Below, piece by piece: positions 1-64,000 of a stretch of DNA of 64,000 bases. The stretch comes from a virus: the IMG/VR virus record IMGVR_UViG_3300037010_001275, positions 30,985 through 94,984 of that record; one strand, given 5' to 3'. Made by a program: the position numbers and the translations under genes. The first letter of the stretch is position 1, and each line of letters opens with the position of its first letter. A model generated the notes under the pieces. That model had not been told where the DNA came from, searched no databases, and worked only from the letters and a program-made list of their open reading frames with translations.

Positions 1-263
1 TGAGCATGACCCTTTTGAAAATCCGAGAGCATCGTCTTGACCGTTGGAGTAGACAAGTTTTCACAAAAAAAAAAGAGATAACCCCATAACTAGCTAGTTA
101 TGGGGCCTCTTTTCAGTCATGATTTTTCCAGAGCCATCAATATTTTCACTTAGAAATTTGCATTAAGCTTTACGAGTTAACTCTCTCCTTCTATTTGATG
201 TAACTGAGCAAAAGTATGATTTTCATTTCTGGAGAGGTTTCCAAGTTCCCATGTTACCTTCTT

Positions 264-1469
264 CTATATATTACGCACGAGAATGAGCTTCTCCTCAGCA
301 CGAGTTACAGCTGTATAGAGCCAACGTTTGTGAAACTCGCGATCACCGAACTTTTCTTCGATCACGATCGGTTTTCGGTATGATGACCCCTGACTTTTGT
401 GGCAGGTGACAGCGTATGCGAAATCCATTTTGATAAGAGTCTGGCGTTTCATGAAGTACCGCTCTTCATTGATAGTCTCAAACTGTCTCGACCCGTCAAA
501 GTATGGCTTCAAGGCTACCAGACGCCAGTTCTCCACCGAGGTCGATATCGTCTTCTCGAGGTCGAGCTGTCGACCTCCGAAGTCGATTTCGCGACGGAAG
601 CTGTGCGTCACACCGACACAGTCAGTGAGGCTCATATGGTTATTGTCCTCGGCGCTTTCGATCACCAGCCCGTTGAATAAGCCAAGGTCTCGATAGTTCT
701 CTAGGATCATTACGGGCTCGTCGACAGCTGGCATATTACCCGGCTTGAAGCCCTTCAACTTCCGGATGAGACGATTGTAGTATTTTCGTGTCTCGTTCTT
801 ACCCACGATCATTTGATCAGTCTTGAGTAGTAGGTCGTCATCGAGGTCATCCTCTTCAATAATCCAGACACCCTTACCGTACTTCCCGAATGGGATCCTC
901 TTACCCTGACGGATGTCCATCGAAAGTCGGATGATTGGGGAGTCTGCTGCCTGTCGATGGACCTCAGTCAGCTCTGACTCAGCTTCCATCATGAATTTAC
1001 CGTTCTTGTCAGACGGGTCATTTGAAATGGGAGGCAGCTGGCCAGAGTCGCCAACGAAGAGGATCGGCACGCCGAAGCTCAGAAGATCGTCGCGCATAGT
1101 CTTGGAGACCATGGACGCCTCATCAATGATGATGAGGGAGTAGAGGGAGCGGATCTCCTCGGGGGGCCGCTTGATGAAGATGTAGTCGCCATTCGGCAAC
1201 TCTTCGGCCTTATAGGCGAGGGAGTGGATTGTCTTAGCTTCGGGGATACCCTTCTTTCGAAGGACGGACGCAGCCTTGTGTGTGAATGCGACCACAGCAA
1301 TCTGCTTATTGCTTTGGAATTCTTCACAGGTCATCAGGAACTTCATAATCGACGTTTTACCGGTTCCAGCAAAGCCCTTCAGTCTCCAGAACGGCTGCAT
1401 GCGGTCGATGTACCATGTCTTAATCTCGAAGATTGCCCTTGTTTGTTCGTCTGTCAGGGTGAAGCTCAT
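264..1469 (-). CDS. SF1B (Dda/RecD-like) DNA helicase
   Basis: Walker A GFAGTGKT, IIIDEASMV, GDSGQLPP, HRQ, YAVTCHKSQGS and LYTAVTRA motifs. Confidence 0.9.
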   Translation of the reverse strand: MSFTLTDEQTRAIFEIKTWYIDRMQPFWRLKGFAGTGKTSIMKFLMTCEEFQSNKQIAVVAFTHKAASVLRKKGIPEAKTIHSLAYKAEELPNGDYIFIKRPPEEIRSLYSLIIIDEASMVSKTMRDDLLSFGVPILFVGDSGQLPPISNDPSDKNGKFMMEAESELTEVHRQAADSPIIRLSMDIRQGKRIPFGKYGKGVWIIEEDDLDDDLLLKTDQMIVGKNETRKYYNRLIRKLKGFKPGNMPAVDEPVMILENYRDLGLFNGLVIESAEDNNHMSLTDCVGVTHSFRREIDFGGRQLDLEKTISTSVENWRLVALKPYFDGSRQFETINEERYFMKRQTLIKMDFAYAVTCHKSQGSSYRKPIVIEEKFGDREFHKRWLYTAVTRAEEKLILVRNI

Positions 1470-1995
1470 AGCTCTCCTTAAATGGGGTATCGAATTGTTC
1501 GATGGTGAACTCAGTAGCCTTCAGATGGAAATAGAAGCTGCGGAGTTGTAGTAGACATCTGACATATTATATATGCCCAACTTCCAAATCTCGCTGAGAC
1601 AATGCTCTTGAATCCTTGTGATTGCCTTTTGGGAAAGCGGTTTATAGATGTTCTTGGAGAGTTTACATCAAAACTCGACGCGGTAGGTCACGGAGTCCGT
1701 CCGGGTCACAGAAACAGACTCGAAGAGCCTACTAGGGATTTTGAGCTCTGCATCACATTGTACAACGAAGTCCTTTATGAGTTTTTCGGTGTGGCTCAAA
1801 GTGAGCCTCCCTGCGCTTGCAATATGACTTTAGTGTATAAGGTCTGCAATCACATCCGACTTCGCGGACAAGAGTGACAACCCGTTTGATCCCATGTCTA
1901 CGCAAATGCTGGTGATATTTTGTATAGGCTAACTGGAAGTTGGGCTGTTTAAGATCGATTAACTATAGGATAACTGAGACAACTAATAAGGAAAC

Positions 1996-2799
1996 GTGAT
2001 GGCCTTGAAATCAATTAACGAGATCTCGCGCGACGGCCTGATGCGCGGGATCGTTGTCAACAATGAAGATCCTCAGCTTGAGGGAAGAGTGGCCCTCAAT
2101 GTGCCAAAGTTCATCACTAAGCACGACCCCAATAAGGTCATGCCAGTTAAATTGGAGGAGCAGATCAATGTTGACAATTTGCGCAACGAGGAAATCAAGG
2201 ACTTTGTTCCTTCATCTGTGAAGACTGCGAATTACATTTGGTTTCGTCCAGTCTTCAACAATAACTTTCTCGTACCATACATCGGTCAGGTAGTCTACTG
2301 CTTCTTCGAGGACGGAGATCCTAACAAGCCGTACTACTATCCCCATGCCGCCACGCTAAACGGTGAGGTGACTCCAATGGACAAACTTAAGGCGACCGCC
2401 GACAAGTTTGACGCTGATAAAAAACCGAAAATTCATGTCCTCGCTGAGTTTAAGGATGGCACAATCATCTACCACAACGAGAACGCGAAGACAAAACGGT
2501 TCGCGATCACGTTCAAGAACAACCATTCAATCAGCATCAATGAAAATCCCGAAGAGAACTCGATCGAGTTTATCACGCAATCCAAACACCGTATAGTTCT
2601 GGATCAGCTGAACAAACACATCACTATCAAGACATCTGAGGGCCATGTCGGTACATTCGATGATCTTAATAAGAAGATTCAGATTATGACGACTGGGGGT
2701 CACAACGTCTTATTGGATGATAAGGCAGGCCAGATCACCGTACAGGCATCCAGCGGTGGAGTGATCAAAATAGGAGGCGGAATCACCAGTATCAACTAA
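1996..2799 (+). CDS. Baseplate central spike, gp5/VgrG-like OB-fold protein
   Basis: GIVVNNEDPQLEGRV...W.RP...VPYIGQVVYCFFEDGDPNKPYY OB-fold signature followed by beta-helix-like repeats. Confidence 0.75.
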   Translation: MMALKSINEISRDGLMRGIVVNNEDPQLEGRVALNVPKFITKHDPNKVMPVKLEEQINVDNLRNEEIKDFVPSSVKTANYIWFRPVFNNNFLVPYIGQVVYCFFEDGDPNKPYYYPHAATLNGEVTPMDKLKATADKFDADKKPKIHVLAEFKDGTIIYHNENAKTKRFAITFKNNHSISINENPEENSIEFITQSKHRIVLDQLNKHITIKTSEGHVGTFDDLNKKIQIMTTGGHNVLLDDKAGQITVQASSGGVIKIGGGITSIN

Positions 2800-2883
2800 G
2801 CAAAAAAAAAAGTCCGATAGGAGCACGAGGCTCCTATCGGACAAATGCCCCTTTTGAGCGAGGCGGGGGTATAACAAACCTTG

Positions 2884-3693
2884 TCAGGCTGCGAATTTTT
2901 CCTTCAGTGCCGTAAGCTTTTCGAGACTTACTGCAGGCTGAGCAGCAGCTTTGGCGGATGTGAAGTAATCCTCCGGAAAACCGATGTACTCGGTCTTCTT
3001 AAAGGAAGTCGTCAAAGCCTTGACCAATTTCGGGTCAAGACTTACACAGCCTTGCACGAGAGAAGCTTTTGCACCGAGGTTCTGTAGCTCATTTAGGAAC
3101 GTCCAGAAACGGAACATAACCAGCGTGCGGCGGCGCTCGTCGAAGGTCAGTTCCGTCTTCGGGTCAATAGCGTCAATGACGAACTGCGGCAGGTTGATGC
3201 GAGACTTCTCGGCGAATACCGGCATGGTAACGCGCTTCTCTTCGGTTGCATCAGCCTGTTTGTGGAACACGGTGATGACAATGCCATTTTCACCCTCGAC
3301 ATCCTTCAACAGCGGCCAGTCCTCTTTGTCGAAGCCGACGAAACGGACAGTGCTGTTCGGGATCATTCGCTCGATCTGACCGAGCAGATAGCTACCAATG
3401 AGGTAGCCGTTCTCGATGGCGAAGTTGGTTGCGTCAGTAGCAGCGATCAGGGACTCGATGCGGCACAGTGCCTCGAACCACTTCACTGCGCGTCGAATCT
3501 GTGCGTCACTTAAGGGTTTGGGACCCTTTTGATCATCCTTTTTGTGGCGAGAGTTCTGCTGCTGAATACAGCTCTGGACGAAGCGGGGGAGCTGAGGAAA
3601 TTCCGCGCCTTTCTTAGACGGGACCGTCACAATTGCGACGGCTTCGGCCTGGATCTTCTGGGGAGCGTTTTTGTAGTGGAAGGTGACTTTCAT
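2884..3693 (-). CDS. Hypothetical protein (early-type promoter upstream)
   Basis: Long ORF; GAGGA RBS before ATG at 3693; promoter motif at 3774-3800. Confidence 0.7.
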   Translation of the reverse strand: MKVTFHYKNAPQKIQAEAVAIVTVPSKKGAEFPQLPRFVQSCIQQQNSRHKKDDQKGPKPLSDAQIRRAVKWFEALCRIESLIAATDATNFAIENGYLIGSYLLGQIERMIPNSTVRFVGFDKEDWPLLKDVEGENGIVITVFHKQADATEEKRVTMPVFAEKSRINLPQFVIDAIDPKTELTFDERRRTLVMFRFWTFLNELQNLGAKASLVQGCVSLDPKLVKALTTSFKKTEYIGFPEDYFTSAKAAAQPAVSLEKLTALKEKFAA

Positions 3694-3773
3694 GAACGTG
3701 TCCTCGTTGTTTGGTTGTTGGATGGTGACTTGTAAGCAAACCGACGCTATCATTGGTCGTCAGCATTAAAAGA

Positions 3774-3800
3774 ATATATCGGTGATTTATGAATAGATAC
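3774..3800 (-). promoter_or_regulatory. Early-type phage promoter GTATCT-N15-ATATAT
   Basis: Same bipartite motif with an exact 15-nt spacer at five intergenic sites. Confidence 0.7.
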
Positions 3801-3854
3801 CTCTCGCTCGTTATAACTCATAAATAATCACCGAGCAATGTACTGTTGATCATT

Positions 3855-4589
3855 ATGGTAAAGAAAAAGAAAGACCAGACAAAAGTTATTGATCAAGAAG
3901 TGGAGGAAGCCCAGTCGGAGCAACAAGGTACACCGCCATGGGAAGACCCACCGGCATCTATTGCCGTCGAGATTGACCAGATCGAGGCTCCCGACGACAA
4001 CGTTGAGATTCTTGGGAAGAATCAGGAGTACTCGCTGACAATGTATCTCGACCCTGACGTTGAAGCGAAATTCTTCGTTCGCTTTATTAAGAAGGTCGAG
4101 CAACTGGTGCGATCTAACCCCGATTACAAAGATTATATCACGCTCCTTCGCGATGAGATGGGCCTTGACACCTGTGCTTACCTCGGCAAGGTAGATGTCA
4201 ACAAGGCTGAGATCCAGCTCCATCATTGCATCAGCAATCTTTACACGATCTGTGTCACAGTGTGCAACCGTCTGATGAAGACTGGCAAACAGGTGACAAG
4301 TTTCATCCTCGCCGACGAGGTCGTCAGGCTCCACATGAACGACAAGATCGCCCTTGTCCCGCTCACCACGACGATGCATGAGTTGGTCCACGCTGGAAAG
4401 ATCAAGATCCCGAAGAACGTCATTTTTGGGAACTACCATGAATACTTTGAGGAACATAAAGAGTACATGGATGAGTACGAGCTGAAGCTCTATGAGGATA
4501 TCGAGGGCTTTGAAGTGCTCAATTCCAAGGAGATTTTAATGCTTACTACTCCGATCAAGGAAACCGAAACTAAGGAAGAAGAGTTATGA
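3855..4589 (+). CDS. Conserved hypothetical protein with HNH-like His motifs (paralog 1)
   Basis: TCAYLG...IQLHH...LVPLTTTMHELVH; clearly paralogous to 4881-5564. Confidence 0.7.
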   Translation: MVKKKKDQTKVIDQEVEEAQSEQQGTPPWEDPPASIAVEIDQIEAPDDNVEILGKNQEYSLTMYLDPDVEAKFFVRFIKKVEQLVRSNPDYKDYITLLRDEMGLDTCAYLGKVDVNKAEIQLHHCISNLYTICVTVCNRLMKTGKQVTSFILADEVVRLHMNDKIALVPLTTTMHELVHAGKIKIPKNVIFGNYHEYFEEHKEYMDEYELKLYEDIEGFEVLNSKEILMLTTPIKETETKEEEL

Positions 4590-4870
4590 AATCCGTTCAA
4601 GCACTCGTAGAGGAGCTTCTCTATGAGAAAAAGATATCTAAGTTCGAGAAGCTTAAGCAGAACAAAGTAAAGCTAACTGACGAGGAGCGGTCGAAGGTCG
4701 CTGCTGCCAAGGCTGAGTGGAGTGATGGCCGTAGTGCTGTCTGGAAGTCCGTCTGCCCGAAAACTGGCAAAACCACTTACGTCACGCATACGCACCGCGC
4801 CTACCAGACTGCTGATAGCGTCGAGGGAGCATGCAGCAAATTCCACAAGTTCATCAAGAGTACCGCATAG
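4586..4870 (+). CDS. Small basic protein with ...LLYE leader, possible internal head protein
   Basis: ORF coupled to the upstream stop (ATGA overlap); N-terminus MKSVQALVEELLYE. Confidence 0.6.
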   Translation: MKSVQALVEELLYEKKISKFEKLKQNKVKLTDEERSKVAAAKAEWSDGRSAVWKSVCPKTGKTTYVTHTHRAYQTADSVEGACSKFHKFIKSTA

Positions 4871-4880
4871 GGAGACACCG

Positions 4881-5564
4881 ATGACCGGGAGAAAAGAGAA
4901 GCAGCCGCCGAAGGAGCGTGATCCCGGAGTACGCTCACTCTATGGGAAACCTGCGTTTTACGCGCTATATAATCTTGAGAACAACGAGAAAAATAAGAAG
5001 AAGTTTATCAAGAACGTAGAGAGCATGGTACGCTCCTCTCATGAGTACAGGAACTTTCTCACTTACCTCAAGCAGGAAGCCGAGCTAACGTATTGCGCCA
5101 TCATGAACGGACTCGATGCCGACGTTATGAAGGACATCTCGCTCGAGATTCACCACTACCCGTATACGCTGTATGACATCACGGAGGCCGTTCTCGATCG
5201 ACATCTGATGAACAACCTCGATTTCACCCGGCTCAGTATCGCCCACGAAGTCATGGGCCTGCACTTCTCGTTACAGGTCGGCCTCGTGCCGCTAACACTC
5301 ACGATGCACCAGATGGCCCACACCGGAAATATTCTCATCGACATGGACCACGTTTTCGGCGATTACAAAAAGTTCTCGAAGGATTACGGGCTGTACTTGT
5401 CCGACGAGGCAAAGGGCCGATACATGCACTACTACCAGCGTACAAAGAACAAAGAGCTGATCAGACAGTTCAATACTGACAAGCTCACGATCAATCAAAA
5501 GCTCTTCCTGCTCCCGGAGCCGAAGGGCGAAAACAAGGATGAAGACGATGAAGAATCTTTTTAA
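4881..5564 (+). CDS. Conserved hypothetical protein with HNH-like His motifs (paralog 2)
   Basis: GGAG RBS; YCAIM...LEIHHYPYTLYDI...VGLVPLTLTMHQMAH. Confidence 0.7.
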   Translation: MTGRKEKQPPKERDPGVRSLYGKPAFYALYNLENNEKNKKKFIKNVESMVRSSHEYRNFLTYLKQEAELTYCAIMNGLDADVMKDISLEIHHYPYTLYDITEAVLDRHLMNNLDFTRLSIAHEVMGLHFSLQVGLVPLTLTMHQMAHTGNILIDMDHVFGDYKKFSKDYGLYLSDEAKGRYMHYYQRTKNKELIRQFNTDKLTINQKLFLLPEPKGENKDEDDEESF

Positions 5565-5913
5565 GTGGCTTTTCTCTATGTACCGAAGAAAGTCCGTAGA
5601 CAAGCGCCCCGCGACCACATTTGCCCCAGCCAACTTCAAGCAGGACACGGAATGCCTGCTTAGCGTGATCAGCACGTTCATCGAGAATGAGCGATTCAAG
5701 ATTACGATCGCACAGAAGAAGATCCTGTCCGACAGCGATCTAGTAGAGATCGCGAACGTCGTGACGCTTCGCACCATCGCCACCCTTTCTGAAGACTATA
5801 AGACCCTACTACAGAGGTACTTCTCTAAGGAGGAGCTCACCACGTTTATCTCTGAAATCGTCGTACGCAACGTCGTCCAGCTCGGTCTCGACGTGAACCG
5901 CAAGGTTGTGTAA
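5548..5913 (+). CDS. Hypothetical protein
   Basis: ORF in operon, followed by a bidirectional terminator hairpin (about 5912-5954). Confidence 0.65.
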   Translation: MKNLFKWLFSMYRRKSVDKRPATTFAPANFKQDTECLLSVISTFIENERFKITIAQKKILSDSDLVEIANVVTLRTIATLSEDYKTLLQRYFSKEELTTFISEIVVRNVVQLGLDVNRKVV

Positions 5914-5957
5914 AAAAAAAAGACCCATCCGCCCAAAGGCTGGATGGGTCTTTTGCT

Positions 5958-6278
5958 TTATTTGGCTTCCGTCTCCTCTGAGTCCTCGTGATCGTAAGGG
6001 CCGTCGAACTCATCATCATTGTCATCTTCTATTTCCAGCTCAGTCAGCGGTTCGCTCTCATGAAGGCCGTCGAACACAGAGCAGATATAGATACCGACCG
6101 TGTCATATAGCTGCTCGATGTCCTTGGCAGACATGGACTCAACGTCATCGTTTTCATCGAACTCGATGAGTTCAACGTACACCGCCTTGCGGATCTCGTC
6201 CGAGGTCGGGTTCCCGTCGAGGTGAAGAATGATGGTCTCGTTGGATGCAGTGTCAAAAGCGGTGATAGTCTTAGGCAT
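5958..6278 (-). CDS. Acidic hypothetical protein
   Basis: AGGAG RBS; very D/E-rich. Confidence 0.7.
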   Translation of the reverse strand: MPKTITAFDTASNETIILHLDGNPTSDEIRKAVYVELIEFDENDDVESMSAKDIEQLYDTVGIYICSVFDGLHESEPLTELEIEDDNDDEFDGPYDHEDSEETEAK

Positions 6279-6293
6279 GTTGCTTCTCCTTGG

Positions 6294-7064
6294 TTAAATT
6301 ATGATACGGATGAGAGGTAACAGAATGTTCTCATAGTTATATGAGATGTCTAGGTCGTCCACGGACTCGTCGTCAGCGTGTTCGATGAAGACCGTGTAGC
6401 CCTTCATAGAGCTGGTCAGGCGGTAGGCGGCGTTTGGTCCGAGCTCCTTGTAGTAACTGTGACAGAGCTCTCGACCGACGTAAGCCTGTCGAATCTCCTT
6501 GATATATTCAAACAGGAATCTTCGATCCTTGTATTCGGCAAACTCGAGGACCTTGCGGACTTCCTCAAGCAGCGTCTCCACCGGGTCTAGCTCGGAGTCG
6601 AACCCCTTGTACCAGAATTTCCCGGTCTTAGAGTTCAGGAAGAACTCCTTTTTGCCGAGGAGAAGGTATGAGGTTGCGGTTTCCCGGAGCGTGAACTCGA
6701 CGTACTCGCCGAACCTCGTTGTTTCGATATTGGTGTCGTAGAGCGTGATCGAGTCCTTTTTAATGCTAAGAACTTTTTCGTTCTCAACTCCGTTCTCTTC
6801 GCGAAAGAGCTTCACATATTTCCGGAAGCCAGCAAAGAGGGATTTGGTGAATTCCTTGTGTTCGCCAGAGTAGATGCCGATCTCGATGTGTCGGCGCTTC
6901 TTATCGAGCCTTGCCAGTCGCCGGAGGAAGTCTCTCGATAGTAGCTTCTCGTTTCTAGCGACCGAGTAGCCACCCTCGACGATGTCGTATTCGATGATCC
7001 TCTTATTCCTCAAGTACACGACATCGTCGTTGAGGTAGACCAGTCGGTCAAGATTCACTTGCAT
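6294..7064 (-). CDS. Hypothetical protein, possible divergent polymerase-palm-like protein
   Basis: IIEYDIVEGGYS and VLSIKKDSI loosely resemble family-B motifs A and C. Confidence 0.5.
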   Translation of the reverse strand: MQVNLDRLVYLNDDVVYLRNKRIIEYDIVEGGYSVARNEKLLSRDFLRRLARLDKKRRHIEIGIYSGEHKEFTKSLFAGFRKYVKLFREENGVENEKVLSIKKDSITLYDTNIETTRFGEYVEFTLRETATSYLLLGKKEFFLNSKTGKFWYKGFDSELDPVETLLEEVRKVLEFAEYKDRRFLFEYIKEIRQAYVGRELCHSYYKELGPNAAYRLTSSMKGYTVFIEHADDESVDDLDISYNYENILLPLIRIII

Positions 7065-7235
7065 TTTCCCTTTTCCTCATATATAATACATACGAACACC
7101 GAGTCAATCATGGAAATTATATATACGTCTTGGTATTTTAGAAGAGTTGAAAGGAGAAGTCCACTGAACACATTACTAATTTAGGGTCCGATCCGGCCCT
7201 ACAAATTTCGAGCGAATATGAAAGGAAGAGCATAA

Positions 7236-8588
7236 ATGCTAAATGTAAAACCGAGAGACATCCAGAGCGAGTTCAATGAGCTGGCGCTTGTGACCAACTA
7301 CGAGGCACTCGACAACGATTTCCGCTTCACGGCGGACGGCGTCTTCTCCGAGCGGATCTTCGGGTTCATGACGAACGGCGTCGATCATTCCTGTGAGTGT
7401 GGAAAGTTTCAGGGTTCGTTCAACCTTGGACACACCTGTGATGCGTGCGGTACGAAGGTGACGTTCAGGGGGTTACAGTTAGCGCGGGAAGGCTGGGTCG
7501 ACTTGCGCTATCCAGCCCTACACCCAGTCTTCTTCCGCTATTTACGGAAGATCATCGGAGCGACGGCGCTGAATGACATCCTAAACTACAAGATGAAGAT
7601 CAATGTCAATGGAACTCCGGTGGAAGTCCCAATGGAGGCACCTTTCAAGGGGATCGGGATGTTCCGTTTCATTGAAAACCTCGACGACATCGCCCAACAT
7701 TTCCTCGACAAAAAGAAGGACCCAGCCAAGTGGCGTGACTGGCAGTTCTTTAAGGAAAACGAGGAGATAGCATACATCGACAAGTTCCCAATTATCAATA
7801 GCCGCCTTCGCCCCGGCAACGTCATTAACGGCGAGTTTCAGTTCGACGAGATCAACAACCTGTACAATGCGATCATCAGGAACTCGGAGACACTCGGCAG
7901 CTTCACGGATATCGAGGCGACCGAGTCGAACATTCTGACGTTGGTCTATAAAAACCAAATGCTCATCAACGAGATCTTCGACACGATCCTCGAAACCCTC
8001 TCGAACAAAGAAGGTTTCATTCGGAACAGTCTGATCGGTTCCCGACTGAACCTCTCAGCCAGGAATGTGATTACGCCACTGTCTGGCGAGTACAAGATGA
8101 ACGACTGCGTCGTGCCCTATAAGACAGCGATGGAGCTCATGAAGCCACTAATCCTTCGCAAGTTGCAAAAGATCAAACGCGTCCCGATCCAGCAGGCGCA
8201 GAAGATTTGGTTCGAGGCTACCCTTACGTACAATAAGCTCGTCCATGCAGTGATGCGTGATATCGCCAAGAACGAGAACGTCAAGATTCTTCTGAACCGT
8301 AACCCGACCATCAACGTCGGATCGATCCTGTTGCTCAACATCGCTGACGTAAAAGGCGACATGAGCGATGTCACACTGAGTATCAGTAATCTTGTGTTGC
8401 CGTTGCTTGGTGCCGACTACGATGGTGACGTGCTCAACATCGTTCTTGTTGTCTCGAAGCGGTTCGTCGAGATGTTTGCGCCCTTCCAGCCGTCGAATTT
8501 CGTAATCAACTGTGACAGTGGCGACTTCAATGGCAGCTTTAAGCCCTTCAAGGATATCGAGGTCGGGCTGCAGTCACTCTTGAACTAA
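7236..8588 (+). CDS. Phage multisubunit RNA polymerase beta'-like N-terminal subunit (catalytic), probably non-virion RNAP
   Basis: DGVFSERIFG, Zn-finger CECG..CDAC, SARNVITP, LLNRNPT and catalytic GADYDGD. Confidence 0.9.
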   Translation: MLNVKPRDIQSEFNELALVTNYEALDNDFRFTADGVFSERIFGFMTNGVDHSCECGKFQGSFNLGHTCDACGTKVTFRGLQLAREGWVDLRYPALHPVFFRYLRKIIGATALNDILNYKMKINVNGTPVEVPMEAPFKGIGMFRFIENLDDIAQHFLDKKKDPAKWRDWQFFKENEEIAYIDKFPIINSRLRPGNVINGEFQFDEINNLYNAIIRNSETLGSFTDIEATESNILTLVYKNQMLINEIFDTILETLSNKEGFIRNSLIGSRLNLSARNVITPLSGEYKMNDCVVPYKTAMELMKPLILRKLQKIKRVPIQQAQKIWFEATLTYNKLVHAVMRDIAKNENVKILLNRNPTINVGSILLLNIADVKGDMSDVTLSISNLVLPLLGADYDGDVLNIVLVVSKRFVEMFAPFQPSNFVINCDSGDFNGSFKPFKDIEVGLQSLLN

Positions 8589-8646
8589 TTTTGTTTTAGA
8601 AAGTTAGACCACTACGAGGAATCCTCGTAGTGGTCTTTTTTTTTTA

Positions 8647-9264
8647 TTATGTAAGCCCTAGCCGCTTGGCGTAGCTGCGAAATGTGCCACGGAATTCATA
8701 CCTCAACGTCCGGTTTCCTTTAAAATCGTGCGGCGCGGGGATCCGATCATCGCGGAAGAGCTTAATATTAGCAATCTGGAGGATCTCTGCAACGAACGTA
8801 CTACAGATGTACTCGTTCCGGAGGTTCTCATCGTGCTCAAAGATCTTAACACCAGTAAGCTGGTTAATGGTCGCCTTCAACAGTGTAAGTCGTGAGTAGA
8901 AGAACGATCGTCTGTTCTTCATCATGTAGTCGATACGTTCTCTAATTCGGCTTAAGGCTTCCATTGTGACGTCAATAGAATACACGATAAACTCTGCGAG
9001 AGGATCAAATTTGTCAATTGTCTCGATCATGATCGAATTCTCGCCGAGATCGAAAGTGAAGAGCTTCTTTAAGTCTCGGTCAAAGGAAAGCGAAATATGG
9101 TTGTAGTTCTGCCGGGTAATCAGAGATGCCACCTTCGAGAAGGCAGTCTTCGTGTTTGTTAGAACGATGTAGATCTTAGCCTTTACGGCATCCACGGCGT
9201 CTTCGATGCTGATTGAGTCCTCCGTGAGATACCTGATAAAGATCTCGTCGGCTGCTCCGTTCAT
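8647..9264 (-). CDS. Permuted papain-like (YiiX/YebB-type NlpC/P60) amidase
   Basis: YNHISLSFD (His) precedes YICSTFVAEIL (Cys), the permuted order; AGGA RBS before ATG at 9264. Confidence 0.7.
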   Translation of the reverse strand: MNGAADEIFIRYLTEDSISIEDAVDAVKAKIYIVLTNTKTAFSKVASLITRQNYNHISLSFDRDLKKLFTFDLGENSIMIETIDKFDPLAEFIVYSIDVTMEALSRIRERIDYMMKNRRSFFYSRLTLLKATINQLTGVKIFEHDENLRNEYICSTFVAEILQIANIKLFRDDRIPAPHDFKGNRTLRYEFRGTFRSYAKRLGLT

Positions 9265-9343
9265 ATTGGTTCCTTTGAATATACCATCTATTATTAAGTT
9301 ACATCGCCAACAACTAGTTAACGTAATTTGACGAGGAAAAACG

Positions 9344-10639
9344 ATGGCAAATCTGAAGGCCACCGTGTTCCCCACCGTCGGCTCGGGGGTGATGCTCGGA
9401 AGCATCACCGGGATTGTAAAGAACCACATCCTCTCTAAGCTGCCAAAGGGGTTCATCAAGTACACATACATCAAGAACTCCATCCCCTCCGTCACGGAGC
9501 AGATGAACAACGAGGAAGCAAACCTTGTGAAGGAGCGGCCCACTCTCTCAATAGGTCTCAACTACTCCTTTAATAATGACGCTGCGTCACAGGGCGACCA
9601 GTTCCAGTGGGGCATGAGCAAGATCCCAGTCGGCGTGTACATGTATGACTCGATCTACACGAAAATTTTCTACAACGAGCAGGACTGCATCTACCTCTCG
9701 ACGATCGATGAGCGCACAAAGCTTGTCTACGACGTGGCGATCCGCCTCGATTCTGAAACGCAAGCGTACAACCTGATGAACTACATGCGGGCGTACATTG
9801 GCGTAGGTCGCCCATATTACCTGAGTCGGGTAAACATTGAGACCCCGATCCCTTTCGAGTGCCTCATTATGATCTCCGCCGGTAAGGGCTTTGATCTGAA
9901 GAGCCCGGTGGGCCGTCAGGCGTTCCATGAATACCTATCGAAGTGGTCCGGTGGGCGAGTCACCTACAAGAGGAACCTCTCTAGTGGGAACTACAACTAC
10001 TTCCTGCTCTACAACGCCAACATCCTCTGCAAGATCCCCGACGCTCCGACGATTGAGAAGAATATGGAGGGTAAATCTGTTATAAATACAGACATGCGTC
10101 TCCAGCTTGAGGTCGAGTTCCCGACATTTACTAACTTCATTACCGAGCGTGAAGAGCTATCGCCGGTAGACGACGGAATGAAAGATATGGTCGACGACTC
10201 CAGCACTGCGGTTATCTACAATTTTACTTCTCAGATGCCGGTGATGCGGATGTTGGGGGAAAAGACGCTAGTCTCACACTTCGAGGTCGTGACGGGCCTT
10301 AATGAGACAGTTGATGAGACTTCCTTTGAGGAGGCGCTACAGCCACGCATCATGTTCTTCATCCAGCATCAAAAGCAGTACCTCGGCGCTGACCCGGATG
10401 CAATCAAGCGTCATATAAAGATTAGCGTGATCCGCGACACGGAGCTGCTCGTGGAGGACCTGGATTACGAGGTCGATTGGGGAGGTTATACTGTGCGGAT
10501 CCTCAACCCAATGCTGAATTACGTTTATCGCTTTGCATTCTACATAGATCTCGTGAAGTATAACCAGATCATGGAGGTTCACGACTCGCTCGGCCTGCGA
10601 CAGTACGAGCAAGTCAATAAGGTCAAAGAAATCCTTTGA
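9344..10639 (+). CDS. Putative virion structural protein
   Basis: 431 aa ORF; late promoter AACA-N6-TA at 9309-9320. Confidence 0.6.
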   Translation: MANLKATVFPTVGSGVMLGSITGIVKNHILSKLPKGFIKYTYIKNSIPSVTEQMNNEEANLVKERPTLSIGLNYSFNNDAASQGDQFQWGMSKIPVGVYMYDSIYTKIFYNEQDCIYLSTIDERTKLVYDVAIRLDSETQAYNLMNYMRAYIGVGRPYYLSRVNIETPIPFECLIMISAGKGFDLKSPVGRQAFHEYLSKWSGGRVTYKRNLSSGNYNYFLLYNANILCKIPDAPTIEKNMEGKSVINTDMRLQLEVEFPTFTNFITEREELSPVDDGMKDMVDDSSTAVIYNFTSQMPVMRMLGEKTLVSHFEVVTGLNETVDETSFEEALQPRIMFFIQHQKQYLGADPDAIKRHIKISVIRDTELLVEDLDYEVDWGGYTVRILNPMLNYVYRFAFYIDLVKYNQIMEVHDSLGLRQYEQVNKVKEIL

Positions 10640-10695
10640 TTATATACCTAACAAATCTTTAGTTAATCTTTCCTGACCCTATAAAGGAAAAAGTC

Positions 10696-12375
10696 ATGCC
10701 CAATGCAACCAATTTCCGCCATGATTTGGCGGGGAAGGTATACCAGCTCAGCCAGTACTCTGCCTTGCAGCCGGTAGCCGACAAGAACTTCGACGTGACA
10801 AAGATGAATGAACGGTTCATCAAACTGCACAATGCTGTCCGCGTCTGCTTTGACGCCATCGCCGACCTCGCTTCCCGCGACACTACATTCCTGCCGTCTT
10901 TCTTTCAAGGATTTGTTAATCCGGTGTACGTTAAGTCTGTCACGTACGCAGACAAATCGCTCTATACACTGGTGAATGGTTTCAACAGCAACGGAACACC
11001 GGTTTCTTTCCCGGAGGAGCGCATTGTTTACTCTTTTCCAGATATTGGTGATATCACTACCGAAGACTACGAATACATGATGTTCCAAAACGGCGCTTCC
11101 GTCGAGCCGAGCAGCTACACTGTTGACAACAGCGCTTTCGGTGTCAAGGCGTATATCAAGTCTGCGTACGTGGCGAACAATGACACTTGGACGCTTGCGG
11201 TGCATCGCGTTTTCAATCGTAACTACCAAATGTACAAGAAGGTCTTCTCTGGAGTCTCTAGCGGCTTGACGGAGATCATCGATGTGCCAGCGAACTTCCC
11301 GAACTTCTACGACTCACGCTACCTGCGCGTTGCCGTCCGTTCCGGCTCTGGTCAGTTCTACGACATCATCGACCCATCTAAGTACAGCATTGTCTACGAC
11401 TCTGCCAACCAAAAGGTCCGTGTTGTTATTGACAGCTCGATCAAGTTTGCTCAATTCGACACGATGATTGTGTTCGACTGCACCTCCTTCTGGAAGAACA
11501 CGGTATATGGTACTAGCTCCTCGTCCGAGGTGGCTCCACCAAGTTCCATTGCCTTGACCCAAACGCTCACTAGTGGTGAGAAAGTGCCGGTTGGCATTAT
11601 GTTCTATCGTGATCTGGACATCTGGTTTAACGGTCGGCATCTCGTCCCCGGAAAGCATTTCGTGGTCTCGCCCGGCTTCTCCAACGGTGCCGGTAACAAC
11701 AGTCAATGGTATATTGACTTCTTGTTTACTCTACCAGAGAATACGGCTTACCGTGTGGACATTATGAAAAACGTGCCATATATTCCAGGCGAGTCAACTT
11801 ACGTTTACAAGGAAGAGATCGATCCGAAGGGTGTCGAGTATATTGACTCCAACAAGTTCCCAGTCTTCTCCGGCATGGGCGAGATGTACATCAACGGCTA
11901 CTTCATTGATCCGAAGAATATCGCGGCAGCTCATAAGAACGTGATGCTAGTCAATAATGTGACGGACACGAAGGAATTCTTCTTCAAGATGATGCCTCCG
12001 GTCACGAATGTCACGAGCTCCATGTTGGATGAGCACATGCGTCGTCCTACCGAGTTCGATCAGACCGTCGAGGCACTTGGCGGCGTTAGTGAGCTGATTG
12101 CCCGACTGAAGGTCAACCGTGCCGACATTTCCAGCTCCGATCGTGATGACCTGATCTCCGCTCTTGGTGGTGCAGTCATGCCGATTGAAGCTGTGGTTTC
12201 CGGTGATGCTGCTAATTATGTCAGCACATCTTTCGCCTCTGCGACTGCCGACTTCGATATGGATGCTAACGTCGCGTTGCCTGATGCGGCCTGGGATATC
12301 TCCATTCTCACGACGGATGCTATCATCGATTCCAATGTCTACGTCCAGAATAGTGTGATGCTCGACTGCAACTAA
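10696..12375 (+). CDS. Putative virion structural (beta-rich, tail/baseplate) protein
   Basis: 559 aa beta-rich ORF; late promoter at 10650-10661. Confidence 0.6.
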   Translation: MPNATNFRHDLAGKVYQLSQYSALQPVADKNFDVTKMNERFIKLHNAVRVCFDAIADLASRDTTFLPSFFQGFVNPVYVKSVTYADKSLYTLVNGFNSNGTPVSFPEERIVYSFPDIGDITTEDYEYMMFQNGASVEPSSYTVDNSAFGVKAYIKSAYVANNDTWTLAVHRVFNRNYQMYKKVFSGVSSGLTEIIDVPANFPNFYDSRYLRVAVRSGSGQFYDIIDPSKYSIVYDSANQKVRVVIDSSIKFAQFDTMIVFDCTSFWKNTVYGTSSSSEVAPPSSIALTQTLTSGEKVPVGIMFYRDLDIWFNGRHLVPGKHFVVSPGFSNGAGNNSQWYIDFLFTLPENTAYRVDIMKNVPYIPGESTYVYKEEIDPKGVEYIDSNKFPVFSGMGEMYINGYFIDPKNIAAAHKNVMLVNNVTDTKEFFFKMMPPVTNVTSSMLDEHMRRPTEFDQTVEALGGVSELIARLKVNRADISSSDRDDLISALGGAVMPIEAVVSGDAANYVSTSFASATADFDMDANVALPDAAWDISILTTDAIIDSNVYVQNSVMLDCN

Positions 12376-12387
12376 TTGAGATGAACG

Positions 12388-13356
12388 ATGAAGAAATCCA
12401 TTCGGGACACCTACGTCTACAAGGTCCTCGATCTGGAAGCGACTGTCAAGAACTGTGGGGTGGTCAACTCCAGCCTCGACAAGTATGTCCTGAGCAAGGA
12501 CGTCGTCGAGGCCATCTTGAGCGAGATGAAGTTTAAGATTAGCTTCCCATCTAAGCAACTCGTCATCGATGAGATTAAGGCGGGACATATCACGTTGGTT
12601 GACACTTCGCTGGTGTCGTCTCTGCCGACGTGGATGATCACCGCCGATGGTGTGTCTATCAAGACCGCCGTCGTGAACCTCTTCGGGAAGATCAAGATCC
12701 GCGAGGATGGCACTGCGCAGTTCAATATCCGGGAGGTCTTCGCCCTTGCGGTGATCGCCCTAACGGTGCGCGAGTTCTACCTCAAAGAGGCCAAGATTGT
12801 CAACAACCTGAACATTACGAAACTCGCTGTCGCGATCTATGAGCGCATGATATACCGCGTACTCGACGTGCTGTTCTCGCTCGATGTCGGACCCGAGTGG
12901 CTCCGCAATTCCATTAAGGTCGATATTCGAATCTTCGCTGCGTACTATCTGATGGAGAAGCGGTTCAACTCCGTCTCCGACTACGATAACGTGTATAACT
13001 ACATTCTCAAGGACGTTCTCCGTAACGTCGATCCTGCGCAGTATCTCGCCAAGGTCGCCGCCGGGGGCGGTCAGGTCTTCGACGCTGAGAAGTACTCCTC
13101 ACTACCGACGTTCATTGAGTGTCTGTCGAAAGTCCATCCGATCCTCAAGGACTTGGACGTCACGATGTTCCTCCGTAAATTCATTATGATGTACGGTGAG
13201 AAAGCCTTACTCATGATTGAGAACTACCAGTACTTCCTCGCATATGTCTTCTCGGTGACCCTCTCAGGTAACATTGTGAAGGACTTTGCTCTGGAGGCTC
13301 CTGTAGGCAAGGAGGGTATCCAGCTATACAACTCGTATTTTGAGCTTGTGAAGTAA
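12388..13356 (+). CDS. Hypothetical protein (probably virion-associated)
   Basis: 322 aa ORF co-oriented with the structural operon. Confidence 0.6.
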   Translation: MKKSIRDTYVYKVLDLEATVKNCGVVNSSLDKYVLSKDVVEAILSEMKFKISFPSKQLVIDEIKAGHITLVDTSLVSSLPTWMITADGVSIKTAVVNLFGKIKIREDGTAQFNIREVFALAVIALTVREFYLKEAKIVNNLNITKLAVAIYERMIYRVLDVLFSLDVGPEWLRNSIKVDIRIFAAYYLMEKRFNSVSDYDNVYNYILKDVLRNVDPAQYLAKVAAGGGQVFDAEKYSSLPTFIECLSKVHPILKDLDVTMFLRKFIMMYGEKALLMIENYQYFLAYVFSVTLSGNIVKDFALEAPVGKEGIQLYNSYFELVK

Positions 13357-13468
13357 GATAATATGAACCGATGGGCCGATCAATGGTCTATCGGTTCATA
13401 TTTATGCGGTACTAAGTGTTATTTTTAATGAGTAAACACCCAGTTAGATTAACAATTGCGAGGTTTCT

Positions 13469-13915
13469 ATGATCCGAACCCTAGTTGAGCGAATCAGCAA
13501 TTTCTGGTTGCGCCGGAAAATCCATCAGCGACGAAAGCTGACACCACTCGAGGTCCTTCGTGTCGCTAGCTCGCCAAGGCTGATGCAAGAAGCTACAGAT
13601 TATGGTATTCGGCTTGTCTTATTTCTACCGCCGTCCGTTGTCGTCACAGGTCTGGAAAACCTAAGACTAGAAGGCGACGTTCGCATTCACTGTACACGGT
13701 CAATGATGGTTAGTACCACCAAGCGGCTTCACATCAACCCAAAAGACTATAAGAATACGAGATTTGTTAGCGCGAGGGAAATTGAAGAGTATGATCATTA
13801 TGCCGTCACTCATGCAGAAGAACTGTTACCATCCGTAGCTGGAGAAGTGATTCCGCATGATTTGAAGTCTCGTTTAGATAGTACACTCGGCTGTGGGTGT
13901 CATTCGGTTAAATAA
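13469..13915 (+). CDS. Hypothetical protein
   Basis: GAGG RBS; late promoter at 13435-13446. Confidence 0.55.
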   Translation: MIRTLVERISNFWLRRKIHQRRKLTPLEVLRVASSPRLMQEATDYGIRLVLFLPPSVVVTGLENLRLEGDVRIHCTRSMMVSTTKRLHINPKDYKNTRFVSAREIEEYDHYAVTHAEELLPSVAGEVIPHDLKSRLDSTLGCGCHSVK

Positions 13916-14062
13916 AGGAAATCGATATGTCAACAGATAGTTTACTGAGTTGCAGTTTGACGGTTTCACTGTTTAGTACGAATAGCAACATCTTCGAAGT
14001 GATTGGCATTACAGCTGGTATGTCTGGTATGTTAAATTTGATGACGGAGCAAGAGGGATAAC

Positions 14063-14347
14063 ATGCCAGCTGTTGTTAGATTAGGAGATGTATGTACTGG
14101 TCACGGCTGCTTTGGATCTAGACCTAACGTACAAGGTAGCAACGACACCTTTGTTAACGGTATACCAGTTCATAGACAGACTGATGCCTGGGCGTCTCAT
14201 TGTTGTGGTCCTCCATGTCATTCCTCAGTTCTGGCCGCTGGATCTGCTGTTACATATGTCAACGGTCTTCAACTCGGAAGAATCGGAGATCCAGTAGCAT
14301 GCGGGAGCGCATGTGCTACCGGATCTCCCGATACGTTTTCTGGATGA
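14063..14347 (+). CDS. PAAR-repeat spike tip protein
   Basis: MPAVVRLGDVCTGH...FVNGIPVHRQTD...VNG..LGRIGDPVACGS, with metal-binding His/Cys. Confidence 0.92.
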   Translation: MPAVVRLGDVCTGHGCFGSRPNVQGSNDTFVNGIPVHRQTDAWASHCCGPPCHSSVLAAGSAVTYVNGLQLGRIGDPVACGSACATGSPDTFSG

Positions 14348-14546
14348 AGAAATAAAGTTCCACAGCGAAATATAGCAGGTTGGCCTCAAAGATCAAAGAT
14401 TGGTTACAATGCAACGAGTTCCATTCGAGGCTGAACTGTATTAATTACCCGTAAGGGAAACAGGGCTCGATCCGGTATATCAGCTGCGACCGAGCCCACT
14501 GCATCAACGAAGCACTCTCATAAGTCCATAAATGAAAGGAGATACA

Positions 14547-14966
14547 ATGTCTGGCATTAATCAGCAATTCCTCGAACGCATCGCCAAAGTTTGTCACGAG
14601 GCCAACCGCGCCTATTGCATTGCCATGGGCGATCTATCTCAGTTGCCTTGGGCTAAGGCCCCGGATTGTCAAAGGTCTAGCGTCATCGACGGTGTCCGCT
14701 TCAACATCGATAATCCAGACGCCACACCGGAGAATAGCCACGAGAATTGGCTCAAGCAGAAGCAAGAAGAAGGTTGGACGTACGGCCCAATTAAGGACGA
14801 TGAAAAGAAACAGCATCCCTGCTGCGTCCCGTACTCCGACCTTCCAGTTGAGCAGAAGGCCAAGGATTACATCTTCCAGGCTATCGTCCGCGCAATGTAC
14901 GTCCCGACCGTCCTTATCACTGTGGCTGAAAGTCCGAAAAGCGATGGACCAGCTCGTTCTCATTAA
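14547..14966 (+). CDS. RyR-domain protein
   Basis: SHENWLKQKQEEGWTYGPIKDDEKKQHPCCVPYSDLPVEQKAKD is the RyR repeat signature. Confidence 0.8.
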   Translation: MSGINQQFLERIAKVCHEANRAYCIAMGDLSQLPWAKAPDCQRSSVIDGVRFNIDNPDATPENSHENWLKQKQEEGWTYGPIKDDEKKQHPCCVPYSDLPVEQKAKDYIFQAIVRAMYVPTVLITVAESPKSDGPARSH

Positions 14967-15164
14967 GCGAGATTCTCGCCAAGACCGACAAGATCTCCGA
15001 TGGCTGCACGCCAACTGCAATCTTCGTGACAAGCAACAACCGACTGATCAGTGCTCAGCTCACGACATTTGCCGTTCTGCAGCGTATGTTTTACGAAGCC
15101 CTCGACAAGCTCAGTCCAAATCAGGGTCCGGCTGGCAAGCCTCGCATCGGTCCGGGAGCCAAAC

Positions 15165-15947
15165 ATGAAGAGTAAAAACCGTTTTTTCAAGCTCGATCGT
15201 TATGATGAAAAAGATATGTTCGAGGTATGTCTATACTCCGGCCATGCAAACGAGGATTCGAAGTGCCGCCTTGTGCTCTCAGCGTTCGGTTGGTACCTCA
15301 CCTTCTTCCTTCCTCGCTTCATCCGGCCCTACAAGTACTGGGTCGATCTGTCAAAAGCAGATTGGCTCGATTTGGACGGCTACTGGAAAGAAGATGAGCG
15401 GGCATTTGGTCTCTACCTCTTCAAGAACCACTTCAACATCCTCTATGGTCGTCAGTCTACCGAGGGGAATCCTTCGAAGTCGTGGGGCTTCTTTCTCCCT
15501 TGGAATGAATGGCGACACGTCCGGCTCAGCCTGTACGACAAGGATGGTCAGCATTTCTGGACACAGAGCCGAGACGATGACAAGCAGGGCAGCTATTTTC
15601 AGGATGGATCCTATGATCAGCAAACGGAGGCCAAGAAACAGTGTTCGAAGCGCCTTTTCGAGTTTCAAGACTACGATGGCGAAAGGATCACCGTCACGAC
15701 TATGATCCAAGAACGAGAGTGGCTGCGGGGCGTCAAAGCGTTCCGCTGGCTCTCGCGATTCTTTTGTCCGAAGATCCGTCGGCGTCTTGATCTCGAATTC
15801 CACAAGGAGGTCGGACCCCGTAAAGGATCTTGGAAGGGAGGCACTATCGGGCACTCGATTGAGATGCTTCCCGGAGAGCTTCACGAAGCGGCTTTCCGGC
15901 GCTACTGTGAGAAGAACGACATGACCTTTATCCGGGAGATTGTATAA
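15165..15947 (+). CDS. Hypothetical Trp-rich phage protein
   Basis: GGAG RBS before ATG at 15165; long ORF. Confidence 0.65.
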   Translation: MKSKNRFFKLDRYDEKDMFEVCLYSGHANEDSKCRLVLSAFGWYLTFFLPRFIRPYKYWVDLSKADWLDLDGYWKEDERAFGLYLFKNHFNILYGRQSTEGNPSKSWGFFLPWNEWRHVRLSLYDKDGQHFWTQSRDDDKQGSYFQDGSYDQQTEAKKQCSKRLFEFQDYDGERITVTTMIQEREWLRGVKAFRWLSRFFCPKIRRRLDLEFHKEVGPRKGSWKGGTIGHSIEMLPGELHEAAFRRYCEKNDMTFIREIV

Positions 15948-16175
15948 AATGCTGACGGCGGCTTTTTCGACCCTCTTCGGTATCATTATCACCTGTCTAT
16001 AGGTGGTGCCTATAGAGTTTATCTTTGGGATGCTTCTGGAGTTCTGCCTCCAACTCAATCTCGCCGGCACCTACCGATCCCGTCGGCGCAGTAACAGGTG
16101 AATTCCCCCCCCCCGCAAGAGAAAGCGAAAAAAAAAACACCCCCTACGGCCTTGCGGGTCGTAGGGGTGTTTTCA

Positions 16176-16457
16176 TTAAATAATTAGATCTTCGATCATC
16201 TCAACCTGATCTGACTCGAGCGTAATACCAATCCCAGCGAAGAACGAACGAATCACCTGTGCAGCGTTGGTGATTGTGCGTTCTTCATCGTCGACCGGGT
16301 TGACGCTCTCGATGCGATCCGGGTCCATACGCAGAAGCTTCTGCAGCAGAACGCGGCGCTCCTTATTGTGCGATGAATAGTGACGGAGGAAGTTGATGAT
16401 ACCCTTCGCGCCGTCCTCCTTATTTGCCAGCAGTAGCATGTTGAAGAGCTCTTGCTC
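16176..16457 (-). CDS. RNAP beta-like C-terminal subunit, exon 2
   Basis: Splicing restores PIRFG|EQE, equivalent to the bacterial beta QRFGEME motif. Confidence 0.85.
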   Translation of the reverse strand, partial: EQELFNMLLLANKEDGAKGIINFLRHYSSHNKERRVLLQKLLRMDPDRIESVNPVDDEERTITNAAQVIRSFFAGIGITLESDQVEMIEDLII

Positions 16458-17099
16458 CATATGTGTTCAGAAGTGTTCGCTACACACTCCCCGGATAATA
16501 AATCCAGCTGCATGTCACCATGCAGATCAGACTATATCTTCTCTCCTTTATCGGAGAGCTCCCTATTTCCATCGCCAATGGCTTGCGATGTACTCTACTT
16601 GATTCCGCTATTACTAGCGTTCTTTCGATAGTCGTTGAACGTTCCACTGACACTTACCACGAATAATTAATTGATATATGTTTCCAAGTTTTTCTTTGCT
16701 GGATATTCCGCACTGTTTACTCTGATAATTCCATCAGATTCATATCCTGTTGGGTATTATTCACAGTCTTCCAGCAACCAGCTTATTACAGATCTCGTGA
16801 ACCTGCTTTTCTGTTGGAAGTACATTTTTGCATGCCGCGCCTCTTGGTCTTAAATTTATATCAACTACGTGCTATAAAAATTCTTAGTAGGCATAACCCA
16901 CTCCAAGTTGGATACTTCATTGCATCGTTTGATGTCATTGATGTGATTCACTTGGTAAGAATCGTCAAATATAATTCGTGATTTGTTTAGCTAAAGGCTA
17001 TCTCCATTTCTGTGGTGAGCCAGTGGCTTCGCTGCTGATTGTCTCAAAGAGAGTTTCCAGCAGTTAAAGGAGTTTTACTTCGGCAGGCAATGAACTTTT
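16458..17099 (-). mobile_element. Group I intron (642 nt) in RNAP beta-C gene
   Basis: 5' exon ends in U (TTCGGT) and pairs with IGS GCCGAA; core CTGCTGGAAAC...CAATCAGCAG, GTTCAACGACTA and AAGATATAGTC; terminal G. Confidence 0.9.
16865..16963 (-). pseudogene. Degenerate HNH homing endonuclease remnant inside intron
   Basis: Fragment translates as DSYQVNHINDIKRCNEVSNLEWVMPTKN..stop; no full ORF. Confidence 0.75.
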
Positions 17100-18830
17100 A
17101 CCGAATCGGATTGGACTGTTGTTGTACGGTGCGGTGCCCTTCTTGTACATCTCATTTGACTTAAATGGGGCGTTCAGCAGACTTACCTGACCGGCGGATC
17201 GAGCAGAGAACTTGCCGATAGCCTCATGACGAAGCTTGATGAAGTACATGGATCCAAGAACGAGCGGCTGCTCGATCCCGATGAACTTCAACTTTTTCAC
17301 GCCGAACCTGTCGTACAGCTTTAGCATCTTGACTGGGTCAGCGTTCTCGAAGAAGGGCGGCTGATGGATTAACAAGCCGTCTTCACGCACACTCCGCACG
17401 AACTCAGAGATGGCCTTGACGTCGCCATCAAGGGTTGCCTTCAAGTAGTCCGCTTGTCCGCTACCGAGGATATTGAAAAAGTCCAAGATATCATCATACA
17501 GCGCGATGTTACCTTCCTTGTCATCTGGATGCCTCTTGACAATCTGGTCGGCGATAAACGTCAGCTCATGTTCATACAGCTGCGCCACGTTCATGCGCCC
17601 GACAACGCCTAGCGGGTTCAGTACGACATCCGGGATGTCACCATCCTCGGTTCGGGGCATTTGGTCATCGGGCAGGATCTTCGAAATCACCCCCTTGTTG
17701 CCGTAACGTCCAGTGATCTTTGATCCCACTTTCAGCGGGACGGTCTCGCGGATCTTAAAGCGCAGGATTGTTCCCTCAAACTCGCTCTTATCGTAGCTGA
17801 ACTTCTTACCACAGAGGTAATCCGTCGCCTTTTGCAGCAGGAAGCCACAGTTGTCGCGGAGTGTCATCCCCTCATCTCGGAAGTATTCGATAATCTCCTT
17901 GATCTCTGTGAATAACTCCTTTCGGGTTTTCAGCAGGGCTGCGATCGGCGCGTTGTGGGGCTGCGCCAGCTCGTCATCCGACAGGTTGGAGAAGACCTCG
18001 ATCGACTCGACCACACCATTAAAGAAGAAGAGCGTATCATTAACGTAATCGATCTGGCGGTCATTCTCCTTAAAGTCTGTCAGGACTGTCGAGTAGCTGA
18101 TCCGGCGACGGGCGCACAGAATGCCATCCTTGACGTACTCACCGATTTCCGGAAAAGGTTTGTATTCGTTCCGAGTGCCATACATGTTGACCAGAACATC
18201 GTTATTGTTGAGGGATACCACGGCCTCGTGGACGGCGGTATGTGAGAGCTTCTTTGCCCCGCTCTCACTTATGATGATACCATCCTCAAACGTCAGGCCG
18301 TCCTTTGCGATGAAGGCTGCCTTCAGGTTGACGCCATAGCGCAGATTCAGGTTGTCATCGTACATCGGGTTACGAGCAAGGAGCGTTCCCTCGGGAAGGT
18401 CCGTACCAGGTTCGACATCCGGGAGCTTGTACTCGTTTAAGAAACCATACGACTCAGTAAGCCGTACACACGAATTGTACGTCACAACGTCAACCGACCC
18501 GTCCTCATAACTGAAAAACAAGTATCGCTCGTTATCACCGTACTTGACTTCACCAAGGAGCTGCGCAGGTGCTTTCAGAGAGGTATAACCCATCCCCTGT
18601 GAGAACTTTCCAACCTGATTCTCGAAGCGAGTAAACACCCTCGGGATTTCAGCGTTGTTCAGCGTGAGGAACTGCGCGACGTGTGAGATGAACATGTTAA
18701 GACGACCACCGTCGCACTTGTTCACATTCGGGGTGAGTAGGTCCTCCCCAAGGAAATAGTGTTTCGGACGGCCATCCTCACGGATAAACTTACTCGCCAC
18801 CACGGTTTTCTTAGCCTTCTTTTCCTTCAT
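17100..18830 (-). CDS. RNAP beta-like C-terminal subunit, exon 1 (probably non-virion RNAP)
   Basis: GLTFEDGIIISES, VGSKITGRYGNKGVISKILPDDQMP, NPLGVVGRMN and MYFIKLRH; AGGAG RBS before ATG at 18830. Confidence 0.92.
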
Positions 18831-19179
18831 CAGGGCTCCTTTCAAAATAATACACACTCTGCGTATGCAGTACTGGCATTTTCTCGTGCGTTTTTATAAA
18901 TGTGAATGTTGGCGTATAAAAGCATGGCTCGTCACCAACACGTAAGCCAGTGCTCTTTCGCCAAGCCACAATCTTACGTTTGCGGATGGATGATGTACAG
19001 GCAATGATGTTATGGACCGGATATTGGGCAGTGTAGAAAAGCGTCTTCGTCTGCCTGATGACCGGGAGTACATAGGTAGTTATGTTCTCGGACGCCCTTC
19101 TGTTGGGATACAGTTCTCTGACTTCTAGATACATGATTGGACTCCCACGGGTAATGGTGCGCGAACGCACCATACCCAT
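18811..19179 (-). CDS. Hypothetical protein
   Basis: ORF between recA-like and RNAP genes. Confidence 0.5.
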   Translation of the reverse strand: MGMVRSRTITRGSPIMYLEVRELYPNRRASENITTYVLPVIRQTKTLFYTAQYPVHNIIACTSSIRKRKIVAWRKSTGLRVGDEPCFYTPTFTFIKTHEKMPVLHTQSVYYFERSPDEGKEG

Positions 19180-19187
19180 TATATATC

Positions 19188-20411
19188 TCAGTCTTCGAAC
19201 TCTTCGTCCATCGACTCCTTACCACCGGAAGCTGAGACGTGCTCCTCGTCAGCGTTCTTGGCGTCGATCACTTTGCTGTACTGCTCTGCAACGAACTCCT
19301 CAAACTTCTGCGCAAACTCCTCATTGGTGCGGTACAATTTAAGGAACTCACGCTGCGTAAAACGAAATTCTTCAGCATTTGGCAGGTAGAAACCTTTCGA
19401 ACCGCCGCCCTTCAGAAATCCCTGCTCCTTCAAGAAGTAGACGTTAGTCATCTCGTCGTGGAAGCCACGCTTGAAATGATATACCAACGGCAAGGTCGTG
19501 ACGTTATAGCCAGAGCGTGTCTTCAGCAAGCGGCAATTCACAATGCGACCGTAGAAGCCAAAGTCCTTGTCAGCCTTGAACTCCTTACCGGCGGTTAATC
19601 TGAACAGGTAGCTTGACATGAATACGAACTTGTTGCCACCACTGATATTCTCATCGTCTTCCAGACCCGGCAGCTGCACCTTACGGGGAGCATACGGGTT
19701 GATTCGGATCTTGGCACCTAAATGACCGACAGCAAGGATCGTGATGTTATATGCCTCGAGGAAGTGCTCAATGGAGGTCAGGAATGCGCCGTTAGACTTA
19801 GCAATCTGTGCGGCGACCATATTGTTATCGAGGTCCTTGTTCTCTAACAGTTCTTTGGAGCGCATGGTAGACACGGAATCAATGACGATCACGGTCGGCG
19901 GGAAGATCTTGATCGGGTTGCCCTCAAGATCCATCCAATCAACAAGGTCGTTCTTTGACAGAGCACGCTTAGTCTCGACGATGTCGAAAATCATCTTCTT
20001 AAGGAACTCGGCTGTCATATCTTCGTGGTTGAAAATTGTGAACCGCTCATCGTATTCCTCGTCGGTGATGCCACAAATGTTCTTGATGCGGCTGCGCGGA
20101 TCGGTGGAGCTGCGCTCGAAGTCGGCAAGGATGACGTCACCGTTTAAGTCCTTGGTCATCGCGTCAGCAAACTGCAGCATCAGGGTCGTCTTACCGGACT
20201 GCGAATGACCAATTGCCATGTGGATCTTACCCATCGGCAGGCCGATGTTGTAGAAGTTCTCACCGTCCTCGGCGTTGGTAGCCATCGTACCGCCGTTGTA
20301 GTCAAGAATCTTAATGTTGGTCGGCACGAAGACGGTCTCGGAGACGCTACCGACACTCTTCTTGGCGACGGTCTTCTTAGTTTCTTTAATCTTGGCAGAG
20401 AGAATACCCAT
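19188..20411 (-). CDS. RecA/UvsX-like recombinase
   Basis: GLPMG, Walker A GHSQSGKTT, DFERS, Walker B VIVIDSV and SGGNKFVF. Confidence 0.85.
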   Translation of the reverse strand: MGILSAKIKETKKTVAKKSVGSVSETVFVPTNIKILDYNGGTMATNAEDGENFYNIGLPMGKIHMAIGHSQSGKTTLMLQFADAMTKDLNGDVILADFERSSTDPRSRIKNICGITDEEYDERFTIFNHEDMTAEFLKKMIFDIVETKRALSKNDLVDWMDLEGNPIKIFPPTVIVIDSVSTMRSKELLENKDLDNNMVAAQIAKSNGAFLTSIEHFLEAYNITILAVGHLGAKIRINPYAPRKVQLPGLEDDENISGGNKFVFMSSYLFRLTAGKEFKADKDFGFYGRIVNCRLLKTRSGYNVTTLPLVYHFKRGFHDEMTNVYFLKEQGFLKGGGSKGFYLPNAEEFRFTQREFLKLYRTNEEFAQKFEEFVAEQYSKVIDAKNADEEHVSASGGKESMDEEFED

Positions 20412-20421
20412 TGCAATTTCC

Positions 20422-20862
20422 CTAGATGAAGTCTTTGACGGATATGATGGCAGAATGTGCGCCAATCTCGATGAGCGGGCGTGACCAATTCGGGTCGTTC
20501 TTGGTGTCGAACACCTCAATGAAGATCATGAAATTCTCTGAGCTGGCGATATAGTTGGAGTCAAGAATACCGCTCAAGAATGCTCTGGTGAACTCGAGTG
20601 GATCAGACACGAGGTCAAGTGTTACTTCATGATAGCTAGAGAATGCTTGCATTTTGCCGTCGATGATGCCCTTGAATCGATAGCTGAAGCCGAGGTCAAC
20701 GCCGTCGCGAAGCATTGCGACAAAATCATTAGCGTTGGCCTCGACCACTTCAATGATAAGGGCAAAGTTGCGCTTTTTCTGTTGATCACGGATACTTGTC
20801 GCATCTACGATAGGGGTAAGAAGAGCATTGAGATCGTTAGCTTCGGTCTTTGAGTCGGACAT
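20422..20862 (-). CDS. Hypothetical protein
   Basis: ORF in replication operon. Confidence 0.65.
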   Translation of the reverse strand: MSDSKTEANDLNALLTPIVDATSIRDQQKKRNFALIIEVVEANANDFVAMLRDGVDLGFSYRFKGIIDGKMQAFSSYHEVTLDLVSDPLEFTRAFLSGILDSNYIASSENFMIFIEVFDTKNDPNWSRPLIEIGAHSAIISVKDFI

Positions 20863-21874
20863 TTTCAGATCCTTTCAGAATGGTTTCGAACTTCTCTAGC
20901 GTGATTCTCCCGCCAGACGCGGCGTAGTGACCACCACCGTTGAAGTGACATTTTGCGATTTCAGAGACATCGCAGACTCCGTCAGCCCGAGAACGCAGGC
21001 CAACTACAATATCGTTGTTTTTATTGTCGAATGCCCAAATTAACGCAAAATCGAATTTCTCTACAAGGCGATTCCCCAGCTCAGAGGTAAACATCGCATT
21101 CGCGTTAAAGACTACCCCCTTGAACTGCTCAAAGCCGGGAAGCTGTAGCCGTTTAAGTGGCATCGACGAGAGTTGATCGATGTACTGATTGAAAAGCCGG
21201 AGTTGGGCGCGACCTTCCGCGAGGAAGTCGCAGTATCCGGGAAGGCTCCTGGTTTTCCTAAAAAGTTCGTCATAAACATCCAACTTCATCGGGTATGACA
21301 TCAGGTTCATCATGAAGGCCCGAGTGTTCTCGTCGTGGAACTTCCAAAGATCACGATCCTCAACATGCTTCACTAGCTTCGGAGGCCGAGTCTTGTAGAA
21401 GTAATCCCAAGCGAGGCCGGCACCGGACATGTCATTGTTCAAGCGGATATCGAGTTTGTCAAGCAGCATCTCGAACTCGAGAGTCTCATCTATGCTCATG
21501 CTGTACTCGCTTTGGCAGCGGGCGATGAACTCGTCGTATCTAATGCGGTTTGCGCAGAAAGCGTCGACCGCCTCAAGCTTCTCCATCGCCGACTTGTGAT
21601 GATCGAGCATCACAGCGGAGTTGGCAGCGGCAAGAACGCTCATCAGACCCTTCTTAGGCTCCAGTGAGAAGTCTACGATGTAAACTGCTCGCTCACGCAA
21701 ACCGTCGAGGAACTCAGCTTCCTGCGAGTAATCGACGTTGTAGCGCATCGGGGTGATCGTCGTATTGTCATACCCGAGAAAGCGGGATGCAATCCAAGCA
21801 GCCGTGAAACCATCGTGGCAGGGCGAATGGTACAGCACAACATTGTCTTTGTTTTCAGCCTTTTTCTCAGCCAT
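20837..21874 (-). CDS. DHH/DHHA1 family phosphoesterase
   Basis: YHSPCHDG, IVDFS, LDHH, DRDLW and GGGHYAASG. Confidence 0.9.
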   Translation of the reverse strand: MAEKKAENKDNVVLYHSPCHDGFTAAWIASRFLGYDNTTITPMRYNVDYSQEAEFLDGLRERAVYIVDFSLEPKKGLMSVLAAANSAVMLDHHKSAMEKLEAVDAFCANRIRYDEFIARCQSEYSMSIDETLEFEMLLDKLDIRLNNDMSGAGLAWDYFYKTRPPKLVKHVEDRDLWKFHDENTRAFMMNLMSYPMKLDVYDELFRKTRSLPGYCDFLAEGRAQLRLFNQYIDQLSSMPLKRLQLPGFEQFKGVVFNANAMFTSELGNRLVEKFDFALIWAFDNKNNDIVVGLRSRADGVCDVSEIAKCHFNGGGHYAASGGRITLEKFETILKGSENVRLKDRS

Positions 21875-21944
21875 TTACATCTCCGTATTTGTTAGAAGAT
21901 CATAGGAGCCTTCGCCGCGAAAATTGGCGAAGGCTCCTTCAGAA

Positions 21945-22439
21945 TTACGCCGTAAAGGCGAGGTCGTGTACGGCCTTGTCAATCCGGTTATTGTACTCGG
22001 ACTCAGCGTGGGCCTTGACGTGGATGTATCGGACTTCCGTCAGGTCATCTTCGACGGAGAGGATCTCCTTAAAGAGGTCTTGGTTGACAACAGGTTGCCC
22101 GTTTGTGGCAATCCATATATCACTACCGAAAGCTTTACGCCTCCACTTCGGGATATAAATATTCATCGAATCGACAACCATCTTGCTGTCGGAGTAAACG
22201 TCAACGATAACAATCTCGTTGCTGTCGGCATGGGCGGTTGCCGAACGCAGACCATCGAGGACCGCCTTGATTTCAAGGACGGAGATCGTGGAGCTATCTT
22301 CACGGATCGTCTTCTCTTCGATGATAACATCCTCATCACCATTCTTACAGATCAAAATCCAGCCGTAAGCGCCACGGCCCGTCTTGGTGTCGATGCTACC
22401 GTCGGTATATAGCTTGAAACGGGCCTTACTCTTTTTCAT
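21945..22439 (-). CDS. rnhA: Ribonuclease HI
   Basis: LYTDGS, LEIKAV, YSDS, VNQDL and HVKAH...NNRIDK. Confidence 0.88.
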   Translation of the reverse strand: MKKSKARFKLYTDGSIDTKTGRGAYGWILICKNGDEDVIIEEKTIREDSSTISVLEIKAVLDGLRSATAHADSNEIVIVDVYSDSKMVVDSMNIYIPKWRRKAFGSDIWIATNGQPVVNQDLFKEILSVEDDLTEVRYIHVKAHAESEYNNRIDKAVHDLAFTA

Positions 22440-22468
22440 TTAACGATTTTTCCAATTTGGTTAATCAG

Positions 22469-22906
22469 TCAAGTGGAGGCTTCGTTGGCAGCTTCCGGAG
22501 CGATAATAACCTCAGCTTGCTGCTGACCGGCGAAGGGGTTAGTGGACATACGGTCAAGGCATTGCGGGATCGTCATGACTTGAGTGTCCCACTGCTTATC
22601 AAGGGTTTCGCGCATCTTGGCATACCAGTCTTCGAGGCGTATCATAGCAAATGGGTAATGGCCCTGTTCAATCACAGTGGAGGGGTGGACGAACGCTTCA
22701 AGTTGAGATCCCTTGATCCAATCGGCCTTGCCGGTTTTGGCGTCGACCAGCGACTCGTTCTCGACAATGGCAATGAGGGCTTCCTCGGTGTCGGCGCGGA
22801 GCACCGGAACGACGCACTCAACGTCCGTCTTGAGCTGAAGGGCGAGAACGTACTGCTCGCTCTTGCGGGTGATTTCGGTACCGTTATTGTCGGTGAATTG
22901 GGGCAT
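22469..22906 (-). CDS. Hypothetical protein
   Basis: ORF with AAGGA RBS in operon. Confidence 0.65.
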   Translation of the reverse strand: MPQFTDNNGTEITRKSEQYVLALQLKTDVECVVPVLRADTEEALIAIVENESLVDAKTGKADWIKGSQLEAFVHPSTVIEQGHYPFAMIRLEDWYAKMRETLDKQWDTQVMTIPQCLDRMSTNPFAGQQQAEVIIAPEAANEAST

Positions 22907-22922
22907 GTGCTTTCCTTTCGAT

Positions 22923-23945
22923 TTACTTGAGTTTGAATGTCTTCGGAAGGATCAGTTCTTTCCTGACTCCGAAATCCTTCTGACCCTCGTATCGGTTGTA
23001 GACCACTCGGATCCTATTATACCGCCACTCGGGGAGAATGAACTTATAATCATCGAGGTTGATATCATTGTCGCTATATAGCGACAAGTTGATGTTGAGG
23101 AAGCCCATCTTCATGAGCATGAGCGGGAACAGGTTGAAGCCCTTCCCATTGATCGCGCAAAATACCCGGTTTCGCAATCTCTCTCCATTGAAGAAGTTGC
23201 GGTGGATGGAGAGCACGTCGAAGAAGCCCTCCGTCATCACAACCTCGATCTCTGGGGCCATCAGGTCCAGCTCTGACCTAATCGTGAAGACCTTACTCCC
23301 CTCTCCGTAGGGGTTGAGGTTTATGGTCTTGAATCGCTTCTTGAAATCGCCAGCGATGAAGCGAAAGCTGGCATGGGAGCTGTCCCGCGATAGCCAACCG
23401 AGACCGAACTTATCGACCAGCCAGCAGTCCTTTGAGAACTTGTCGTCGTCCAGCATATGGTCAAGCTTATTCAGAATTAGAAAGTCCTCCAGCGAACCAA
23501 TGACGCGGTACCGCAGTAGGTCCTCCTTACGGAGGGTGAACCCGAGCCGGTCCTCCATATACTCGAGTTTCTCCTTGAAGCGGCCCTTCAAGTCGTACTT
23601 TGGGAACTTCGGATTCCGGACCTTCAGATAAGCAAGGCTAGAGCTGTGTATCGTCGTGTTGCGCTTGAACTTCTTGATCTCCCGGTGGAACTCCATCGAA
23701 AGCTCGTCGTCGTGGACGCCGATGTCCTCAAGCACGTTGTCGCCCACAATCCCCGATGCCTCGCACCGCTGACAGAAGAACTTGAAGGGTGGGTCACATG
23801 AAATATAGAGGTGCGCGTGCGATCTGTCTTTCGATGAATCGCCGCAGTAAGGACAACGACAACTCATCTCTGTATTGTTGCTGTTCAAGTACGCTACACG
23901 GCCCTCCGCTCGGAGGGCCTTGTAGAGGTCGTCTACAAGAGACAT
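22923..23945 (-). CDS. DNA primase-like (Zn finger plus TOPRIM)
   Basis: RCPYCGDS...H.Y...FCQRC Zn finger; TEGFFD and YSDND TOPRIM motifs; KDFG. Confidence 0.8.
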   Translation of the reverse strand: MSLVDDLYKALRAEGRVAYLNSNNTEMSCRCPYCGDSSKDRSHAHLYISCDPPFKFFCQRCEASGIVGDNVLEDIGVHDDELSMEFHREIKKFKRNTTIHSSSLAYLKVRNPKFPKYDLKGRFKEKLEYMEDRLGFTLRKEDLLRYRVIGSLEDFLILNKLDHMLDDDKFSKDCWLVDKFGLGWLSRDSSHASFRFIAGDFKKRFKTINLNPYGEGSKVFTIRSELDLMAPEIEVVMTEGFFDVLSIHRNFFNGERLRNRVFCAINGKGFNLFPLMLMKMGFLNINLSLYSDNDINLDDYKFILPEWRYNRIRVVYNRYEGQKDFGVRKELILPKTFKLK

Positions 23946-23965
23946 TGGCCCTCCTTTCTCTCAGA

Positions 23966-25456
23966 TTAGTAACGCTCCAAGAAAGATAATATATCCTGGA
24001 TAATCGTTCTCTGGTTGGCCTCAGTATCAACGTGCGGCTGTAAGTCCTCCTCGTTCTCGTCAAACGGATTGACACAGGTGAAGTCGGTATTCATGATGTC
24101 ACCGATAAAGCTGACGAGCATCTTGTTTTCCGCGAGCTTAGCCTTCACGAGTGGGAAACGGCTCAGCAGGTTGCGGTATGACCGCGACTGTATGACTTCG
24201 CCGACCAGCTTGCCCCGTTTGAAGTTCTTCTGGTTCTCCTTCGGGGCGACATCAGCTGAGATCATGCCTGCGAGGCACTTAAACCCTTTGTCCAGCAGGA
24301 ACCTCCGTGTGATCATCAGGAGCCAGATATACTCCTCCCGGTTGCACAGCTGAATGTTCAACTTGTCCTTACTGTTGACATAGTAGTTGATGATCTTCAT
24401 CTGCACCATGTTGGGAGAGATGACCTCCATAAAGTGATCGTGCTCCTCTTCGGAAAAGTAGATCTTGTAACGGTCGATGAAGCTCCGGATTGCTTCCTTC
24501 TCGATGATGTAATTCATCTCATTAGCGCTGACCAGCCGCATCTCCATCCGCGTGAACGGGTTCACGCTGTTCTCGGTTCCCTCGGTACGAATCTGCGAGA
24601 TCGGCTTAAAGGTGATCTTGATGTTCTGGATAAAAGTGTAGTTGATTTGGCCTTTGATCACGACATGTAGAAAGGACACCACCGACCTGTTGACATCGAG
24701 CTTCGGGATCGTGTCACGAACGATCTTGCGGAACAGGTCGAGTGCGAGGATCGGTGCGGAGACCGTGATGTTTTTAAGGTACTCCCAAATCACCTTGTCG
24801 CTGTATAGTGTGTTCTCGACGTTGCTGGTAATGAACCGCTGAATCTTACCTGGCAGGTCGACATCATCGCCGTTCTCATCGATGCTGAAGACCTTGAAGA
24901 TCTCGGTGAAGACCCTGATTGTGAGGTCCTGCTCCTTTTTCATATCCATCCGCTCCATGTAGAGACAGATGAGCGGAACGACGAGACGACACATGTACGA
25001 TACACAGATCAGCAACTTGGCGTAAGAGTCCTTGAATTGGAGTTCCTCTTCACCACGCTGTGTCTCGATTGAGATCGTGTACTGGCTGTCTACGTAGTCC
25101 CGAATGAAGTGCTGTAGGGTTTCATTGGTAATGATCTCATTCGTGATAATACCAATGAGTTTCTGCTCACTCGCATCACGGTTGTCGATGTTACCTTCTT
25201 CACCCTCCTGATCGCAGATATGCTCAATGCCCTCGATCAGAAGGCGGGAGTGGAGGTAGCTCTCGATGAAGTCCGGGTACTCTCGAAAGACGTGCTTGAG
25301 GTCCTCGACGATGCGCTCCATAATGCTCTGGTAGACGCGTTTCTTATACAGCGGGAAGAAGTTGTGGGTCATGTCATCGTCCATGTCGAAGAGATCATGG
25401 AACCGAATATTGAACCCCTTCTGTTCAATTTCAAAAAGTTTGTTGACGTGTGCCAT
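23966..25456 (-). CDS. Putative sigma-like promoter-specificity subunit of the non-virion RNAP (AR9 gp226/phiKZ gp68-like)
   Basis: About 500 aa helical protein two genes from the chaperonin, matching the AR9 gp226/gp228 arrangement; no decisive motif seen. Confidence 0.55.
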   Translation of the reverse strand: MAHVNKLFEIEQKGFNIRFHDLFDMDDDMTHNFFPLYKKRVYQSIMERIVEDLKHVFREYPDFIESYLHSRLLIEGIEHICDQEGEEGNIDNRDASEQKLIGIITNEIITNETLQHFIRDYVDSQYTISIETQRGEEELQFKDSYAKLLICVSYMCRLVVPLICLYMERMDMKKEQDLTIRVFTEIFKVFSIDENGDDVDLPGKIQRFITSNVENTLYSDKVIWEYLKNITVSAPILALDLFRKIVRDTIPKLDVNRSVVSFLHVVIKGQINYTFIQNIKITFKPISQIRTEGTENSVNPFTRMEMRLVSANEMNYIIEKEAIRSFIDRYKIYFSEEEHDHFMEVISPNMVQMKIINYYVNSKDKLNIQLCNREEYIWLLMITRRFLLDKGFKCLAGMISADVAPKENQKNFKRGKLVGEVIQSRSYRNLLSRFPLVKAKLAENKMLVSFIGDIMNTDFTCVNPFDENEEDLQPHVDTEANQRTIIQDILSFLERY

Positions 25457-25470
25457 TTACTCCCCTTCTG

Positions 25471-26202
25471 TCAATGTTTCTTGGAAGACGATGGCTTCGC
25501 CATCGTCGCCGCTCTGCGGGTTTGCTTTTGCTTGGCTAACTCTCCAGCCCTGGCTGCTTTCGCCGCTTTCTTTTCCTGCTCTTTCTTCTTGGACTGCAGG
25601 GACTTCTTGATGGCATAGTCGCGTTCAATGTCTTCGAATTCGTGGATCTCTTTTTTGATTGAGACCTTATTCGAGACGTGCAGAATCGGGCCATAGTTCT
25701 CGCGCAGGAATAGACGGTGTTCTTGAATGTAGTAGATCGCGTAAACGATTGACTTCTCGTAGTTTACTGTCTCGTCCGGGTTACGCCGTTTCGGAGGTTC
25801 TGACAAGACCTCTTTTGGGAGCAACGACCTCAAATAGTCGATCAGGAGGCCGCGCTGGTTCATCACGTAGGCATACGTGTACACAAAAGCGAAGTTGTTG
25901 CTAAAGACCTTGATGTTTTTAGTGAGCATGGATGTTTCCATGCCCCCGACGTCCATAAATTCAATGCAGACGTCATAGCGTACTCCCTCCACACTCTCAG
26001 AGGGAATGCGGATGTGCAGCACCACCGAGTCGGAAACGCGGTATGCCGAAGTTTTGAAGTGGTGGTTCGCCTTCAGCAGCGCCCTGTACTTCGCGAACAG
26101 GGTGTCGAGGATGGCCTTCCTTTGTGGGGTAGAAGCCGCGCCGGCCCCAACCGGGTTCTTGAGATACGACTGAATGGTATACTGATAGCTAGTCTCGTTC
26201 AT
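25471..26202 (-). CDS. Conserved hypothetical protein
   Basis: 243 aa ORF with basic tail, between chaperonin and sigma candidate. Confidence 0.7.
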   Translation of the reverse strand: MNETSYQYTIQSYLKNPVGAGAASTPQRKAILDTLFAKYRALLKANHHFKTSAYRVSDSVVLHIRIPSESVEGVRYDVCIEFMDVGGMETSMLTKNIKVFSNNFAFVYTYAYVMNQRGLLIDYLRSLLPKEVLSEPPKRRNPDETVNYEKSIVYAIYYIQEHRLFLRENYGPILHVSNKVSIKKEIHEFEDIERDYAIKKSLQSKKKEQEKKAAKAARAGELAKQKQTRRAATMAKPSSSKKH

Positions 26203-26316
26203 ATTGCGTGTCTCTCGATGCGTGAGCTCGCCATTTTATCACGTCCCTCTCCTTTTTGCAAATGAAAAAGAGTAGACGACTCCTGTGATTGGAGAAGTCT
26301 ACTCTTTTATCATATA

Positions 26317-28014
26317 TCAACAGCTTACGAATTGGTTGATGCTGATCAGCATACCCATGATGGACACTGACGCCTTGAGGATCTGGATATCGGTGTCGAT
26401 TGGAGCGAGCACGGTAGTCTCATCAAGGTTTTCGAATGCTCCGGTTATCACGTTGAAGATCCGATCAGTCTCCTCGATGATTTCGTCACGCATCTTCTCT
26501 CCGCGCCAGTCGTATTCAGGCGACTTAGTCATGATGCAGAAGTAGGTGTCGAAGTAGACGCGACGAAGCTGGAGGAAGATTGTTTTCACGAACTCCTTGC
26601 TGAACTGATTGAAGACGTAGTCTCCTTCCCAAATGGTATCGAAGCGGTTGCAGAGACGAGTCATCGCGAAGTACAGGTTGACATTACCGCCAAATCCGTA
26701 GCCCTTTGCAAGGGCTGACTTACAGGCCAGCACAGCGTCTTCGACGAGGAAGCGGCGTGCCTTCTTCTCTTCCTCGGTAATGCCACCGACAAGGATCTTC
26801 ACGGAGACGCCAGATAGCTTCGAGAGGCGCAGGCGGATTGCGCCGCGCTTCGAAGGCAGGTTGTTCGGCGTCTCATCATACTCCTTCTCAAGCTGCTGAA
26901 CACGCTCATTGTAGAAGTCAGTGCCGCGAACCATGCCATCGCCGGACATAAACACGGTCTTTGTACCAAAAAACTCGACCGACTTGCAGGCTCCGAGCTG
27001 CTCTGGCTTGAAGGTATTCGGGTCACGGATGATGTCAGAGTCAAGGTAGATCGCCGCGTCAAGAAACTCGTCGTGGTAAGCTTCAAGTGACATATCACCG
27101 GCGCGGATTAGAAGGATCTTGTTGTTACCCTTTAGGAAATCAGACAAACACTCATTGACGGTGTCCTCGTGGGTCTGCTCCACGATTGCCACAATAGCGC
27201 GGTCCGGGTTGGCCTTCTGGATCTCCTTCAGGTTTTCATAGTGCGGCGGGAAGAACTCGTAGCTCATGTATACAAGCGGCTCCTTCACTGCCAGCGTCGA
27301 ACGACCGACCTGATTGAAGTACAGGTTGTGGATCGGACCGCGATCGAAGGTGAATCCGTAGCGGATGCTGTGGGTCAGCGGGACGCTGGAGTCGCGGGGA
27401 TCCTCCTCGATCCTGACGTCGGAGAGGAAGTTGAGCTTCTGAAAGATGCCAGCAATGTAATCGCCGATCTTCAAGTCGTTGTTGTTGGAGATGCTGGCGA
27501 TCGACGTCAGCACACGCTGCTTGTTGTTGCCGTCGATTTTACGGGCATTGCTCTCAAGATCATCGACAAGATAACCAACGATCCGCTCAAGGATATCAAC
27601 CAGCTGCTTACGGCTGCACATGCCTGAGTTACGGAGCGGAGCAAGGTACTCGTACATGAACGATGCTGAAAGCACGGCGCTCGTGGAGCCATCGCCGACG
27701 GTTTTGACGAGATTATACGAAACCCGCTTGATCAAGTCATGCAGCGCTTTGTCCTGCGAGTTAGTGAAGCGCAGGTTCTCGAGAATGGTGTAACCGTCCT
27801 TTGTGACGGTCGGGGTTGAGCCGAGTCGCTCGATTAGCGTGTTGGATCCGAGCGGACCATAGCTCTTGGCGAGGACGCCGCAAAGCGCTGCAAGGAACTT
27901 GACGGTGTCATTGTAGAATTGCTGGTCGTCCTTGACAATCCCCTCGAAACGGCTAAGCTCCTCCGTCATTACGATCTCATCGGCTTTTTTCTTTTTGAAA
28001 AGATTCTTCAACAT
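26317..28014 (-). CDS. GroEL-like phage chaperonin
   Basis: SYGPLG, TVTKDGYTIL, VGDGSTSA, VGG.T..E, VEDAV.A and G..FGG motifs. Confidence 0.92.
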   Translation of the reverse strand: MLKNLFKKKKADEIVMTEELSRFEGIVKDDQQFYNDTVKFLAALCGVLAKSYGPLGSNTLIERLGSTPTVTKDGYTILENLRFTNSQDKALHDLIKRVSYNLVKTVGDGSTSAVLSASFMYEYLAPLRNSGMCSRKQLVDILERIVGYLVDDLESNARKIDGNNKQRVLTSIASISNNNDLKIGDYIAGIFQKLNFLSDVRIEEDPRDSSVPLTHSIRYGFTFDRGPIHNLYFNQVGRSTLAVKEPLVYMSYEFFPPHYENLKEIQKANPDRAIVAIVEQTHEDTVNECLSDFLKGNNKILLIRAGDMSLEAYHDEFLDAAIYLDSDIIRDPNTFKPEQLGACKSVEFFGTKTVFMSGDGMVRGTDFYNERVQQLEKEYDETPNNLPSKRGAIRLRLSKLSGVSVKILVGGITEEEKKARRFLVEDAVLACKSALAKGYGFGGNVNLYFAMTRLCNRFDTIWEGDYVFNQFSKEFVKTIFLQLRRVYFDTYFCIMTKSPEYDWRGEKMRDEIIEETDRIFNVITGAFENLDETTVLAPIDTDIQILKASVSIMGMLISINQFVSC

Positions 28015-28038
28015 TGTGCGGATCCTATATCCTTTTCC

Positions 28039-28233
28039 CTATTTCTTTTTCTGAGCGGTAGCGGCCTGCGACTTGATTCGCTCCATCTCCCGCTCCTCGA
28101 TTTTCCTCTTGTCTTCGAGAAACTTCGCCCGACCATTGTACAGGTCAGTTAGCAAGGGAAGCTCGATCGTCATAACGTCTTCAAGGGTTAGCTGGCCTTT
28201 GAAGATGTCCAGTGTCGCTGCGATCTGGTACAT
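28039..28233 (-). CDS. Small tail/baseplate assembly protein, probably the -1 frameshift extension of the upstream gene
   Basis: Frame is open 29 codons upstream of the ATG, back to a CCCTTTTT run; no evident RBS. Confidence 0.55.
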   Translation of the reverse strand: MYQIAATLDIFKGQLTLEDVMTIELPLLTDLYNGRAKFLEDKRKIEEREMERIKSQAATAQKKK

Positions 28234-28289
28234 AACCTGATCGAGCGACCGTTGGACTACGTTACCGGGGCGAATCTCGATGAGCTTAA

Positions 28290-29471
28290 TCAGGCCCTTA
28301 CCATACTTAGAAAAAGGGTTTCAGTCATGTCGACCACGATGTTCTTAATCTCAGCACCGCAGTGACGGCAGATGGCGTCGGGCAACTTGTATTCGACCTT
28401 GTATTTGTCCATCTTCTCTTTGATTGCCTTGTCGAGGAACTTGCGATCCTCTGATGGGATATCGACGATGGCGCGTAGCTTGTCCTCGATAGTCTCAAGC
28501 TGGATGTACTCGACATCACCCTGCGCGAAAGCGTGGATGTGCGGGATGTATAGCTCTTCGACGTACTTCAAGTACGTAAAGATCTCTGGCTCGTAGCCCT
28601 TGAAGGACTCAGCACGCTGCAGGGACTTCAGGTAGTCGTGCAGAGTCGGAGTGCCAATATCGGCGATGATCTTAGTCTGCGGTAGGATCACGCGATCCTT
28701 CATATTGACCACGGAGTGCTTAACCAGTTCCTCGGGTGTGTAGTTCTTGGACAGGATGTCCTGAATGTACGCACCAGTGGCGGCCTCGTCCTTGGCCTGA
28801 ATCAGCAGTTCCTTGGAAATGCGGGCCTTGTTCTCCTTACCGCACTTTGGACAGGAAACATCATAGTCAGTCTCGTTCGGAAAGGTAGCGCAGTAGATGC
28901 CATAGATTAGGGTCTCGAAGTCGTTTTCAGCAGTAACCTTCAGCCAGTCATCGAAGCGGATCTTGCCGAGTGAGCCATTGACCATGTGTGTATAGACGAA
29001 GTTGAAGAGCTTCATGTTCTGCTCTTTTTCCGTCCCGGTGAACTTACGCACCTTAATCATGTCGTCGTTGTTCAGCGACCGGAACGCGGCACGATAACCG
29101 GACTGCAGTGCGATAACGTCGTAGGAAGGCTTCAGAAACAGGGTCTCGAGCTCTTGGAAGACGCCGAGTGGGTTGGGGCTTTTGACGATTTTGATCTTAC
29201 TCAGATCGACCTGAACGTTGCTCAGGACCTTGTCACGCAGTGCCTCGCGAGAGACAGTATCGGCTTGCGGAGCCTCGGTGGCGGGCTGAACAACAGTTTC
29301 GTTCTGCTGGAGCTCGCCAGCTTCGTCGCGGGTAACTTGGGACGATGCCGTGGTTGAAGTGGTCTGTTCAACAGCGGCATTGGCGACCTCGGCGGGGCTT
29401 TGCTCAGGTTGCTGAGTCTGCCCGTTGATCATCTTGCTGAGATCTTCCATAGAGTTGATTTCCATTGCCAT
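28290..29471 (-). CDS. Baseplate hub/tail assembly chaperone (T4 gp26-like) with two CxxC pairs
   Basis: CPKCG and CRHCG; adjacent to gp25-like gene; late promoter at 29526-29537. Confidence 0.6.
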   Translation of the reverse strand: MAMEINSMEDLSKMINGQTQQPEQSPAEVANAAVEQTTSTTASSQVTRDEAGELQQNETVVQPATEAPQADTVSREALRDKVLSNVQVDLSKIKIVKSPNPLGVFQELETLFLKPSYDVIALQSGYRAAFRSLNNDDMIKVRKFTGTEKEQNMKLFNFVYTHMVNGSLGKIRFDDWLKVTAENDFETLIYGIYCATFPNETDYDVSCPKCGKENKARISKELLIQAKDEAATGAYIQDILSKNYTPEELVKHSVVNMKDRVILPQTKIIADIGTPTLHDYLKSLQRAESFKGYEPEIFTYLKYVEELYIPHIHAFAQGDVEYIQLETIEDKLRAIVDIPSEDRKFLDKAIKEKMDKYKVEYKLPDAICRHCGAEIKNIVVDMTETLFLSMVRA

Positions 29472-29629
29472 GTGCTTATCCTTTCGTGATTGGAAACGGT
29501 AATGTGACGGATGAATGTCAGGGACTAAAGCGCTGTTTCACCTTTGAGCACTAGCAAAACTTCGGGCTGTAACTGGAACCTTGAACGCGAAGAAAACACC
29601 CTAAGCCCGAAAGGAGCTTAGGGTGTCTC

Positions 29630-30055
29630 TTAGAAGTAGAAGTCCGACTTTACGGAACTCCCCTTGTTGTTGGAACTAAACGTCAACGCAAAGGTGTCTT
29701 TCCCATCCACAGGTTTACCAATGCGGAAAAAGATTACGAGGTACTCTTCTTTGGCAGTTCCAAGGTTCGACATTTTCACGTCGATGGCATCCACGGAGTC
29801 ATTTGGAAGATAGGTCTCAACCTGACGATTAATCCGAGAACGGATCGACTCGAGAGTGTTCTCATCAGCGATCTCGTGTAGATAGGTTCCTATACCGACT
29901 CCAGCGTCAACGAGGTTAGGAATCGTCCCCGGCTCCATGAGAATGAGTGTCTGTAACCTGCGGGCTAAAGCGAGCATTCCCTTAATATTATGCGACGAGC
30001 GAAAAGCGTCCGGGACAAACGTCGGCTCGTCCAATAGATCAGGGTTGGTGACCAT
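29630..30055 (-). CDS. Baseplate wedge protein, gp25-like
   Basis: LILMEPGTIPNLVDAGVGIGTYLHE...I..QVETYLP resembles the gp25/GPW motif. Confidence 0.65.
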   Translation of the reverse strand: MVTNPDLLDEPTFVPDAFRSSHNIKGMLALARRLQTLILMEPGTIPNLVDAGVGIGTYLHEIADENTLESIRSRINRQVETYLPNDSVDAIDVKMSNLGTAKEEYLVIFFRIGKPVDGKDTFALTFSSNNKGSSVKSDFYF

Positions 30056-30064
30056 GATTTACAC

Positions 30065-30529
30065 TCAGGTGTTATCGCCAATGCGGTAGACGTTGTCGCC
30101 ATTCTCGCCACCAGAAGAGCCACCGTTCTTTTGGCTCTCGAGGTGGTCGACGATGTTAAAGGACTGGGCTTTGGAGAGCAGGACCTTGAGGATACCGATG
30201 TGCTCCTGCATGTACTTCAGCTGGTCGCGCTTAGCAGTATCTTCCTTGCAACTTATACACTTGGTCTTAGTGAACTGCTTCTTCTCGAGCTCCTCCTCGG
30301 CGGCGCGAAGCGCGTCGCGGATACGCTCGATGACTTCAGTCTTCTCCTCATGTGTGTCGATGTTGACGACACGCTTGGCGAGGTAGTCGATCTCCTTAAT
30401 GGAATAGCCCTTCAGCTTGCGGGCTGCCCACGACACGAAGCTCTCGTAGGAGAACTCCTCATTCATGATCTGCTGCTCCTGACGGGTGAGGAGAGCCTCT
30501 CTGTCCAGAATGATGTGTTTATCGAACAT
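30065..30529 (-). CDS. Hypothetical protein, possible head protein
   Basis: AGGA RBS; N-terminal segment ending IMNE. Confidence 0.6.
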   Translation of the reverse strand: MFDKHIILDREALLTRQEQQIMNEEFSYESFVSWAARKLKGYSIKEIDYLAKRVVNIDTHEEKTEVIERIRDALRAAEEELEKKQFTKTKCISCKEDTAKRDQLKYMQEHIGILKVLLSKAQSFNIVDHLESQKNGGSSGGENGDNVYRIGDNT

Positions 30530-30538
30530 GGTTGGTTC

Positions 30539-31030
30539 CTATGTGGTTGTGAGACGCAGGGTCGTCAAGCAACTGTCGTTGCGGACGAAGCCCATGCCTC
30601 GGATGTTGGTCAGAAGAATCTCGGAGAGCGGCCTTTTGTGGATGTCTACGAGACCGGAGGTCCCGAGGCGGTAGCCAGCATCGTATGCCTCGTCCGTGAG
30701 TTCCAGAAGCCCAAAAATACTTGGATCCTTCGACTGGAACCTCTCGAGCAGCGGGATCGCCACGAACTCGCCCTTCGGGATGACGTGCCTGTTGAGGATG
30801 GTCCGCATCAGACTCTTCGAGAACGAGACGTGCAAATCCATCTCACGCTGAGTGTGGACCTCAGTCTTCCATTCGAGGAAGTTGCCACGGAAGAGACGAT
30901 CCTTCATCTGATAATCAAGATCTACGACAAGTGCAATATCGTTTGTCGTGAAGATGCGTTCATCCAGGTCAAGCGTCAGGGTCTCCCGCTGAAAGAGGTC
31001 AAACACCTCCGGGTAACTGAAAATTCTCAT
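30539..31030 (-). CDS. Hypothetical protein
   Basis: ORF with AGGA RBS in operon. Confidence 0.6.
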   Translation of the reverse strand: MRIFSYPEVFDLFQRETLTLDLDERIFTTNDIALVVDLDYQMKDRLFRGNFLEWKTEVHTQREMDLHVSFSKSLMRTILNRHVIPKGEFVAIPLLERFQSKDPSIFGLLELTDEAYDAGYRLGTSGLVDIHKRPLSEILLTNIRGMGFVRNDSCLTTLRLTTT

Positions 31031-31060
31031 TGTGCTTTCCTTTTTCTTTTATTCTTTATG

Positions 31061-31774
31061 TCACGCCTCCAGCACCTTCTCTCTAAAATAGGCATTGAAT
31101 GGCGTATAAACCTTATCATTCACCTGAACGAAATCGAACCCCTCTCGGCGAGTGGCTTCAGCCTTCAGCTTCTCGAGTCTCTCGTCGCGTTTCTGGTAGT
31201 GCTCATTACCGCCCTTGATCTCGATGATCAGGTTCAGCGACGGGATGAAGAAGTCTGGAAGGTAAAACCTTGTCTTATCGCCGTCTTTATAGTAGATTGT
31301 TGGCGGCTCGGCAATGTATTCTCTCTTGAAGTGGTACACAGTCTCGAGGAAGTGGAGAAAGTGCGCCTCGTAGTTTCCCGTGACCGGAGTCTCAGACCCG
31401 TCCAGCCACTTGTAGGTCTGCGTGATGGAGCGCGAAGCCAGCATTTTCTTCTGATGCTCCGGCTCGTCTGTGATGTATACCTTACCGTACTTTTTCAACA
31501 TCCGCGCCTTGAACTCCTCGCGGTACTGTTGTTTCTCGGTCTCCCCTGTGAACCGTTCGTAACGCTCAGTGACGGGGTTCCAGGCGGTCGGCTTACCGGA
31601 GATGACAGATCGTCCTTGCGTCTTGCCGTACTTGACGAAGAACCAGAACCGGGCCGGATCATCCCAACCGAGGTTCTCCATCTCACCCTTCTTGGTCTCA
31701 GCGATGTAGGCGTAGAGGGCTTGTTTCGACAGGAAAGTTTTCCCCTCATACTTGAATATCTTTTTCGCTGCCAT
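31061..31774 (-). CDS. PD-(D/E)XK (TnsA-like) endonuclease-domain protein
   Basis: FYLPDFFIPSLNLIIEIKG motif; late promoter at 31826-31837. Confidence 0.75.
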   Translation of the reverse strand: MAAKKIFKYEGKTFLSKQALYAYIAETKKGEMENLGWDDPARFWFFVKYGKTQGRSVISGKPTAWNPVTERYERFTGETEKQQYREEFKARMLKKYGKVYITDEPEHQKKMLASRSITQTYKWLDGSETPVTGNYEAHFLHFLETVYHFKREYIAEPPTIYYKDGDKTRFYLPDFFIPSLNLIIEIKGGNEHYQKRDERLEKLKAEATRREGFDFVQVNDKVYTPFNAYFREKVLEA

Positions 31775-31921
31775 AACTTTTCCTATGATTAACGATCATG
31801 ACGTTAGCACCGAGATCTTCCATACTACTATTTTGTTACATAATGTAATTGGAAAACATAAGAATAATTCTAAGGATTTTGATGATAGATCCTTCCAACA
31901 GTTTCCAATCGAGGTTTCATC

Positions 31922-32371
31922 ATGATTACAGTATTGCTCAAGAACTGGAAGCTTGGCTTCTTCACGGTGCTCATACTTCTCGTGGCATTCTTTGCTTACC
32001 AATGGAAGTCTGCCAAGGCTGAGATTGCCGAACAAGCAGTCGTTCTCAACCGAAAGATATCGACCCTAGAAGAGACGCTGGCCCACAACCAAGACCAACT
32101 CAAGAAGGCTGAAGAAATCAATGAAGAATATGAGCGGAACGCCGAAGCTCAGAAAGTAATCGAAAAAGCTAACACTGAGGCCAAAGACCGACTCAGTGTG
32201 AAGACTGGAAAGGTCGACCGTACCAAGGCAGAGCTCACACAGGAGTCCTATTCTCAGATCCCCGAGAATCGGGTACTCTCCGCCGAGAGCGTGAACATTA
32301 TGATCAAGCTCATAGAGACAGTCGATCCTCTGCTGCCCGTCGAATCTAATTCTAACGTCTCACAGGGATAA
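31922..32371 (+). CDS. i-spanin (Rz-like)
   Basis: Single N-terminal TM helix followed by coiled coil; immediately upstream of a lipoprotein. Confidence 0.7.
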   Translation: MITVLLKNWKLGFFTVLILLVAFFAYQWKSAKAEIAEQAVVLNRKISTLEETLAHNQDQLKKAEEINEEYERNAEAQKVIEKANTEAKDRLSVKTGKVDRTKAELTQESYSQIPENRVLSAESVNIMIKLIETVDPLLPVESNSNVSQG

Positions 32372-32375
32372 GACC

Positions 32376-32717
32376 ATGAAAAAACTTATTATCATCATTA
32401 CGGTGGCCCTTTCCCTCGTCGGCTGCGCCACAAACGGTGGAACCACTGTCGAGCGTGTTGACGTTAACATGACATCACGCAAGTTGCAGTTTGTCGAGTT
32501 GGATGAGGATATTCTCGCTGCCTGCAAGCAACCGCGCCCAATGGCCGAGCGTTTGCCTAGCCGCACTACCGGAAAGATCAAGGAGTCTGAGGTCGTGGCC
32601 GCTCTCGTGGAATCCTACACGAACGAAGTAAACTGCTTCCTCGCGACAAGGGAGCTGTTCCGTCTGCAACGCGATGTTAAGTCCAAGCTTGAGAGTTCCT
32701 CCAATGACAACAAGTAA
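32376..32717 (+). CDS. o-spanin (Rz1-like lipoprotein)
   Basis: MKK, hydrophobic stretch, lipobox LVGC; two further Cys. Confidence 0.7.
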   Translation: MKKLIIIITVALSLVGCATNGGTTVERVDVNMTSRKLQFVELDEDILAACKQPRPMAERLPSRTTGKIKESEVVAALVESYTNEVNCFLATRELFRLQRDVKSKLESSSNDNK

Positions 32718-35700
32718 CGATCTGGTCGTACTGGCTCGGCGGGATGTCGCCGAGCTAATCGAGCACTGCCGGAAGATTGTCGTAAAGGACCAAGATTTAG
32801 CGGATTCGCTCGAAACATCTGAGAGTATGATCGAAGCGTCAAGATACCTCGAGGTTTACTATAAGATCGATAAGTACCCATACCACGAAATCATCAAGAT
32901 GGCGATCCTCGAGAAAGTCATCGGACTAGACCGTGCCGAGGATACCGTACTAGCTGCAGATGTTCGTACGTCCATCGAGGCGATGACGGACATCACAAAC
33001 CAGCAAAGGGCTGAGGCCCTTATGATCCTCGATCGGCTGACTATGCCGTCTGGCGGAATCACGGCGAGCATTGTGGATAACGACATCGATGCAATCCGCG
33101 AGTATTACATGAATCAATACACGGACAAGAACCCGTATTACTACGACCTCCAGGTAAACAACGCGATACCGCCTTGGAAGAGCCGCTTGGCTGAAGACTT
33201 CGAGATTCTCAAAGAGCCGAACACCAGTGGCAGCTCGCTACTCAGCTCGTTTTCCTCAACGTACTCGAAGATCCGCCGTTACTTCATGACTGTCATGTAC
33301 ACCAAGGCATACTCAAAGGACATGGTTGGCAAGACGGCGTCAGGTGAACCAATTAACTATTATAAGGCTTACTGCCGCCTCATGGTATGCACGATGACGA
33401 TCGTTGAGCTGATGAATAACAAACTTGAGTTCCCGCTTGACATTGGCTACATCGACGAGTACTCTGTTGATCAGCTGCTCTTCTCCTTTGGATTCACGGA
33501 ATTTAAAAAGTTTCCGATGTATTACAAGAAAAGCATCGCCTTGAAGATTAACACGCTTATCAGACATCGTGGAACCGATAACGTGTTCGTCGACATCCTT
33601 AAGATATTTGACTTTGATGGTATCAACATCATTAAATTCTATCTGACGAAGTACAGGTCCGGTAATGAAACCAAGCAGCTTGATGACATTGAGATCGAGC
33701 CTCGCTTCCTCGGCCATAGTGTTAAGACTGAAGGTCTGCAGCAGGCCATGAAGAACGGTACATACCGTGAGTATTCATTTGATGCCATGACTCAAGATGA
33801 CCAGTACTGGATCGCCACAAAAGATGAGGTGTCTGCGGAGGAGTTCGATTTCCTTCCGTCGAAGTATTTCTCGATCGAGGGAGACTTCCGCATGTGGCGT
33901 GATGTGATGAACCTTGCATACTTCGTCAGTCTGATCCGGAAGCTCAAGAAGGACCATGCTTTCCGTACGCATTTGTCGCTACACGCGTCGGAGATCTCTC
34001 AGAACGAGTTGTTCATCGATGAGTTGATCCTTGCAGCGCAGATCTTGCTGATCGACTTCTACAATGTCGAGGACCTGATTCAGTTCGAGCATGAGTCCAT
34101 CCAGAAGATCTACTCGTTCGACGATAAGGATGACTCGAGTCTGAACATTGACGTCTTTGGCACTGATGCGCTGATACCGAACTCCTATGTGAATGAAAAC
34201 TATGTCCTCGAACGTGTTGACTCGTATGACTCCATTCAGGACAAGGAGCTTGAGAAGATCTTCATCAAGGATTTGAAAGTTCTCGACAACTTTCTTGCAT
34301 ATCAGGATAAGACCTCCTCTGATGGCGACCAGCTCATGACTTATGCGCAGTACAAAAAGTATAAGACATTGTATCAGACGAAGTTCCTCGCCGATTATAA
34401 CCTATCGGAATATCATGGCTTCTCAACCTACACGGAGTATCTGCAATTCAATGGAAATCCTGATCTCTACAAGTATGTCGCTGAGGCAAAGGAATCCACT
34501 GATCAAGACTTGAAGCACGCCAAGATTACGTACTTACTCTCGGCGCTGAAGGAGTACTCATACTTCCTTGACATCTCGTTTAACCGGATGGTGTCAGATC
34601 TGATCGTTGAATACATCACGACGACGATCAACGTCTTTAAATCGTACACTGTCTCGATGAAGGATTTCAAAATCCTCTACAAGTGGAACGAGAAGAATTT
34701 CTTTGAGATGTACGATAGTGACAATAAGCACGGCTATTTCGTGTGGGACTGGAAGGTTCGATTCAAGGACTTCAAAAACAAGATTCACCCCGGTCTCGGG
34801 ACTGTGACCAACAACTCCTACACCCAGTCACCGCCGAGGGATATGAACCTTGCAGATAGCCAGCGGTTTCATGACTGGTTCTATCTGAGCGACCGAATGA
34901 CTGTGTTTCGCGACAGAGAGACATTTCATGGTTGGTTCTTCAAGAAGGATAAAGTCAAGTACTTCGATGAGAGCGTGTTTCACGGTTTCTTCAAGAGCTC
35001 TGGGGTGATGGCCTTCGGTGACAGCCTGACCAACAAGCACGTGTATGGATATACACTCCGCAATCGCCGGATGCACTATGCAGATCGGATCGACTACGAC
35101 ACAGCGCCGGGAGTAGATTACTGGTACTTAGATAAGAACATGCGGTTCTACCGCGAGTTTGTGATAACTTGGTCCAAGTATCGCCTTACCGATTTACTTG
35201 CCTTCGGCGACAGCCTAGGAAATCGTACGTCCATTCATCTTAGTGATTCTATGATAAGATTCATGGAAACACAAAGGAAATCTGCTGGATTCTTCAAGAT
35301 TGACTCGAGAAAGTATCGCGAGTTTGTGCTTACAGAAGCACAGTGGACAAAGGCCGACGTCTCTACGCTGAATGATCTTACCGGATTCTCAGTCGTGATT
35401 CCCAGTGGCATCTCTGACTCAGCAATGCTCTTAGATCGTTTTGGCGACGAGCAAGTCCGGTGGAAAGATAAAGATGCCAATCTGTATCTTGTCGATAAGT
35501 ACTACTTGTACATGAAAAGAGTTGAGCTCCCAATGATTGATCGTCACATGATAAACGATTGGGCGTATCTGTCAACAAATAAGTACACTCTTCATGATCA
35601 GCGTAAGTTCCTTACCGACCGAATCTTTCCGGGTAAAGCTTCAGCAGTACTCTTCAACAGGGCGGCTTTCGCACCAGACCGTCTTGGGCTGTATGAGTCC

Positions 35701-35988
35701 AACTGGTTTAAAGACCAGTATACACTAGTCGATCAAACTAGCTGGAAGGTCTCTCAGACCTCGAAGCTGGACCGACGCAATTTTGCTGACCGTGGTGTCA
35801 TCAGCAGTCAGCGTATCTTGGCGATCAGGAACGACAAATTCAAGTTCATGGATGGAGAGAAAGTCTTCGTAGATGCATTGATCATCGATATCGTAAGCGC
35901 TCAGGATCTTTCTGATTTCAAAGCTTCTGCCACTGACTCTGATCATTTTGTCATCATGGACCGCTTCGAGATTGTAGTGCACGAGTAA
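32704..35988 (+). CDS. Large baseplate/tail structural protein with degenerate C-terminal repeats
   Basis: LLFSFGF...INTLIRHRGTD resembles a baseplate wedge; 18-19 aa repeats FHDWFY/FHGWFF/FHGFFK. Confidence 0.6.
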   Translation: MTTSNDLVVLARRDVAELIEHCRKIVVKDQDLADSLETSESMIEASRYLEVYYKIDKYPYHEIIKMAILEKVIGLDRAEDTVLAADVRTSIEAMTDITNQQRAEALMILDRLTMPSGGITASIVDNDIDAIREYYMNQYTDKNPYYYDLQVNNAIPPWKSRLAEDFEILKEPNTSGSSLLSSFSSTYSKIRRYFMTVMYTKAYSKDMVGKTASGEPINYYKAYCRLMVCTMTIVELMNNKLEFPLDIGYIDEYSVDQLLFSFGFTEFKKFPMYYKKSIALKINTLIRHRGTDNVFVDILKIFDFDGINIIKFYLTKYRSGNETKQLDDIEIEPRFLGHSVKTEGLQQAMKNGTYREYSFDAMTQDDQYWIATKDEVSAEEFDFLPSKYFSIEGDFRMWRDVMNLAYFVSLIRKLKKDHAFRTHLSLHASEISQNELFIDELILAAQILLIDFYNVEDLIQFEHESIQKIYSFDDKDDSSLNIDVFGTDALIPNSYVNENYVLERVDSYDSIQDKELEKIFIKDLKVLDNFLAYQDKTSSDGDQLMTYAQYKKYKTLYQTKFLADYNLSEYHGFSTYTEYLQFNGNPDLYKYVAEAKESTDQDLKHAKITYLLSALKEYSYFLDISFNRMVSDLIVEYITTTINVFKSYTVSMKDFKILYKWNEKNFFEMYDSDNKHGYFVWDWKVRFKDFKNKIHPGLGTVTNNSYTQSPPRDMNLADSQRFHDWFYLSDRMTVFRDRETFHGWFFKKDKVKYFDESVFHGFFKSSGVMAFGDSLTNKHVYGYTLRNRRMHYADRIDYDTAPGVDYWYLDKNMRFYREFVITWSKYRLTDLLAFGDSLGNRTSIHLSDSMIRFMETQRKSAGFFKIDSRKYREFVLTEAQWTKADVSTLNDLTGFSVVIPSGISDSAMLLDRFGDEQVRWKDKDANLYLVDKYYLYMKRVELPMIDRHMINDWAYLSTNKYTLHDQRKFLTDRIFPGKASAVLFNRAAFAPDRLGLYESNWFKDQYTLVDQTSWKVSQTSKLDRRNFADRGVISSQRILAIRNDKFKFMDGEKVFVDALIIDIVSAQDLSDFKASATDSDHFVIMDRFEIVVHE

Positions 35989-36031
35989 CACAAGTTTAGT
36001 CATTTCCTAATCAGTTTCAGGAACCAGAACC

Positions 36032-36748
36032 ATGAATGATATCAAAGAATTGAGCTTCGAAGAACAGCTTCTCTTCAAGGACAATAAGGTCGACGGTCGC
36101 AAGCAATCTCAATTGGGAGGCTTTGTCGTCGTTAAGGATGCCGACTCTGGCAAGATCCTGCTGGCCAAAAAGAACCTTGTGGTCCGTCGTGGCCGCGAGA
36201 TGACCCTCCGTCAGATCTTTCGTATCCCCGGCTCCATCACCGACGAGACCGAGTCCACACTGAAGGATAAGAGCATCCTGCTGTTTGGTATTGGTTCCGG
36301 TGGTGCCCCCAACAACGATCCGTTTAATCCATTCGCACCGACCCCCTCCGATACCGATCTAAACGCTGCAATGCCATTCCGTATTACGACCTCCGCTGCT
36401 CCGATGCCGCCCAGCGACGTTCCCCTGTACACCGATGGCCGTACTTCTACTGGTGGTGCTACCGAGTGGTTCAAGAAGACTTTCAGCAACGGCCACGGCG
36501 AGATCACGATCGACCCGGCTACTGACGAGACTTTCGTCAAGCTACAGCTGCAGATCACCAAGGACGATGCTCGTGATCGTTTCGTGAATGAGCTAGCTCT
36601 GTATTGGGCTAGGTTTAACAGTTCAGCGACGGACATGAATGTCAAATACACCGAGTACACGATGTTCTCCCGCATCACATTCTTGACGGAGCCGCTGCCG
36701 AGCAATACCAATAAAGCGTTAGACATAGATTATTATGTTTACTTATAA
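36032..36748 (+). CDS. Baseplate/tail fibre-associated structural protein
   Basis: KNLVV..GR, FGIGSGG, NELALY and MFSRITF motifs typical of tail-collar-type proteins; late promoter at 35987-35998. Confidence 0.6.
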   Translation: MNDIKELSFEEQLLFKDNKVDGRKQSQLGGFVVVKDADSGKILLAKKNLVVRRGREMTLRQIFRIPGSITDETESTLKDKSILLFGIGSGGAPNNDPFNPFAPTPSDTDLNAAMPFRITTSAAPMPPSDVPLYTDGRTSTGGATEWFKKTFSNGHGEITIDPATDETFVKLQLQITKDDARDRFVNELALYWARFNSSATDMNVKYTEYTMFSRITFLTEPLPSNTNKALDIDYYVYL

Positions 36749-36817
36749 CTGCATTGCATCGGTAAAAGAGGATCCTTCTGCCTTCGGGTAGAGGAGTTTT
36801 CAAGCCACGGAGGAAAT

Positions 36818-37003
36818 ATGATTACCGTTAATGAAATCGTCGCCAGTCTTCTTTCGGAAGATCCCACTGATCCGAAGCGCCGGGAATTGGAAAAGGGCCT
36901 GACCTATAAGGAGGCCATGAAGCAATTCCCTTACAGTCCGAAGATGGGGGATTGCCGTGGTTTTAGCTATGATCCTGACACCGGGATCGCTACCTGGATG
37001 TAA
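36818..37003 (+). CDS. Small protein with ...LLSE leader
   Basis: Strong GGAGG RBS; MITVNEIVASLLSE. Confidence 0.6.
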   Translation: MITVNEIVASLLSEDPTDPKRRELEKGLTYKEAMKQFPYSPKMGDCRGFSYDPDTGIATWM

Positions 37004-37081
37004 CAAAAAAAAAATTAGGAGAATGCTGCGCAGCATTCTCCTAATTTTACATCCCTTGGAGATACGACTCATGGTAGCATC

Positions 37082-37435
37082 TCAAAAATAGTAACTAAAA
37101 ATTTTTGTACATTTTATGCGATCCCACTCCCCTAGGAGAAAGGACTTTTCAAAGCCGTTGCCGTTAATGCAGGCGCTGGTGACGTATAGATCACTATCAG
37201 TGATCCTGCTCTCGTACAATTCCTGGTTGTATTTAGCAATTGCTAGGGAGTCGGGATTACCCACCGGCTTCACGAGAAATGCTGTGAAGGACTCGTTTTC
37301 ACGCATCCTCAGCACGTTGCACAGTACGAGCTTACTCCTGTATTGACCAAAGTCGGCCCTGTTGCCGAACTGGACAAGAGCTAGTCCGCCATCTCTTATA
37401 TGATCAGCGGTTTGAGTTTTGACTTGGTTGGTCAT
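37082..37435 (-). CDS. Hypothetical early protein
   Basis: AAGGAG RBS; early promoter at 37548-37574; terminator at about 37005-37048. Confidence 0.65.
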   Translation of the reverse strand: MTNQVKTQTADHIRDGGLALVQFGNRADFGQYRSKLVLCNVLRMRENESFTAFLVKPVGNPDSLAIAKYNQELYESRITDSDLYVTSACINGNGFEKSFLLGEWDRIKCTKIFSYYF

Positions 37436-37547
37436 TTCATTCTCCTTAAGAAAGGTTGATTGTCCAGTAACGCCGACCAAGGCGATCACTGGAAGAAGTT
37501 TATGCAAATAGGGTTCCGGTATTAACGCCTATTCATCTACAAAAATA

Positions 37548-37574
37548 ATATACTTCCGAAGCCCTCTTAGATAC
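37548..37574 (-). promoter_or_regulatory. Early-type promoter GTATCT-N15-GTATAT
   Basis: Exact motif match. Confidence 0.7.
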
Positions 37575-37616
37575 AGTAAGCTTAAGCTCATTTTCTTCCT
37601 ACAATCATTGGAACAT

Positions 37617-37651
37617 AAAAAAAAAGAAGAGTTACCGAAAGGCAACTCTTC
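37617..37651 (-). terminator. Intrinsic terminator
   Basis: GAAGAGTTGCC-TTTC-GGTAACTCTTC followed by a T run. Confidence 0.85.
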
Positions 37652-37915
37652 ACTGTTTTGCTGCGACCTCACCCCCACCAATCATTTCAGATGGGTTCCT
37701 TCTCTGCCCCAGGCCAGTGGGGTTTGTAGATCTCTCTATCCGCTGGTTCGGAATACCTCTTCTGTTACCTTCTTACTACGTGTTCAGGGGATCTACTCTG
37801 AAGGCATAGCCTAGAGTACCAGTTATATTAGCACTGAGTTACTATACTATAGGCTAGACTTGCGCCTAGTTATAGAAGAGAACCTAGACGACGTCACTGC
37901 TATCGCTTCGGTTCA
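37620..37915 (-). ncRNA. Candidate structured non-coding RNA (about 290 nt)
   Basis: Own promoter and terminator, no credible sense ORF, nested long-range helices. Confidence 0.6.
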
Positions 37916-37923
37916 TGAAAATA

Positions 37924-37950
37924 ATATACCCATAAAGAGTGGGCAGATAC
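37924..37950 (-). promoter_or_regulatory. Early-type promoter GTATCT-N15-GTATAT
   Basis: Exact motif match. Confidence 0.7.
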
Positions 37951-38198
37951 GGTTTTCGCTCGAGCATAGGAAAAGAAAGAAGCCCCCATCTAGTAGCAGT
38001 GGGATCTTTCGATCATTGCTCTACCTATGAGTAGTCAATACTTGTGTTATCTGATACAGAGATACGTTCGTCACAGCCAAGGTGAGGAAGTTTTAGCGCG
38101 TAAAAGAAAAGAAAGGCACACCAAAGATGCTTTCTCCAATAAGGTAACGCAGATTGAACATTTTTCTAGTTAATTTCACACAAGAAAGAGATTGTGCC

Positions 38199-39479
38199 AT
38201 GCTTTTTTCAGAGAATCAATGGACAACTGACAACCTACTTAGAGGTCTGCTCAACGAGGGCACGGGCAGCTCTGATCACCCGATGGCCAAAGCTATCATC
38301 GCAAGCCCTCTAAAGCAAGCCTTCCAAACGATCAGTCTCGTCGAGGCTGGTAAGCGTGCGACCGGGACACAGGGCAACATGAACTTCGCCCGCTTCATTC
38401 TTGGCAACGGGAAGGAGTTCGAGTTCGTCGAGTTTCTTTCTAAGGACCCATCCTTCAAGACGGTTGATGGCGTCGTCATGTACAAGGACCACGTTCCGGA
38501 ACGCACTGCGTACCTGAAGTCTCCAGCTCCGACCGACAAGTTCCTCGCTAGTTTATACGAGCAGAGCCACCCGGAGATTTCACTTCGGGAGAGCGGCATG
38601 AACACGCTGATGATGGTGACATCGATCCTGACGTCGCTGTTTGGCCTGATGTTCATGGGTAAGTGGATTTGGCAGAACTTCGTCTCTAGTCGCGACGAGG
38701 ACCACGCCAAGGTCACGGCGGAGCAACGCCTCAACGAGTTCCTCTTCCAGGGCCAAAAGAAGGACGAGGCGGTTTTCGACATCTATAAGACGACGGTCGG
38801 CTACATCCGCAACCTCATCGACGGCAAAGGCCGGGGTGTTGTACTATATGGCATGCCCGGAACTTCTAAGACGTATATCGTGCGTCGCACGTTGTATTTC
38901 GCGAACCTCACCCCTGACAAGGATTATGTCATCGTCAAGGGCTCGAGCGCTAGTGCCGAGCAGAACATCAAGATCATCTACTCAACGCTCTACAAGTACA
39001 ATGACAAAATCATCGTCTTTGACGACTTCGACAGTGCCCTTGAAGACCAAAATGTCATCAATCTGTTGAAGGCAGCACTCGATTCCTACCCGGTTCGCAT
39101 CGTCTCAATGCCCGACTTGTCGCAGTTTAGCATGAAAGACGAGCCCCTTCCTTCTCGCTTTGAGTTCACCGGGAAGATCATCATCATCACTAACAAAATG
39201 AACATCGACACAGCGATTCTGTCCCGCGTCCAGAGCGTGAAGGTCACGTTCACGCCGGAGCAGTTCAAGGACAGCATTGGCAAGATGTTGAAGTTCATCA
39301 ACCCAGAGGTCCCCCAAGAAATTAAGAAGGAAGTCTTTGACTACTTCACAGACTGCCTCGCAAAAGACCCGAATCTTACAATCGACTTCCGTCGATTCTC
39401 CGCTATGGTTGATATCCGCATGGCCTACCCTGACACTTGGAAGGATCAATGCCTTGGCATCCTCTACCCAAAAAATTAA
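38199..39479 (+). CDS. Membrane-anchored AAA+ ATPase
   Basis: TM segment LMMVTSILTSLFGLMFMGKWIW; Walker A variant GMPGTSKT, Walker B IIVFDDFD, sensor IIITN, AILSR; late promoter at 38157-38168. Confidence 0.8.
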   Translation: MLFSENQWTTDNLLRGLLNEGTGSSDHPMAKAIIASPLKQAFQTISLVEAGKRATGTQGNMNFARFILGNGKEFEFVEFLSKDPSFKTVDGVVMYKDHVPERTAYLKSPAPTDKFLASLYEQSHPEISLRESGMNTLMMVTSILTSLFGLMFMGKWIWQNFVSSRDEDHAKVTAEQRLNEFLFQGQKKDEAVFDIYKTTVGYIRNLIDGKGRGVVLYGMPGTSKTYIVRRTLYFANLTPDKDYVIVKGSSASAEQNIKIIYSTLYKYNDKIIVFDDFDSALEDQNVINLLKAALDSYPVRIVSMPDLSQFSMKDEPLPSRFEFTGKIIIITNKMNIDTAILSRVQSVKVTFTPEQFKDSIGKMLKFINPEVPQEIKKEVFDYFTDCLAKDPNLTIDFRRFSAMVDIRMAYPDTWKDQCLGILYPKN

Positions 39480-39495
39480 CCCTGAAGGAAATATC

Positions 39496-39840
39496 ATGAA
39501 AAAAATCAGCGATATCGTTAACTCGACAAACTTCGAACACGTAGGGTATTCTTTACTCTTCGCATCTGTCCTCGCCGCAGTGCTATGGCTCATCACTGGA
39601 GATCTAAAGACCTCGATTGCCGTAGGTTGTGGTTTCGGCGCAGGATTCTTCGTTGGACGTGAGCACGATCAAGCGGAGGACCGCTGGGTCAAGAAGTTTG
39701 GAGAGGGGAAGAGCTCCAATATGCCTTGGTGGGGCGGCCTCGATCTCCGTGTCTGGGATGAGATTGACCCCTGGATGGACTGGGTTCTGCCTGCCATCGT
39801 CATGTCCGTTGTGTTCTGGCTCAGCCAAACTTACCTGTAA
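39496..39840 (+). CDS. Small membrane protein
   Basis: Two to three hydrophobic segments; AAGGA RBS. Confidence 0.7.
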   Translation: MKKISDIVNSTNFEHVGYSLLFASVLAAVLWLITGDLKTSIAVGCGFGAGFFVGREHDQAEDRWVKKFGEGKSSNMPWWGGLDLRVWDEIDPWMDWVLPAIVMSVVFWLSQTYL

Positions 39841-39929
39841 AAAGTCTATGTTCCACTCATAGCGAGCATGGATTTTCAGAAAAAAAAAAGATCCATGTCC
39901 CCTTACGGACATGGATCTTTTAGCACGCT

Positions 39930-40520
39930 TCATTCACCACTGGAGATCATCCGCTCGAGAGCAATGATTCGTGGAGCGTGAAGCGTGTTGAAGTTCTCTT
40001 TAAGAAACGCCTCAATCTCCTCTCTGGAGCGATAGATTCCTTCGCGTATTACAAAGTCAGCCATGGCAGTAGGGATCTTTAGCATTGCGGACAACACATG
40101 TGCCGCTCCGATTTTGCGAGCAGCATATTTGTCGGCTTCTAGTTCTTGTGCCATATCAAGATGAACCTTTGGTTTATCCAAAGTATCCATGTCTTTTTCG
40201 TTGAGGGCGAAAGCTGCATCGACGTGCCCTAGGACAATGTGACCCTCTTCGTGGGCTATAACCGAAGCAATCTCTTCTTCAGAGAAGATATCTCTGGAAA
40301 AGATGTCGGTGTAAATACCGATCACATACCCATTAGGGATGGAATCGAGATTTACACTGGAGCAGATTCGGGCGCTGGCTGCCCGAATCTTATCGTTCAT
40401 GATGGAGACATATGCGCCCCCACTCTGAAGAGAGATGTGCACGGCATCGCTTCTTTCAATTTTGTATTTGTCGACCAACATGTCGACCGATATAAAATTG
40501 ATAGTAATCATGGGAATCAT
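39930..40520 (-). CDS. Zn metallopeptidase (M48-like)
   Basis: VIAHEEGHIVLGH and ELEADKYA; early promoter at 40565-40591. Confidence 0.75.
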   Translation of the reverse strand: MIPMITINFISVDMLVDKYKIERSDAVHISLQSGGAYVSIMNDKIRAASARICSSVNLDSIPNGYVIGIYTDIFSRDIFSEEEIASVIAHEEGHIVLGHVDAAFALNEKDMDTLDKPKVHLDMAQELEADKYAARKIGAAHVLSAMLKIPTAMADFVIREGIYRSREEIEAFLKENFNTLHAPRIIALERMISSGE

Positions 40521-40564
40521 TTAAACTCCTTTAAAGTTGGTTGAAAGATTCTATCAAGATAATG

Positions 40565-40591
40565 ATATACGCCTAATGCCCCCTCAGATAC
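40565..40591 (-). promoter_or_regulatory. Early-type promoter GTATCT-N15-GTATAT
   Basis: Exact motif match. Confidence 0.7.
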
Positions 40592-40704
40592 ATTACAAAA
40601 AAAAAAGACTGTACCCATAACTGGGTACAGTCCTTCCTAAGTCAAATCATGCGCCTTATACGCCTTTTTGACGAGGTATCATGATATATGATAAGATCAT
40701 TTAT

Positions 40705-41589
40705 TTAATCACACGCCCGATGCATCAATGGCGTCCGCTGTAGGGTGAATCCGTTCGACTCCATGATACTTTTATGGATAACAAGCCTAGCCCGCGCTTG
40801 GTCGGGGAAGCGAGGGTGAGCGTGCTTTACAATGTACGCCCGGTCGTGGCTAATATTGCTGGTCATGACCACCCCATCTCCAGGCGTTGCTTCGACAACG
40901 AAGACGACGCCGTCGCTCCGTTGAACGCGCTGCTGTGCAAAGTACTTGTCCCTGCTCCAGTCAGTACCTTCATACATCGCGTACCAGCCGTTCTCGTCTT
41001 CGCGGGCGACGATGTTGACGCCTCCAGCAATCTCAGCCAGGAGATCGTCGAGAAAGTTCTTCTCATCGAAGTCCGACCAAGAGAAGATCCCGCAGAGCTT
41101 GTCCTCGAGATCTCTGGCTAAGCCCTGCTGGATTGCAATGTCGTAGATGAGAGCGAGGGGATTCTTGCTCGGTCCTTCCCAAGCCTCAGCGTCATAAATG
41201 ATATCTCCGAACAGACAATTTTGTAGGAAAGTATCTGCTGTCTCTGCATCGAAGGACCCGTCGAGGATCTCAGCGATGCACTGCGGATACTTCTCGTAAA
41301 GTAGATTGAAGCCCTTCTGGATGGACTCGTGTTTAAAGACAGCTGGTTCTTTGTTCTTCAAGCTTACGCGGAATTCCAGCTCCGGGTCTTCGTAGACGTT
41401 CGCGTAGGCATACCAAGGATAGTTCTTGGTGTCGCCCTTCGGCTTTAGCGCGACCTTGACAATCGAGAGGGATTCGATCCAGTAATTGCTGCCGCCTTCA
41501 AATGCGGTGATCATCAGGTTTGCCACATGCTGCGCGCTGATAGTCGTCTCGGCCTTGGCAGAAAATTTGGTTTCAGATTTTTCGCTCAT
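40705..41589 (-). CDS. Hypothetical protein, paralog A
   Basis: Aligns by eye with 42294-43190 (YPWYAYA.VYEDPELEF; DKYFAQQ.V.R.DG.VF.VEATP). Confidence 0.75.
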   Translation of the reverse strand: MSEKSETKFSAKAETTISAQHVANLMITAFEGGSNYWIESLSIVKVALKPKGDTKNYPWYAYANVYEDPELEFRVSLKNKEPAVFKHESIQKGFNLLYEKYPQCIAEILDGSFDAETADTFLQNCLFGDIIYDAEAWEGPSKNPLALIYDIAIQQGLARDLEDKLCGIFSWSDFDEKNFLDDLLAEIAGGVNIVAREDENGWYAMYEGTDWSRDKYFAQQRVQRSDGVVFVVEATPGDGVVMTSNISHDRAYIVKHAHPRFPDQARARLVIHKSIMESNGFTLQRTPLMHRACD

Positions 41590-41646
41590 ATTGTTTCCTT
41601 TCTTAATTTAAATTAAGGAAGACCATTTGACCTTCTCCGCCGATGA

Positions 41647-41988
41647 TTACTTCTCAGAGATTATGACGTCGGTATATTCGAGACCGTTGTAGTTCCACAA
41701 ACCATTCTGCTTGATGACTGCAAGGTCCTCGATGACCTCCCCATCTGGAGATGCGGCGCGTAAACTCGAGTAGGTGAGCTGGACGTAGGCAAAAGGTCCG
41801 ATCTCGTCGCTCCAATTGTCATTCACAACATTTTCAAAGTGAATCCATATTGAGTGATTGCGAATCTGCTTGATCTTGATTTTTTGGATTCGGTAAATAT
41901 ACAAGATGAATTCTGCCGCGCTATAACCAAAGAACGCACCAATGAAAGCTGCTATAGCGCTGATGATGGTGATGATGATGTTATTCAT
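41647..41988 (-). CDS. Small membrane-anchored hypothetical protein
   Basis: GGAGG RBS; N-terminal TM helix. Confidence 0.65.
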   Translation of the reverse strand: MNNIIITIISAIAAFIGAFFGYSAAEFILYIYRIQKIKIKQIRNHSIWIHFENVVNDNWSDEIGPFAYVQLTYSSLRAASPDGEVIEDLAVIKQNGLWNYNGLEYTDVIISEK

Positions 41989-42293
41989 ACTTAACCTCCA
42001 ATATGTGATTATGCTGTGGACCGTACCAATTAGTAGTCATCGGCTACAAGACATCCGATAGAACTACAGTCTGATTATATATGTATCTATAGTTCATTGC
42101 TTGTGTCAGTTGAATGACCGATTTGCATCTATATTGTATATATTGTACACGAGGAGCTGCACTGGGTCATACAAAATGTCAATGGATTAATGATGGTTCC
42201 GCTCATAACAGGCATGGATTTCAAAAAAAAAAGACCGTACCCGAAATTGGGTACGGTCTTTCTTAGGCCAAATCATGCGTGTTACATGATCTT

Positions 42294-43190
42294 TCATGAT
42301 AAAAATATTTGACTAGCCGTTTTATACATCAGCGTGTATGTATACAACATGTCATATTCATCAGACTCCATGATGTTTTTTGGAATGATGAACCTGGCTC
42401 GCACTTGTTCAGGTAAACTAGGGTAAGCGTACTTTACGATATACGCTGAGGCTTGGCCTTTTTCGTCGTTAATAACAACCCCATCTTCAGGCGTTGCTTC
42501 AACAATGAATACAGTGCCATCCCTTCGCTCAACATATTGCTGCGCGAAGTATTTGTCGCCCATCCAGTCTCCATTATTATACTTAACAGCGAACCATTTA
42601 CTCTTATTTTTATCATAGAGGTTCTTGTATTTGTAAACAACGATATTGATATTTCTGGCCAAAATATCGTTGAAGGAGCCTCTCCCATTAAAACTACGCG
42701 AAAAGAAGGTCTCGAGAAGTTTGTCTTGTATGCCGTGTTTAACTGCAACGTTGCAGATAAGTTCAAGCGGGTTATCACTTGGTCCTTCTAGACGCTCGGC
42801 CATAATGGCATCTTCAAAAAGGCAGGCTTGTAGAAAGAAGTCTGCCGTATCTGAGAAATAACCATCATTAACGATTTCATTAAAATACTGTGAGTATTTC
42901 TCATGAAGTAAATTAAGGCCCTTTTGAATGGACTCGCGCCTGAAGACGACTTTCTCGCCATCCCTTGTCGTGATGATGAACTCCAATTCCGGATCTTCAT
43001 AAATCTTCGCGTAGGCATACCAAGGAAAATTGGTGCCATCATTTGGTCTTGGGGCGACCTTAATGGTCGAGAGGGATTTAACCCAATAGACACTACCGAC
43101 CTCTAATGCGGTGACCATTAGGTCAGTCACGCGCTGCGTGCTGATTTCGAAATTCTTGATAGAAAACGTGACATTGGATGTTTTGTCCAT
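42294..43190 (-). CDS. Hypothetical protein, paralog B
   Basis: AAGGAG RBS; paralog of 40705-41589, more AT-rich. Confidence 0.75.
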   Translation of the reverse strand: MDKTSNVTFSIKNFEISTQRVTDLMVTALEVGSVYWVKSLSTIKVAPRPNDGTNFPWYAYAKIYEDPELEFIITTRDGEKVVFRRESIQKGLNLLHEKYSQYFNEIVNDGYFSDTADFFLQACLFEDAIMAERLEGPSDNPLELICNVAVKHGIQDKLLETFFSRSFNGRGSFNDILARNINIVVYKYKNLYDKNKSKWFAVKYNNGDWMGDKYFAQQYVERRDGTVFIVEATPEDGVVINDEKGQASAYIVKYAYPSLPEQVRARFIIPKNIMESDEYDMLYTYTLMYKTASQIFLS

Positions 43191-43239
43191 AATATTCTCC
43201 TTCCTTTCTTGGTTGAAATTAGGAAAGGCTAAATGGCCT

Positions 43240-43390
43240 TACCTATTGGTAATTACGACTTCGGTATACCGAAGTCGTAAGTAATAGTTCCACAAGCCAT
43301 TTCGCTTGATGACTTCTTCATTCGGATTCAAGGTACATAAATTCGAGTAGACGAGATTGTCATACCCGAATATCTGATTGGGCTTCATGA
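43240..43390 (-). pseudogene. Decayed copy of the 41647-41988 gene
   Basis: Retains TAGTTCCACAA.CCATT...GCTTGATGACT homology (VIK.NGLWNY) but no intact ORF. Confidence 0.6.
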
Positions 43391-43869
43391 ACACACCAGT
43401 TAATAGTCATTAGTTATAAGACTTCTGAGGGCTACAGTTTAATTATATATGTATACGTAGTTCGCTATCTCATTTTTGTTAGTTGGACGACCAGTTCGCA
43501 TCTACATAGTACGCTGAAAAGCTACGTTGGATCATAGAAAAATGTTGATCCAAGAAACCATTATATAGCTTCTCGGTAAGAGAGCTCCGTTATTCCGAGC
43601 CAGTAGTTCGATGACGTAATAAAATACAGTTATGCTATGAACACCAAGCTGAGGGTACTAATATGAAATGACCCCAAGGCGATCACTCTGTCAATAAAGT
43701 ACTCAATAAACACGAGTAATAGCCTAAAGGCCGAGTCGGTTCTAGCTAGTCGGATGCGTCTACGTTGAACTTTTATATTAATAAGGATGGTAAGAATCTC
43801 CATTCAGAGTACCTTAAGGTACTTGAGACCACCAAATGAGCTACGTAACATGTATAGGAGGTAATCGAA

Positions 43870-44214
43870 ATGAATGTCAATGAGCAGATCGAGTGGTTGC
43901 TAAGTGAATCTTTCTATAGAGTAGGTGTATCTAATATAGCCGGTAAAGGAACCTTTGCGACTTCTTTTCTGAAGGCAGGTACGGACATCGGTGTTGCCTT
44001 CCGCAAGAAGTCTTCGACCGGGAACGCTGACAAGGACTATTCGAGGACTGAGCTAGGTGCCATGACGAACCACTCCTCCGAACCTAACATGAATGTGGTG
44101 AGAAAGGGCGACTCGTACCACTTCGTGACCAAGGTGGATATCGTTAAGGGTACCGAGCTTACCGTGAATTACAACCAATTCGATTTTGAAGGTAAAAGGG
44201 ATTTCGCTAAATGA
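43870..44214 (+). CDS. Minimal SET-domain protein (putative lysine methyltransferase)
   Basis: SNIAGKGTFA, MTNHSSEPN and DIVKGTELTVNY are the three SET signature motifs; GGAGG RBS. Confidence 0.88.
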   Translation: MNVNEQIEWLLSESFYRVGVSNIAGKGTFATSFLKAGTDIGVAFRKKSSTGNADKDYSRTELGAMTNHSSEPNMNVVRKGDSYHFVTKVDIVKGTELTVNYNQFDFEGKRDFAK

Positions 44215-44342
44215 GCAAAGAAGAGATGAAGTGTAGGATCCTTGAGCTACTTGACAGGAGGGTTCTTGTCAGCTTCAACCCCACTTCTCTTGAGCAATAG
44301 ATTGGGTAAACCTCCTACAACCGAGAGGCTGTAGGAGGTTTC

Positions 44343-45722
44343 TTATATTTCTGTCATGAACTCTTCGATGTCGAAGGTTCCAGTCTTCACAGAGAGGCTG
44401 TGGAATGCTTTAAGGGATGCGTTCAGCAATGCTGAACCAATGCTCGAGGAGGTCAGGCCAATGTTCTTGATACCGAGCTTGCCGATCATTTCGCCGGAGC
44501 ACTTGGAGCAGATCTTCGGGGTCTGGCAGAAGAACGGCGTACGCATGTCAACGGTCTTACCAACGTAACGACTCTTCGCGTCACGATCTAACAGAACAAG
44601 CTGCCCGCGTTCGACGATGTATCTGTATAAGTAGTCGTTGTAGTTCTTGTCATCCAACGTGACCTTGATCGTGTATGGAGTACCGCAGTCGGTGCCGGGA
44701 GCGTCGGCCACGACCGACTGGAAGCCAGCGTTGAACTGTTTGACCTTGTAGCCGCCTAGACGAGTGTCGATGGCGCGACCAAGAGAGCCTTGCACGGCAA
44801 TGTCGCCAGCTATCACAATCTCCTTCTTGGAAACTCCCTCGACAAGCGAGCTCGTGGCGATCGTGTACTGCGAGGCATCGTCCGATTTAGCTACGACTCC
44901 ACGGGCAATGGCGGTGGTCTTGTAGTTGCTGTTAAAACTCCCGTTCACGCCAGAGTCGAAGATCATCTTCCCGGTTGAACCCTTCTCGTCGAGAATCTGG
45001 GCAGCCTGCTTTAGGATCTTCGGCTCGACCACGTTATTGTATGCGATCACGTCATTGTTATCGATGATGTCCTTGTTCTCCTTGAAGACGTCCTCGCGGA
45101 TCTTCTTGATTTCTTTGGTCGGGCTCATCGACAACATGTCCATCGATGGGGTCATATACGGCACGAGCGTGAAGCTGAGCCAGTTAAAATTATCAATGAA
45201 TTGCTGCATAGCGTACGCCGTGATCTTACCGTCCACGAAGAGATCAGCCATCTCCTTGTAGATCTTCTCCATGTCCCCTGCGGTGAGCGTAAAGTTCTTG
45301 TAGGTTACGAACTGTTTGATGTCCACATCAAAGGCATAGTTGGCTTGAAACTTCTTCTTCGCCAGCTCGGCGTTAATCTCTTGAGCCGTCTTCTCATCCT
45401 TCGCCATCATCTTGGTGGCTTGATCACGGGCAGCGATGTCCTCCTTGCTGAAATTATCACTCGACATGTCCATGATATTGTATGTGACGAGGTTAAAGAT
45501 CAGACGACCGAAGGTTGTCTCTTGACCGTAGAGATCTTTGGCATTCTTAAAGGCGTTGAATTCGGATTCAGCCTCTTTGAGGATCTGTTCGTCAAGCACG
45601 ATCTTCGTGTTGGGTTCGAGGTGCCCGCGATCGCTCCCGGTGTTGAACACCTTATGGAGGAAGGCGCGGTCAATCATCGACGCCTTCAGTGCTAGGATCT
45701 GCCTCAGACTTTCTTTATCCAT
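44343..45722 (-). CDS. RNAP beta'-like middle subunit (probably virion RNAP)
   Basis: GGYKVK, DCGT, MRTPFFC..KICSKC.G, NIGL and LKAFHS (trigger-loop region); late promoter at 45743-45754. Confidence 0.85.
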   Translation of the reverse strand: MDKESLRQILALKASMIDRAFLHKVFNTGSDRGHLEPNTKIVLDEQILKEAESEFNAFKNAKDLYGQETTFGRLIFNLVTYNIMDMSSDNFSKEDIAARDQATKMMAKDEKTAQEINAELAKKKFQANYAFDVDIKQFVTYKNFTLTAGDMEKIYKEMADLFVDGKITAYAMQQFIDNFNWLSFTLVPYMTPSMDMLSMSPTKEIKKIREDVFKENKDIIDNNDVIAYNNVVEPKILKQAAQILDEKGSTGKMIFDSGVNGSFNSNYKTTAIARGVVAKSDDASQYTIATSSLVEGVSKKEIVIAGDIAVQGSLGRAIDTRLGGYKVKQFNAGFQSVVADAPGTDCGTPYTIKVTLDDKNYNDYLYRYIVERGQLVLLDRDAKSRYVGKTVDMRTPFFCQTPKICSKCSGEMIGKLGIKNIGLTSSSIGSALLNASLKAFHSLSVKTGTFDIEEFMTEI

Positions 45723-45853
45723 TTCGATTCTCCATATACAACTAATAGGCTGTTCCATATAAAAAAAAGGGGAGTTCGCCCGAAGTATTCTACCTCGAGC
45801 AAACTTTATCATTCTTAATGATATTCCCCTAAACCTCTCGCCATCTGATTCTC

Positions 45854-46060
45854 TCAGTCGTTGCTGAAAGATTTTTTTCGCTTTAGACGAATCTGACTCG
45901 CACGGGATAGATTCGATGCGGTCTTTAACATATTACCTCTTCGACGCACTACGGTGCCGGAGCACGGCATGACACCATGTTTTCCTGATGGTTGTTGGTT
46001 TATTGCTATTTTCAGTGGGTCATTACCCACTGAGAGCTGACCTGCCAAATACGCTAACAT
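45854..46060 (-). CDS. Small basic hypothetical protein
   Basis: AGAGGT RBS; degenerate early promoter GTAATT-N15-AGATAT at 46103-46129. Confidence 0.45.
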   Translation of the reverse strand: MLAYLAGQLSVGNDPLKIAINQQPSGKHGVMPCSGTVVRRRGNMLKTASNLSRASQIRLKRKKSFSND

Positions 46061-46164
46061 GTCGTTGCACCTCTTTCTTTAGTGATTGTAGGCAAGATAA
46101 TAATATCTGAACAACTGAGGTGCAATTACGTTTCCTCATGGCAACGTTGCCATGAGGAGATCCG

Positions 46165-46989
46165 TCAGCGGTTCTTAATTCGATCGGCCTCCGTTGCAAG
46201 GCCCTGACGTATTGTCAGGTCCCCGGTGATAAGGTTGGACTTGAGACCAGCACCGATAAGGAACACATCGAGCGTATTGAGGGCTTGACCCGAGTGAAGT
46301 ACCTTGTTCTCATAGCTGGAAACGGATGCCGTCCCGAGAGCCGAGATCTCAGATTGCATCTGGAGCTTATGGTGCAGGTTGTCTGCCCGTGCCCCTAGTA
46401 GCTCCTTGATGATGTAATTGTCTGCTTCGATACCCAGAGCACTGTTGACGATCTCCTGCTCCTGTGAGAACTCGTCGGTCGCGTTGTTCGTCGCGGCCAG
46501 CAGGGCGAGGGTGTCGGAGTCAGTAAGACGACCCGTCTTCTCGCGATCATTCAGGGAGCCAGTCAGCTTCGAGCGGGCACCGGCCTTCATGATGTCGATG
46601 TTGGAGCGGTTCTTCTTGGAGAGAATCTGCTGCATCCGCTTGATGTGGACGTACATGACTGGGACACGGAATTTCGATCGAATCGGAGTGCCATCTGGCG
46701 ACATGTGGCGGATGTAGACGTACTCCTCCAGCGGCACTTTGAGGTAATTTGCCGCGTTTTGGATGGAGTCCATTGTCACAGGCTTCTTGTCGTAAAGGTC
46801 CATCTCGACATAGAAGTTGGCATTCAAGTCGGACTTCATGCGCCGGAAATATGCCTCGAATTGCGTGTCCGACATCTCCTTGAACATCGTTTTGTACTTG
46901 TCTGCGTTCTTTCCGCTCGGATCGAGGAGGCGGAGGGTCTTGTCGACCTTCTCCTCCACGGCCTTGCGTTTCTGCTTACTTATCGCCAT
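46165..46989 (-). CDS. RNAP beta-like extreme C-terminal subunit (probably virion RNAP)
   Basis: VPVMYVHIKRMQQ, RSKLTG, GRLTDSDT and IKELLGARAD parallel the C-terminal beta motifs. Confidence 0.7.
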   Translation of the reverse strand: MAISKQKRKAVEEKVDKTLRLLDPSGKNADKYKTMFKEMSDTQFEAYFRRMKSDLNANFYVEMDLYDKKPVTMDSIQNAANYLKVPLEEYVYIRHMSPDGTPIRSKFRVPVMYVHIKRMQQILSKKNRSNIDIMKAGARSKLTGSLNDREKTGRLTDSDTLALLAATNNATDEFSQEQEIVNSALGIEADNYIIKELLGARADNLHHKLQMQSEISALGTASVSSYENKVLHSGQALNTLDVFLIGAGLKSNLITGDLTIRQGLATEADRIKNR

Positions 46990-47461
46990 CTTTGTGCTCC
47001 TTTTTTCGAAGAGACATCATGTCCCTCAGTCGACTTTCGACCCTACGCAAAGAATGCCGCATCCCCTCAGCAATACCGAGCTGAAAGACGACATCAGTGT
47101 ACAGGTTGCGGAGCGGAAGGTCCGTGACAAACTCCAGCTGGTTGGCGGCTGGAGAAGTTTCACTTTTTACAGTCTTTAGCAACGATTCAAGTTCATCTTC
47201 GGTGATCGGTGTATCAGACCTATCGAAATCATCGCCAATCTTCTGGTCTACCCTCGAGTTGTCATCGTCCCCGACCGGCAGAATCTCTTCGAATCGTATA
47301 GGAGGAAGCTTGTTGATAGCCTTAACATTAGAGCGAATAAGCCCCTCAAGATCCATTGAGGGAAGCGCGGCCAGCTGTGTCTTGATGCGTTCTTTATGAG
47401 CAAAGCCCCTCATGCTGCCGCAACATTCGTTATCCAGACGTTTTAATTTTTTCATATTCAT
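46976..47461 (-). CDS. Hypothetical protein
   Basis: ORF in operon. Confidence 0.6.
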   Translation of the reverse strand: MNMKKLKRLDNECCGSMRGFAHKERIKTQLAALPSMDLEGLIRSNVKAINKLPPIRFEEILPVGDDDNSRVDQKIGDDFDRSDTPITEDELESLLKTVKSETSPAANQLEFVTDLPLRNLYTDVVFQLGIAEGMRHSLRRVESRLRDMMSLRKKEHKDGDK

Positions 47462-47465
47462 CTAT

Positions 47466-48623
47466 TTACCTGCATTTGTGAAGAACTATGAGGTATACGA
47501 AGTACGAATATAGAGCATTGCGGTATTGCATTTTGGTAGCGATGCGGTTGGTTTGGACGTACCTCGAGCAGTGAGTAGTAAGGAGCTTATCGAGGATATC
47601 CTTCAAAGCGAGCAGGTCCTCGTTCGTGGTATTCGACACTGAGATCTGGCGGAGCGCAATAACTGCAAAGTCCTTGGAGCAAACTCGTTCAAAGATTGTC
47701 GGATTGCCCTCGCCGATCACATTGAATAGATTCAACATCATCGAGGATATCGTGGTAGGGTCCTCTTTCGTACGAATCTCATTGATCGTCTGATAGACCG
47801 TCGTAAACGACAGGTTGTTCTTTTCCGAAACGATACGTACGAGGCCCATATTGACTTTGTATGCCACGAAGTCATGCGTCACGCCGTTGGCCAGCGATTG
47901 GATAGTCTCGGACAGGTTACCCTTATCCACCATGTCACCTTCATCATCGAAGCTTCGCTCGGTGTTGAGGTAGTTCTTCTGGTCGCGGTTGCGGTAGAAC
48001 TCTTCGGCGATAGAGTTCATAATCTTGCCGATCCGGTTCTCCATCTGTGGAACGTACACAAGAAAGACCTCGTCATCGCCCTTGGCGAGTTGCTGCTTAT
48101 ACGTATCGTGGGACGTCATAACAGTGTCTTTGATGACGTTGTAGTTGTTTTGCAGCTTCTTGTACTTGAACTTGTCGCTCAAGTTGTTGATCGTGTACGC
48201 CATGATGTTCGGGTTCGGCTCGAACGGGAAGCTGCGCCGCTGCCGGGACGAAAAGAACTTCATAGCGAGGTACATGATCAGGAGCTCGCATTCGCGGTCC
48301 TTCTTCTGCAGCATAGCCTCGCGGATGCACAGAACGGACAGAATGACGAACGGCGTATTGAGAAGCTTCCAGCTTTTCTCAATCACGGTGACCTTGGAGA
48401 GTTCATGTTCGACCTCTTCTGGCTGGATGCCTGTGAAGGTAAAGATGATCTCTTGGTCCTGATTACCGAAGATTAGTCGCTTGCCGGGGTTCGAGTCAAA
48501 GATAATCTCATGGTTACGGTCGAAGTATTTCTGGATCCCGGCGATGACGTTCCTCATCCGGGTCGGGTCGGAAACCGCGCTCTTGACGCGCTGTCCGAAC
48601 GCATTCAGTAGGATGGTTGACAT
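47466..48623 (-). CDS. Conserved hypothetical late protein
   Basis: 385 aa ORF; late promoter at 48649-48660. Confidence 0.7.
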   Translation of the reverse strand: MSTILLNAFGQRVKSAVSDPTRMRNVIAGIQKYFDRNHEIIFDSNPGKRLIFGNQDQEIIFTFTGIQPEEVEHELSKVTVIEKSWKLLNTPFVILSVLCIREAMLQKKDRECELLIMYLAMKFFSSRQRRSFPFEPNPNIMAYTINNLSDKFKYKKLQNNYNVIKDTVMTSHDTYKQQLAKGDDEVFLVYVPQMENRIGKIMNSIAEEFYRNRDQKNYLNTERSFDDEGDMVDKGNLSETIQSLANGVTHDFVAYKVNMGLVRIVSEKNNLSFTTVYQTINEIRTKEDPTTISSMMLNLFNVIGEGNPTIFERVCSKDFAVIALRQISVSNTTNEDLLALKDILDKLLTTHCSRYVQTNRIATKMQYRNALYSYFVYLIVLHKCR

Positions 48624-48955
48624 CGTTGTTTCCCATTGGGTAGGTGACTAATTGACTGTTGCCGTGGATGAAATCCTTTGCCCAGATCTCGTCATTGACT
48701 GCATATACAGAACTAGCAAATGCTAGTTCCGTCTTTTTTGCTTTACTAATACCGCAGTTTTCTAGCCTTTCATCCTCTTCCTATAATATAGCATACAGTA
48801 GTTTATCAACTAGTAACGTTCCTGATGCTTATACCAGATTTCACGAATCTCATTTGGATTTTCTTTGTGGTTTATAACTACATAGCAGTCATTATGTGAG
48901 CATTCGAACAAAATAAATAAAAACCCCTTGGTCAAAGCCAAGGGGTGTCATTTTT

Positions 48956-49029
48956 TAGAGGTCCTACTCGGAATCGAACCAAGATTTACGCATTATAAGT
49001 GCGATGCTCGACCTTCGAGCTATAAGAGC
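48956..49029 (-). tRNA. tRNA-Ile(UAU)-like, imperfect
   Basis: Cloverleaf with loop CT-TAT-AA and T-loop TTCGATT; C-C mismatch in acceptor stem; ends T-CTA. Confidence 0.6.
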
Positions 49030-49044
49030 AGCTGCTAGTATTTC

Positions 49045-49120
49045 TGGTACAGCATACGAGATTCGAACTCGTGTGACCTGCGTGAAAGACAGGTATCCTA
49101 GACCACTAGATGAACGCTGC
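49045..49120 (-). tRNA. tRNA-Glu(UUC)
   Basis: Complete cloverleaf, loop CT-TTC-AC, encoded CCA. Confidence 0.92.
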
Positions 49121-49127
49121 AAGAAAA

Positions 49128-49217
49128 TGGCGGAGAAGGCGAGATTCGAACTCGCGACAAGGTTGCCCCTGTGCCACCTTTCCAGGGTGGTGACTTAAAC
49201 CGCTCATCCACCTCTCC
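49128..49217 (-). tRNA. tRNA-Ser(GGA)
   Basis: Long variable arm, loop CT-GGA-AA, G discriminator, CCA. Confidence 0.95.
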
Positions 49218-49309
49218 GGATGACCAGTACCGTATACTCTTTCAGTTGTATGGTAACTTTTAAGATCCATCTTAAAGACATTAGTTGAGCTAACTTCAAA
49301 AAAAAAAGA

Positions 49310-49382
49310 TGGAGAGAGTTAGATTTAAACTAGCGAAGCTAAGATGGTAAATTTACGGTTTTAGTCAATCACTCATTTTTCC
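49310..49382 (-). pseudogene. Decayed tRNA (Tyr-like)
   Basis: CCA end, T-loop TTTAAAT and CC-GTA-AA anticodon-like loop; stems broken. Confidence 0.35.
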
Positions 49383-49390
49383 AAGTACTC

Positions 49391-49464
49391 TGACTCCGCC
49401 TCTTGGTCGAACCAAGCTTCAAGGATTAATAATCCTTTGCCCACACCATGTTTGCTTAGGCAGA
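49391..49464 (-). pseudogene. Decayed tRNA-Asn (anticodon ATT)
   Basis: Acceptor TCTGCCT/AGGCGGA, G discriminator, TCA end, AAGGA-TTATTAA-TCCTT, T-loop shortened to 5 nt. Confidence 0.6.
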
Positions 49465-49505
49465 ATTGCGGCAAAATTGTCTACATCTAAAAAGAAAAAT
49501 GAGTA

Positions 49506-49662
49506 TGGGAGGGGGCCTTTGACAGCCCCATCCCACTAGTAAGGGAGGACATTGGGTCCCCGATGTAATATGTGAGAGGAACTAAAGCTCCTTCCCACTA
49601 AGAGGATATTGGGTCCTCGATATAATTGGGAGGAGCTCTAATAGCCCCTCCCGATAGTAAGG
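49506..49662. repeat. Alternating hairpin repeat array A-B-A-B-A
   Basis: Three TG(G/T)GA..TCCC hairpins alternate with two GAGGAyATTGGGTCCyCGATrTAAT units. Confidence 0.75.
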
Positions 49663-49676
49663 AACGCTCAGACATC

Positions 49677-49724
49677 CCTGGCGTCCCAGCAGGGTACAGT
49701 CCTGGCGTCCCAGCAGGGTACAGT
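49677..49724. repeat. Exact 24-bp tandem repeat, two copies
   Basis: CCTGGCGTCCCAGCAGGGTACAGT occurs twice. Confidence 0.95.
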
Positions 49725-50024
49725 ACAAGTGTTGGGTGACACACCTTGTATCCGGTAGTGATATCCAAAAAACGAACGTCTAGCTAGTCCAACCTCTACC
49801 TGCCCTGTCGGAAACATGCTAAGGGACGAATGTGGCATGCCCTAAACAAGTTCCACATTATTCTGTTAGGTGGATCGTCTACATTCTATTTGTTAGTAAG
49901 AATTGATAATCAATTAGCCAGCTTCAAGAGATACTGAAAATCTTCTTGAAAGTCATGATAAGTGCAGAATGCTTTCAGTTGTAGAAGAACGGTGTAATTG
50001 TCACATTTCTTCTTTTATCGTGAG

Positions 50025-50231
50025 TCATGGCGCTGGAATCCCAAATAGAATCCCACTGCCATGACTCACAAAAACTTCCGTCCTACGGCGATCACGGCTT
50101 AGTTTGCGCTCGGAGCGGATGTGGACCTGATGCCCCTTGCAGACAAGCATCTGGTTCAACTTGGAGGCGCGAGGCTTGGCGGCGATCTTCACAATCAGGG
50201 TTTGCTTTTTCTTTTTCATAATGAGCTCCAT
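50025..50231 (-). CDS. Small very basic hypothetical protein
   Basis: K/R-rich ORF; GGAG precedes the MKKKK start. Confidence 0.5.
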   Translation of the reverse strand: MELIMKKKKQTLIVKIAAKPRASKLNQMLVCKGHQVHIRSERKLSRDRRRTEVFVSHGSGILFGIPAP

Positions 50232-50329
50232 GGTTACTTAGCGATGATAAAAAAAAAATATTTCTGATGCTAATAAAGAAGAAGAGGGGACCGACTTATA
50301 TCGGTCCCTTCGTTCAACACGCTATTTCG

Positions 50330-51010
50330 TTAAGAACATTTCGAATCACCACAGCTGAGACAGGTCATACAGTTGTCCATCGGGATCATTGCCTTAGTCT
50401 GGCAGGACGGGCAGACGACGGCGTTCTTCGGGTAGCCGGTGTGGTTGTCGTTCGTGTCGCCGGTCTTGGCGATGTACTCTTCCCTCTTATTCTTTAGATA
50501 CTCGACAACGAACTCGTCATGCTGCACGGTCTCAATGATGCCAAGGCTCTTAAAGTGCTCGCGAATCGCGAATAGACTGATTTCAGCAACCAATGACGGG
50601 ACGTGACGACCGCCTTTGGCGATGTAGCCGCTGCCGCCGGGGGTCATGATGCACTCGAGCTCCTCGAGGATGAACTTAAGGTCACCGCCGCGACGGAAAC
50701 AGGCTGAGATCATCCGGGTCAGCGCGGTAATCCACTCGTAGTGTGTGGAGTCTTTGCTGTAGACGAAGATTTCAAAGGGCTGGCGGGAGCCGTCATCATT
50801 GATGATGTCATTGATTGTCACGTACATCGCTGCCTTTGCCAGCGGGCTCTTCAGCTTATATGTGACACCGGCAAGGCGCTCAGGGCGCTTGATCTCGCCG
50901 ACGGTTGGCTTGACGACTTCGACCTTCGCCTCAATCTGCTCCGCCTTCTTATCGATGACCTTGTAACCGACGATCTTGCCGGTGATTTGCACGGTTTGAT
51001 TTTCGTTCAT
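50330..51010 (-). CDS. nrdJb: Class II ribonucleotide reductase small subunit NrdJb (TSCPD domain plus Zn ribbon)
   Basis: RPERLAGVTYKLKSP, YVTIND, PFEIF and C-terminal CPSC...CMTCLSCGDSKCS. Confidence 0.85.
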   Translation of the reverse strand: MNENQTVQITGKIVGYKVIDKKAEQIEAKVEVVKPTVGEIKRPERLAGVTYKLKSPLAKAAMYVTINDIINDDGSRQPFEIFVYSKDSTHYEWITALTRMISACFRRGGDLKFILEELECIMTPGGSGYIAKGGRHVPSLVAEISLFAIREHFKSLGIIETVQHDEFVVEYLKNKREEYIAKTGDTNDNHTGYPKNAVVCPSCQTKAMIPMDNCMTCLSCGDSKCS

Positions 51011-51020
51011 GAATTCCTCG

Positions 51021-51377
51021 TTAAAGAATGTTGTTGACGAAGCGGCAAAACAGATCCTCGACATCGAGGATCTCTCCCATGTATTCCACCTTGCGCTTCG
51101 GGTATAGAATGTACTGGTCGTAGCGAGACCGAACAATGATCTTGTACGGGATCTCTCTATCCTCGTTGTGGTTCAACGAGTCATGCTCGCTGATGCGGAC
51201 AAGCTCGACGGCCTCCAGCTCGTTGTTGATTTTCTTTGGAGCATCGATGTCGAGCCGATGATAGTACCCACTACCACGCTGAGCATGTTTCTTAGTTGCT
51301 TCTTGGTCAGTTGATTCCAAACTTTTCTCCTGAGATGAAGGGAGGCGGGTGAACCCGCCTCTCTGACACTTGAGCAT
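51021..51377 (-). CDS. Hypothetical protein between nrdJa and nrdJb (true start probably TTG near 51320)
   Basis: ORF with AGGAG RBS downstream of a hairpin. Confidence 0.5.
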   Translation of the reverse strand: MLKCQRGGFTRLPSSQEKSLESTDQEATKKHAQRGSGYYHRLDIDAPKKINNELEAVELVRISEHDSLNHNEDREIPYKIIVRSRYDQYILYPKRKVEYMGEILDVEDLFCRFVNNIL

Positions 51378-52591
51378 CAGAACTTGCCGTAATATCCTTC
51401 CTTGAGGGCCTCAAATAAATTCGCGGCAGTAGCGACGTTGCCGTCGTACTCCACATTGTCGCTGCCCCGTAGACGGAAGGTCTGGCCGTCCTCAGTCGTG
51501 AATTCGTACTCGGTGGCGTCAAGATCTTCCTTCTTGACCAAAACGCCCTGGAACGCTTCAGGGTTAAATCTGAACGTTGTGCAGCCCTTTAGGCCGCTGT
51601 CGTATGCTGCCATGTAGATGTCTTGAAATTGCTCGAACGAGTAGTCTGTCGGGACATTGATCGTCTTACTGATAGAGGAATCGATCCACTTTTGAGCGGC
51701 GGCCTGTACCTTGACATGATCGAATGGATCAATATCGTCGGCGGCACCCCACTCTGGGCGCTCACGCAGTTCTGCGAGCAGCTTGTCGTCATCGATTGGA
51801 TCTATGATGATCTTCCCGTCAGTAAGGGCACCGGAGGCGTACAGCTCGCGGTACAACATGTACTCGTAGGAGTACACGGACTTCTGGACCTTCGTCTTTT
51901 CACCCGTAACGATGACATTGCGCAGGTAGAAGTGCGAGAAAGACGGCTCGATACCGTTGGAGGCGTTGTTACCGAACGACAAAGCAAGTGTGCCAGTCGG
52001 GGCGATCGATGTGGCATGCGAGAAACGGGAACCATGAACGGAGATTTCACGCAGCAGATCAGCCAGCTCCTCATCATTCCACCAGTCTTTGAAATAGCTA
52101 GACATCACGAAGAGCTTGGAACCCTTTATGGTTTCTCCAAGTTGCACTTTGCCATGCTCGACAGCGAGACGCAGCGACTCGTTCCTAGCGGTCAGTTCCT
52201 CGGTCACGACAAAGTCCTCGGAGAATACTGGGGCAGCGCCACGCTTCTTGGCTAAATCAAGGCCGGTGCGGAAATTGTTGATGGCAAGAGCGCGGGTGAT
52301 CTTATCCGTCAGGTTAACGGAAGCGTCGGAGCCGTAGCGGACGCCGAGCATGATCATCGCGGAGCCAAGGCCGAGGTAGCCCATACCGTGACGGCGCTTG
52401 CGATGAATCTCATCACGCTGTTCCTCGAGCGGCAGGCCATTGATTTCAACGACGTTATCCAGCATCCGAGCGAACAATTGAACATTCTTCTCGAACGCCT
52501 CAAAGTCGAAGTAAGCGTCAGGCGTGAACGGATTGCGAACGTAATATGTCAGGTTCACGGATCCGAGCAGACAGGATCCATTAGGCGGTAA
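51377..52591 (-). CDS. nrdJa: Class II (B12-dependent) RNR NrdJa, exon 2
   Basis: LPPNGSCLLGS, HGMGYLGLG, SIAPTGT, GIEP, DSSISKTINVP, GLKGCTTFR; ends LKEGYYGKF. Confidence 0.92.
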   Translation of the reverse strand, partial: LPPNGSCLLGSVNLTYYVRNPFTPDAYFDFEAFEKNVQLFARMLDNVVEINGLPLEEQRDEIHRKRRHGMGYLGLGSAMIMLGVRYGSDASVNLTDKITRALAINNFRTGLDLAKKRGAAPVFSEDFVVTEELTARNESLRLAVEHGKVQLGETIKGSKLFVMSSYFKDWWNDEELADLLREISVHGSRFSHATSIAPTGTLALSFGNNASNGIEPSFSHFYLRNVIVTGEKTKVQKSVYSYEYMLYRELYASGALTDGKIIIDPIDDDKLLAELRERPEWGAADDIDPFDHVKVQAAAQKWIDSSISKTINVPTDYSFEQFQDIYMAAYDSGLKGCTTFRFNPEAFQGVLVKKEDLDATEYEFTTEDGQTFRLRGSDNVEYDGNVATAANLFEALKEGYYGKF

Positions 52592-54153
52592 CACTAAATC
52601 CAGACAGTTTCCCGTCCAGGTGGATTATATCTTAGCGGGGTCGCCGCTGCTTCCGTTTGCTAGTACTTCATTGCGTTTGATGGGTATACCGAGCGGGCAA
52701 GGGGAAGAACACTCCTTGCCACACAGATTAAAGGTTGCCAAAGCGGCACTCCAGTAAACCTGTAGACAGCACTTGTAATGCATTGACTTTGGAATTAGGT
52801 CCTTGAAGGGAACTACGAATTTGGAGAGGAAAAGCGTCACCTGTTCCATGCTCTGTAATGCCAAGCGGTAACTCACATTCCCCAGAAACTTATCGTACCC
52901 AAAGCCGTGAGACATTATTTTCTTTATGATGAAGGAGATTCCCCACCTTTCTCGAAACAGTTCTACCAACAGTTCGTTCTCATCTAAAGTAAAATTATCT
53001 GTGCAAAGTTCGATTGTGTTATTACGAAATCTATCTTTTTTATTTATAGGTAACGTCCCGTCGTCGAGAAACCAAAGGAAGACAGACTCCTCCGACATCT
53101 TATCAAACCATTCTTTTTTCACAATCTTTCTGCCATTTGAGTCGAGCATCAGTTCCTTCAACCGGTCAAAATACTTAGAAGAGAGAAACGATGACGAATA
53201 GACATTAGTGAAGAATGTCTTCCCTGATGTATGATTGATCCTTCTCGGCTTTATAGCTTCCGGGCCGGGGCTTTGTGGAAAGATAGCATTCAAAAGACGC
53301 ACCTTCAATGTCAGATAGTCTAGATTGTCGTTTTTATGTTCGAGCTTTATGCGTGGCGATCGACCATCGATATGACCGTTACCGAGTACCATCCCAATCA
53401 GGATTGCAATGTTTGCGTCTCGGTCGTTAGTCTTTTCAACACCGCAGTGCTTTGCCATTACTACCACTCTCATTTCGTGATACGTTCTGACCCCATACTT
53501 AGCGTAAATCAGCTCTCGACGACTTTGACCAATGCGAAACGCCCGGTAGAACGATTCTTGTGTTGGGTGGTTGATCACCGCCGATTCTATCTTTTCCATC
53601 GAAAGAAAAGTTTCATCTAAATAGTCATGAAATCTCATGCCATATAAACGTTTGAAGAGATTACTGAACGAGGCAGAGTCAATACTCTTAAATTCTAAAC
53701 AAAATTCTCGACATAACGACGCTTCAAGATCCTGAATATTTGTGGTAGACGCTAAACGTTCATCTATGAATTTCCGGTACAAAGAGTCTTTTAGATCGTT
53801 CAGACCAAACCCAAATAGGCTTTTAAGCTCTCTTTTCCTTAGATGTTCGAAATCCATCTGCAGCTTTTCAGCTATTTCCTTCAGACCGTCTCCTTCTTTA
53901 ATGAAAGAGATGATTTTTTCTTTGGTATCCATCATTATCCTCTCGCACACGCGATACTGAAAAAGTACTATTTAATCTCTGAACGTTCCTCTATTTGAGG
54001 CTTCGCTGCTGATTGCCCAATCCAACCCGTTCTCTAGCATTCGCGCTTAGGCTTATTTCATCCTTACGCTGTAGCCGGGGAGGCTCTAAGGGGTTTCCAG
54101 CAATTAGAAAGCTTTATACAGCCCTTACTTCACCAAACTATGAAGAATTTTTA
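52592..54153 (-). mobile_element. Group I intron (1562 nt) in nrdJa
   Basis: Exon CAGCCT pairs with IGS GGGCTG (U-G); TTGCTGGAAAC..CAATCAGCAG; P7 GATTA/TAATC; terminal G; splicing restores NPCGEQP|LPP. Confidence 0.92.
52625..53935 (-). CDS. Intron-encoded double-motif LAGLIDADG homing endonuclease
   Basis: LIGMVLGNGHI and LWFLDDGT motifs, LCTDNFT; AT-rich. Confidence 0.82.
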   Translation of the reverse strand: MMDTKEKIISFIKEGDGLKEIAEKLQMDFEHLRKRELKSLFGFGLNDLKDSLYRKFIDERLASTTNIQDLEASLCREFCLEFKSIDSASFSNLFKRLYGMRFHDYLDETFLSMEKIESAVINHPTQESFYRAFRIGQSRRELIYAKYGVRTYHEMRVVVMAKHCGVEKTNDRDANIAILIGMVLGNGHIDGRSPRIKLEHKNDNLDYLTLKVRLLNAIFPQSPGPEAIKPRRINHTSGKTFFTNVYSSSFLSSKYFDRLKELMLDSNGRKIVKKEWFDKMSEESVFLWFLDDGTLPINKKDRFRNNTIELCTDNFTLDENELLVELFRERWGISFIIKKIMSHGFGYDKFLGNVSYRLALQSMEQVTLFLSKFVVPFKDLIPKSMHYKCCLQVYWSAALATFNLCGKECSSPCPLGIPIKRNEVLANGSSGDPAKI

Positions 54154-55062
54154 AGGCTGTTCACCGCAGGGGTTCGTCGCACGGATGTTCTCGCAGAACC
54201 AGAGATTGTTCATGTGGTTGATTGCGTCAATCAGCAGAAAACCCGGCTCGGCAAAGTCGTAGGTTGACTTCATGATAATGGACCACAGCTCGCGAGCTGG
54301 CATCTTCTTGTCTTCGAACGGCAAGCCGTTCCACATGAAATGCCACATCTCGTCGTTCTTGACCGCCTCCATGAAGGCATTCGTGATCAAAATCGAGATG
54401 TTAAATTGACGCAGGCGGCCATCCTCACGCTTCGCCTTGATGACGTCCACGACGTCCGGGTGAGAGATATCAAAGGTAAACATCTGCGCACCACGACGGC
54501 CTCCAGCAGAGGACACTGTAAAACAAGCCTTATCGAAGACATCGGCAAAGGCCAACGGACCGTTCGTGTACGCACCAACACCGTTGACGTGAGCACCCTT
54601 CGGACGGATCGACGAGAACTCGTATCCAATACCACAGCCGTACTTCAGCGTGATCGCAGCCTTATACAACGACCCAAAGATGCCCTCCATTGAGTCTTGG
54701 ATTGTCTCGGACACAGTGCAGTTGATGGTTGACGTCTTCGGTTTGTGAGCACTGGCCCCGGCGTTCGACATGATTCGACCGGCGGGCCAGCATCCGCCGT
54801 CATGCATGGCATTATAGTACTCGGAAGCGATACGGTCGATCGTTGCATCTTGCTCATGCGCCGCATACTCGCCGCTCTTCACGCCAGTCTCGAACTCGGC
54901 CTCAGCGAGGGCTCGAGAGACGCGCTTGTAAGTGTCCGACACAGAGCCATCGATTGGCTCCTTCGTTTTGCTGTGTTTCAGGCAGTATTTGCTCTCCCAG
55001 ATTTCTTGGGAGGTCTCCTGTAGGGGCAGGATTACGACTTTCTGTTCAGTTTGTTGGATCAT
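54154..55062 (-). CDS. nrdJa: Class II RNR NrdJa, exon 1
   Basis: PAGRIMSNAG, INCTV, GIGYEFSSIRP, GGRRGAQM and catalytic ATNPCGEQP. Confidence 0.92.
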
Positions 55063-55142
55063 GGAATCTCCATATAATTAATACCCGATGAGCTTTCGCT
55101 CCATCGGGCGGTTTCAAATTCCCCTTGGGAGGGGCAAACAGG

Positions 55143-55496
55143 CTACCCTACTGTTGGCTCATATAAATCATGCATAAATTTGTAAACGTCCAAAGTGCTT
55201 CCCGGTCCAGTGTTCACCTTAGCGAATCCTCCGCTTGCTTCAGGCTCGAGTTCGTTGAGGTACCACTCAGGACCAAAGAAGTTGCTTATCAGCTCAATGC
55301 CGACGGCAGCAGCCTCAACATCATCGTCGTTGATAATGCCTTGATGGGACATAACAATCGATTTGGAGTTCTCTCTAAGAGTTCCAGCGATATCTTTAGT
55401 CGATTCTCCGGAGCCAGATACGAAGACTCGAAATGTCCGCGAAAAGTTTCCAGAGCTGCTCACGCAGAAGATTAATTCTACAACTTTCTTTGACAT
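55143..55496 (-). CDS. Hypothetical protein
   Basis: AAGGA RBS. Confidence 0.6.
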   Translation of the reverse strand: MSKKVVELIFCVSSSGNFSRTFRVFVSGSGESTKDIAGTLRENSKSIVMSHQGIINDDDVEAAAVGIELISNFFGPEWYLNELEPEASGGFAKVNTGPGSTLDVYKFMHDLYEPTVG

Positions 55497-55722
55497 TCTA
55501 GTTCCTTTTCTTATCCTGTCTTTCTGGTGGATGTTTCTTAAATTTTTTTGAAGCTTTCACATTATTCTTACTTATAAACTCCTTTGTTGACGGTTTCGCG
55601 CTTTAATATTATATATATTTCTAAAATAAATATAAGGGGGTTACGATTCGTATAGATTAGAATCGTAACCCTTATTATATAAAATATTTAAAAATCGCGC
55701 GCGAGGCGATGAGAGTGGACGA

Positions 55723-56706
55723 TCACTTTACCAGCTTGCGACGCTTGGCGATGCACTCGTCGATGATCTGTTCTTTGGTCTTCCCAAGAAGCTCGAGGGA
55801 GTTCAGTGTCTCCAGTAGAGTATATTGGGCGATGGATTCCTCGAGGATCATGTCTTGTGTATAACCATCCATCCCGGCCTCCATAGCGACAGTCTTGTAG
55901 ACTTCACGAAAGACGGAAGGGGCCTTGGCGACGCGTGCCAGATTGCGATTGCTTCGCTCGGCATATTTATTTTCGGTGTAGGACTCGCGTAAGAATTCCT
56001 GCAGCTCGGCCTTTTCAGCTTCAATCTTCATTGAAGCGATAACTTTCTGCTCGACATCTTCAGTGAGTCGCTGCACGAAGGTTTCGTAAAGACCCTCAGC
56101 GAGGTTGCCAAACTGGCGCTCCTGCCCGTCGATGTCCGGGCCGAACGTGGTCAGCGTGTCCACGAAGTTCTGCACTACGAGGCTGTTCTCGACAGGTTCT
56201 CGAACCGGGCTCATGGAGCTGGCGATCGCCACGGCTAACTGACTGGCGTCAAGCTTCTCGCGGTCGCCGATGTTGAGCATACTGACGCGGGCATATTTGT
56301 CGCCAACGATCATGGAGGTCACGGGGTCCTTGGACACAAGATCCTCGGCAATTTCCAGAAGATTCATGAAGACCTTCGGCTGTTCGGCGAGCGTTGCATT
56401 CTCTTTCAGCTCCTCCTTATTGTCCATCGGCATGGCGTTGTAGGCAGCAGTGGTGATCATGATGGAGAGGCTTTCGAGGAAAGCCTTACGCTTGGCCTGG
56501 TTGGCCTCACGGCGCATCACGCTCTTCGTCTTCACGCGGTGGAAGGTGGAGCCGACCATGCCCTCGAGAAGGCTTTTGGTCTTTTCTTCTTGTTCCTTAG
56601 TGAAACCCTGAGCTTGCTCATTGAGCTCCTTTGCACAAGCTTGCATTCTGCTGGCAAGGCGAACGTTGTAGAACGGTTTGATGATTTTCTTGCTAGATTT
56701 GTCCAT
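55723..56706 (-). CDS. Putative head/core structural protein
   Basis: Many (L/F)xE motifs; late promoter at 56744-56755. Confidence 0.6.
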   Translation of the reverse strand: MDKSSKKIIKPFYNVRLASRMQACAKELNEQAQGFTKEQEEKTKSLLEGMVGSTFHRVKTKSVMRREANQAKRKAFLESLSIMITTAAYNAMPMDNKEELKENATLAEQPKVFMNLLEIAEDLVSKDPVTSMIVGDKYARVSMLNIGDREKLDASQLAVAIASSMSPVREPVENSLVVQNFVDTLTTFGPDIDGQERQFGNLAEGLYETFVQRLTEDVEQKVIASMKIEAEKAELQEFLRESYTENKYAERSNRNLARVAKAPSVFREVYKTVAMEAGMDGYTQDMILEESIAQYTLLETLNSLELLGKTKEQIIDECIAKRRKLVK

Positions 56707-56848
56707 GGTTAGTTCCTTGGCGTTTTAGTGAGGTTGGAAATACTATGAAGCTGTTCCAGGCCCATAAAAAAAAAAGACCCGTGCTGGCGTCTTTGAAACA
56801 AGATGCGTTCTGTTGTTTAGAGTCCGCTTACGCTGGCGGACGTTTGGT

Positions 56849-56956
56849 TTAGGAGATAAATCTAATAATAACTACTTCACCCGCGTCGCGAGCCGCGAGT
56901 GCTGCGCTTAAAGACATGACTCCTATACTGGTCATGACCATTCTCATGCTTATCAT
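56849..56956 (-). CDS. 35-aa hydrophobic peptide (not in ORF track)
   Basis: GGAG RBS; MISMRMVMTSIGVMSLSAALAARDAGEVVIIRFIS; own early promoter and terminator. Confidence 0.45.
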   Translation of the reverse strand: MISMRMVMTSIGVMSLSAALAARDAGEVVIIRFIS

Positions 56957-57015
56957 TTTCAATCTCCGGAGAAAGTTAAGGGACGATGGAACGATCAACT
57001 TCCATCACTAAAATA

Positions 57016-57042
57016 ATATACCCACATGATAGGGATAGATAC
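57016..57042 (-). promoter_or_regulatory. Early-type promoter GTATCT-N15-GTATAT
   Basis: Exact motif match. Confidence 0.7.
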
Positions 57043-57082
57043 GGGAAAGCCCATAGACCATGACGGTCTATGGGCATCCTCG

Positions 57083-59656
57083 TTACAGGTAATCGATCTT
57101 GATGTCGTACTGGAAGTTATTGCCGTATCCGTCGTCTCCCCCAAGCTTCTTCACGCAGAGGTACTCTGGAACGTAGTCAACGGACTTCGTCATCTGATCC
57201 GTTTCGATCGGGGAGATGGTCTGGATGTTTGAGTTGTTCAACGTGTGAATCTGGATGAACGCGATGTCAGTGAACTTCTTCTCCAGCGCGGTGATCATGT
57301 TCGAGATTGAGAACCGGCGCTCGAGAGTCTGGTTACTGGCTTCGACAAGCTTCGCGATCTCAAGCTGGATCGAATAGTCTAAGTCCCGGCTGTAAAGTGT
57401 CTTCAGCTTGATTTGCAGGTGCAAACGGATGTCCACCGTATCGATGGAGTAGTTTCGGCTGATGCCACAGGTGTTAAAGAATTTTATGTCAAGCTTCGTA
57501 TTATTCTCCAGCGCCTCATCCGAATCGTCAAGAATTCGGAACAGCTGATACAGGGTCGCGTTGATATCGCGGTTGTACTTGTCGTTGAAGAAGAACTTTG
57601 CTTCAATCAGTGGCAGGCGCTTGATCATCACGATACCCGTCGACTTGTTCAGGTAAATCGGGCAGTGGACATACTCGGAGATATCCTCAGCAATTCCGAT
57701 CGTCTCGCTCGAATTGAATTCAATCACAGGGGTCGCCAACGTGAAGTCGGTAATGAATGAACCATCTTGAAGCTTTGCGTCGTAAACTGCGATATCGATG
57801 CGGTAGCGTCCGTTCAGCTCGATACTTGGAATGACAGTCTTGATGTCCTTCGGATCATAGAAGGTGTTCTCCACGATGTACCTGCCATCCGACGTAAAGG
57901 CGTCGCTGGTCAGGATGTCGAGGTAGAACTGGCCGGACGTCTGGATCTGCGTCATCGGTGCTATGCCGATGAGACGTTTCTCATCGTATAGCTTCGCCAT
58001 AACCTTTCGGCCTTCGAGTGCCTTAGTATCACCGAGAATGTTGCAGCTCATAACAAAGCGGTCGAGGTTGATCAAGGTATTGCGCTGCAATGTGAAGTTA
58101 TTCAGAGAGATCGTATCGAGTAAACCGGACTGGATGTTGGTCGGGTTGTAGACGAGTGGAACTTCGATCTGGTAATCTGTCTGGTACACATTTAACTTCG
58201 GAAACTCTTTGAAGTCGAGATTCGCGAGAAATGGGACGACAAACACGTAGGCATCTGAGTTGTACATATAGGGGTCTGGAATCTCTTCGCGTCCCAAAAG
58301 GCGATAGGATGATGTCGATCGATCGTAGATCACGATGGAACCAGCTTTGATCGAGAAGTTACGATCAGATATCTCCTGGAAGGAAATGGCGAGATCAACA
58401 GTATTCGTGGGAACTGTCGTATTGTCAGTCAGCCGGAGAAGCGTGTACACCGAGTATATACGGTGGAAGAAATCGTCACGTACCTTAATAACTCTCGTGT
58501 CAAGGTTCTTTTTGATGCGCGTCGTCTTCATCACATTGAACAGCAGCTCAAGGTCCTTCTCAGTGATGATCGAGTCGCGGGTTCGCAGCTTATTGATCAA
58601 TGCGATCTTGGACGCTTCGAAGTTGCCTTGATCCGTACCGCCAGTTGGGTCAGTCAGATTTATGATCGAGTAACCGATCTGGTCCATCCACGAGTTCACG
58701 GCGGTCACTACACCGGAGTAGGTGAAGTTCCCATCAGCCCCCTCACTCGTTAGCATCTCGACGCGAACGCGGCTATTGAAGGAAGGATTGAAATCACCTA
58801 CCTTTGGAGAGAAGTACACTCGAAGCGTCGTGTCATCCGTAAGTGTGTAGTATCCGTACTGAGTGTTGTCCGGGGTAATGGCCTCGCCAAAGTACATGTC
58901 GACCGTCGTCCACACGTCGCGATTTGCGAAGCGGTCGTCCGGTGTCTGGTAGAGAGTTGTGAACGACACGAGGTTCGAGCCAAAGTCGATGTCGTAAATA
59001 GAGCGCTCAAGGATATCGTTGTTGAGAACGTCATAGGTGACGGACTTCTTCGATAACTGGTAGAGGTTGAAGAAAATCGTAATGAGATCACCGTCCACGT
59101 TCACCTTCAAGTGCTCAGTCGTGATCAGCGGATCACGATAATTTGCATTCTCTGTGCTGGTGAGGTAATGAGCGTAGGCTGACTTCCCGGTGCTGTTGAT
59201 GCCAGTGTACCAGACCTTAAGTTCGATCGTGTACGGGAGCATGAATTTCTTGCCGCCAACGATAAACTCGAGGTCCTTCGGCAGGAGAAATACCTTGGTA
59301 CCCTCTGGAGCGTTGCTGTAACTGGAACTCGATGGGAGTGTCATGAGTCGATTGGCGTTCAGCTTCAGCGCCACCTGCGTCATGGATGGCTTTGCGAGGT
59401 CAATACTGTAGTCAAGTAGACGAGCCCAGTTGAAGATCGTGTTCTTCATGGACGCAGTGTTTAAGAAAAACTCCTTGTACAGCATGTTGCGGTGGAATGC
59501 CGCGTCTTTAGCAATGTGCGACGAGATGCCGGTGACGTACCCAAACATGCCGGTCTTCGCGGTCGAGATGTCATCGATCTTGAAGTAGTCTCTGGCGAGG
59601 TCGAGGAACATCTCGTCGTAGTTATAGCTCACCTCCGAGATGGTGGGTGTTGGCAT
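57083..59656 (-). CDS. Baseplate wedge protein (T4 gp6/baseplate J-like)
   Basis: EFFLNTA...IFNWARLLDY, LTSEGADGNF, PTGGTD and RDSIITEKD typical of gp6-like proteins. Confidence 0.7.
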   Translation of the reverse strand: MPTPTISEVSYNYDEMFLDLARDYFKIDDISTAKTGMFGYVTGISSHIAKDAAFHRNMLYKEFFLNTASMKNTIFNWARLLDYSIDLAKPSMTQVALKLNANRLMTLPSSSSYSNAPEGTKVFLLPKDLEFIVGGKKFMLPYTIELKVWYTGINSTGKSAYAHYLTSTENANYRDPLITTEHLKVNVDGDLITIFFNLYQLSKKSVTYDVLNNDILERSIYDIDFGSNLVSFTTLYQTPDDRFANRDVWTTVDMYFGEAITPDNTQYGYYTLTDDTTLRVYFSPKVGDFNPSFNSRVRVEMLTSEGADGNFTYSGVVTAVNSWMDQIGYSIINLTDPTGGTDQGNFEASKIALINKLRTRDSIITEKDLELLFNVMKTTRIKKNLDTRVIKVRDDFFHRIYSVYTLLRLTDNTTVPTNTVDLAISFQEISDRNFSIKAGSIVIYDRSTSSYRLLGREEIPDPYMYNSDAYVFVVPFLANLDFKEFPKLNVYQTDYQIEVPLVYNPTNIQSGLLDTISLNNFTLQRNTLINLDRFVMSCNILGDTKALEGRKVMAKLYDEKRLIGIAPMTQIQTSGQFYLDILTSDAFTSDGRYIVENTFYDPKDIKTVIPSIELNGRYRIDIAVYDAKLQDGSFITDFTLATPVIEFNSSETIGIAEDISEYVHCPIYLNKSTGIVMIKRLPLIEAKFFFNDKYNRDINATLYQLFRILDDSDEALENNTKLDIKFFNTCGISRNYSIDTVDIRLHLQIKLKTLYSRDLDYSIQLEIAKLVEASNQTLERRFSISNMITALEKKFTDIAFIQIHTLNNSNIQTISPIETDQMTKSVDYVPEYLCVKKLGGDDGYGNNFQYDIKIDYL

Positions 59657-59676
59657 GATGTTTACCTTTCAATTCG

Positions 59677-60720
59677 TTAAACTGCGTTATTGGGAAAGAC
59701 CAATTTGTAAGTCGGCATCTGCGTGAACGGATCCTTACCGGTGGCGCGAGTGCTCGGCAGGCGGGCGTTCCCGCCACTACCGATTTTTACTCCAGCACCC
59801 ATGTAGGTATTACCGGTGACGTTATCCAGACTACCGCCACTGGAGAGCAGGTTGAAGTCGCGTAGAACGTGCATACTCATATCTTCTTTGAAGGAGAATT
59901 GGTACTCAATCGGAACAGACTTCTTGATATCAATTGCGCCGTCTTCGCTGGTCATCTCACTCCATGGTGCCTTCGTCGGGAAGCACCCGGTATAGCGACA
60001 CCAGTGAATGAGCGTCTCGCCGTCTGGTTGGACGGCGAACTGGTAGATGCTGCTCATATAGTCAATAGTGCGTCGTGCGTTATCCAGCATGTCAGTCTCG
60101 AGTACGACACCTCCCGGAACACAATCGCCCATGAAGACTTTCTCGATGTACTCGATCCAAAGTCGATGCATCTTCATGATCGTTATGTATGTGTCCTCAA
60201 GGTAGTTAACGGTGAAGGTGCCACTAATGCGAGAATCCTTTGCTGTCGTACCGAGGACAATCTTGTATCTGTTCCAGGTCTCGCTGTAGTCGATAGTCGT
60301 CAGGACTTCATCAGACATCACAGCAGAAAGCGCCCGGTTCGTAAAGAGTGGGATAAATGGCTCAGCTCCGCCGAGTGTTTTGATGATAAACTCGTTGTAG
60401 ATTGAGTCACCGGCGTCTGGGAGGCCGAGCATTGCCGCGTTATGCTGCAAGACATCCATTGCATGGTTCCGATTTCCGAGCGATGGACTCGTAATATGAA
60501 TCGGAAGCTGCGGGGCGGTCACGAAGATATAATTGTACCCGACGACAAGCGGGTCCTCCTTGATCTTCCGGTTAAACCAGAAGTAATCCTGCTCGTTTCT
60601 CGTCTTATCCATGTAGTCTACATCATCCTTGGTGACACCGGGACGGTCGGAGTAGACGGGGATGCTGTTCATGTATTGCTGGAACTCAATTCCGAGATCC
60701 GCACTTCCGTATTCAGCCAT
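59677..60720 (-). CDS. Tail tube-like/baseplate tube initiator protein
   Basis: FTVNYLED...H.LW..Y...WCRYTGCFPT tube-fold pattern; late promoter at 60753-60764. Confidence 0.55.
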   Translation of the reverse strand: MAEYGSADLGIEFQQYMNSIPVYSDRPGVTKDDVDYMDKTRNEQDYFWFNRKIKEDPLVVGYNYIFVTAPQLPIHITSPSLGNRNHAMDVLQHNAAMLGLPDAGDSIYNEFIIKTLGGAEPFIPLFTNRALSAVMSDEVLTTIDYSETWNRYKIVLGTTAKDSRISGTFTVNYLEDTYITIMKMHRLWIEYIEKVFMGDCVPGGVVLETDMLDNARRTIDYMSSIYQFAVQPDGETLIHWCRYTGCFPTKAPWSEMTSEDGAIDIKKSVPIEYQFSFKEDMSMHVLRDFNLLSSGGSLDNVTGNTYMGAGVKIGSGGNARLPSTRATGKDPFTQMPTYKLVFPNNAV

Positions 60721-60861
60721 GATTGTTCCTTGTGGATTTTAGAGCTACAAATTATCATGATGTTTTCCATTACGTACATAAAAGAACCGACGCAAGGATG
60801 AACATTCTCTTAGAACGTCTAGATCACTAGGCTGAATTCTCTTCATTGTAAGGAATCCGAG

Positions 60862-61962
60862 ATGGCAAGTTCAACGTTTTTGGACAAAACCGCCGACAAC
60901 CTTGCGTCCCTCGCCTTATCTCTGGTGCCGGACGAGCTTGTTGACGGTATTAATCCGCACAAAAAGGTCACTGACCTCAACAAGGAAGCCCATAAGCTCA
61001 TGCTGGAGCTGTATGGTGTCTTCTCCACCAACATCCCATCGCCTACCATGCAGGCGATTCAGGGTATCATCTCCGCCAAGTACACCGTTACTGTCGAGGC
61101 TGTGCTAGATCAAGTCTTGACGCGCATCAAGGACAGTAAGGAAGCTGGCGAGAAGGTCGACACTGTCCGTGCCGTCAAGAGCGCACTCAGCGGTGGTGGC
61201 ATGCCTGTCAATGACACGCTACAGAGCGCCTATGATAAGGCCAACTTCTACGAGTCGATCCAGATCGTGTTCAATGAGTCATCGTTGGCGTCCACGACTA
61301 AGGTTGCTCTCGGCGAGGCTTCGAACTACGTTGAGCTCTCTGCCGTGAGTCGTGCCATCAGAGGCGAGACCACAGCGAGCGAAGTCTATCATGGCTCCTA
61401 TAATGGTAAGGACTTCAGTTTAGGCGTCACGTTCACCACAAAGGTCAATATGGTGCCGGTTGAGAGTGACAAACTGCTCGACATTATCGGTAACACGAAG
61501 TCCCGTAGCATGATGTTCAACTACCTCCAGCTTAAGGCTGGCACGATTTCGTTCATGAAGGGTTTCCTTATGAACTTGAAAGAGATCGACAAGGAGGTTC
61601 AGCGCAACGTTTCCGACTCTCTGGAGGACCGTATTCTGTCCTCAATGAGCAGTACTGGGGGTTTTATCACGCCGAAATTCTTCTCAACTCTGGCAGAAGC
61701 TCGCCACTACGTGATCTGCCTTGAGAAGTCTGATGTGGACACGTTGAAGAGTCAGTATAACTTTGATCTTAAGAAGCCGAATGCTCTACACCTCCTTTTT
61801 GATCGCTATAGCATTCTGTCGCTAGTCGTCGTAGATACCGTCGGTAAGAACATCACGTTCTACGACAGCGACAATCCACTGCGCGGCATCGTTTATAATT
61901 ATGAGAAAGATGTGGATCCAACCAACGCGCTATCTGTCTTCTCCAAGATGCTCCGGGGCTAA
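60862..61962 (+). CDS. Putative virion structural protein
   Basis: Late promoter at 60801-60812; 366 aa. Confidence 0.6.
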   Translation: MASSTFLDKTADNLASLALSLVPDELVDGINPHKKVTDLNKEAHKLMLELYGVFSTNIPSPTMQAIQGIISAKYTVTVEAVLDQVLTRIKDSKEAGEKVDTVRAVKSALSGGGMPVNDTLQSAYDKANFYESIQIVFNESSLASTTKVALGEASNYVELSAVSRAIRGETTASEVYHGSYNGKDFSLGVTFTTKVNMVPVESDKLLDIIGNTKSRSMMFNYLQLKAGTISFMKGFLMNLKEIDKEVQRNVSDSLEDRILSSMSSTGGFITPKFFSTLAEARHYVICLEKSDVDTLKSQYNFDLKKPNALHLLFDRYSILSLVVVDTVGKNITFYDSDNPLRGIVYNYEKDVDPTNALSVFSKMLRG

Positions 61963-61965
61963 GCC

Positions 61966-63093
61966 ATGCAGAAAACCGAATCCCTCGAGAAATTCCTCGA
62001 GTCCGCCGCCTACAATTACTTTACAAACTCTGATACTGACAAGTTCGCCTTTCACCGACTCTCTGCCGCCGAGAAGCGCGAGGTGTCGACGCAGCTCGTC
62101 ATCCATGAGTTCCTCGATCAGTCTGTCAACCTAAGCACCATTAAAGATGCCGCGAAGACAGATACCAGCAATGACACCGTAAATGGCGAGTCATACCAGC
62201 CAGCTGGTTCCCTAAGCGTGGCTTATTTCAACAAGATCCTTGCTTCTAACGGTGATATCCGTAAGACTCCGAATTATGCCAACAATCGCTCTTTGATCGC
62301 CTACGCCAAGTCCGTGGTGCAAAACACCAAGGAAACCGAAGGCTCTAAGGAGTTCATGCGTAAGTTGACGGAGCTTGAGCTGGCAATCAACAACCTCGAG
62401 AAGTATACGTCCGACTTCGTTAAGGCGATAGCCCAAGAGGCCAAGGAATTCGTTGAGGAGAAGAAACGCGTCATCACGCAGTTTTACCTGAACGTCGTGA
62501 CCGCCATCGACCTTGCCGTCGATGTTCTTTACTCCTCCTCAATCCAGGCCGTCATCGACCTAACCCAGAAGCCCGCGCTGGTCAGCTCCGTTTTCTTCGA
62601 ATGTAAGAAGGACCTTATCTCCGAGCTGCTGACGATGATCCACTACTTCAATTCGATGGCAATCTCCGGTAAGCTTCACAGTGCTTTGAGCTCTTCCAAT
62701 GTGCAGGCGCTTCAAACCGCCAAGGATAAGATCCTGAAGGAGAACAATGTTCTCGATGTGGTCTTCGCAGTCATCACGTCAAACCGCTGGACCGACCTTC
62801 TGCTTCTGCCGCTGTATATGGTGCGTATGATCGTTTATGTAGTCATGTACCTGAAAGCCTCCTACCAGAAGCTCGCCTTTAGCACCGCCAAGAGCGTCGC
62901 TATGATTCGCAGCAAGCAGATCACCGAAGAAGATTTTAAGGCTTACAAGAAGGAGGCCAACATGAAGGCCGTTCAGGTCGATCAAGCCACCAAGAAGGCG
63001 GCTATCGAAATCTCGACAACCGTGAAGAGCGACACGGAGGGCATCTCCAACCTCGCTAAGCAATCCAGTGCCTCTTCCAACACCCTTATCTAA
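61966..63093 (+). CDS. Putative virion (head) protein with hydrophobic segment
   Basis: Co-transcribed with upstream gene; FLE/LKE motifs and a TM-like stretch. Confidence 0.6.
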   Translation: MQKTESLEKFLESAAYNYFTNSDTDKFAFHRLSAAEKREVSTQLVIHEFLDQSVNLSTIKDAAKTDTSNDTVNGESYQPAGSLSVAYFNKILASNGDIRKTPNYANNRSLIAYAKSVVQNTKETEGSKEFMRKLTELELAINNLEKYTSDFVKAIAQEAKEFVEEKKRVITQFYLNVVTAIDLAVDVLYSSSIQAVIDLTQKPALVSSVFFECKKDLISELLTMIHYFNSMAISGKLHSALSSSNVQALQTAKDKILKENNVLDVVFAVITSNRWTDLLLLPLYMVRMIVYVVMYLKASYQKLAFSTAKSVAMIRSKQITEEDFKAYKKEANMKAVQVDQATKKAAIEISTTVKSDTEGISNLAKQSSASSNTLI

Positions 63094-63314
63094 GGTTCTA
63101 AGAGACGCAAGGAGAGTCGACGAAACCATCAAGCAAAACTATCGTTTGACTGGACGAGTCGGCTTTAATTCTTCATTTTGTCATTGCAAGAGGTTGCAGA
63201 CTGCAATTGTCAAAAAGTATTAAATGATGTTATCTCGACTTCTCTAGTTTAGAAAGTATATTATGTTAGAGGCTAGGAAACTCATTATCAATTTATCAAT
63301 TAAAGGAAACGAAA

Positions 63315-64000
63315 ATGGCACTGTTTCTCTCTGAATCCGTCGGCTACACCAAGTCCATCTCCCTCGAGGAGGCTCTGATCGAATTGCACTCTATTGCCAT
63401 GGAAGGCGGAGTCTTGACCGAGAGCCTGCTCCGCGCTGACTTTATTATCCACGAGCAATCCCGCAATCTGTCTGAAACCGATGAAGCTACGACATCCAAA
63501 GAAGTTAAGGTCAATAAAGAGATGGGCTTCTTCGCGAAGGCTTGGGAAGCCATCAAGGCTTTCTGTAAGAAAGTCTGGATGGTGATTAAGCGCATCTGTA
63601 AGGCCATCTGGGAAAAGCTGAAGATGTACTGGAACAAGATCACCGGCAACAATGGCAACATCACTAAGCCCAAGAAGGATATCGAAATCGCTCGTCTGAA
63701 GCTGGCTTTGGCTCAGGAATTGACTATCATTAGCGAGCGTACCTACCCCTCCGTTGAAGATATACGTCACTCCATCGAGAACGTCGCGGTCAAGTACGAG
63801 CACAAGATCGCTAATGCTGAAAAGCTAACCGGCACTATTGAGATCACCAAGGACGAGCTCGCCCAACTGTTCAGCGCTGCCAAACAGACTACTGAGAATG
63901 TTGATAAAGCTAATGAAGCGACCAACAATGAAGTTGATAAGGTTGACGGCGAAATCAAGGCTGGCAAGCCGGAAGCTAAGGCTCAGGCTGAAGTGGCCAA
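63315..64000 (+). CDS. Internal head protein-like, truncated by window end
   Basis: AAGGA RBS; MALFLSE..SLEE..AME..LTE propeptide-like region, then amphipathic GFFAKAWEAIKAFCKKVW helix typical of jumbo-phage inner head proteins. Confidence 0.7.
   Translation, partial: MALFLSESVGYTKSISLEEALIELHSIAMEGGVLTESLLRADFIIHEQSRNLSETDEATTSKEVKVNKEMGFFAKAWEAIKAFCKKVWMVIKRICKAIWEKLKMYWNKITGNNGNITKPKKDIEIARLKLALAQELTIISERTYPSVEDIRHSIENVAVKYEHKIANAEKLTGTIEITKDELAQLFSAAKQTTENVDKANEATNNEVDKVDGEIKAGKPEAKAQAEVA

What the first reader, a model, noticed from the sequence alone, without database searches (positions are those of the whole stretch)
37617..37950. Stand-alone, ORF-less, multi-branched ~290-nt RNA gene under an early promoter
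Seen (minus strand): a perfect early promoter (37924-37950) and a strong terminator (37617-37651) enclose no credible ORF; the first ATG gives 10 codons. The interval folds as nested helices. The 5'/3' closing stem pairs 37890-37900 with 37660-37670, and 37874-37884 pairs with 37694-37703. There is a GCAA-tetraloop hairpin at 37854-37869, a long hairpin 37807-37818/37845-37856, GTAGATC/GATCTAC at 37790-37796/37726-37732, and a CCCCA/TGGGG hairpin at 37707-37722. G-U pairs favour the minus strand. An unpaired purine-rich stretch AGAAGGTAA-C-AGAAGAGGTA sits inside one arm. I see no hallmarks of tmRNA, RNase P, tRNA or an intron. Inference: a novel phage ncRNA made immediately after infection, possibly a decoy or sponge for a host protein or defence system.
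Basis: partly seen in the sequence, partly recalled or inferred. Interest (0 to 1): 0.8.

Follow-up and report, generated by a model that had tools for sequence, protein, structure and literature searches.

The report
ORF-less early transcription cassette, jumbo phage
An uncultured giant phage related to phiR1-37 and AR9 carries a real promoter-to-terminator unit that should make a roughly 295-base RNA with no protein gene early in infection, but nothing shows that this RNA is intricately folded, conserved beyond near-identical strains, or functional.

Summary
On the minus strand there is a very good virion-RNA-polymerase (early) promoter: CCGTATCT box at 37952-37945, GTATATTAT core at 37929-37921, N6, predicted start at G37914. 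A strong intrinsic terminator follows (hairpin 37651-37626, U9 at 37625-37617). Between them lie about 295 nt with no credible ORF, no coding-like codon usage, no protein homologue and no Rfam match.

The "multi-branched structured RNA" part is not supported. Three of the six proposed helices are minor in the ensemble.

No homologue could be fetched beyond near-identical strains, so covariation is untestable. The RNA is absent from the nearest complete relative (263 kb) and from two 81% relatives. It lies in a lineage-specific accessory block whose boundaries coincide with strain-to-strain recombination breakpoints, which resembles T4-type promoter/stem-loop cassettes.

My best reading, at about 0.45, is a genuine early non-coding transcript of unknown trans-acting role. 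An empty or decayed cassette is nearly as likely.

The parts
37945..37952 (-). Upstream promoter box CCGTATCT, about 15 nt before the core
   Evidence: Shared by the three best early promoters of the window (37928, 37552, 57020). A cGnAtCT-like box sits at the same distance in many G007 early promoters.
37921..37929 (-). Early (virion RNAP) promoter core GTATATTAT
   Evidence: It matches the AR9 consensus TATATTAT-(6N)-G and the phiR1-37 annotated promoter. It is the only part of the query that matches in the relatives' genomes.
37914..37914 (-). Predicted transcription start (G, preceded by T), 6 nt after the core
   Evidence: Inferred from the AR9/phiR1-37 rule. The TATATTAT-N5-T-G pattern is seen at most G007 sites. 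It is not measured here.
37617..37914 (-). Predicted non-coding transcript of about 293-298 nt
   Evidence: No credible ORF. Codon usage is non-coding in all six frames. No Rfam family. No protein family or homologue.
37617..37651 (-). Intrinsic terminator: 11-bp hairpin 37651-37626 plus U9 at 37625-37617
   Evidence: Pair probability is 0.99-1.0. The stem is preserved with a different loop in strain B.
37660..37900 (-). 5'/3' closing stem (37900-37890 with 37670-37660). It encloses the GCAA hairpin (37869-37854), the CCCCA hairpin (37722-37707) and a CCCAUC/GGUGGG hairpin (37695-37674).
   Evidence: These are the only helices with ensemble probability of at least 0.6. No covariation data exist.
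37545..37553 (-). Second early promoter core (P2), driving the 117-aa gene 37435-37082. It lies in tandem about 65 nt after the terminator.
38006..38027 (-). 22-nt box TAGGTAGAGCAATGATCGAAAG, about 76 nt upstream of the P1 core
   Evidence: It recurs (19 of 22) upstream of P2 in strain B, inside a 202-nt insertion. The local score is 29 against 16 +/- 2.3 for shuffles.

Best explanation
This is a genuine stand-alone early transcription cassette of an uncultured phiR1-37/AR9-like jumbo phage. The virion-packaged RNA polymerase would start at G37914 from a consensus bipartite early promoter and stop at the strong hairpin-U9 terminator. That releases a non-coding RNA of about 295 nt within minutes of infection. 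The cassette is a lineage-specific accessory module, one of a tandem pair with the next early cassette (P2 and a 117-aa gene). It was probably moved or kept by recombination at promoter and terminator modules. If the RNA has a function, it most likely acts in trans, by base pairing or by binding a protein, through a loosely structured body closed by a 5'/3' stem. It is not an ornate, thermodynamically exceptional fold. What is shown: the promoter class, the terminator, the absence of coding capacity and the modular boundaries. What is inferred: transcription itself, its timing, the 5' and 3' ends, and any function.
For: The promoter is one of three near-identical copies in the window. It matches experimentally mapped AR9 and phiR1-37 early promoters, including the N6-G start rule. 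The same motif is found in relatives' genomes. The terminator is strong, and its stem is conserved in strain B despite loop replacement. There is no ORF, no coding signal, no protein homologue and no stop reassignment that opens a frame on the transcribed strand. In the complete relative G007, 16 of 20 early-promoter sites are followed within 15-90 nt by an ORF of at least 80 aa. A 295-nt ORF-free terminated unit is therefore an exception, not the default leader. Across environmental strains the RNA shows 7 substitutions and no indels in about 298 nt. The spacer that starts 3 nt upstream of the promoter core has about 25 substitutions and many indels in about 250 nt. An ORF-less intergenic RNA of 297 nt is documented by RNA-seq in phiR1-37 (misc_4; PMC4848604), so this kind of product exists in the group.
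Against: Folding energy is no better than shuffles. No homologue exists beyond near-identical strains in the phage records, IMG/VR, the JGI metagenome pattern scan or the SRA k-mer index. The RNA is absent from the nearest complete relative and from the 81% relatives. The strain data can be explained by mosaic recombination alone. In run X1 the depth of the single contig spanning the RNA and the upstream spacer (28.7) is close to the sum of the two strains' depths (23.3 + 6.8). That suggests strain B is simply identical there, and one of the seven SNPs would break a proposed helix.
Confidence: 0.45

Rival explanations
1. Empty or decayed early cassette. Promoter and terminator modules were shuffled by recombination, as with T4-type PeSL cassettes. 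They now enclose either the remnant of a lost small early gene or junk. A transcript may be made but has no selected function.
For: The neighbouring cassettes of the same promoter family do carry small genes. P57020 has a 35-aa ORF with a Shine-Dalgarno sequence and a terminator, and P2 has the 117-aa gene. The block is absent from relatives. Strain breakpoints sit exactly at the promoter edge (37932) and at the terminator (37586-37641, with a 202-nt insertion that repeats the P1-upstream box). The fold is not special.
Against: There is no residual coding signal in any frame, no paralogue and no protein homologue. There are no indels among strains, whereas the adjacent spacer is full of them. 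The promoter and terminator are both in perfect condition.
Confidence: 0.3
2. Cis-acting unit. The transcript matters only through the act of transcription. It could be a terminated leader whose read-through adds to P2-driven expression of the 117-aa gene. It could also insulate against the divergent late gene, or form an R-loop or primer at a replication origin.
For: P1 and P2 lie in tandem on the same strand, 376 nt apart. The unit lies in a divergent intergenic region next to a late promoter AACA-N6-TA at 38157-38168 (read). T4 origins use promoter-derived R-loops (established knowledge).
Against: The terminator is very strong and is followed by a complete promoter of its own, so read-through is not needed. 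There is no AT-rich unwinding element, and no GC-skew inflection is evident at this point.
Confidence: 0.12
3. It encodes a micropeptide, for example the 11-codon ORF MIGGGEVAAKQ (ATG at 37686-37684) with an AAGGA 11 nt upstream.
For: The ORF lies in the stretch that is nearly identical in strain B. The one substitution there is synonymous (AAA to AAG).
Against: The evidence is a single substitution. The Shine-Dalgarno spacing is poor, and the ORF sits in a predicted hairpin. A 35-aa early ORF elsewhere has a proper Shine-Dalgarno sequence. Most of the 295 nt would remain unexplained.
Confidence: 0.05
4. The region is not a transcription unit. The promoter-like motif and the hairpin co-occur by chance, or the hairpin mainly terminates other transcripts.
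For: No RNA data exist for this phage.
Against: The full bipartite promoter match has only three such copies in 64 kb. The orientation and spacing are correct. The divergence boundary falls exactly at the promoter edge.
Confidence: 0.08

Closest known systems
Early (virion-RNAP) transcription units of Bacillus phage AR9 and Yersinia phage phiR1-37 (PMC5312081, PMC4848604)
   Same: The promoter core is the same (TATATTAT, start at a G 6 nt downstream). The phage group is the same: a virion protein is 44.6% identical to phiR1-37 g233, and the RNAP subunits are split.
   Different: Those units normally head protein genes. Here nothing is encoded. An additional upstream CCGTATCT box is seen here and in G007.
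phiR1-37 misc_4, a 297-nt ORF-less intergenic RNA between g099 and g100 seen by RNA-seq (PMC4848604)
   Same: Same phage group, same size class, no ORF and unknown function.
   Different: There is no sequence similarity: BLAST of the RNA against the whole phiR1-37 genome matches only promoter motifs. misc_4 is very AT-rich, and no consensus early promoter is visible at its start. It is an analogue, not a homologue.
PeSL (promoter-early stem-loop) cassettes of T4-type phages (Arbiol et al. 2010, PMC2839356)
   Same: Strong early promoters and terminator stem-loops flank small accessory units in a plastic region. Strain differences map to the promoter and terminator modules.
   Different: PeSL promoters are sigma-70-like and the element is a compact promoter plus stem-loop. 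Here the promoter is for a phage multisubunit RNAP and about 260 nt of unique sequence lies between promoter and terminator. Mini-circles were not examined.
Known phage or bacterial structured or sponge RNAs (phi29 pRNA, 6S RNA, CsrB/RsmZ, Y RNA, GOLLD/ROOL)
   Same: Stand-alone, ORF-less, promoter-to-terminator genes. pRNA is also an early transcript.
   Different: No Rfam model matches even at E up to 10. There is no exceptional folding energy. Only two GGA motifs are present.

Membership tests
AR9/phiR1-37-type early (vRNAP) promoter | AT-rich core TATATTAT with the start at a purine (G) 6 nt downstream | tested here: met
   The sequence is GTATATTAT-TTTCAT-G37914. Consensus is from PMC5312081 and a phiR1-37 annotated promoter.
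AR9/phiR1-37-type early (vRNAP) promoter | Over-represented motif that recurs in sense orientation upstream of early genes of the same and related genomes | tested here: met
   There are 5 matches against 0.18 expected. Three copies have an extended shared context. G007 has 20 sites, 16 followed closely by ORFs.
AR9/phiR1-37-type early (vRNAP) promoter | Transcript appears early, independently of new protein synthesis | not testable with these tools
   The phage is uncultured, and no RNA run was listed for this stretch.
Intrinsic terminator | G+C-containing stem-loop followed directly by a U tract | tested here: met
   An 11-bp stem, a 4-nt loop and 9 U. Pair probability is about 1.0. The stem is kept in strain B with a changed loop.
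Structured non-coding RNA (any Rfam family) | Match to a covariance model at gathering score | tested here: not met
   Only three tRNAs elsewhere in the window. The best local hits are chance-level, 14-18 bits against gathering scores of 41-75. ARAGORN finds nothing.
Structured non-coding RNA (generic) | Folding energy clearly below that of dinucleotide shuffles | tested here: not met
   z is -0.12 for the body and -1.2 to -1.4 with the terminator.
Structured non-coding RNA (generic) | Compensatory base changes in homologues | not testable with these tools
   Only near-identical strains were found.
Small protein gene or decayed gene | ORF with a start codon and Shine-Dalgarno sequence, coding-like codon usage, or a protein homologue | tested here: not met
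PeSL-type mobile regulatory cassette | Early promoter plus terminator stem-loop modules flanking accessory units, with recombination between modules | tested here: inconclusive
   The tandem P1/P2 cassettes share upstream boxes. Strain breakpoints lie at 37932 and at 37586-37641. The promoter class differs from sigma-70, and no circles or exchanges were observed directly.
phiR1-37 misc_4 RNA | Sequence similarity | tested here: not met
   BLAST against the whole phiR1-37 record matches only promoter motifs. Sequence inspected.

The most novel reading that the evidence does not exclude
This is a lineage-specific early RNA, made by the injected virion RNA polymerase before any phage protein is synthesised. 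It binds and neutralises a host factor or defence component, acting as a decoy or sponge. It is carried on a mobile promoter-terminator cassette that strains exchange as an accessory counter-defence module.
Probability: 0.12. Interest if true: 0.7.

Novelty: new member of a known kind. Interest (0 to 1): 0.35.

Why it matters
If the RNA is functional, it would be one of very few RNA-only early genes of phages that bring their own RNA polymerase. It would also be a handle on what such phages need in the first minutes of infection. As it stands, it is a well-delimited candidate without evidence of structure, conservation or expression. A more solid by-product is the description of a bipartite early promoter (a cGtAtCT box plus ATATATTAT-N5-T-G) in this uncultured clade. 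A second by-product is evidence for cassette-like shuffling of early units at promoter and terminator modules.

Tried and rejected
- **Rfam.** Both the gathering and E-value modes found nothing. ARAGORN found nothing.
- **Similarity to phage records.** blastn in 'distant' mode against 50,697 phage records gave no match.
- **IMG/VR exact patterns.** Two patterns from the 3' and middle parts found only the strain-B contig, or nothing.
- **JGI metagenome 21-mer scan.** It gave 5 hits, none homologous. Four are one cyanobacterial-type chlB-like coding gene (ISEMIGGG, same sense). One is a repeat-rich non-coding contig, L009. Neither shows similarity beyond 21-22 nt.
- **SRA index.** Three DNA runs (microbial mat and sediment) hold near-identical copies. 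No RNA holder is listed.
- **The search for related loci.**
  - The AAA ATPase protein and the ATPase alignment reached only distant relatives at 28-39% identity.
  - The 117-aa protein found only the strain-B contig, at 66% identity.
  - The 238-aa virion protein gave the closer relatives L027, L028 and L029, which lack the RNA, the 117-aa gene and the ATPase.
- **Whole-record BLAST in nine related virus records, including phiR1-37.** Only promoter motifs match.
- **Protein searches of the reading frames.** Pfam and PHROGs on the seven longest stop-to-stop frames, a word-index search and a 1.84-billion-protein phmmer search returned nothing. The one exception is a marginal repetitive hit at E 2.8e-4. 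tblastn of the six frames against all fetched DNA found no paralogue.
- **Internal repeats.** Comparing the two halves of the RNA gave nothing significant.
- **Antisense targets.** A search among 97 phage translation-initiation regions and genome-wide short complementarity did no better than shuffles. The method is crude.
- **Neighbouring gene.** The ESM Atlas was uninformative for the 117-aa gene.
- **Not attempted.** I did not build a covariance model. The full length exceeds the calibration limit, and a single-sequence model made of hairpins would mainly find terminators.

Full report
**What the window is.** The window is part of a 94,984-bp IMG/VR virus record. It comes from a jumbo phage with split multisubunit RNA polymerase genes and a GroEL-like gene. 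The closest cultured relatives are Yersinia phage phiR1-37 (a virion protein is 44.6% identical) and the Bacillus AR9/PBS1 group. This agrees with earlier notes of this scan on the same genome.

**Promoter.** The minus strand reads CCGTATCT (37952-37945), 15 nt, GTATATTAT (37929-37921), TTTCAT, G37914.
- GTATATTATTTT occurs three times exactly, at 37929, 37553 and 57021, all on the minus strand. Two more copies carry one mismatch. With up to one mismatch, 0.18 matches are expected by chance.
- The three exact copies also share the upstream CYGTATCT box at the same distance.
- The experimentally mapped AR9 early consensus is AAATATATATTAT-(6N)-G, with the G as start. phiKZ and phiR1-37 also start 6 nt after the element (PMC5312081).
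- An annotated phiR1-37 promoter reads ATATATTATTTTAATG.
- In the complete 263,413-bp relative G007, 20 TATATTAT sites show cGnAtCT, N13-14, ATATATTAT, N5, T, G. Sixteen of them are followed within 15-90 nt by an ORF of at least 80 aa.

P1 is therefore a consensus early promoter, and G37914 is the predicted start.

**Terminator.** An 11-bp stem with a UUUC loop at 37651-37626 is followed by nine U. Its pair probability is about 1.0. In strain B (L003) the loop is replaced and one G-U pair becomes G-C, while the hairpin and U tract persist. This argues that the terminator is functional.

**Coding capacity.**
- Within 37914-37617 the only ORFs with a canonical start are of 4, 11 and 16 codons. 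One further frame runs through the terminator.
- No single stop reassignment opens a frame on the transcribed strand.
- Codon-usage log-odds were trained on 54 long ORFs of the same genome. All six frames fall in the non-coding distribution: the best is -0.008, against 0.29 +/- 0.12 for in-frame gene windows.
- Pfam, PHROGs, a word-index search, a full phmmer scan of 1.84 billion representatives, and tblastn against all fetched DNA gave no homologue or paralogue.

The "decayed protein gene" refutation is therefore not met.

**Structure.** The fold as a whole is unremarkable.

| Stretch | Observed MFE | Shuffles | z |
|---|---|---|---|
| Body 37914-37655 | -71.0 kcal/mol | -70.4 +/- 5.1 | -0.12 (p 0.41) |
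| Reverse complement of the body | -67.2 kcal/mol | -69.1 +/- 4.4 | +0.43 |
| Full unit with terminator | -87.8 kcal/mol | about -81 +/- 5 | -1.2 to -1.4 |

 Pair probabilities in the ensemble are:

| Helix | Probability |
|---|---|
| Closing stem | 0.7-0.9 |
| GCAA hairpin | 0.7-0.84 |
| CCCCA hairpin | 0.6-0.7 |
| CCCAUC/GGUGGG hairpin | 0.6-0.7 |
| 37874-84 / 37694-703 | 0.08-0.19 |
| Long hairpin | 0.08-0.22 |
| GTAGATC/GATCTAC | 0.07 |

The purine-rich tract is not specially accessible. Rfam gives nothing, and ARAGORN gives nothing.

**Homologues.** None was found beyond near-identical strains.
- The five metagenome 21-mer hits are a chlB-like coding gene in four contigs and one repeat-rich contig. 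None shows further similarity.
- Relatives reached through the adjacent 238-aa virion protein are L027/L028 at 81% and L029 (G007) at 65%. They lack the RNA by blastn and nhmmer. They also lack the 117-aa gene and the AAA ATPase.
- The whole stretch from about 36.75 to at least 39.5 kb (ORF61, the 117-aa gene, the RNA and the ATPase) is therefore a lineage-specific accessory block.
- A graded series of ATPase homologues exists in public metagenomes (P0003-P0009, 95-51% identity).

**Strain comparison.**
- Strain B has the last 75 nt or so of the RNA with two substitutions and a 117-aa protein only 66% identical. It also has a 202-nt insertion between the terminator and P2.
- That insertion carries a 22-nt box, 19 of 22 identical to one lying 76 nt upstream of P1 in the window (score 29 against 16 +/- 2.3 for shuffles).
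- In run X1 the single contig that spans the RNA and the upstream spacer has a depth of 28.7, close to the sum of the two strains' depths (23.3 + 6.8). Strain B is therefore probably identical there, and its "conservation" reflects mosaicism rather than selection.
- Another strain diverges by about 25 substitutions and many indels in about 250 nt, starting exactly at 37932, three nt upstream of the promoter core. The RNA itself carries 7 substitutions and no indels.
- Counting strain B's change in the linker before the terminator, there are 8 substitutions in the RNA. About six fall in positions predicted to be unpaired. One turns a G-C pair into G-U in the closing stem (37899). One would break the 37874-84 helix (37876).
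- The numbers are too small to test any structure.
- The unit behaves as a module bounded by breakpoints at its promoter and its terminator. This is what T4-type PeSL cassettes do (PMC2839356). It is also what purifying selection on the promoter plus RNA would give.

**Context.** The same promoter family drives a 35-aa ORF with a good Shine-Dalgarno sequence and a terminator at 57020-56770. It also drives the 117-aa gene directly downstream of the RNA. The divergent AAA ATPase gene has an AR9-type late promoter AACA-N6-TA at 38157-38168 (read). The roughly 200-nt spacer between that promoter and P1 has no assigned role and is the most variable part.

**Function.**
- No extended complementarity to phage genes or translation-initiation regions exceeds chance.
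- The RNA has no internal repeats and only two GGA motifs.
- phiR1-37 has an RNA-seq-supported 297-nt ORF-less intergenic RNA, misc_4. It shows no sequence similarity to this RNA.
- Earlier notes of this scan report ORF-less early cassettes in other AR9-like jumbo phages. I did not test those notes, and they concern different sequences.

**Verdict.** This is a real, well-delimited, ORF-less early transcription unit. Its status as a functional, structured RNA is unproven. My estimates are:
- 0.45 for a functional, or at least genuinely produced, trans-acting non-coding RNA;
- 0.30 for an empty or decayed cassette;
- 0.12 for a cis-acting role;
- 0.05 for a micropeptide;
- 0.08 for no transcription unit at all.

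Interest is moderate to low until diverged homologues or RNA data are available.

Noticed in passing
window 56770-57045 (minus): A third early cassette of the same promoter family. It has a CCGTATCT box, GTATATTAT-TTTAGT-G, then a 35-aa hydrophobic ORF (MISMRMVMTSIGVMSLSAALAARDAGEVVIIRFIS) with a GGAG Shine-Dalgarno sequence, and a hairpin plus T10 terminator. It lies about 60 nt before the next gene (55723-56706).
   Followed up: partly
window 38006-38027 (minus) and L003 202-224: A 22-nt box TAGRTARAGCARTGATCGAAAG lies 76-89 nt upstream of early promoter cores in two strains. It may be a regulatory site or a footprint of promoter-module duplication.
   Followed up: partly
window 36854-36869 (+) and 37997-38012 (minus): A 16-nt near-identity TCGRAAGATCCCACTG is shared between the coding region of ORF61 (its LLSEDPT leader) and the spacer upstream of P1. 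Two further 12-nt matches lie nearby (36868-79 / 37904-15 and 36942-53 / 37980-91). This may be a trace of an old duplication or recombination.
   Followed up: partly
window 38157-38168 (+): An AR9-type late promoter AACA-TTTTTC-TA lies 30 nt before the likely true ATG (38198) of the AAA ATPase gene. The listed TTG start at 38154 is probably too far upstream.
   Followed up: no
proteins P0010 and P0014: Some homologues of the AAA ATPase are 686-744 aa long and carry intein or homing-endonuclease Pfam domains (PF05203, PF05204, PF14528). In some relatives the gene therefore hosts an intein.
   Followed up: no
L009 (Ga0049105_1032045) 290-970 and 2850-3220: A largely ORF-free 3.8-kb metagenome contig with several 60-100-nt repeat families in both orientations and no Rfam match. 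It shares only a 22-nt identity with the RNA.
   Followed up: partly
G007 (IMGVR_UViG_3300046513_000221) early promoters at 4459(-), 47734(-), 239666(-), 249872(-): Four of the 20 early-promoter sites in the complete relative are followed by 185-380 nt without a sizeable ORF. These could be long leaders, micro-ORFs or further non-coding early units. The one at 239666 holds a 31-codon ORF.
   Followed up: partly
window 37011-37048: A perfect 19-bp palindrome flanked by A and T runs acts as a bidirectional terminator between the convergent ORF61 and the 117-aa gene.
   Followed up: no
L027 8010-8035 (minus): The 81% relative uses a variant early core, ATATATCAT-TATAGT-G. The core motif therefore drifts within the clade.
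   Followed up: no

Follow-up and report, generated by a model that had tools for sequence, protein, structure and literature searches.

What occupies the roughly 800 nt without a credible gene that stand ahead of three tRNA genes in this phage, and is it an RNA with a role of its own? The record is a 94,984-bp IMG/VR virus, of which bases 30985–94984 form the 64,000-nt window analyzed here; positions are those of the window, and features lie on its minus strand unless the plus strand is named. CheckV estimates the record to be ~37% complete, which makes it a fragment of a jumbo phage, and the source is a giant phage of the uracil-DNA type. A preliminary description of the sequence had placed an alternating A-B-A-B-A array of hairpins in the gap, at the head of the tRNA transcript and behind a late-type promoter. 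Every gene and tRNA flanking this array is carried on the minus strand. Upstream in transcription order lies a ribonucleotide-reductase module (54151–55062, 52625–53950, 51377–52594, and 50330–51136) that includes a LAGLIDADG ORF (52625–53950) and a TSCPD ORF (50330–51136); a 68-aa basic ORF (50231–50025) is the last one before the gap. Beyond the gap, 3′ of the array, are genes for tRNA-Ser(GGA), tRNA-Glu(UUC), and tRNA-Ile(UAU) (49217–48958), with a canonical terminator directly after them (48946–48923) and a 385-aa gene past that terminator.

The 68-aa basic protein had drawn our attention because a stretch of it (KGHQVHIRS...R.EVF) looked CsrA-like by eye. It had no match in Pfam and no sequence match in the PDB, its AF2 model was not confident (pLDDT 49), and structure-atlas matches were uninformative, so this idea was dropped. 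Separately, an 81%-identical small protein, P0003, is encoded on a 13-kb ENA contig.

The A-B-A-B-A array is real and not a product of chance, and its elements fall within 1–3 nt of the positions first proposed. It consists of 2.5 tandem copies of a 57–61-nt two-hairpin unit, which give five consecutive hairpins in the minus-strand order CCUUACUA, A1, AAUUAUAUC, B1, UUA, A2, AUAUUACAUC, B2, CCUUACUA, A3, ACUCA, UUUUUCUUUUU. Hairpin A1 (49652–49628) has 10 bp with 1 G-U pair and an AUUAG loop (−18.3 kcal/mol), and A2 (49598–49572) has 11 bp plus a bulged A, 2 G-U pairs, and a UUUA loop (−12.8 kcal/mol). The most stable of the five is A3 (49536–49505), with 12 bp, a 1x1 mismatch, and a GUCAAA loop (−21.7 kcal/mol). 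Between them stand B1 (GAGGA/CCCAAUA/UCCUC, 49618–49602; 5 bp, loop CCCAAUA, −5.7 kcal/mol) and B2 (GGGGAC/CCAAU/GUCCUC, 49561–49545; 6 bp, −7.7 kcal/mol), each within a longer conserved B unit (49626–49602 and 49569–49545, respectively). The linker CCUUACUA precedes both A1 (49662–49655) and A3 (49544–49537), and UUA precedes A2; these are the minus-strand forms of the linkers that had been read correctly on the plus strand as TAGTAAGG and CTAA.

The repeat structure is old and diverged. Units U1 and U2 have 44 of 57 bases in common (77%; z = 8.1 against shuffles), the A part of U3 aligns to U1 with z = 4.2, and the conserved B units of B1 and B2 are identical in 22 of their 25 positions (88%), while A1, A2, and A3 differ in sequence, length, and loop. 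A CRISPR array can be rejected, as the preliminary description had already held, since what is duplicated is the whole A+B unit, with would-be spacers (B1 and B2) that are 88% alike and would-be repeats (A1–A3) that have diverged. No second copy of any array unit was found within the 95-kb record. Upstream of the array, the 5′ part of the predicted transcript (49725–49855) places a stem-loop exactly at +1 in the fold and is followed by a perfect tandem duplication of 24 nt (49724–49677; 2.0 copies, 100% match, score 96 in Tandem Repeats Finder), each copy of which is able to form a small CUGG-GACG-CCAG hairpin. This duplication was absent from the preliminary description. The diverged 2.5-copy array and the perfect 24-nt duplication together indicate at least two episodes of growth by slippage, one of them ancient and the other very recent. 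Direct repeats of the form ATGTAGAC(G/A)AT that appeared to flank the cassette were set aside, as about 2–3 such matches per 800 nt are expected by chance.

The start of the putative transcript can be placed by comparison with phage AR9, in which the late promoter consensus is AACA-N6-T(A/G), with the final base as the transcription start, and the single tRNA gene is late (PMC5312081). The motif AACAGAATAATG at 49867–49856, a predicted AR9-type late promoter for the non-virion RNA polymerase, fits this consensus exactly and would start transcription at the G at 49856. In the 100 nt ahead of each of 90 crudely called genes, 22 motifs point in the sense direction and 5 in the antisense direction; shuffled upstream windows contain 6.1 ± 2.4 motifs, and none of 1000 reaches 22. 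Non-coding sequence contains 0.88 motifs per kb per strand and coding sequence 0.37, and most of the non-coding sites lie 19–60 nt ahead of a start codon. The late-type promoter reported at 49856–49867 is thus present, with an exact fit to a motif that the phage uses in the sense direction, and the array indeed sits behind a credible promoter at the head of the tRNA genes. As the sole such motif in the gap before the tRNAs, with the next protein gene 1233 nt away, it would most plausibly drive a non-coding RNA together with the tRNAs. A scan for sigma-70 promoters returned nothing relevant.

The earlier statement that this region has no ORF holds in the sense that there is no credible gene, but mechanical ORFs of 48–56 aa do exist, with neither a homologue nor a ribosome-binding site. 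The 56-aa ORF at 49838–49668, which has AGGG just 1 nt ahead of its ATG, is probably not a gene. We also considered it as a leader peptide and rejected this reading; it has no homologue or ribosome-binding site, and the codons read by the three tRNAs are not enriched in it. Plus-strand mini-ORFs in the B units (a Shine-Dalgarno sequence followed by UUG GGU CCN CGA) are too short and antisense to their neighbours, and were deemed chance.

Folding identifies the minus strand as the better RNA strand. For 49740–49490, RNAfold gave −99.7 kcal/mol (z = −4.57) on the minus strand and −96.3 kcal/mol (z = −3.17) on the plus strand. Among 7586 windows of 170 nt covering both strands of the whole record, corrected for GC content, those of the array rank about 10th–25th, among the 0.3% that fold best, and two neighbouring non-coding windows are also within the top 25. 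Wobble positions in the stems read as G-U pairs in a minus-strand RNA, where a plus-strand RNA would have A-C mismatches, a bias that lends modest support to the former. The near-palindromes A1 and A2 resemble each other, which gives the segment A1-B1-A2 two equally good folds, three separate hairpins (−39.8 kcal/mol) or a ~26-bp rod with B1 at its tip (−39.9 kcal/mol). A domino attenuator with shifted registers was rejected; on hand inspection the shifted helices comprise 3–5 bp, set against an A3 hairpin of −21.7 kcal/mol. The B units had been said to form two alternative stems, and a second stem can indeed be drawn, but at +1.6 (B1) and −3.4 (B2) kcal/mol versus −5.7 and −7.7 for the main stem it is energetically negligible. 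The single double change in that stem (AUAU/AUAU versus ACAU/AUGU) therefore carries little weight.

At its 3′ end the array resembles a terminator of a non-canonical kind. An ACUCA spacer and then UUUUUCUUUUU (49504–49487) follow A3, so that the U-run begins 6 nt past the stem, and a terminator scan does not call A3 because this distance exceeds 2 nt; clear terminators of the same phage have the T-run directly after a long stem. A3 would be a partial terminator at best. Farther downstream, ARAGORN reports a tRNA-like element, 'Asn(AUU)', at 49465–49392, only at -ps95 and below. The element has acceptor, anticodon, and T arms with a 5-nt T-loop and no match to the Rfam tRNA model at E ≤ 10; it is probably a decayed tRNA, and could still mark a site at which RNase P cuts the leader free. 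Within the array itself (49505–49662), neither ARAGORN, even at -ps80, nor Rfam RF00005 detected a tRNA-like cloverleaf.

Comparison with related phages shows that the arrangement recurs while the RNA does not. L002 (L012), the sole relative with a comparable locus found in IMG/VR, has a TSCPD protein 76% identical to that of the present phage, followed by a homologue of the 68-aa protein, two small ORFs, a terminator, CCTAACA-N6-TA, a leader, and genes for tRNA-Asn, Ala, Tyr, and Ser. Its leader is ORF-less, ~480 nt long, and strongly folded (z = −4.68), with the first ~280 nt closed by a 27-nt helix and a U-rich tract after it. The two leaders are unrelated in sequence (local alignment score 18 versus 19.5 ± 2.1 for shuffles). 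The order of late promoter, long structured ORF-less leader, and tRNAs is thus common to two phages, and the content of the slot is not. In L003 and L004, which encode a 385-aa protein 82% identical to the present one, the whole tRNA/leader island is absent; in the distant G004 the tRNA leaders are short and nothing corresponds to the array. The locus is a fast-changing island. Judged by structural conservation in homologous loci, the check that the preliminary description had named, this comparison leans against its interpretation.

Searches for the array itself were likewise negative. An 801-nt query had no blastn match among 50,697 phage records, BLAST of the array region against four related records (G001–G004) gave nothing, and patterns for the A and B units had no match in IMG/VR. 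The B pattern, an exact 19-nt string that diverged look-alikes could escape, had three single matches in JGI metagenome contigs (L007–L009), never in arrays, and one across 185,579 prokaryote species genomes, which falls within coding sequence of Planctomycetia (L010); all four were judged to be chance. The array locus is present with identical sequence in three DNA metagenomes, from mats and sediment and from three studies. Being identical, these copies show only one widespread strain and supply no natural variation for a covariation test; a co-occurring variant strain diverges just below 50047. The Infernal comparison with Rfam that had been suggested for Csr/Rsm, type III antitoxin, and GOLLD/ROOL families produced no such match. 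With Rfam 15, cmscan at E ≤ 10 over 2 kb and 391 nt returned only the three tRNAs and noise, with no Csr/Rsm, ToxI, abiF, GOLLD, ROOL, T-box, 6S, or ribozyme family. Core strings of the small self-cleaving hammerhead, twister, pistol, and hatchet ribozymes (e.g. CUGAUGA...GAAA) are absent as well, and none of these matched in Rfam, although Rfam is of limited sensitivity, as clear type II hammerhead-like elements in L007 score only 16.8 bits.

Our leading reading, which we hold tentatively at a probability of about 0.4, makes the array the middle part of an ORF-less RNA transcribed late from the minus strand at the head of the tRNA operon, a structured leader or small RNA that would act in cis, either as a stable leader or by terminating part of the transcription. 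From the anatomy, repeats, fold, motif use, strand preference, and absence of homologues set out above, we infer its transcription, 3′ end, processing, and function as follows. The phage non-virion RNA polymerase would transcribe the RNA late in infection from 49867–49856. The transcript would begin at about 49856 with the 5′ stem-loop, traverse the recently duplicated 24-nt element, and fold into the five hairpins, 2.5 diverged units grown via replication slippage, before reaching the strong A3 hairpin and then the U-rich tract. Some transcription would probably stop or pause after A3, yielding a ~370-nt RNA, and the remainder would read through the decayed tRNA-like element into tRNA-Ser, tRNA-Glu, and tRNA-Ile. 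The leader could then be cut off by host RNase P and RNase E. Acting in cis, the array would resist nucleases as a stable leader, or end some transcripts as a partial terminator, and so set the amount of tRNA precursor.

Several features together suggest such a cis-acting leader: the hairpins are real, the promoter motif is exact, array and tRNAs share the minus strand, wobbles are biased to G-U, L002 has the same layout, and a tRNA-like element intervenes before the tRNAs. Against it, A3 is non-canonical as a terminator, with its U-run spaced 6 nt from the stem. The array is also missing from all other sequences searched and so has no phylogenetic support, and repeated units are not obviously needed for a cis role.

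A further point against the cis leader concerns pairing, and it also speaks for the strongest rival. Differences between copies had been described as preserving pairing, and pairing is indeed kept, with G-U pairs on the minus strand; the covariation drawn from this, however, fails an arm-swap control. The 5′ arms are purine-rich (G/A runs) and the 3′ arms pyrimidine-rich (C/U runs), so nearly any substitution stays paired via G-U. When arms were exchanged between hairpins, A1 paired as well with the arm of A3 (−19.7) as with its own (−19.4), A2 paired as well with the arm of A1 (−15.1) as with its own (−14.1), and only A3 preferred its own arm. An identity-maximising gapless alignment, moreover, leaves the stems of A1 and A2 offset by 2 columns. 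Evidence for compensatory change between the copies is weak, given that an arm borrowed from another hairpin serves about as well as the hairpin's own.

The failed covariation control makes neutral duplication a serious rival, although on balance we doubt it. The array would be a by-product, a duplicated terminator-like palindrome with its flank in a fast-changing, slippage-prone intergenic island, which stays foldable solely through its low-complexity purine and pyrimidine arms and, transcribed or not, has no function of its own. Besides the interchangeable arms of A1 and A2 and their stems lying out of register, the adjoining perfect 24-nt duplication shows that slippage is ongoing. The locus is also variable, with no island in L003 and L004, another RNA in L002, and divergence of the co-occurring strain below 50047, and no homologue appeared in any collection searched. 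What neutrality explains less well is that all five modules still fold although the units are 23% diverged, that folding stands in the top 0.3% of the genome, and that mismatches are biased to G-U on the predicted transcribed strand. The identical sequence in three metagenomes also speaks against it, though this may reflect just one widespread strain.

A role in trans is possible but unlikely. The array could be a multivalent decoy whose A and/or B hairpins titrate a host or phage RNA-binding protein, for example an RNA-antitoxin mimic directed against a type III or AbiF-like abortive-infection toxin and expanded by slippage, as in phage phiTE. Tandem structured units with a terminator-like hairpin resemble type III antitoxin arrays and RCd22, repeat expansion by phages as counter-defence has precedent (PMC3475682), duplications both recent and old are visible, and the locus differs between strains, as counter-defence loci often do. 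The RNA nonetheless resembles no Rfam family, ToxI and abiF included, known antitoxin repeats are shorter and far more alike, and look-alikes of the conserved unit in the 185,579 species genomes and the metagenomes amount to single chance matches. No toxin gene (ToxN, AbiQ, CptN, TenpN, or Abi_2) adjoins the array, and no Pfam domain of these toxins occurs in neighbouring ORFs; a phage antitoxin mimic would not need a toxin gene downstream. Beyond its architecture and the pseudo-ToxI precedent, the decoy reading has no positive evidence. Its bolder form is improbable: that the array is a counter-defence RNA, a slippage-expandable decoy for a host RNA-binding immune effector made late by the phage polymerase, with the L002 RNA as other cargo of a swappable ncRNA slot heading jumbo-phage tRNA operons.

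It is still less probable that the array acts as DNA, in the form of protein-binding sites (origin iterons, a packaging site, or an operator array) beside an AT-rich tract. Three near-palindromes 57–62 bp apart, a 24-bp direct repeat, and a T-rich tract would suit such a role, and both strands fold better than shuffles. Yet the arm mismatches are strand-biased, with G-U on the minus strand, and the palindromes, unlike iterons, are not uniform in sequence or arm length. Neither a replication nor a packaging gene adjoins the array, and no turn in GC skew was found at the locus; an origin of replication here was rejected for want of a skew signal. The weakest reading, a CsrA/RsmA sponge of the CsrB/RsmZ type, which the preliminary description had listed among its candidates, shares with those RNAs a multi-hairpin non-coding layout and many GGA or Shine-Dalgarno-like strings, frequent on both strands as had been noted (10 minus and 8 plus in 49480–49730), but was rejected because every GGA on either strand is stem-paired in the MFE fold, with 0 in loops or linkers where the defining motif would lie, and because no Csr/Rsm family matched in Rfam at E ≤ 10.

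The present value of the array is that of a documented candidate, not a discovery; it is an orphan without relatives. If it is transcribed and functional, the ill-understood non-coding RNAs produced by large phages along with their tRNAs would gain one more member, and in AR9/phiR1-37-like phages the position between a late promoter and the tRNAs would be one filled by variable ORF-less RNAs. The promoter-to-tRNA slot could then be mined for counter-defence or regulatory RNAs.

Among known systems, GOLLD and ROOL are phage-borne non-coding RNAs of ~600–800 nt with conserved complex folds, often beside tRNA genes. The array shares with them its place as a phage non-coding RNA adjoining tRNA genes, but it comprises ~170 nt of simple hairpins and matches neither in Rfam. 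In REP/BIME clusters, which lie in transcribed intergenic sequence, imperfect palindromes of two kinds take turns, joined by short linkers; the A and B hairpins are arranged likewise. REP elements, however, occupy many loci per genome, whereas the array is a single locus in 95 kb and its B pattern has no copies in prokaryote genomes beyond the chance match.

Type III antitoxin repeats are nearly identical units of 33–50 nt ahead of a toxin gene, and RCd22 consists of two abiF hairpin motifs 19 nt apart and then a terminator (PMC12373285); phage pseudo-ToxI copies can expand via slippage (PMC3475682). With ToxI, antiQ, CptI, TenpI, and RCd22 the array has in common tandem structured RNA units with a terminator, here a terminator-like hairpin, behind them, but its units are 57–61 nt long and 77% alike, are followed by tRNAs, and match no family. 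The closest likeness is to RNAC and RNAD of phage T4, small stable RNAs of unknown role that are co-transcribed with the tRNA cluster of that phage (PMC3014915). Like them, it would be an ORF-less structured RNA that a large lytic phage makes from its tRNA region; it differs in having no sequence or Rfam relation to them, in heading its operon, in its tandem two-hairpin repeat, and in its predicted AR9-type late promoter. The array is thus a new orphan example of RNAs like those from the T4 tRNA region and not a new kind of system.

The stretch between the late promoter and the tRNA genes, which in the window holds the five-hairpin A-B-A-B-A RNA array, has a different candidate RNA in the related record L002 (IMGVR_UViG_3300047095_000811). 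There (L002 7099-7400, plus strand), a terminator is followed immediately by CCTAACA-N6-TA and then by an ORF-less candidate noncoding RNA, with four tRNAs downstream. A 27-nt helix (7110-7136 with 7362-7388) closes the first ~280 nt of this RNA and is followed by UUUUGCUCUUU. The RNA had no match in Rfam, and its sequence is unrelated to that of the array, making it a different candidate noncoding RNA in the same position.

Between the array and tRNA-Ser lies a tRNA-like element (49392-49465, minus strand), called below threshold as 'Asn(AUU)'. Its acceptor, anticodon, and T arms are present, but its T-loop has 5 nt; this element is probably a decayed tRNA. A second, weaker tRNA-like call, 'Phe(AAA)', falls at ~49397-49310 (threshold -ps80). 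Directly past tRNA-Ile, a terminator was called in both directions (48923-48946), a hairpin with T-runs on either strand, and a gene-free stretch of ~300 nt separates it from a 385-aa ORF.

A gene at 50025-50231 (minus strand) encodes a very basic protein of 68 aa (MKKKKQT...KGHQVH.RS.RK.SRD.RRTEVF), with homologues in three other metagenomic sequences (57–81% identity). The L002 copy likewise lies upstream of the leader/tRNA locus. The protein was assigned no family and no confident fold; that it binds nucleic acid is only a guess. A variant strain occurs alongside the main one, at roughly one-third of its depth in X1, one of the DNA metagenome runs containing the locus; contigs of this variant match the 68-aa gene (50047-50239) with ~10% differences. 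Their match ends below 50047, and the region downstream of the 68-aa gene therefore differs between close strains.

The ribonucleotide reductase gene (50330-55062, minus strand throughout) is split up. Its N-terminal part (54151-55062) is followed by an ORF for a LAGLIDADG endonuclease of 441 aa (52625-53950), after which come the C-terminal barrel part (51377-52594) and, as an ORF of its own, the TSCPD domain (50330-51136). This splitting, together with an extra 488-aa ORF inserted past the TSCPD gene of L002, suggests that the gene was invaded by an intron or intein.

When 170-nt windows across the whole 95-kb record were ranked by GC-corrected folding energy, other top-ranked regions were the record start (−30983 to −30760 in window coordinates), 45992-46160 (plus strand), 40242-40436, 36892-37136, and 39817-40036. 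Long terminator hairpins (39921-39886, 37048-37011) overlap some of these.

A chance match between the array's B hairpin and a hammerhead-like stem III brought up L007 (Ga0315284_10196038), a GC-rich, phage-like contig of 2.6 kb. It carries three intergenic elements on the minus strand (2401-2480, 1950-2030, and 640-705), each immediately preceded by a stop codon. The Rfam Hammerhead_II model matched one of the three, at only 16.8 bits. All three are arranged like type II hammerhead ribozymes, with CGAAAC followed by stem III, GUC, stem I, and CUGAUGAG.
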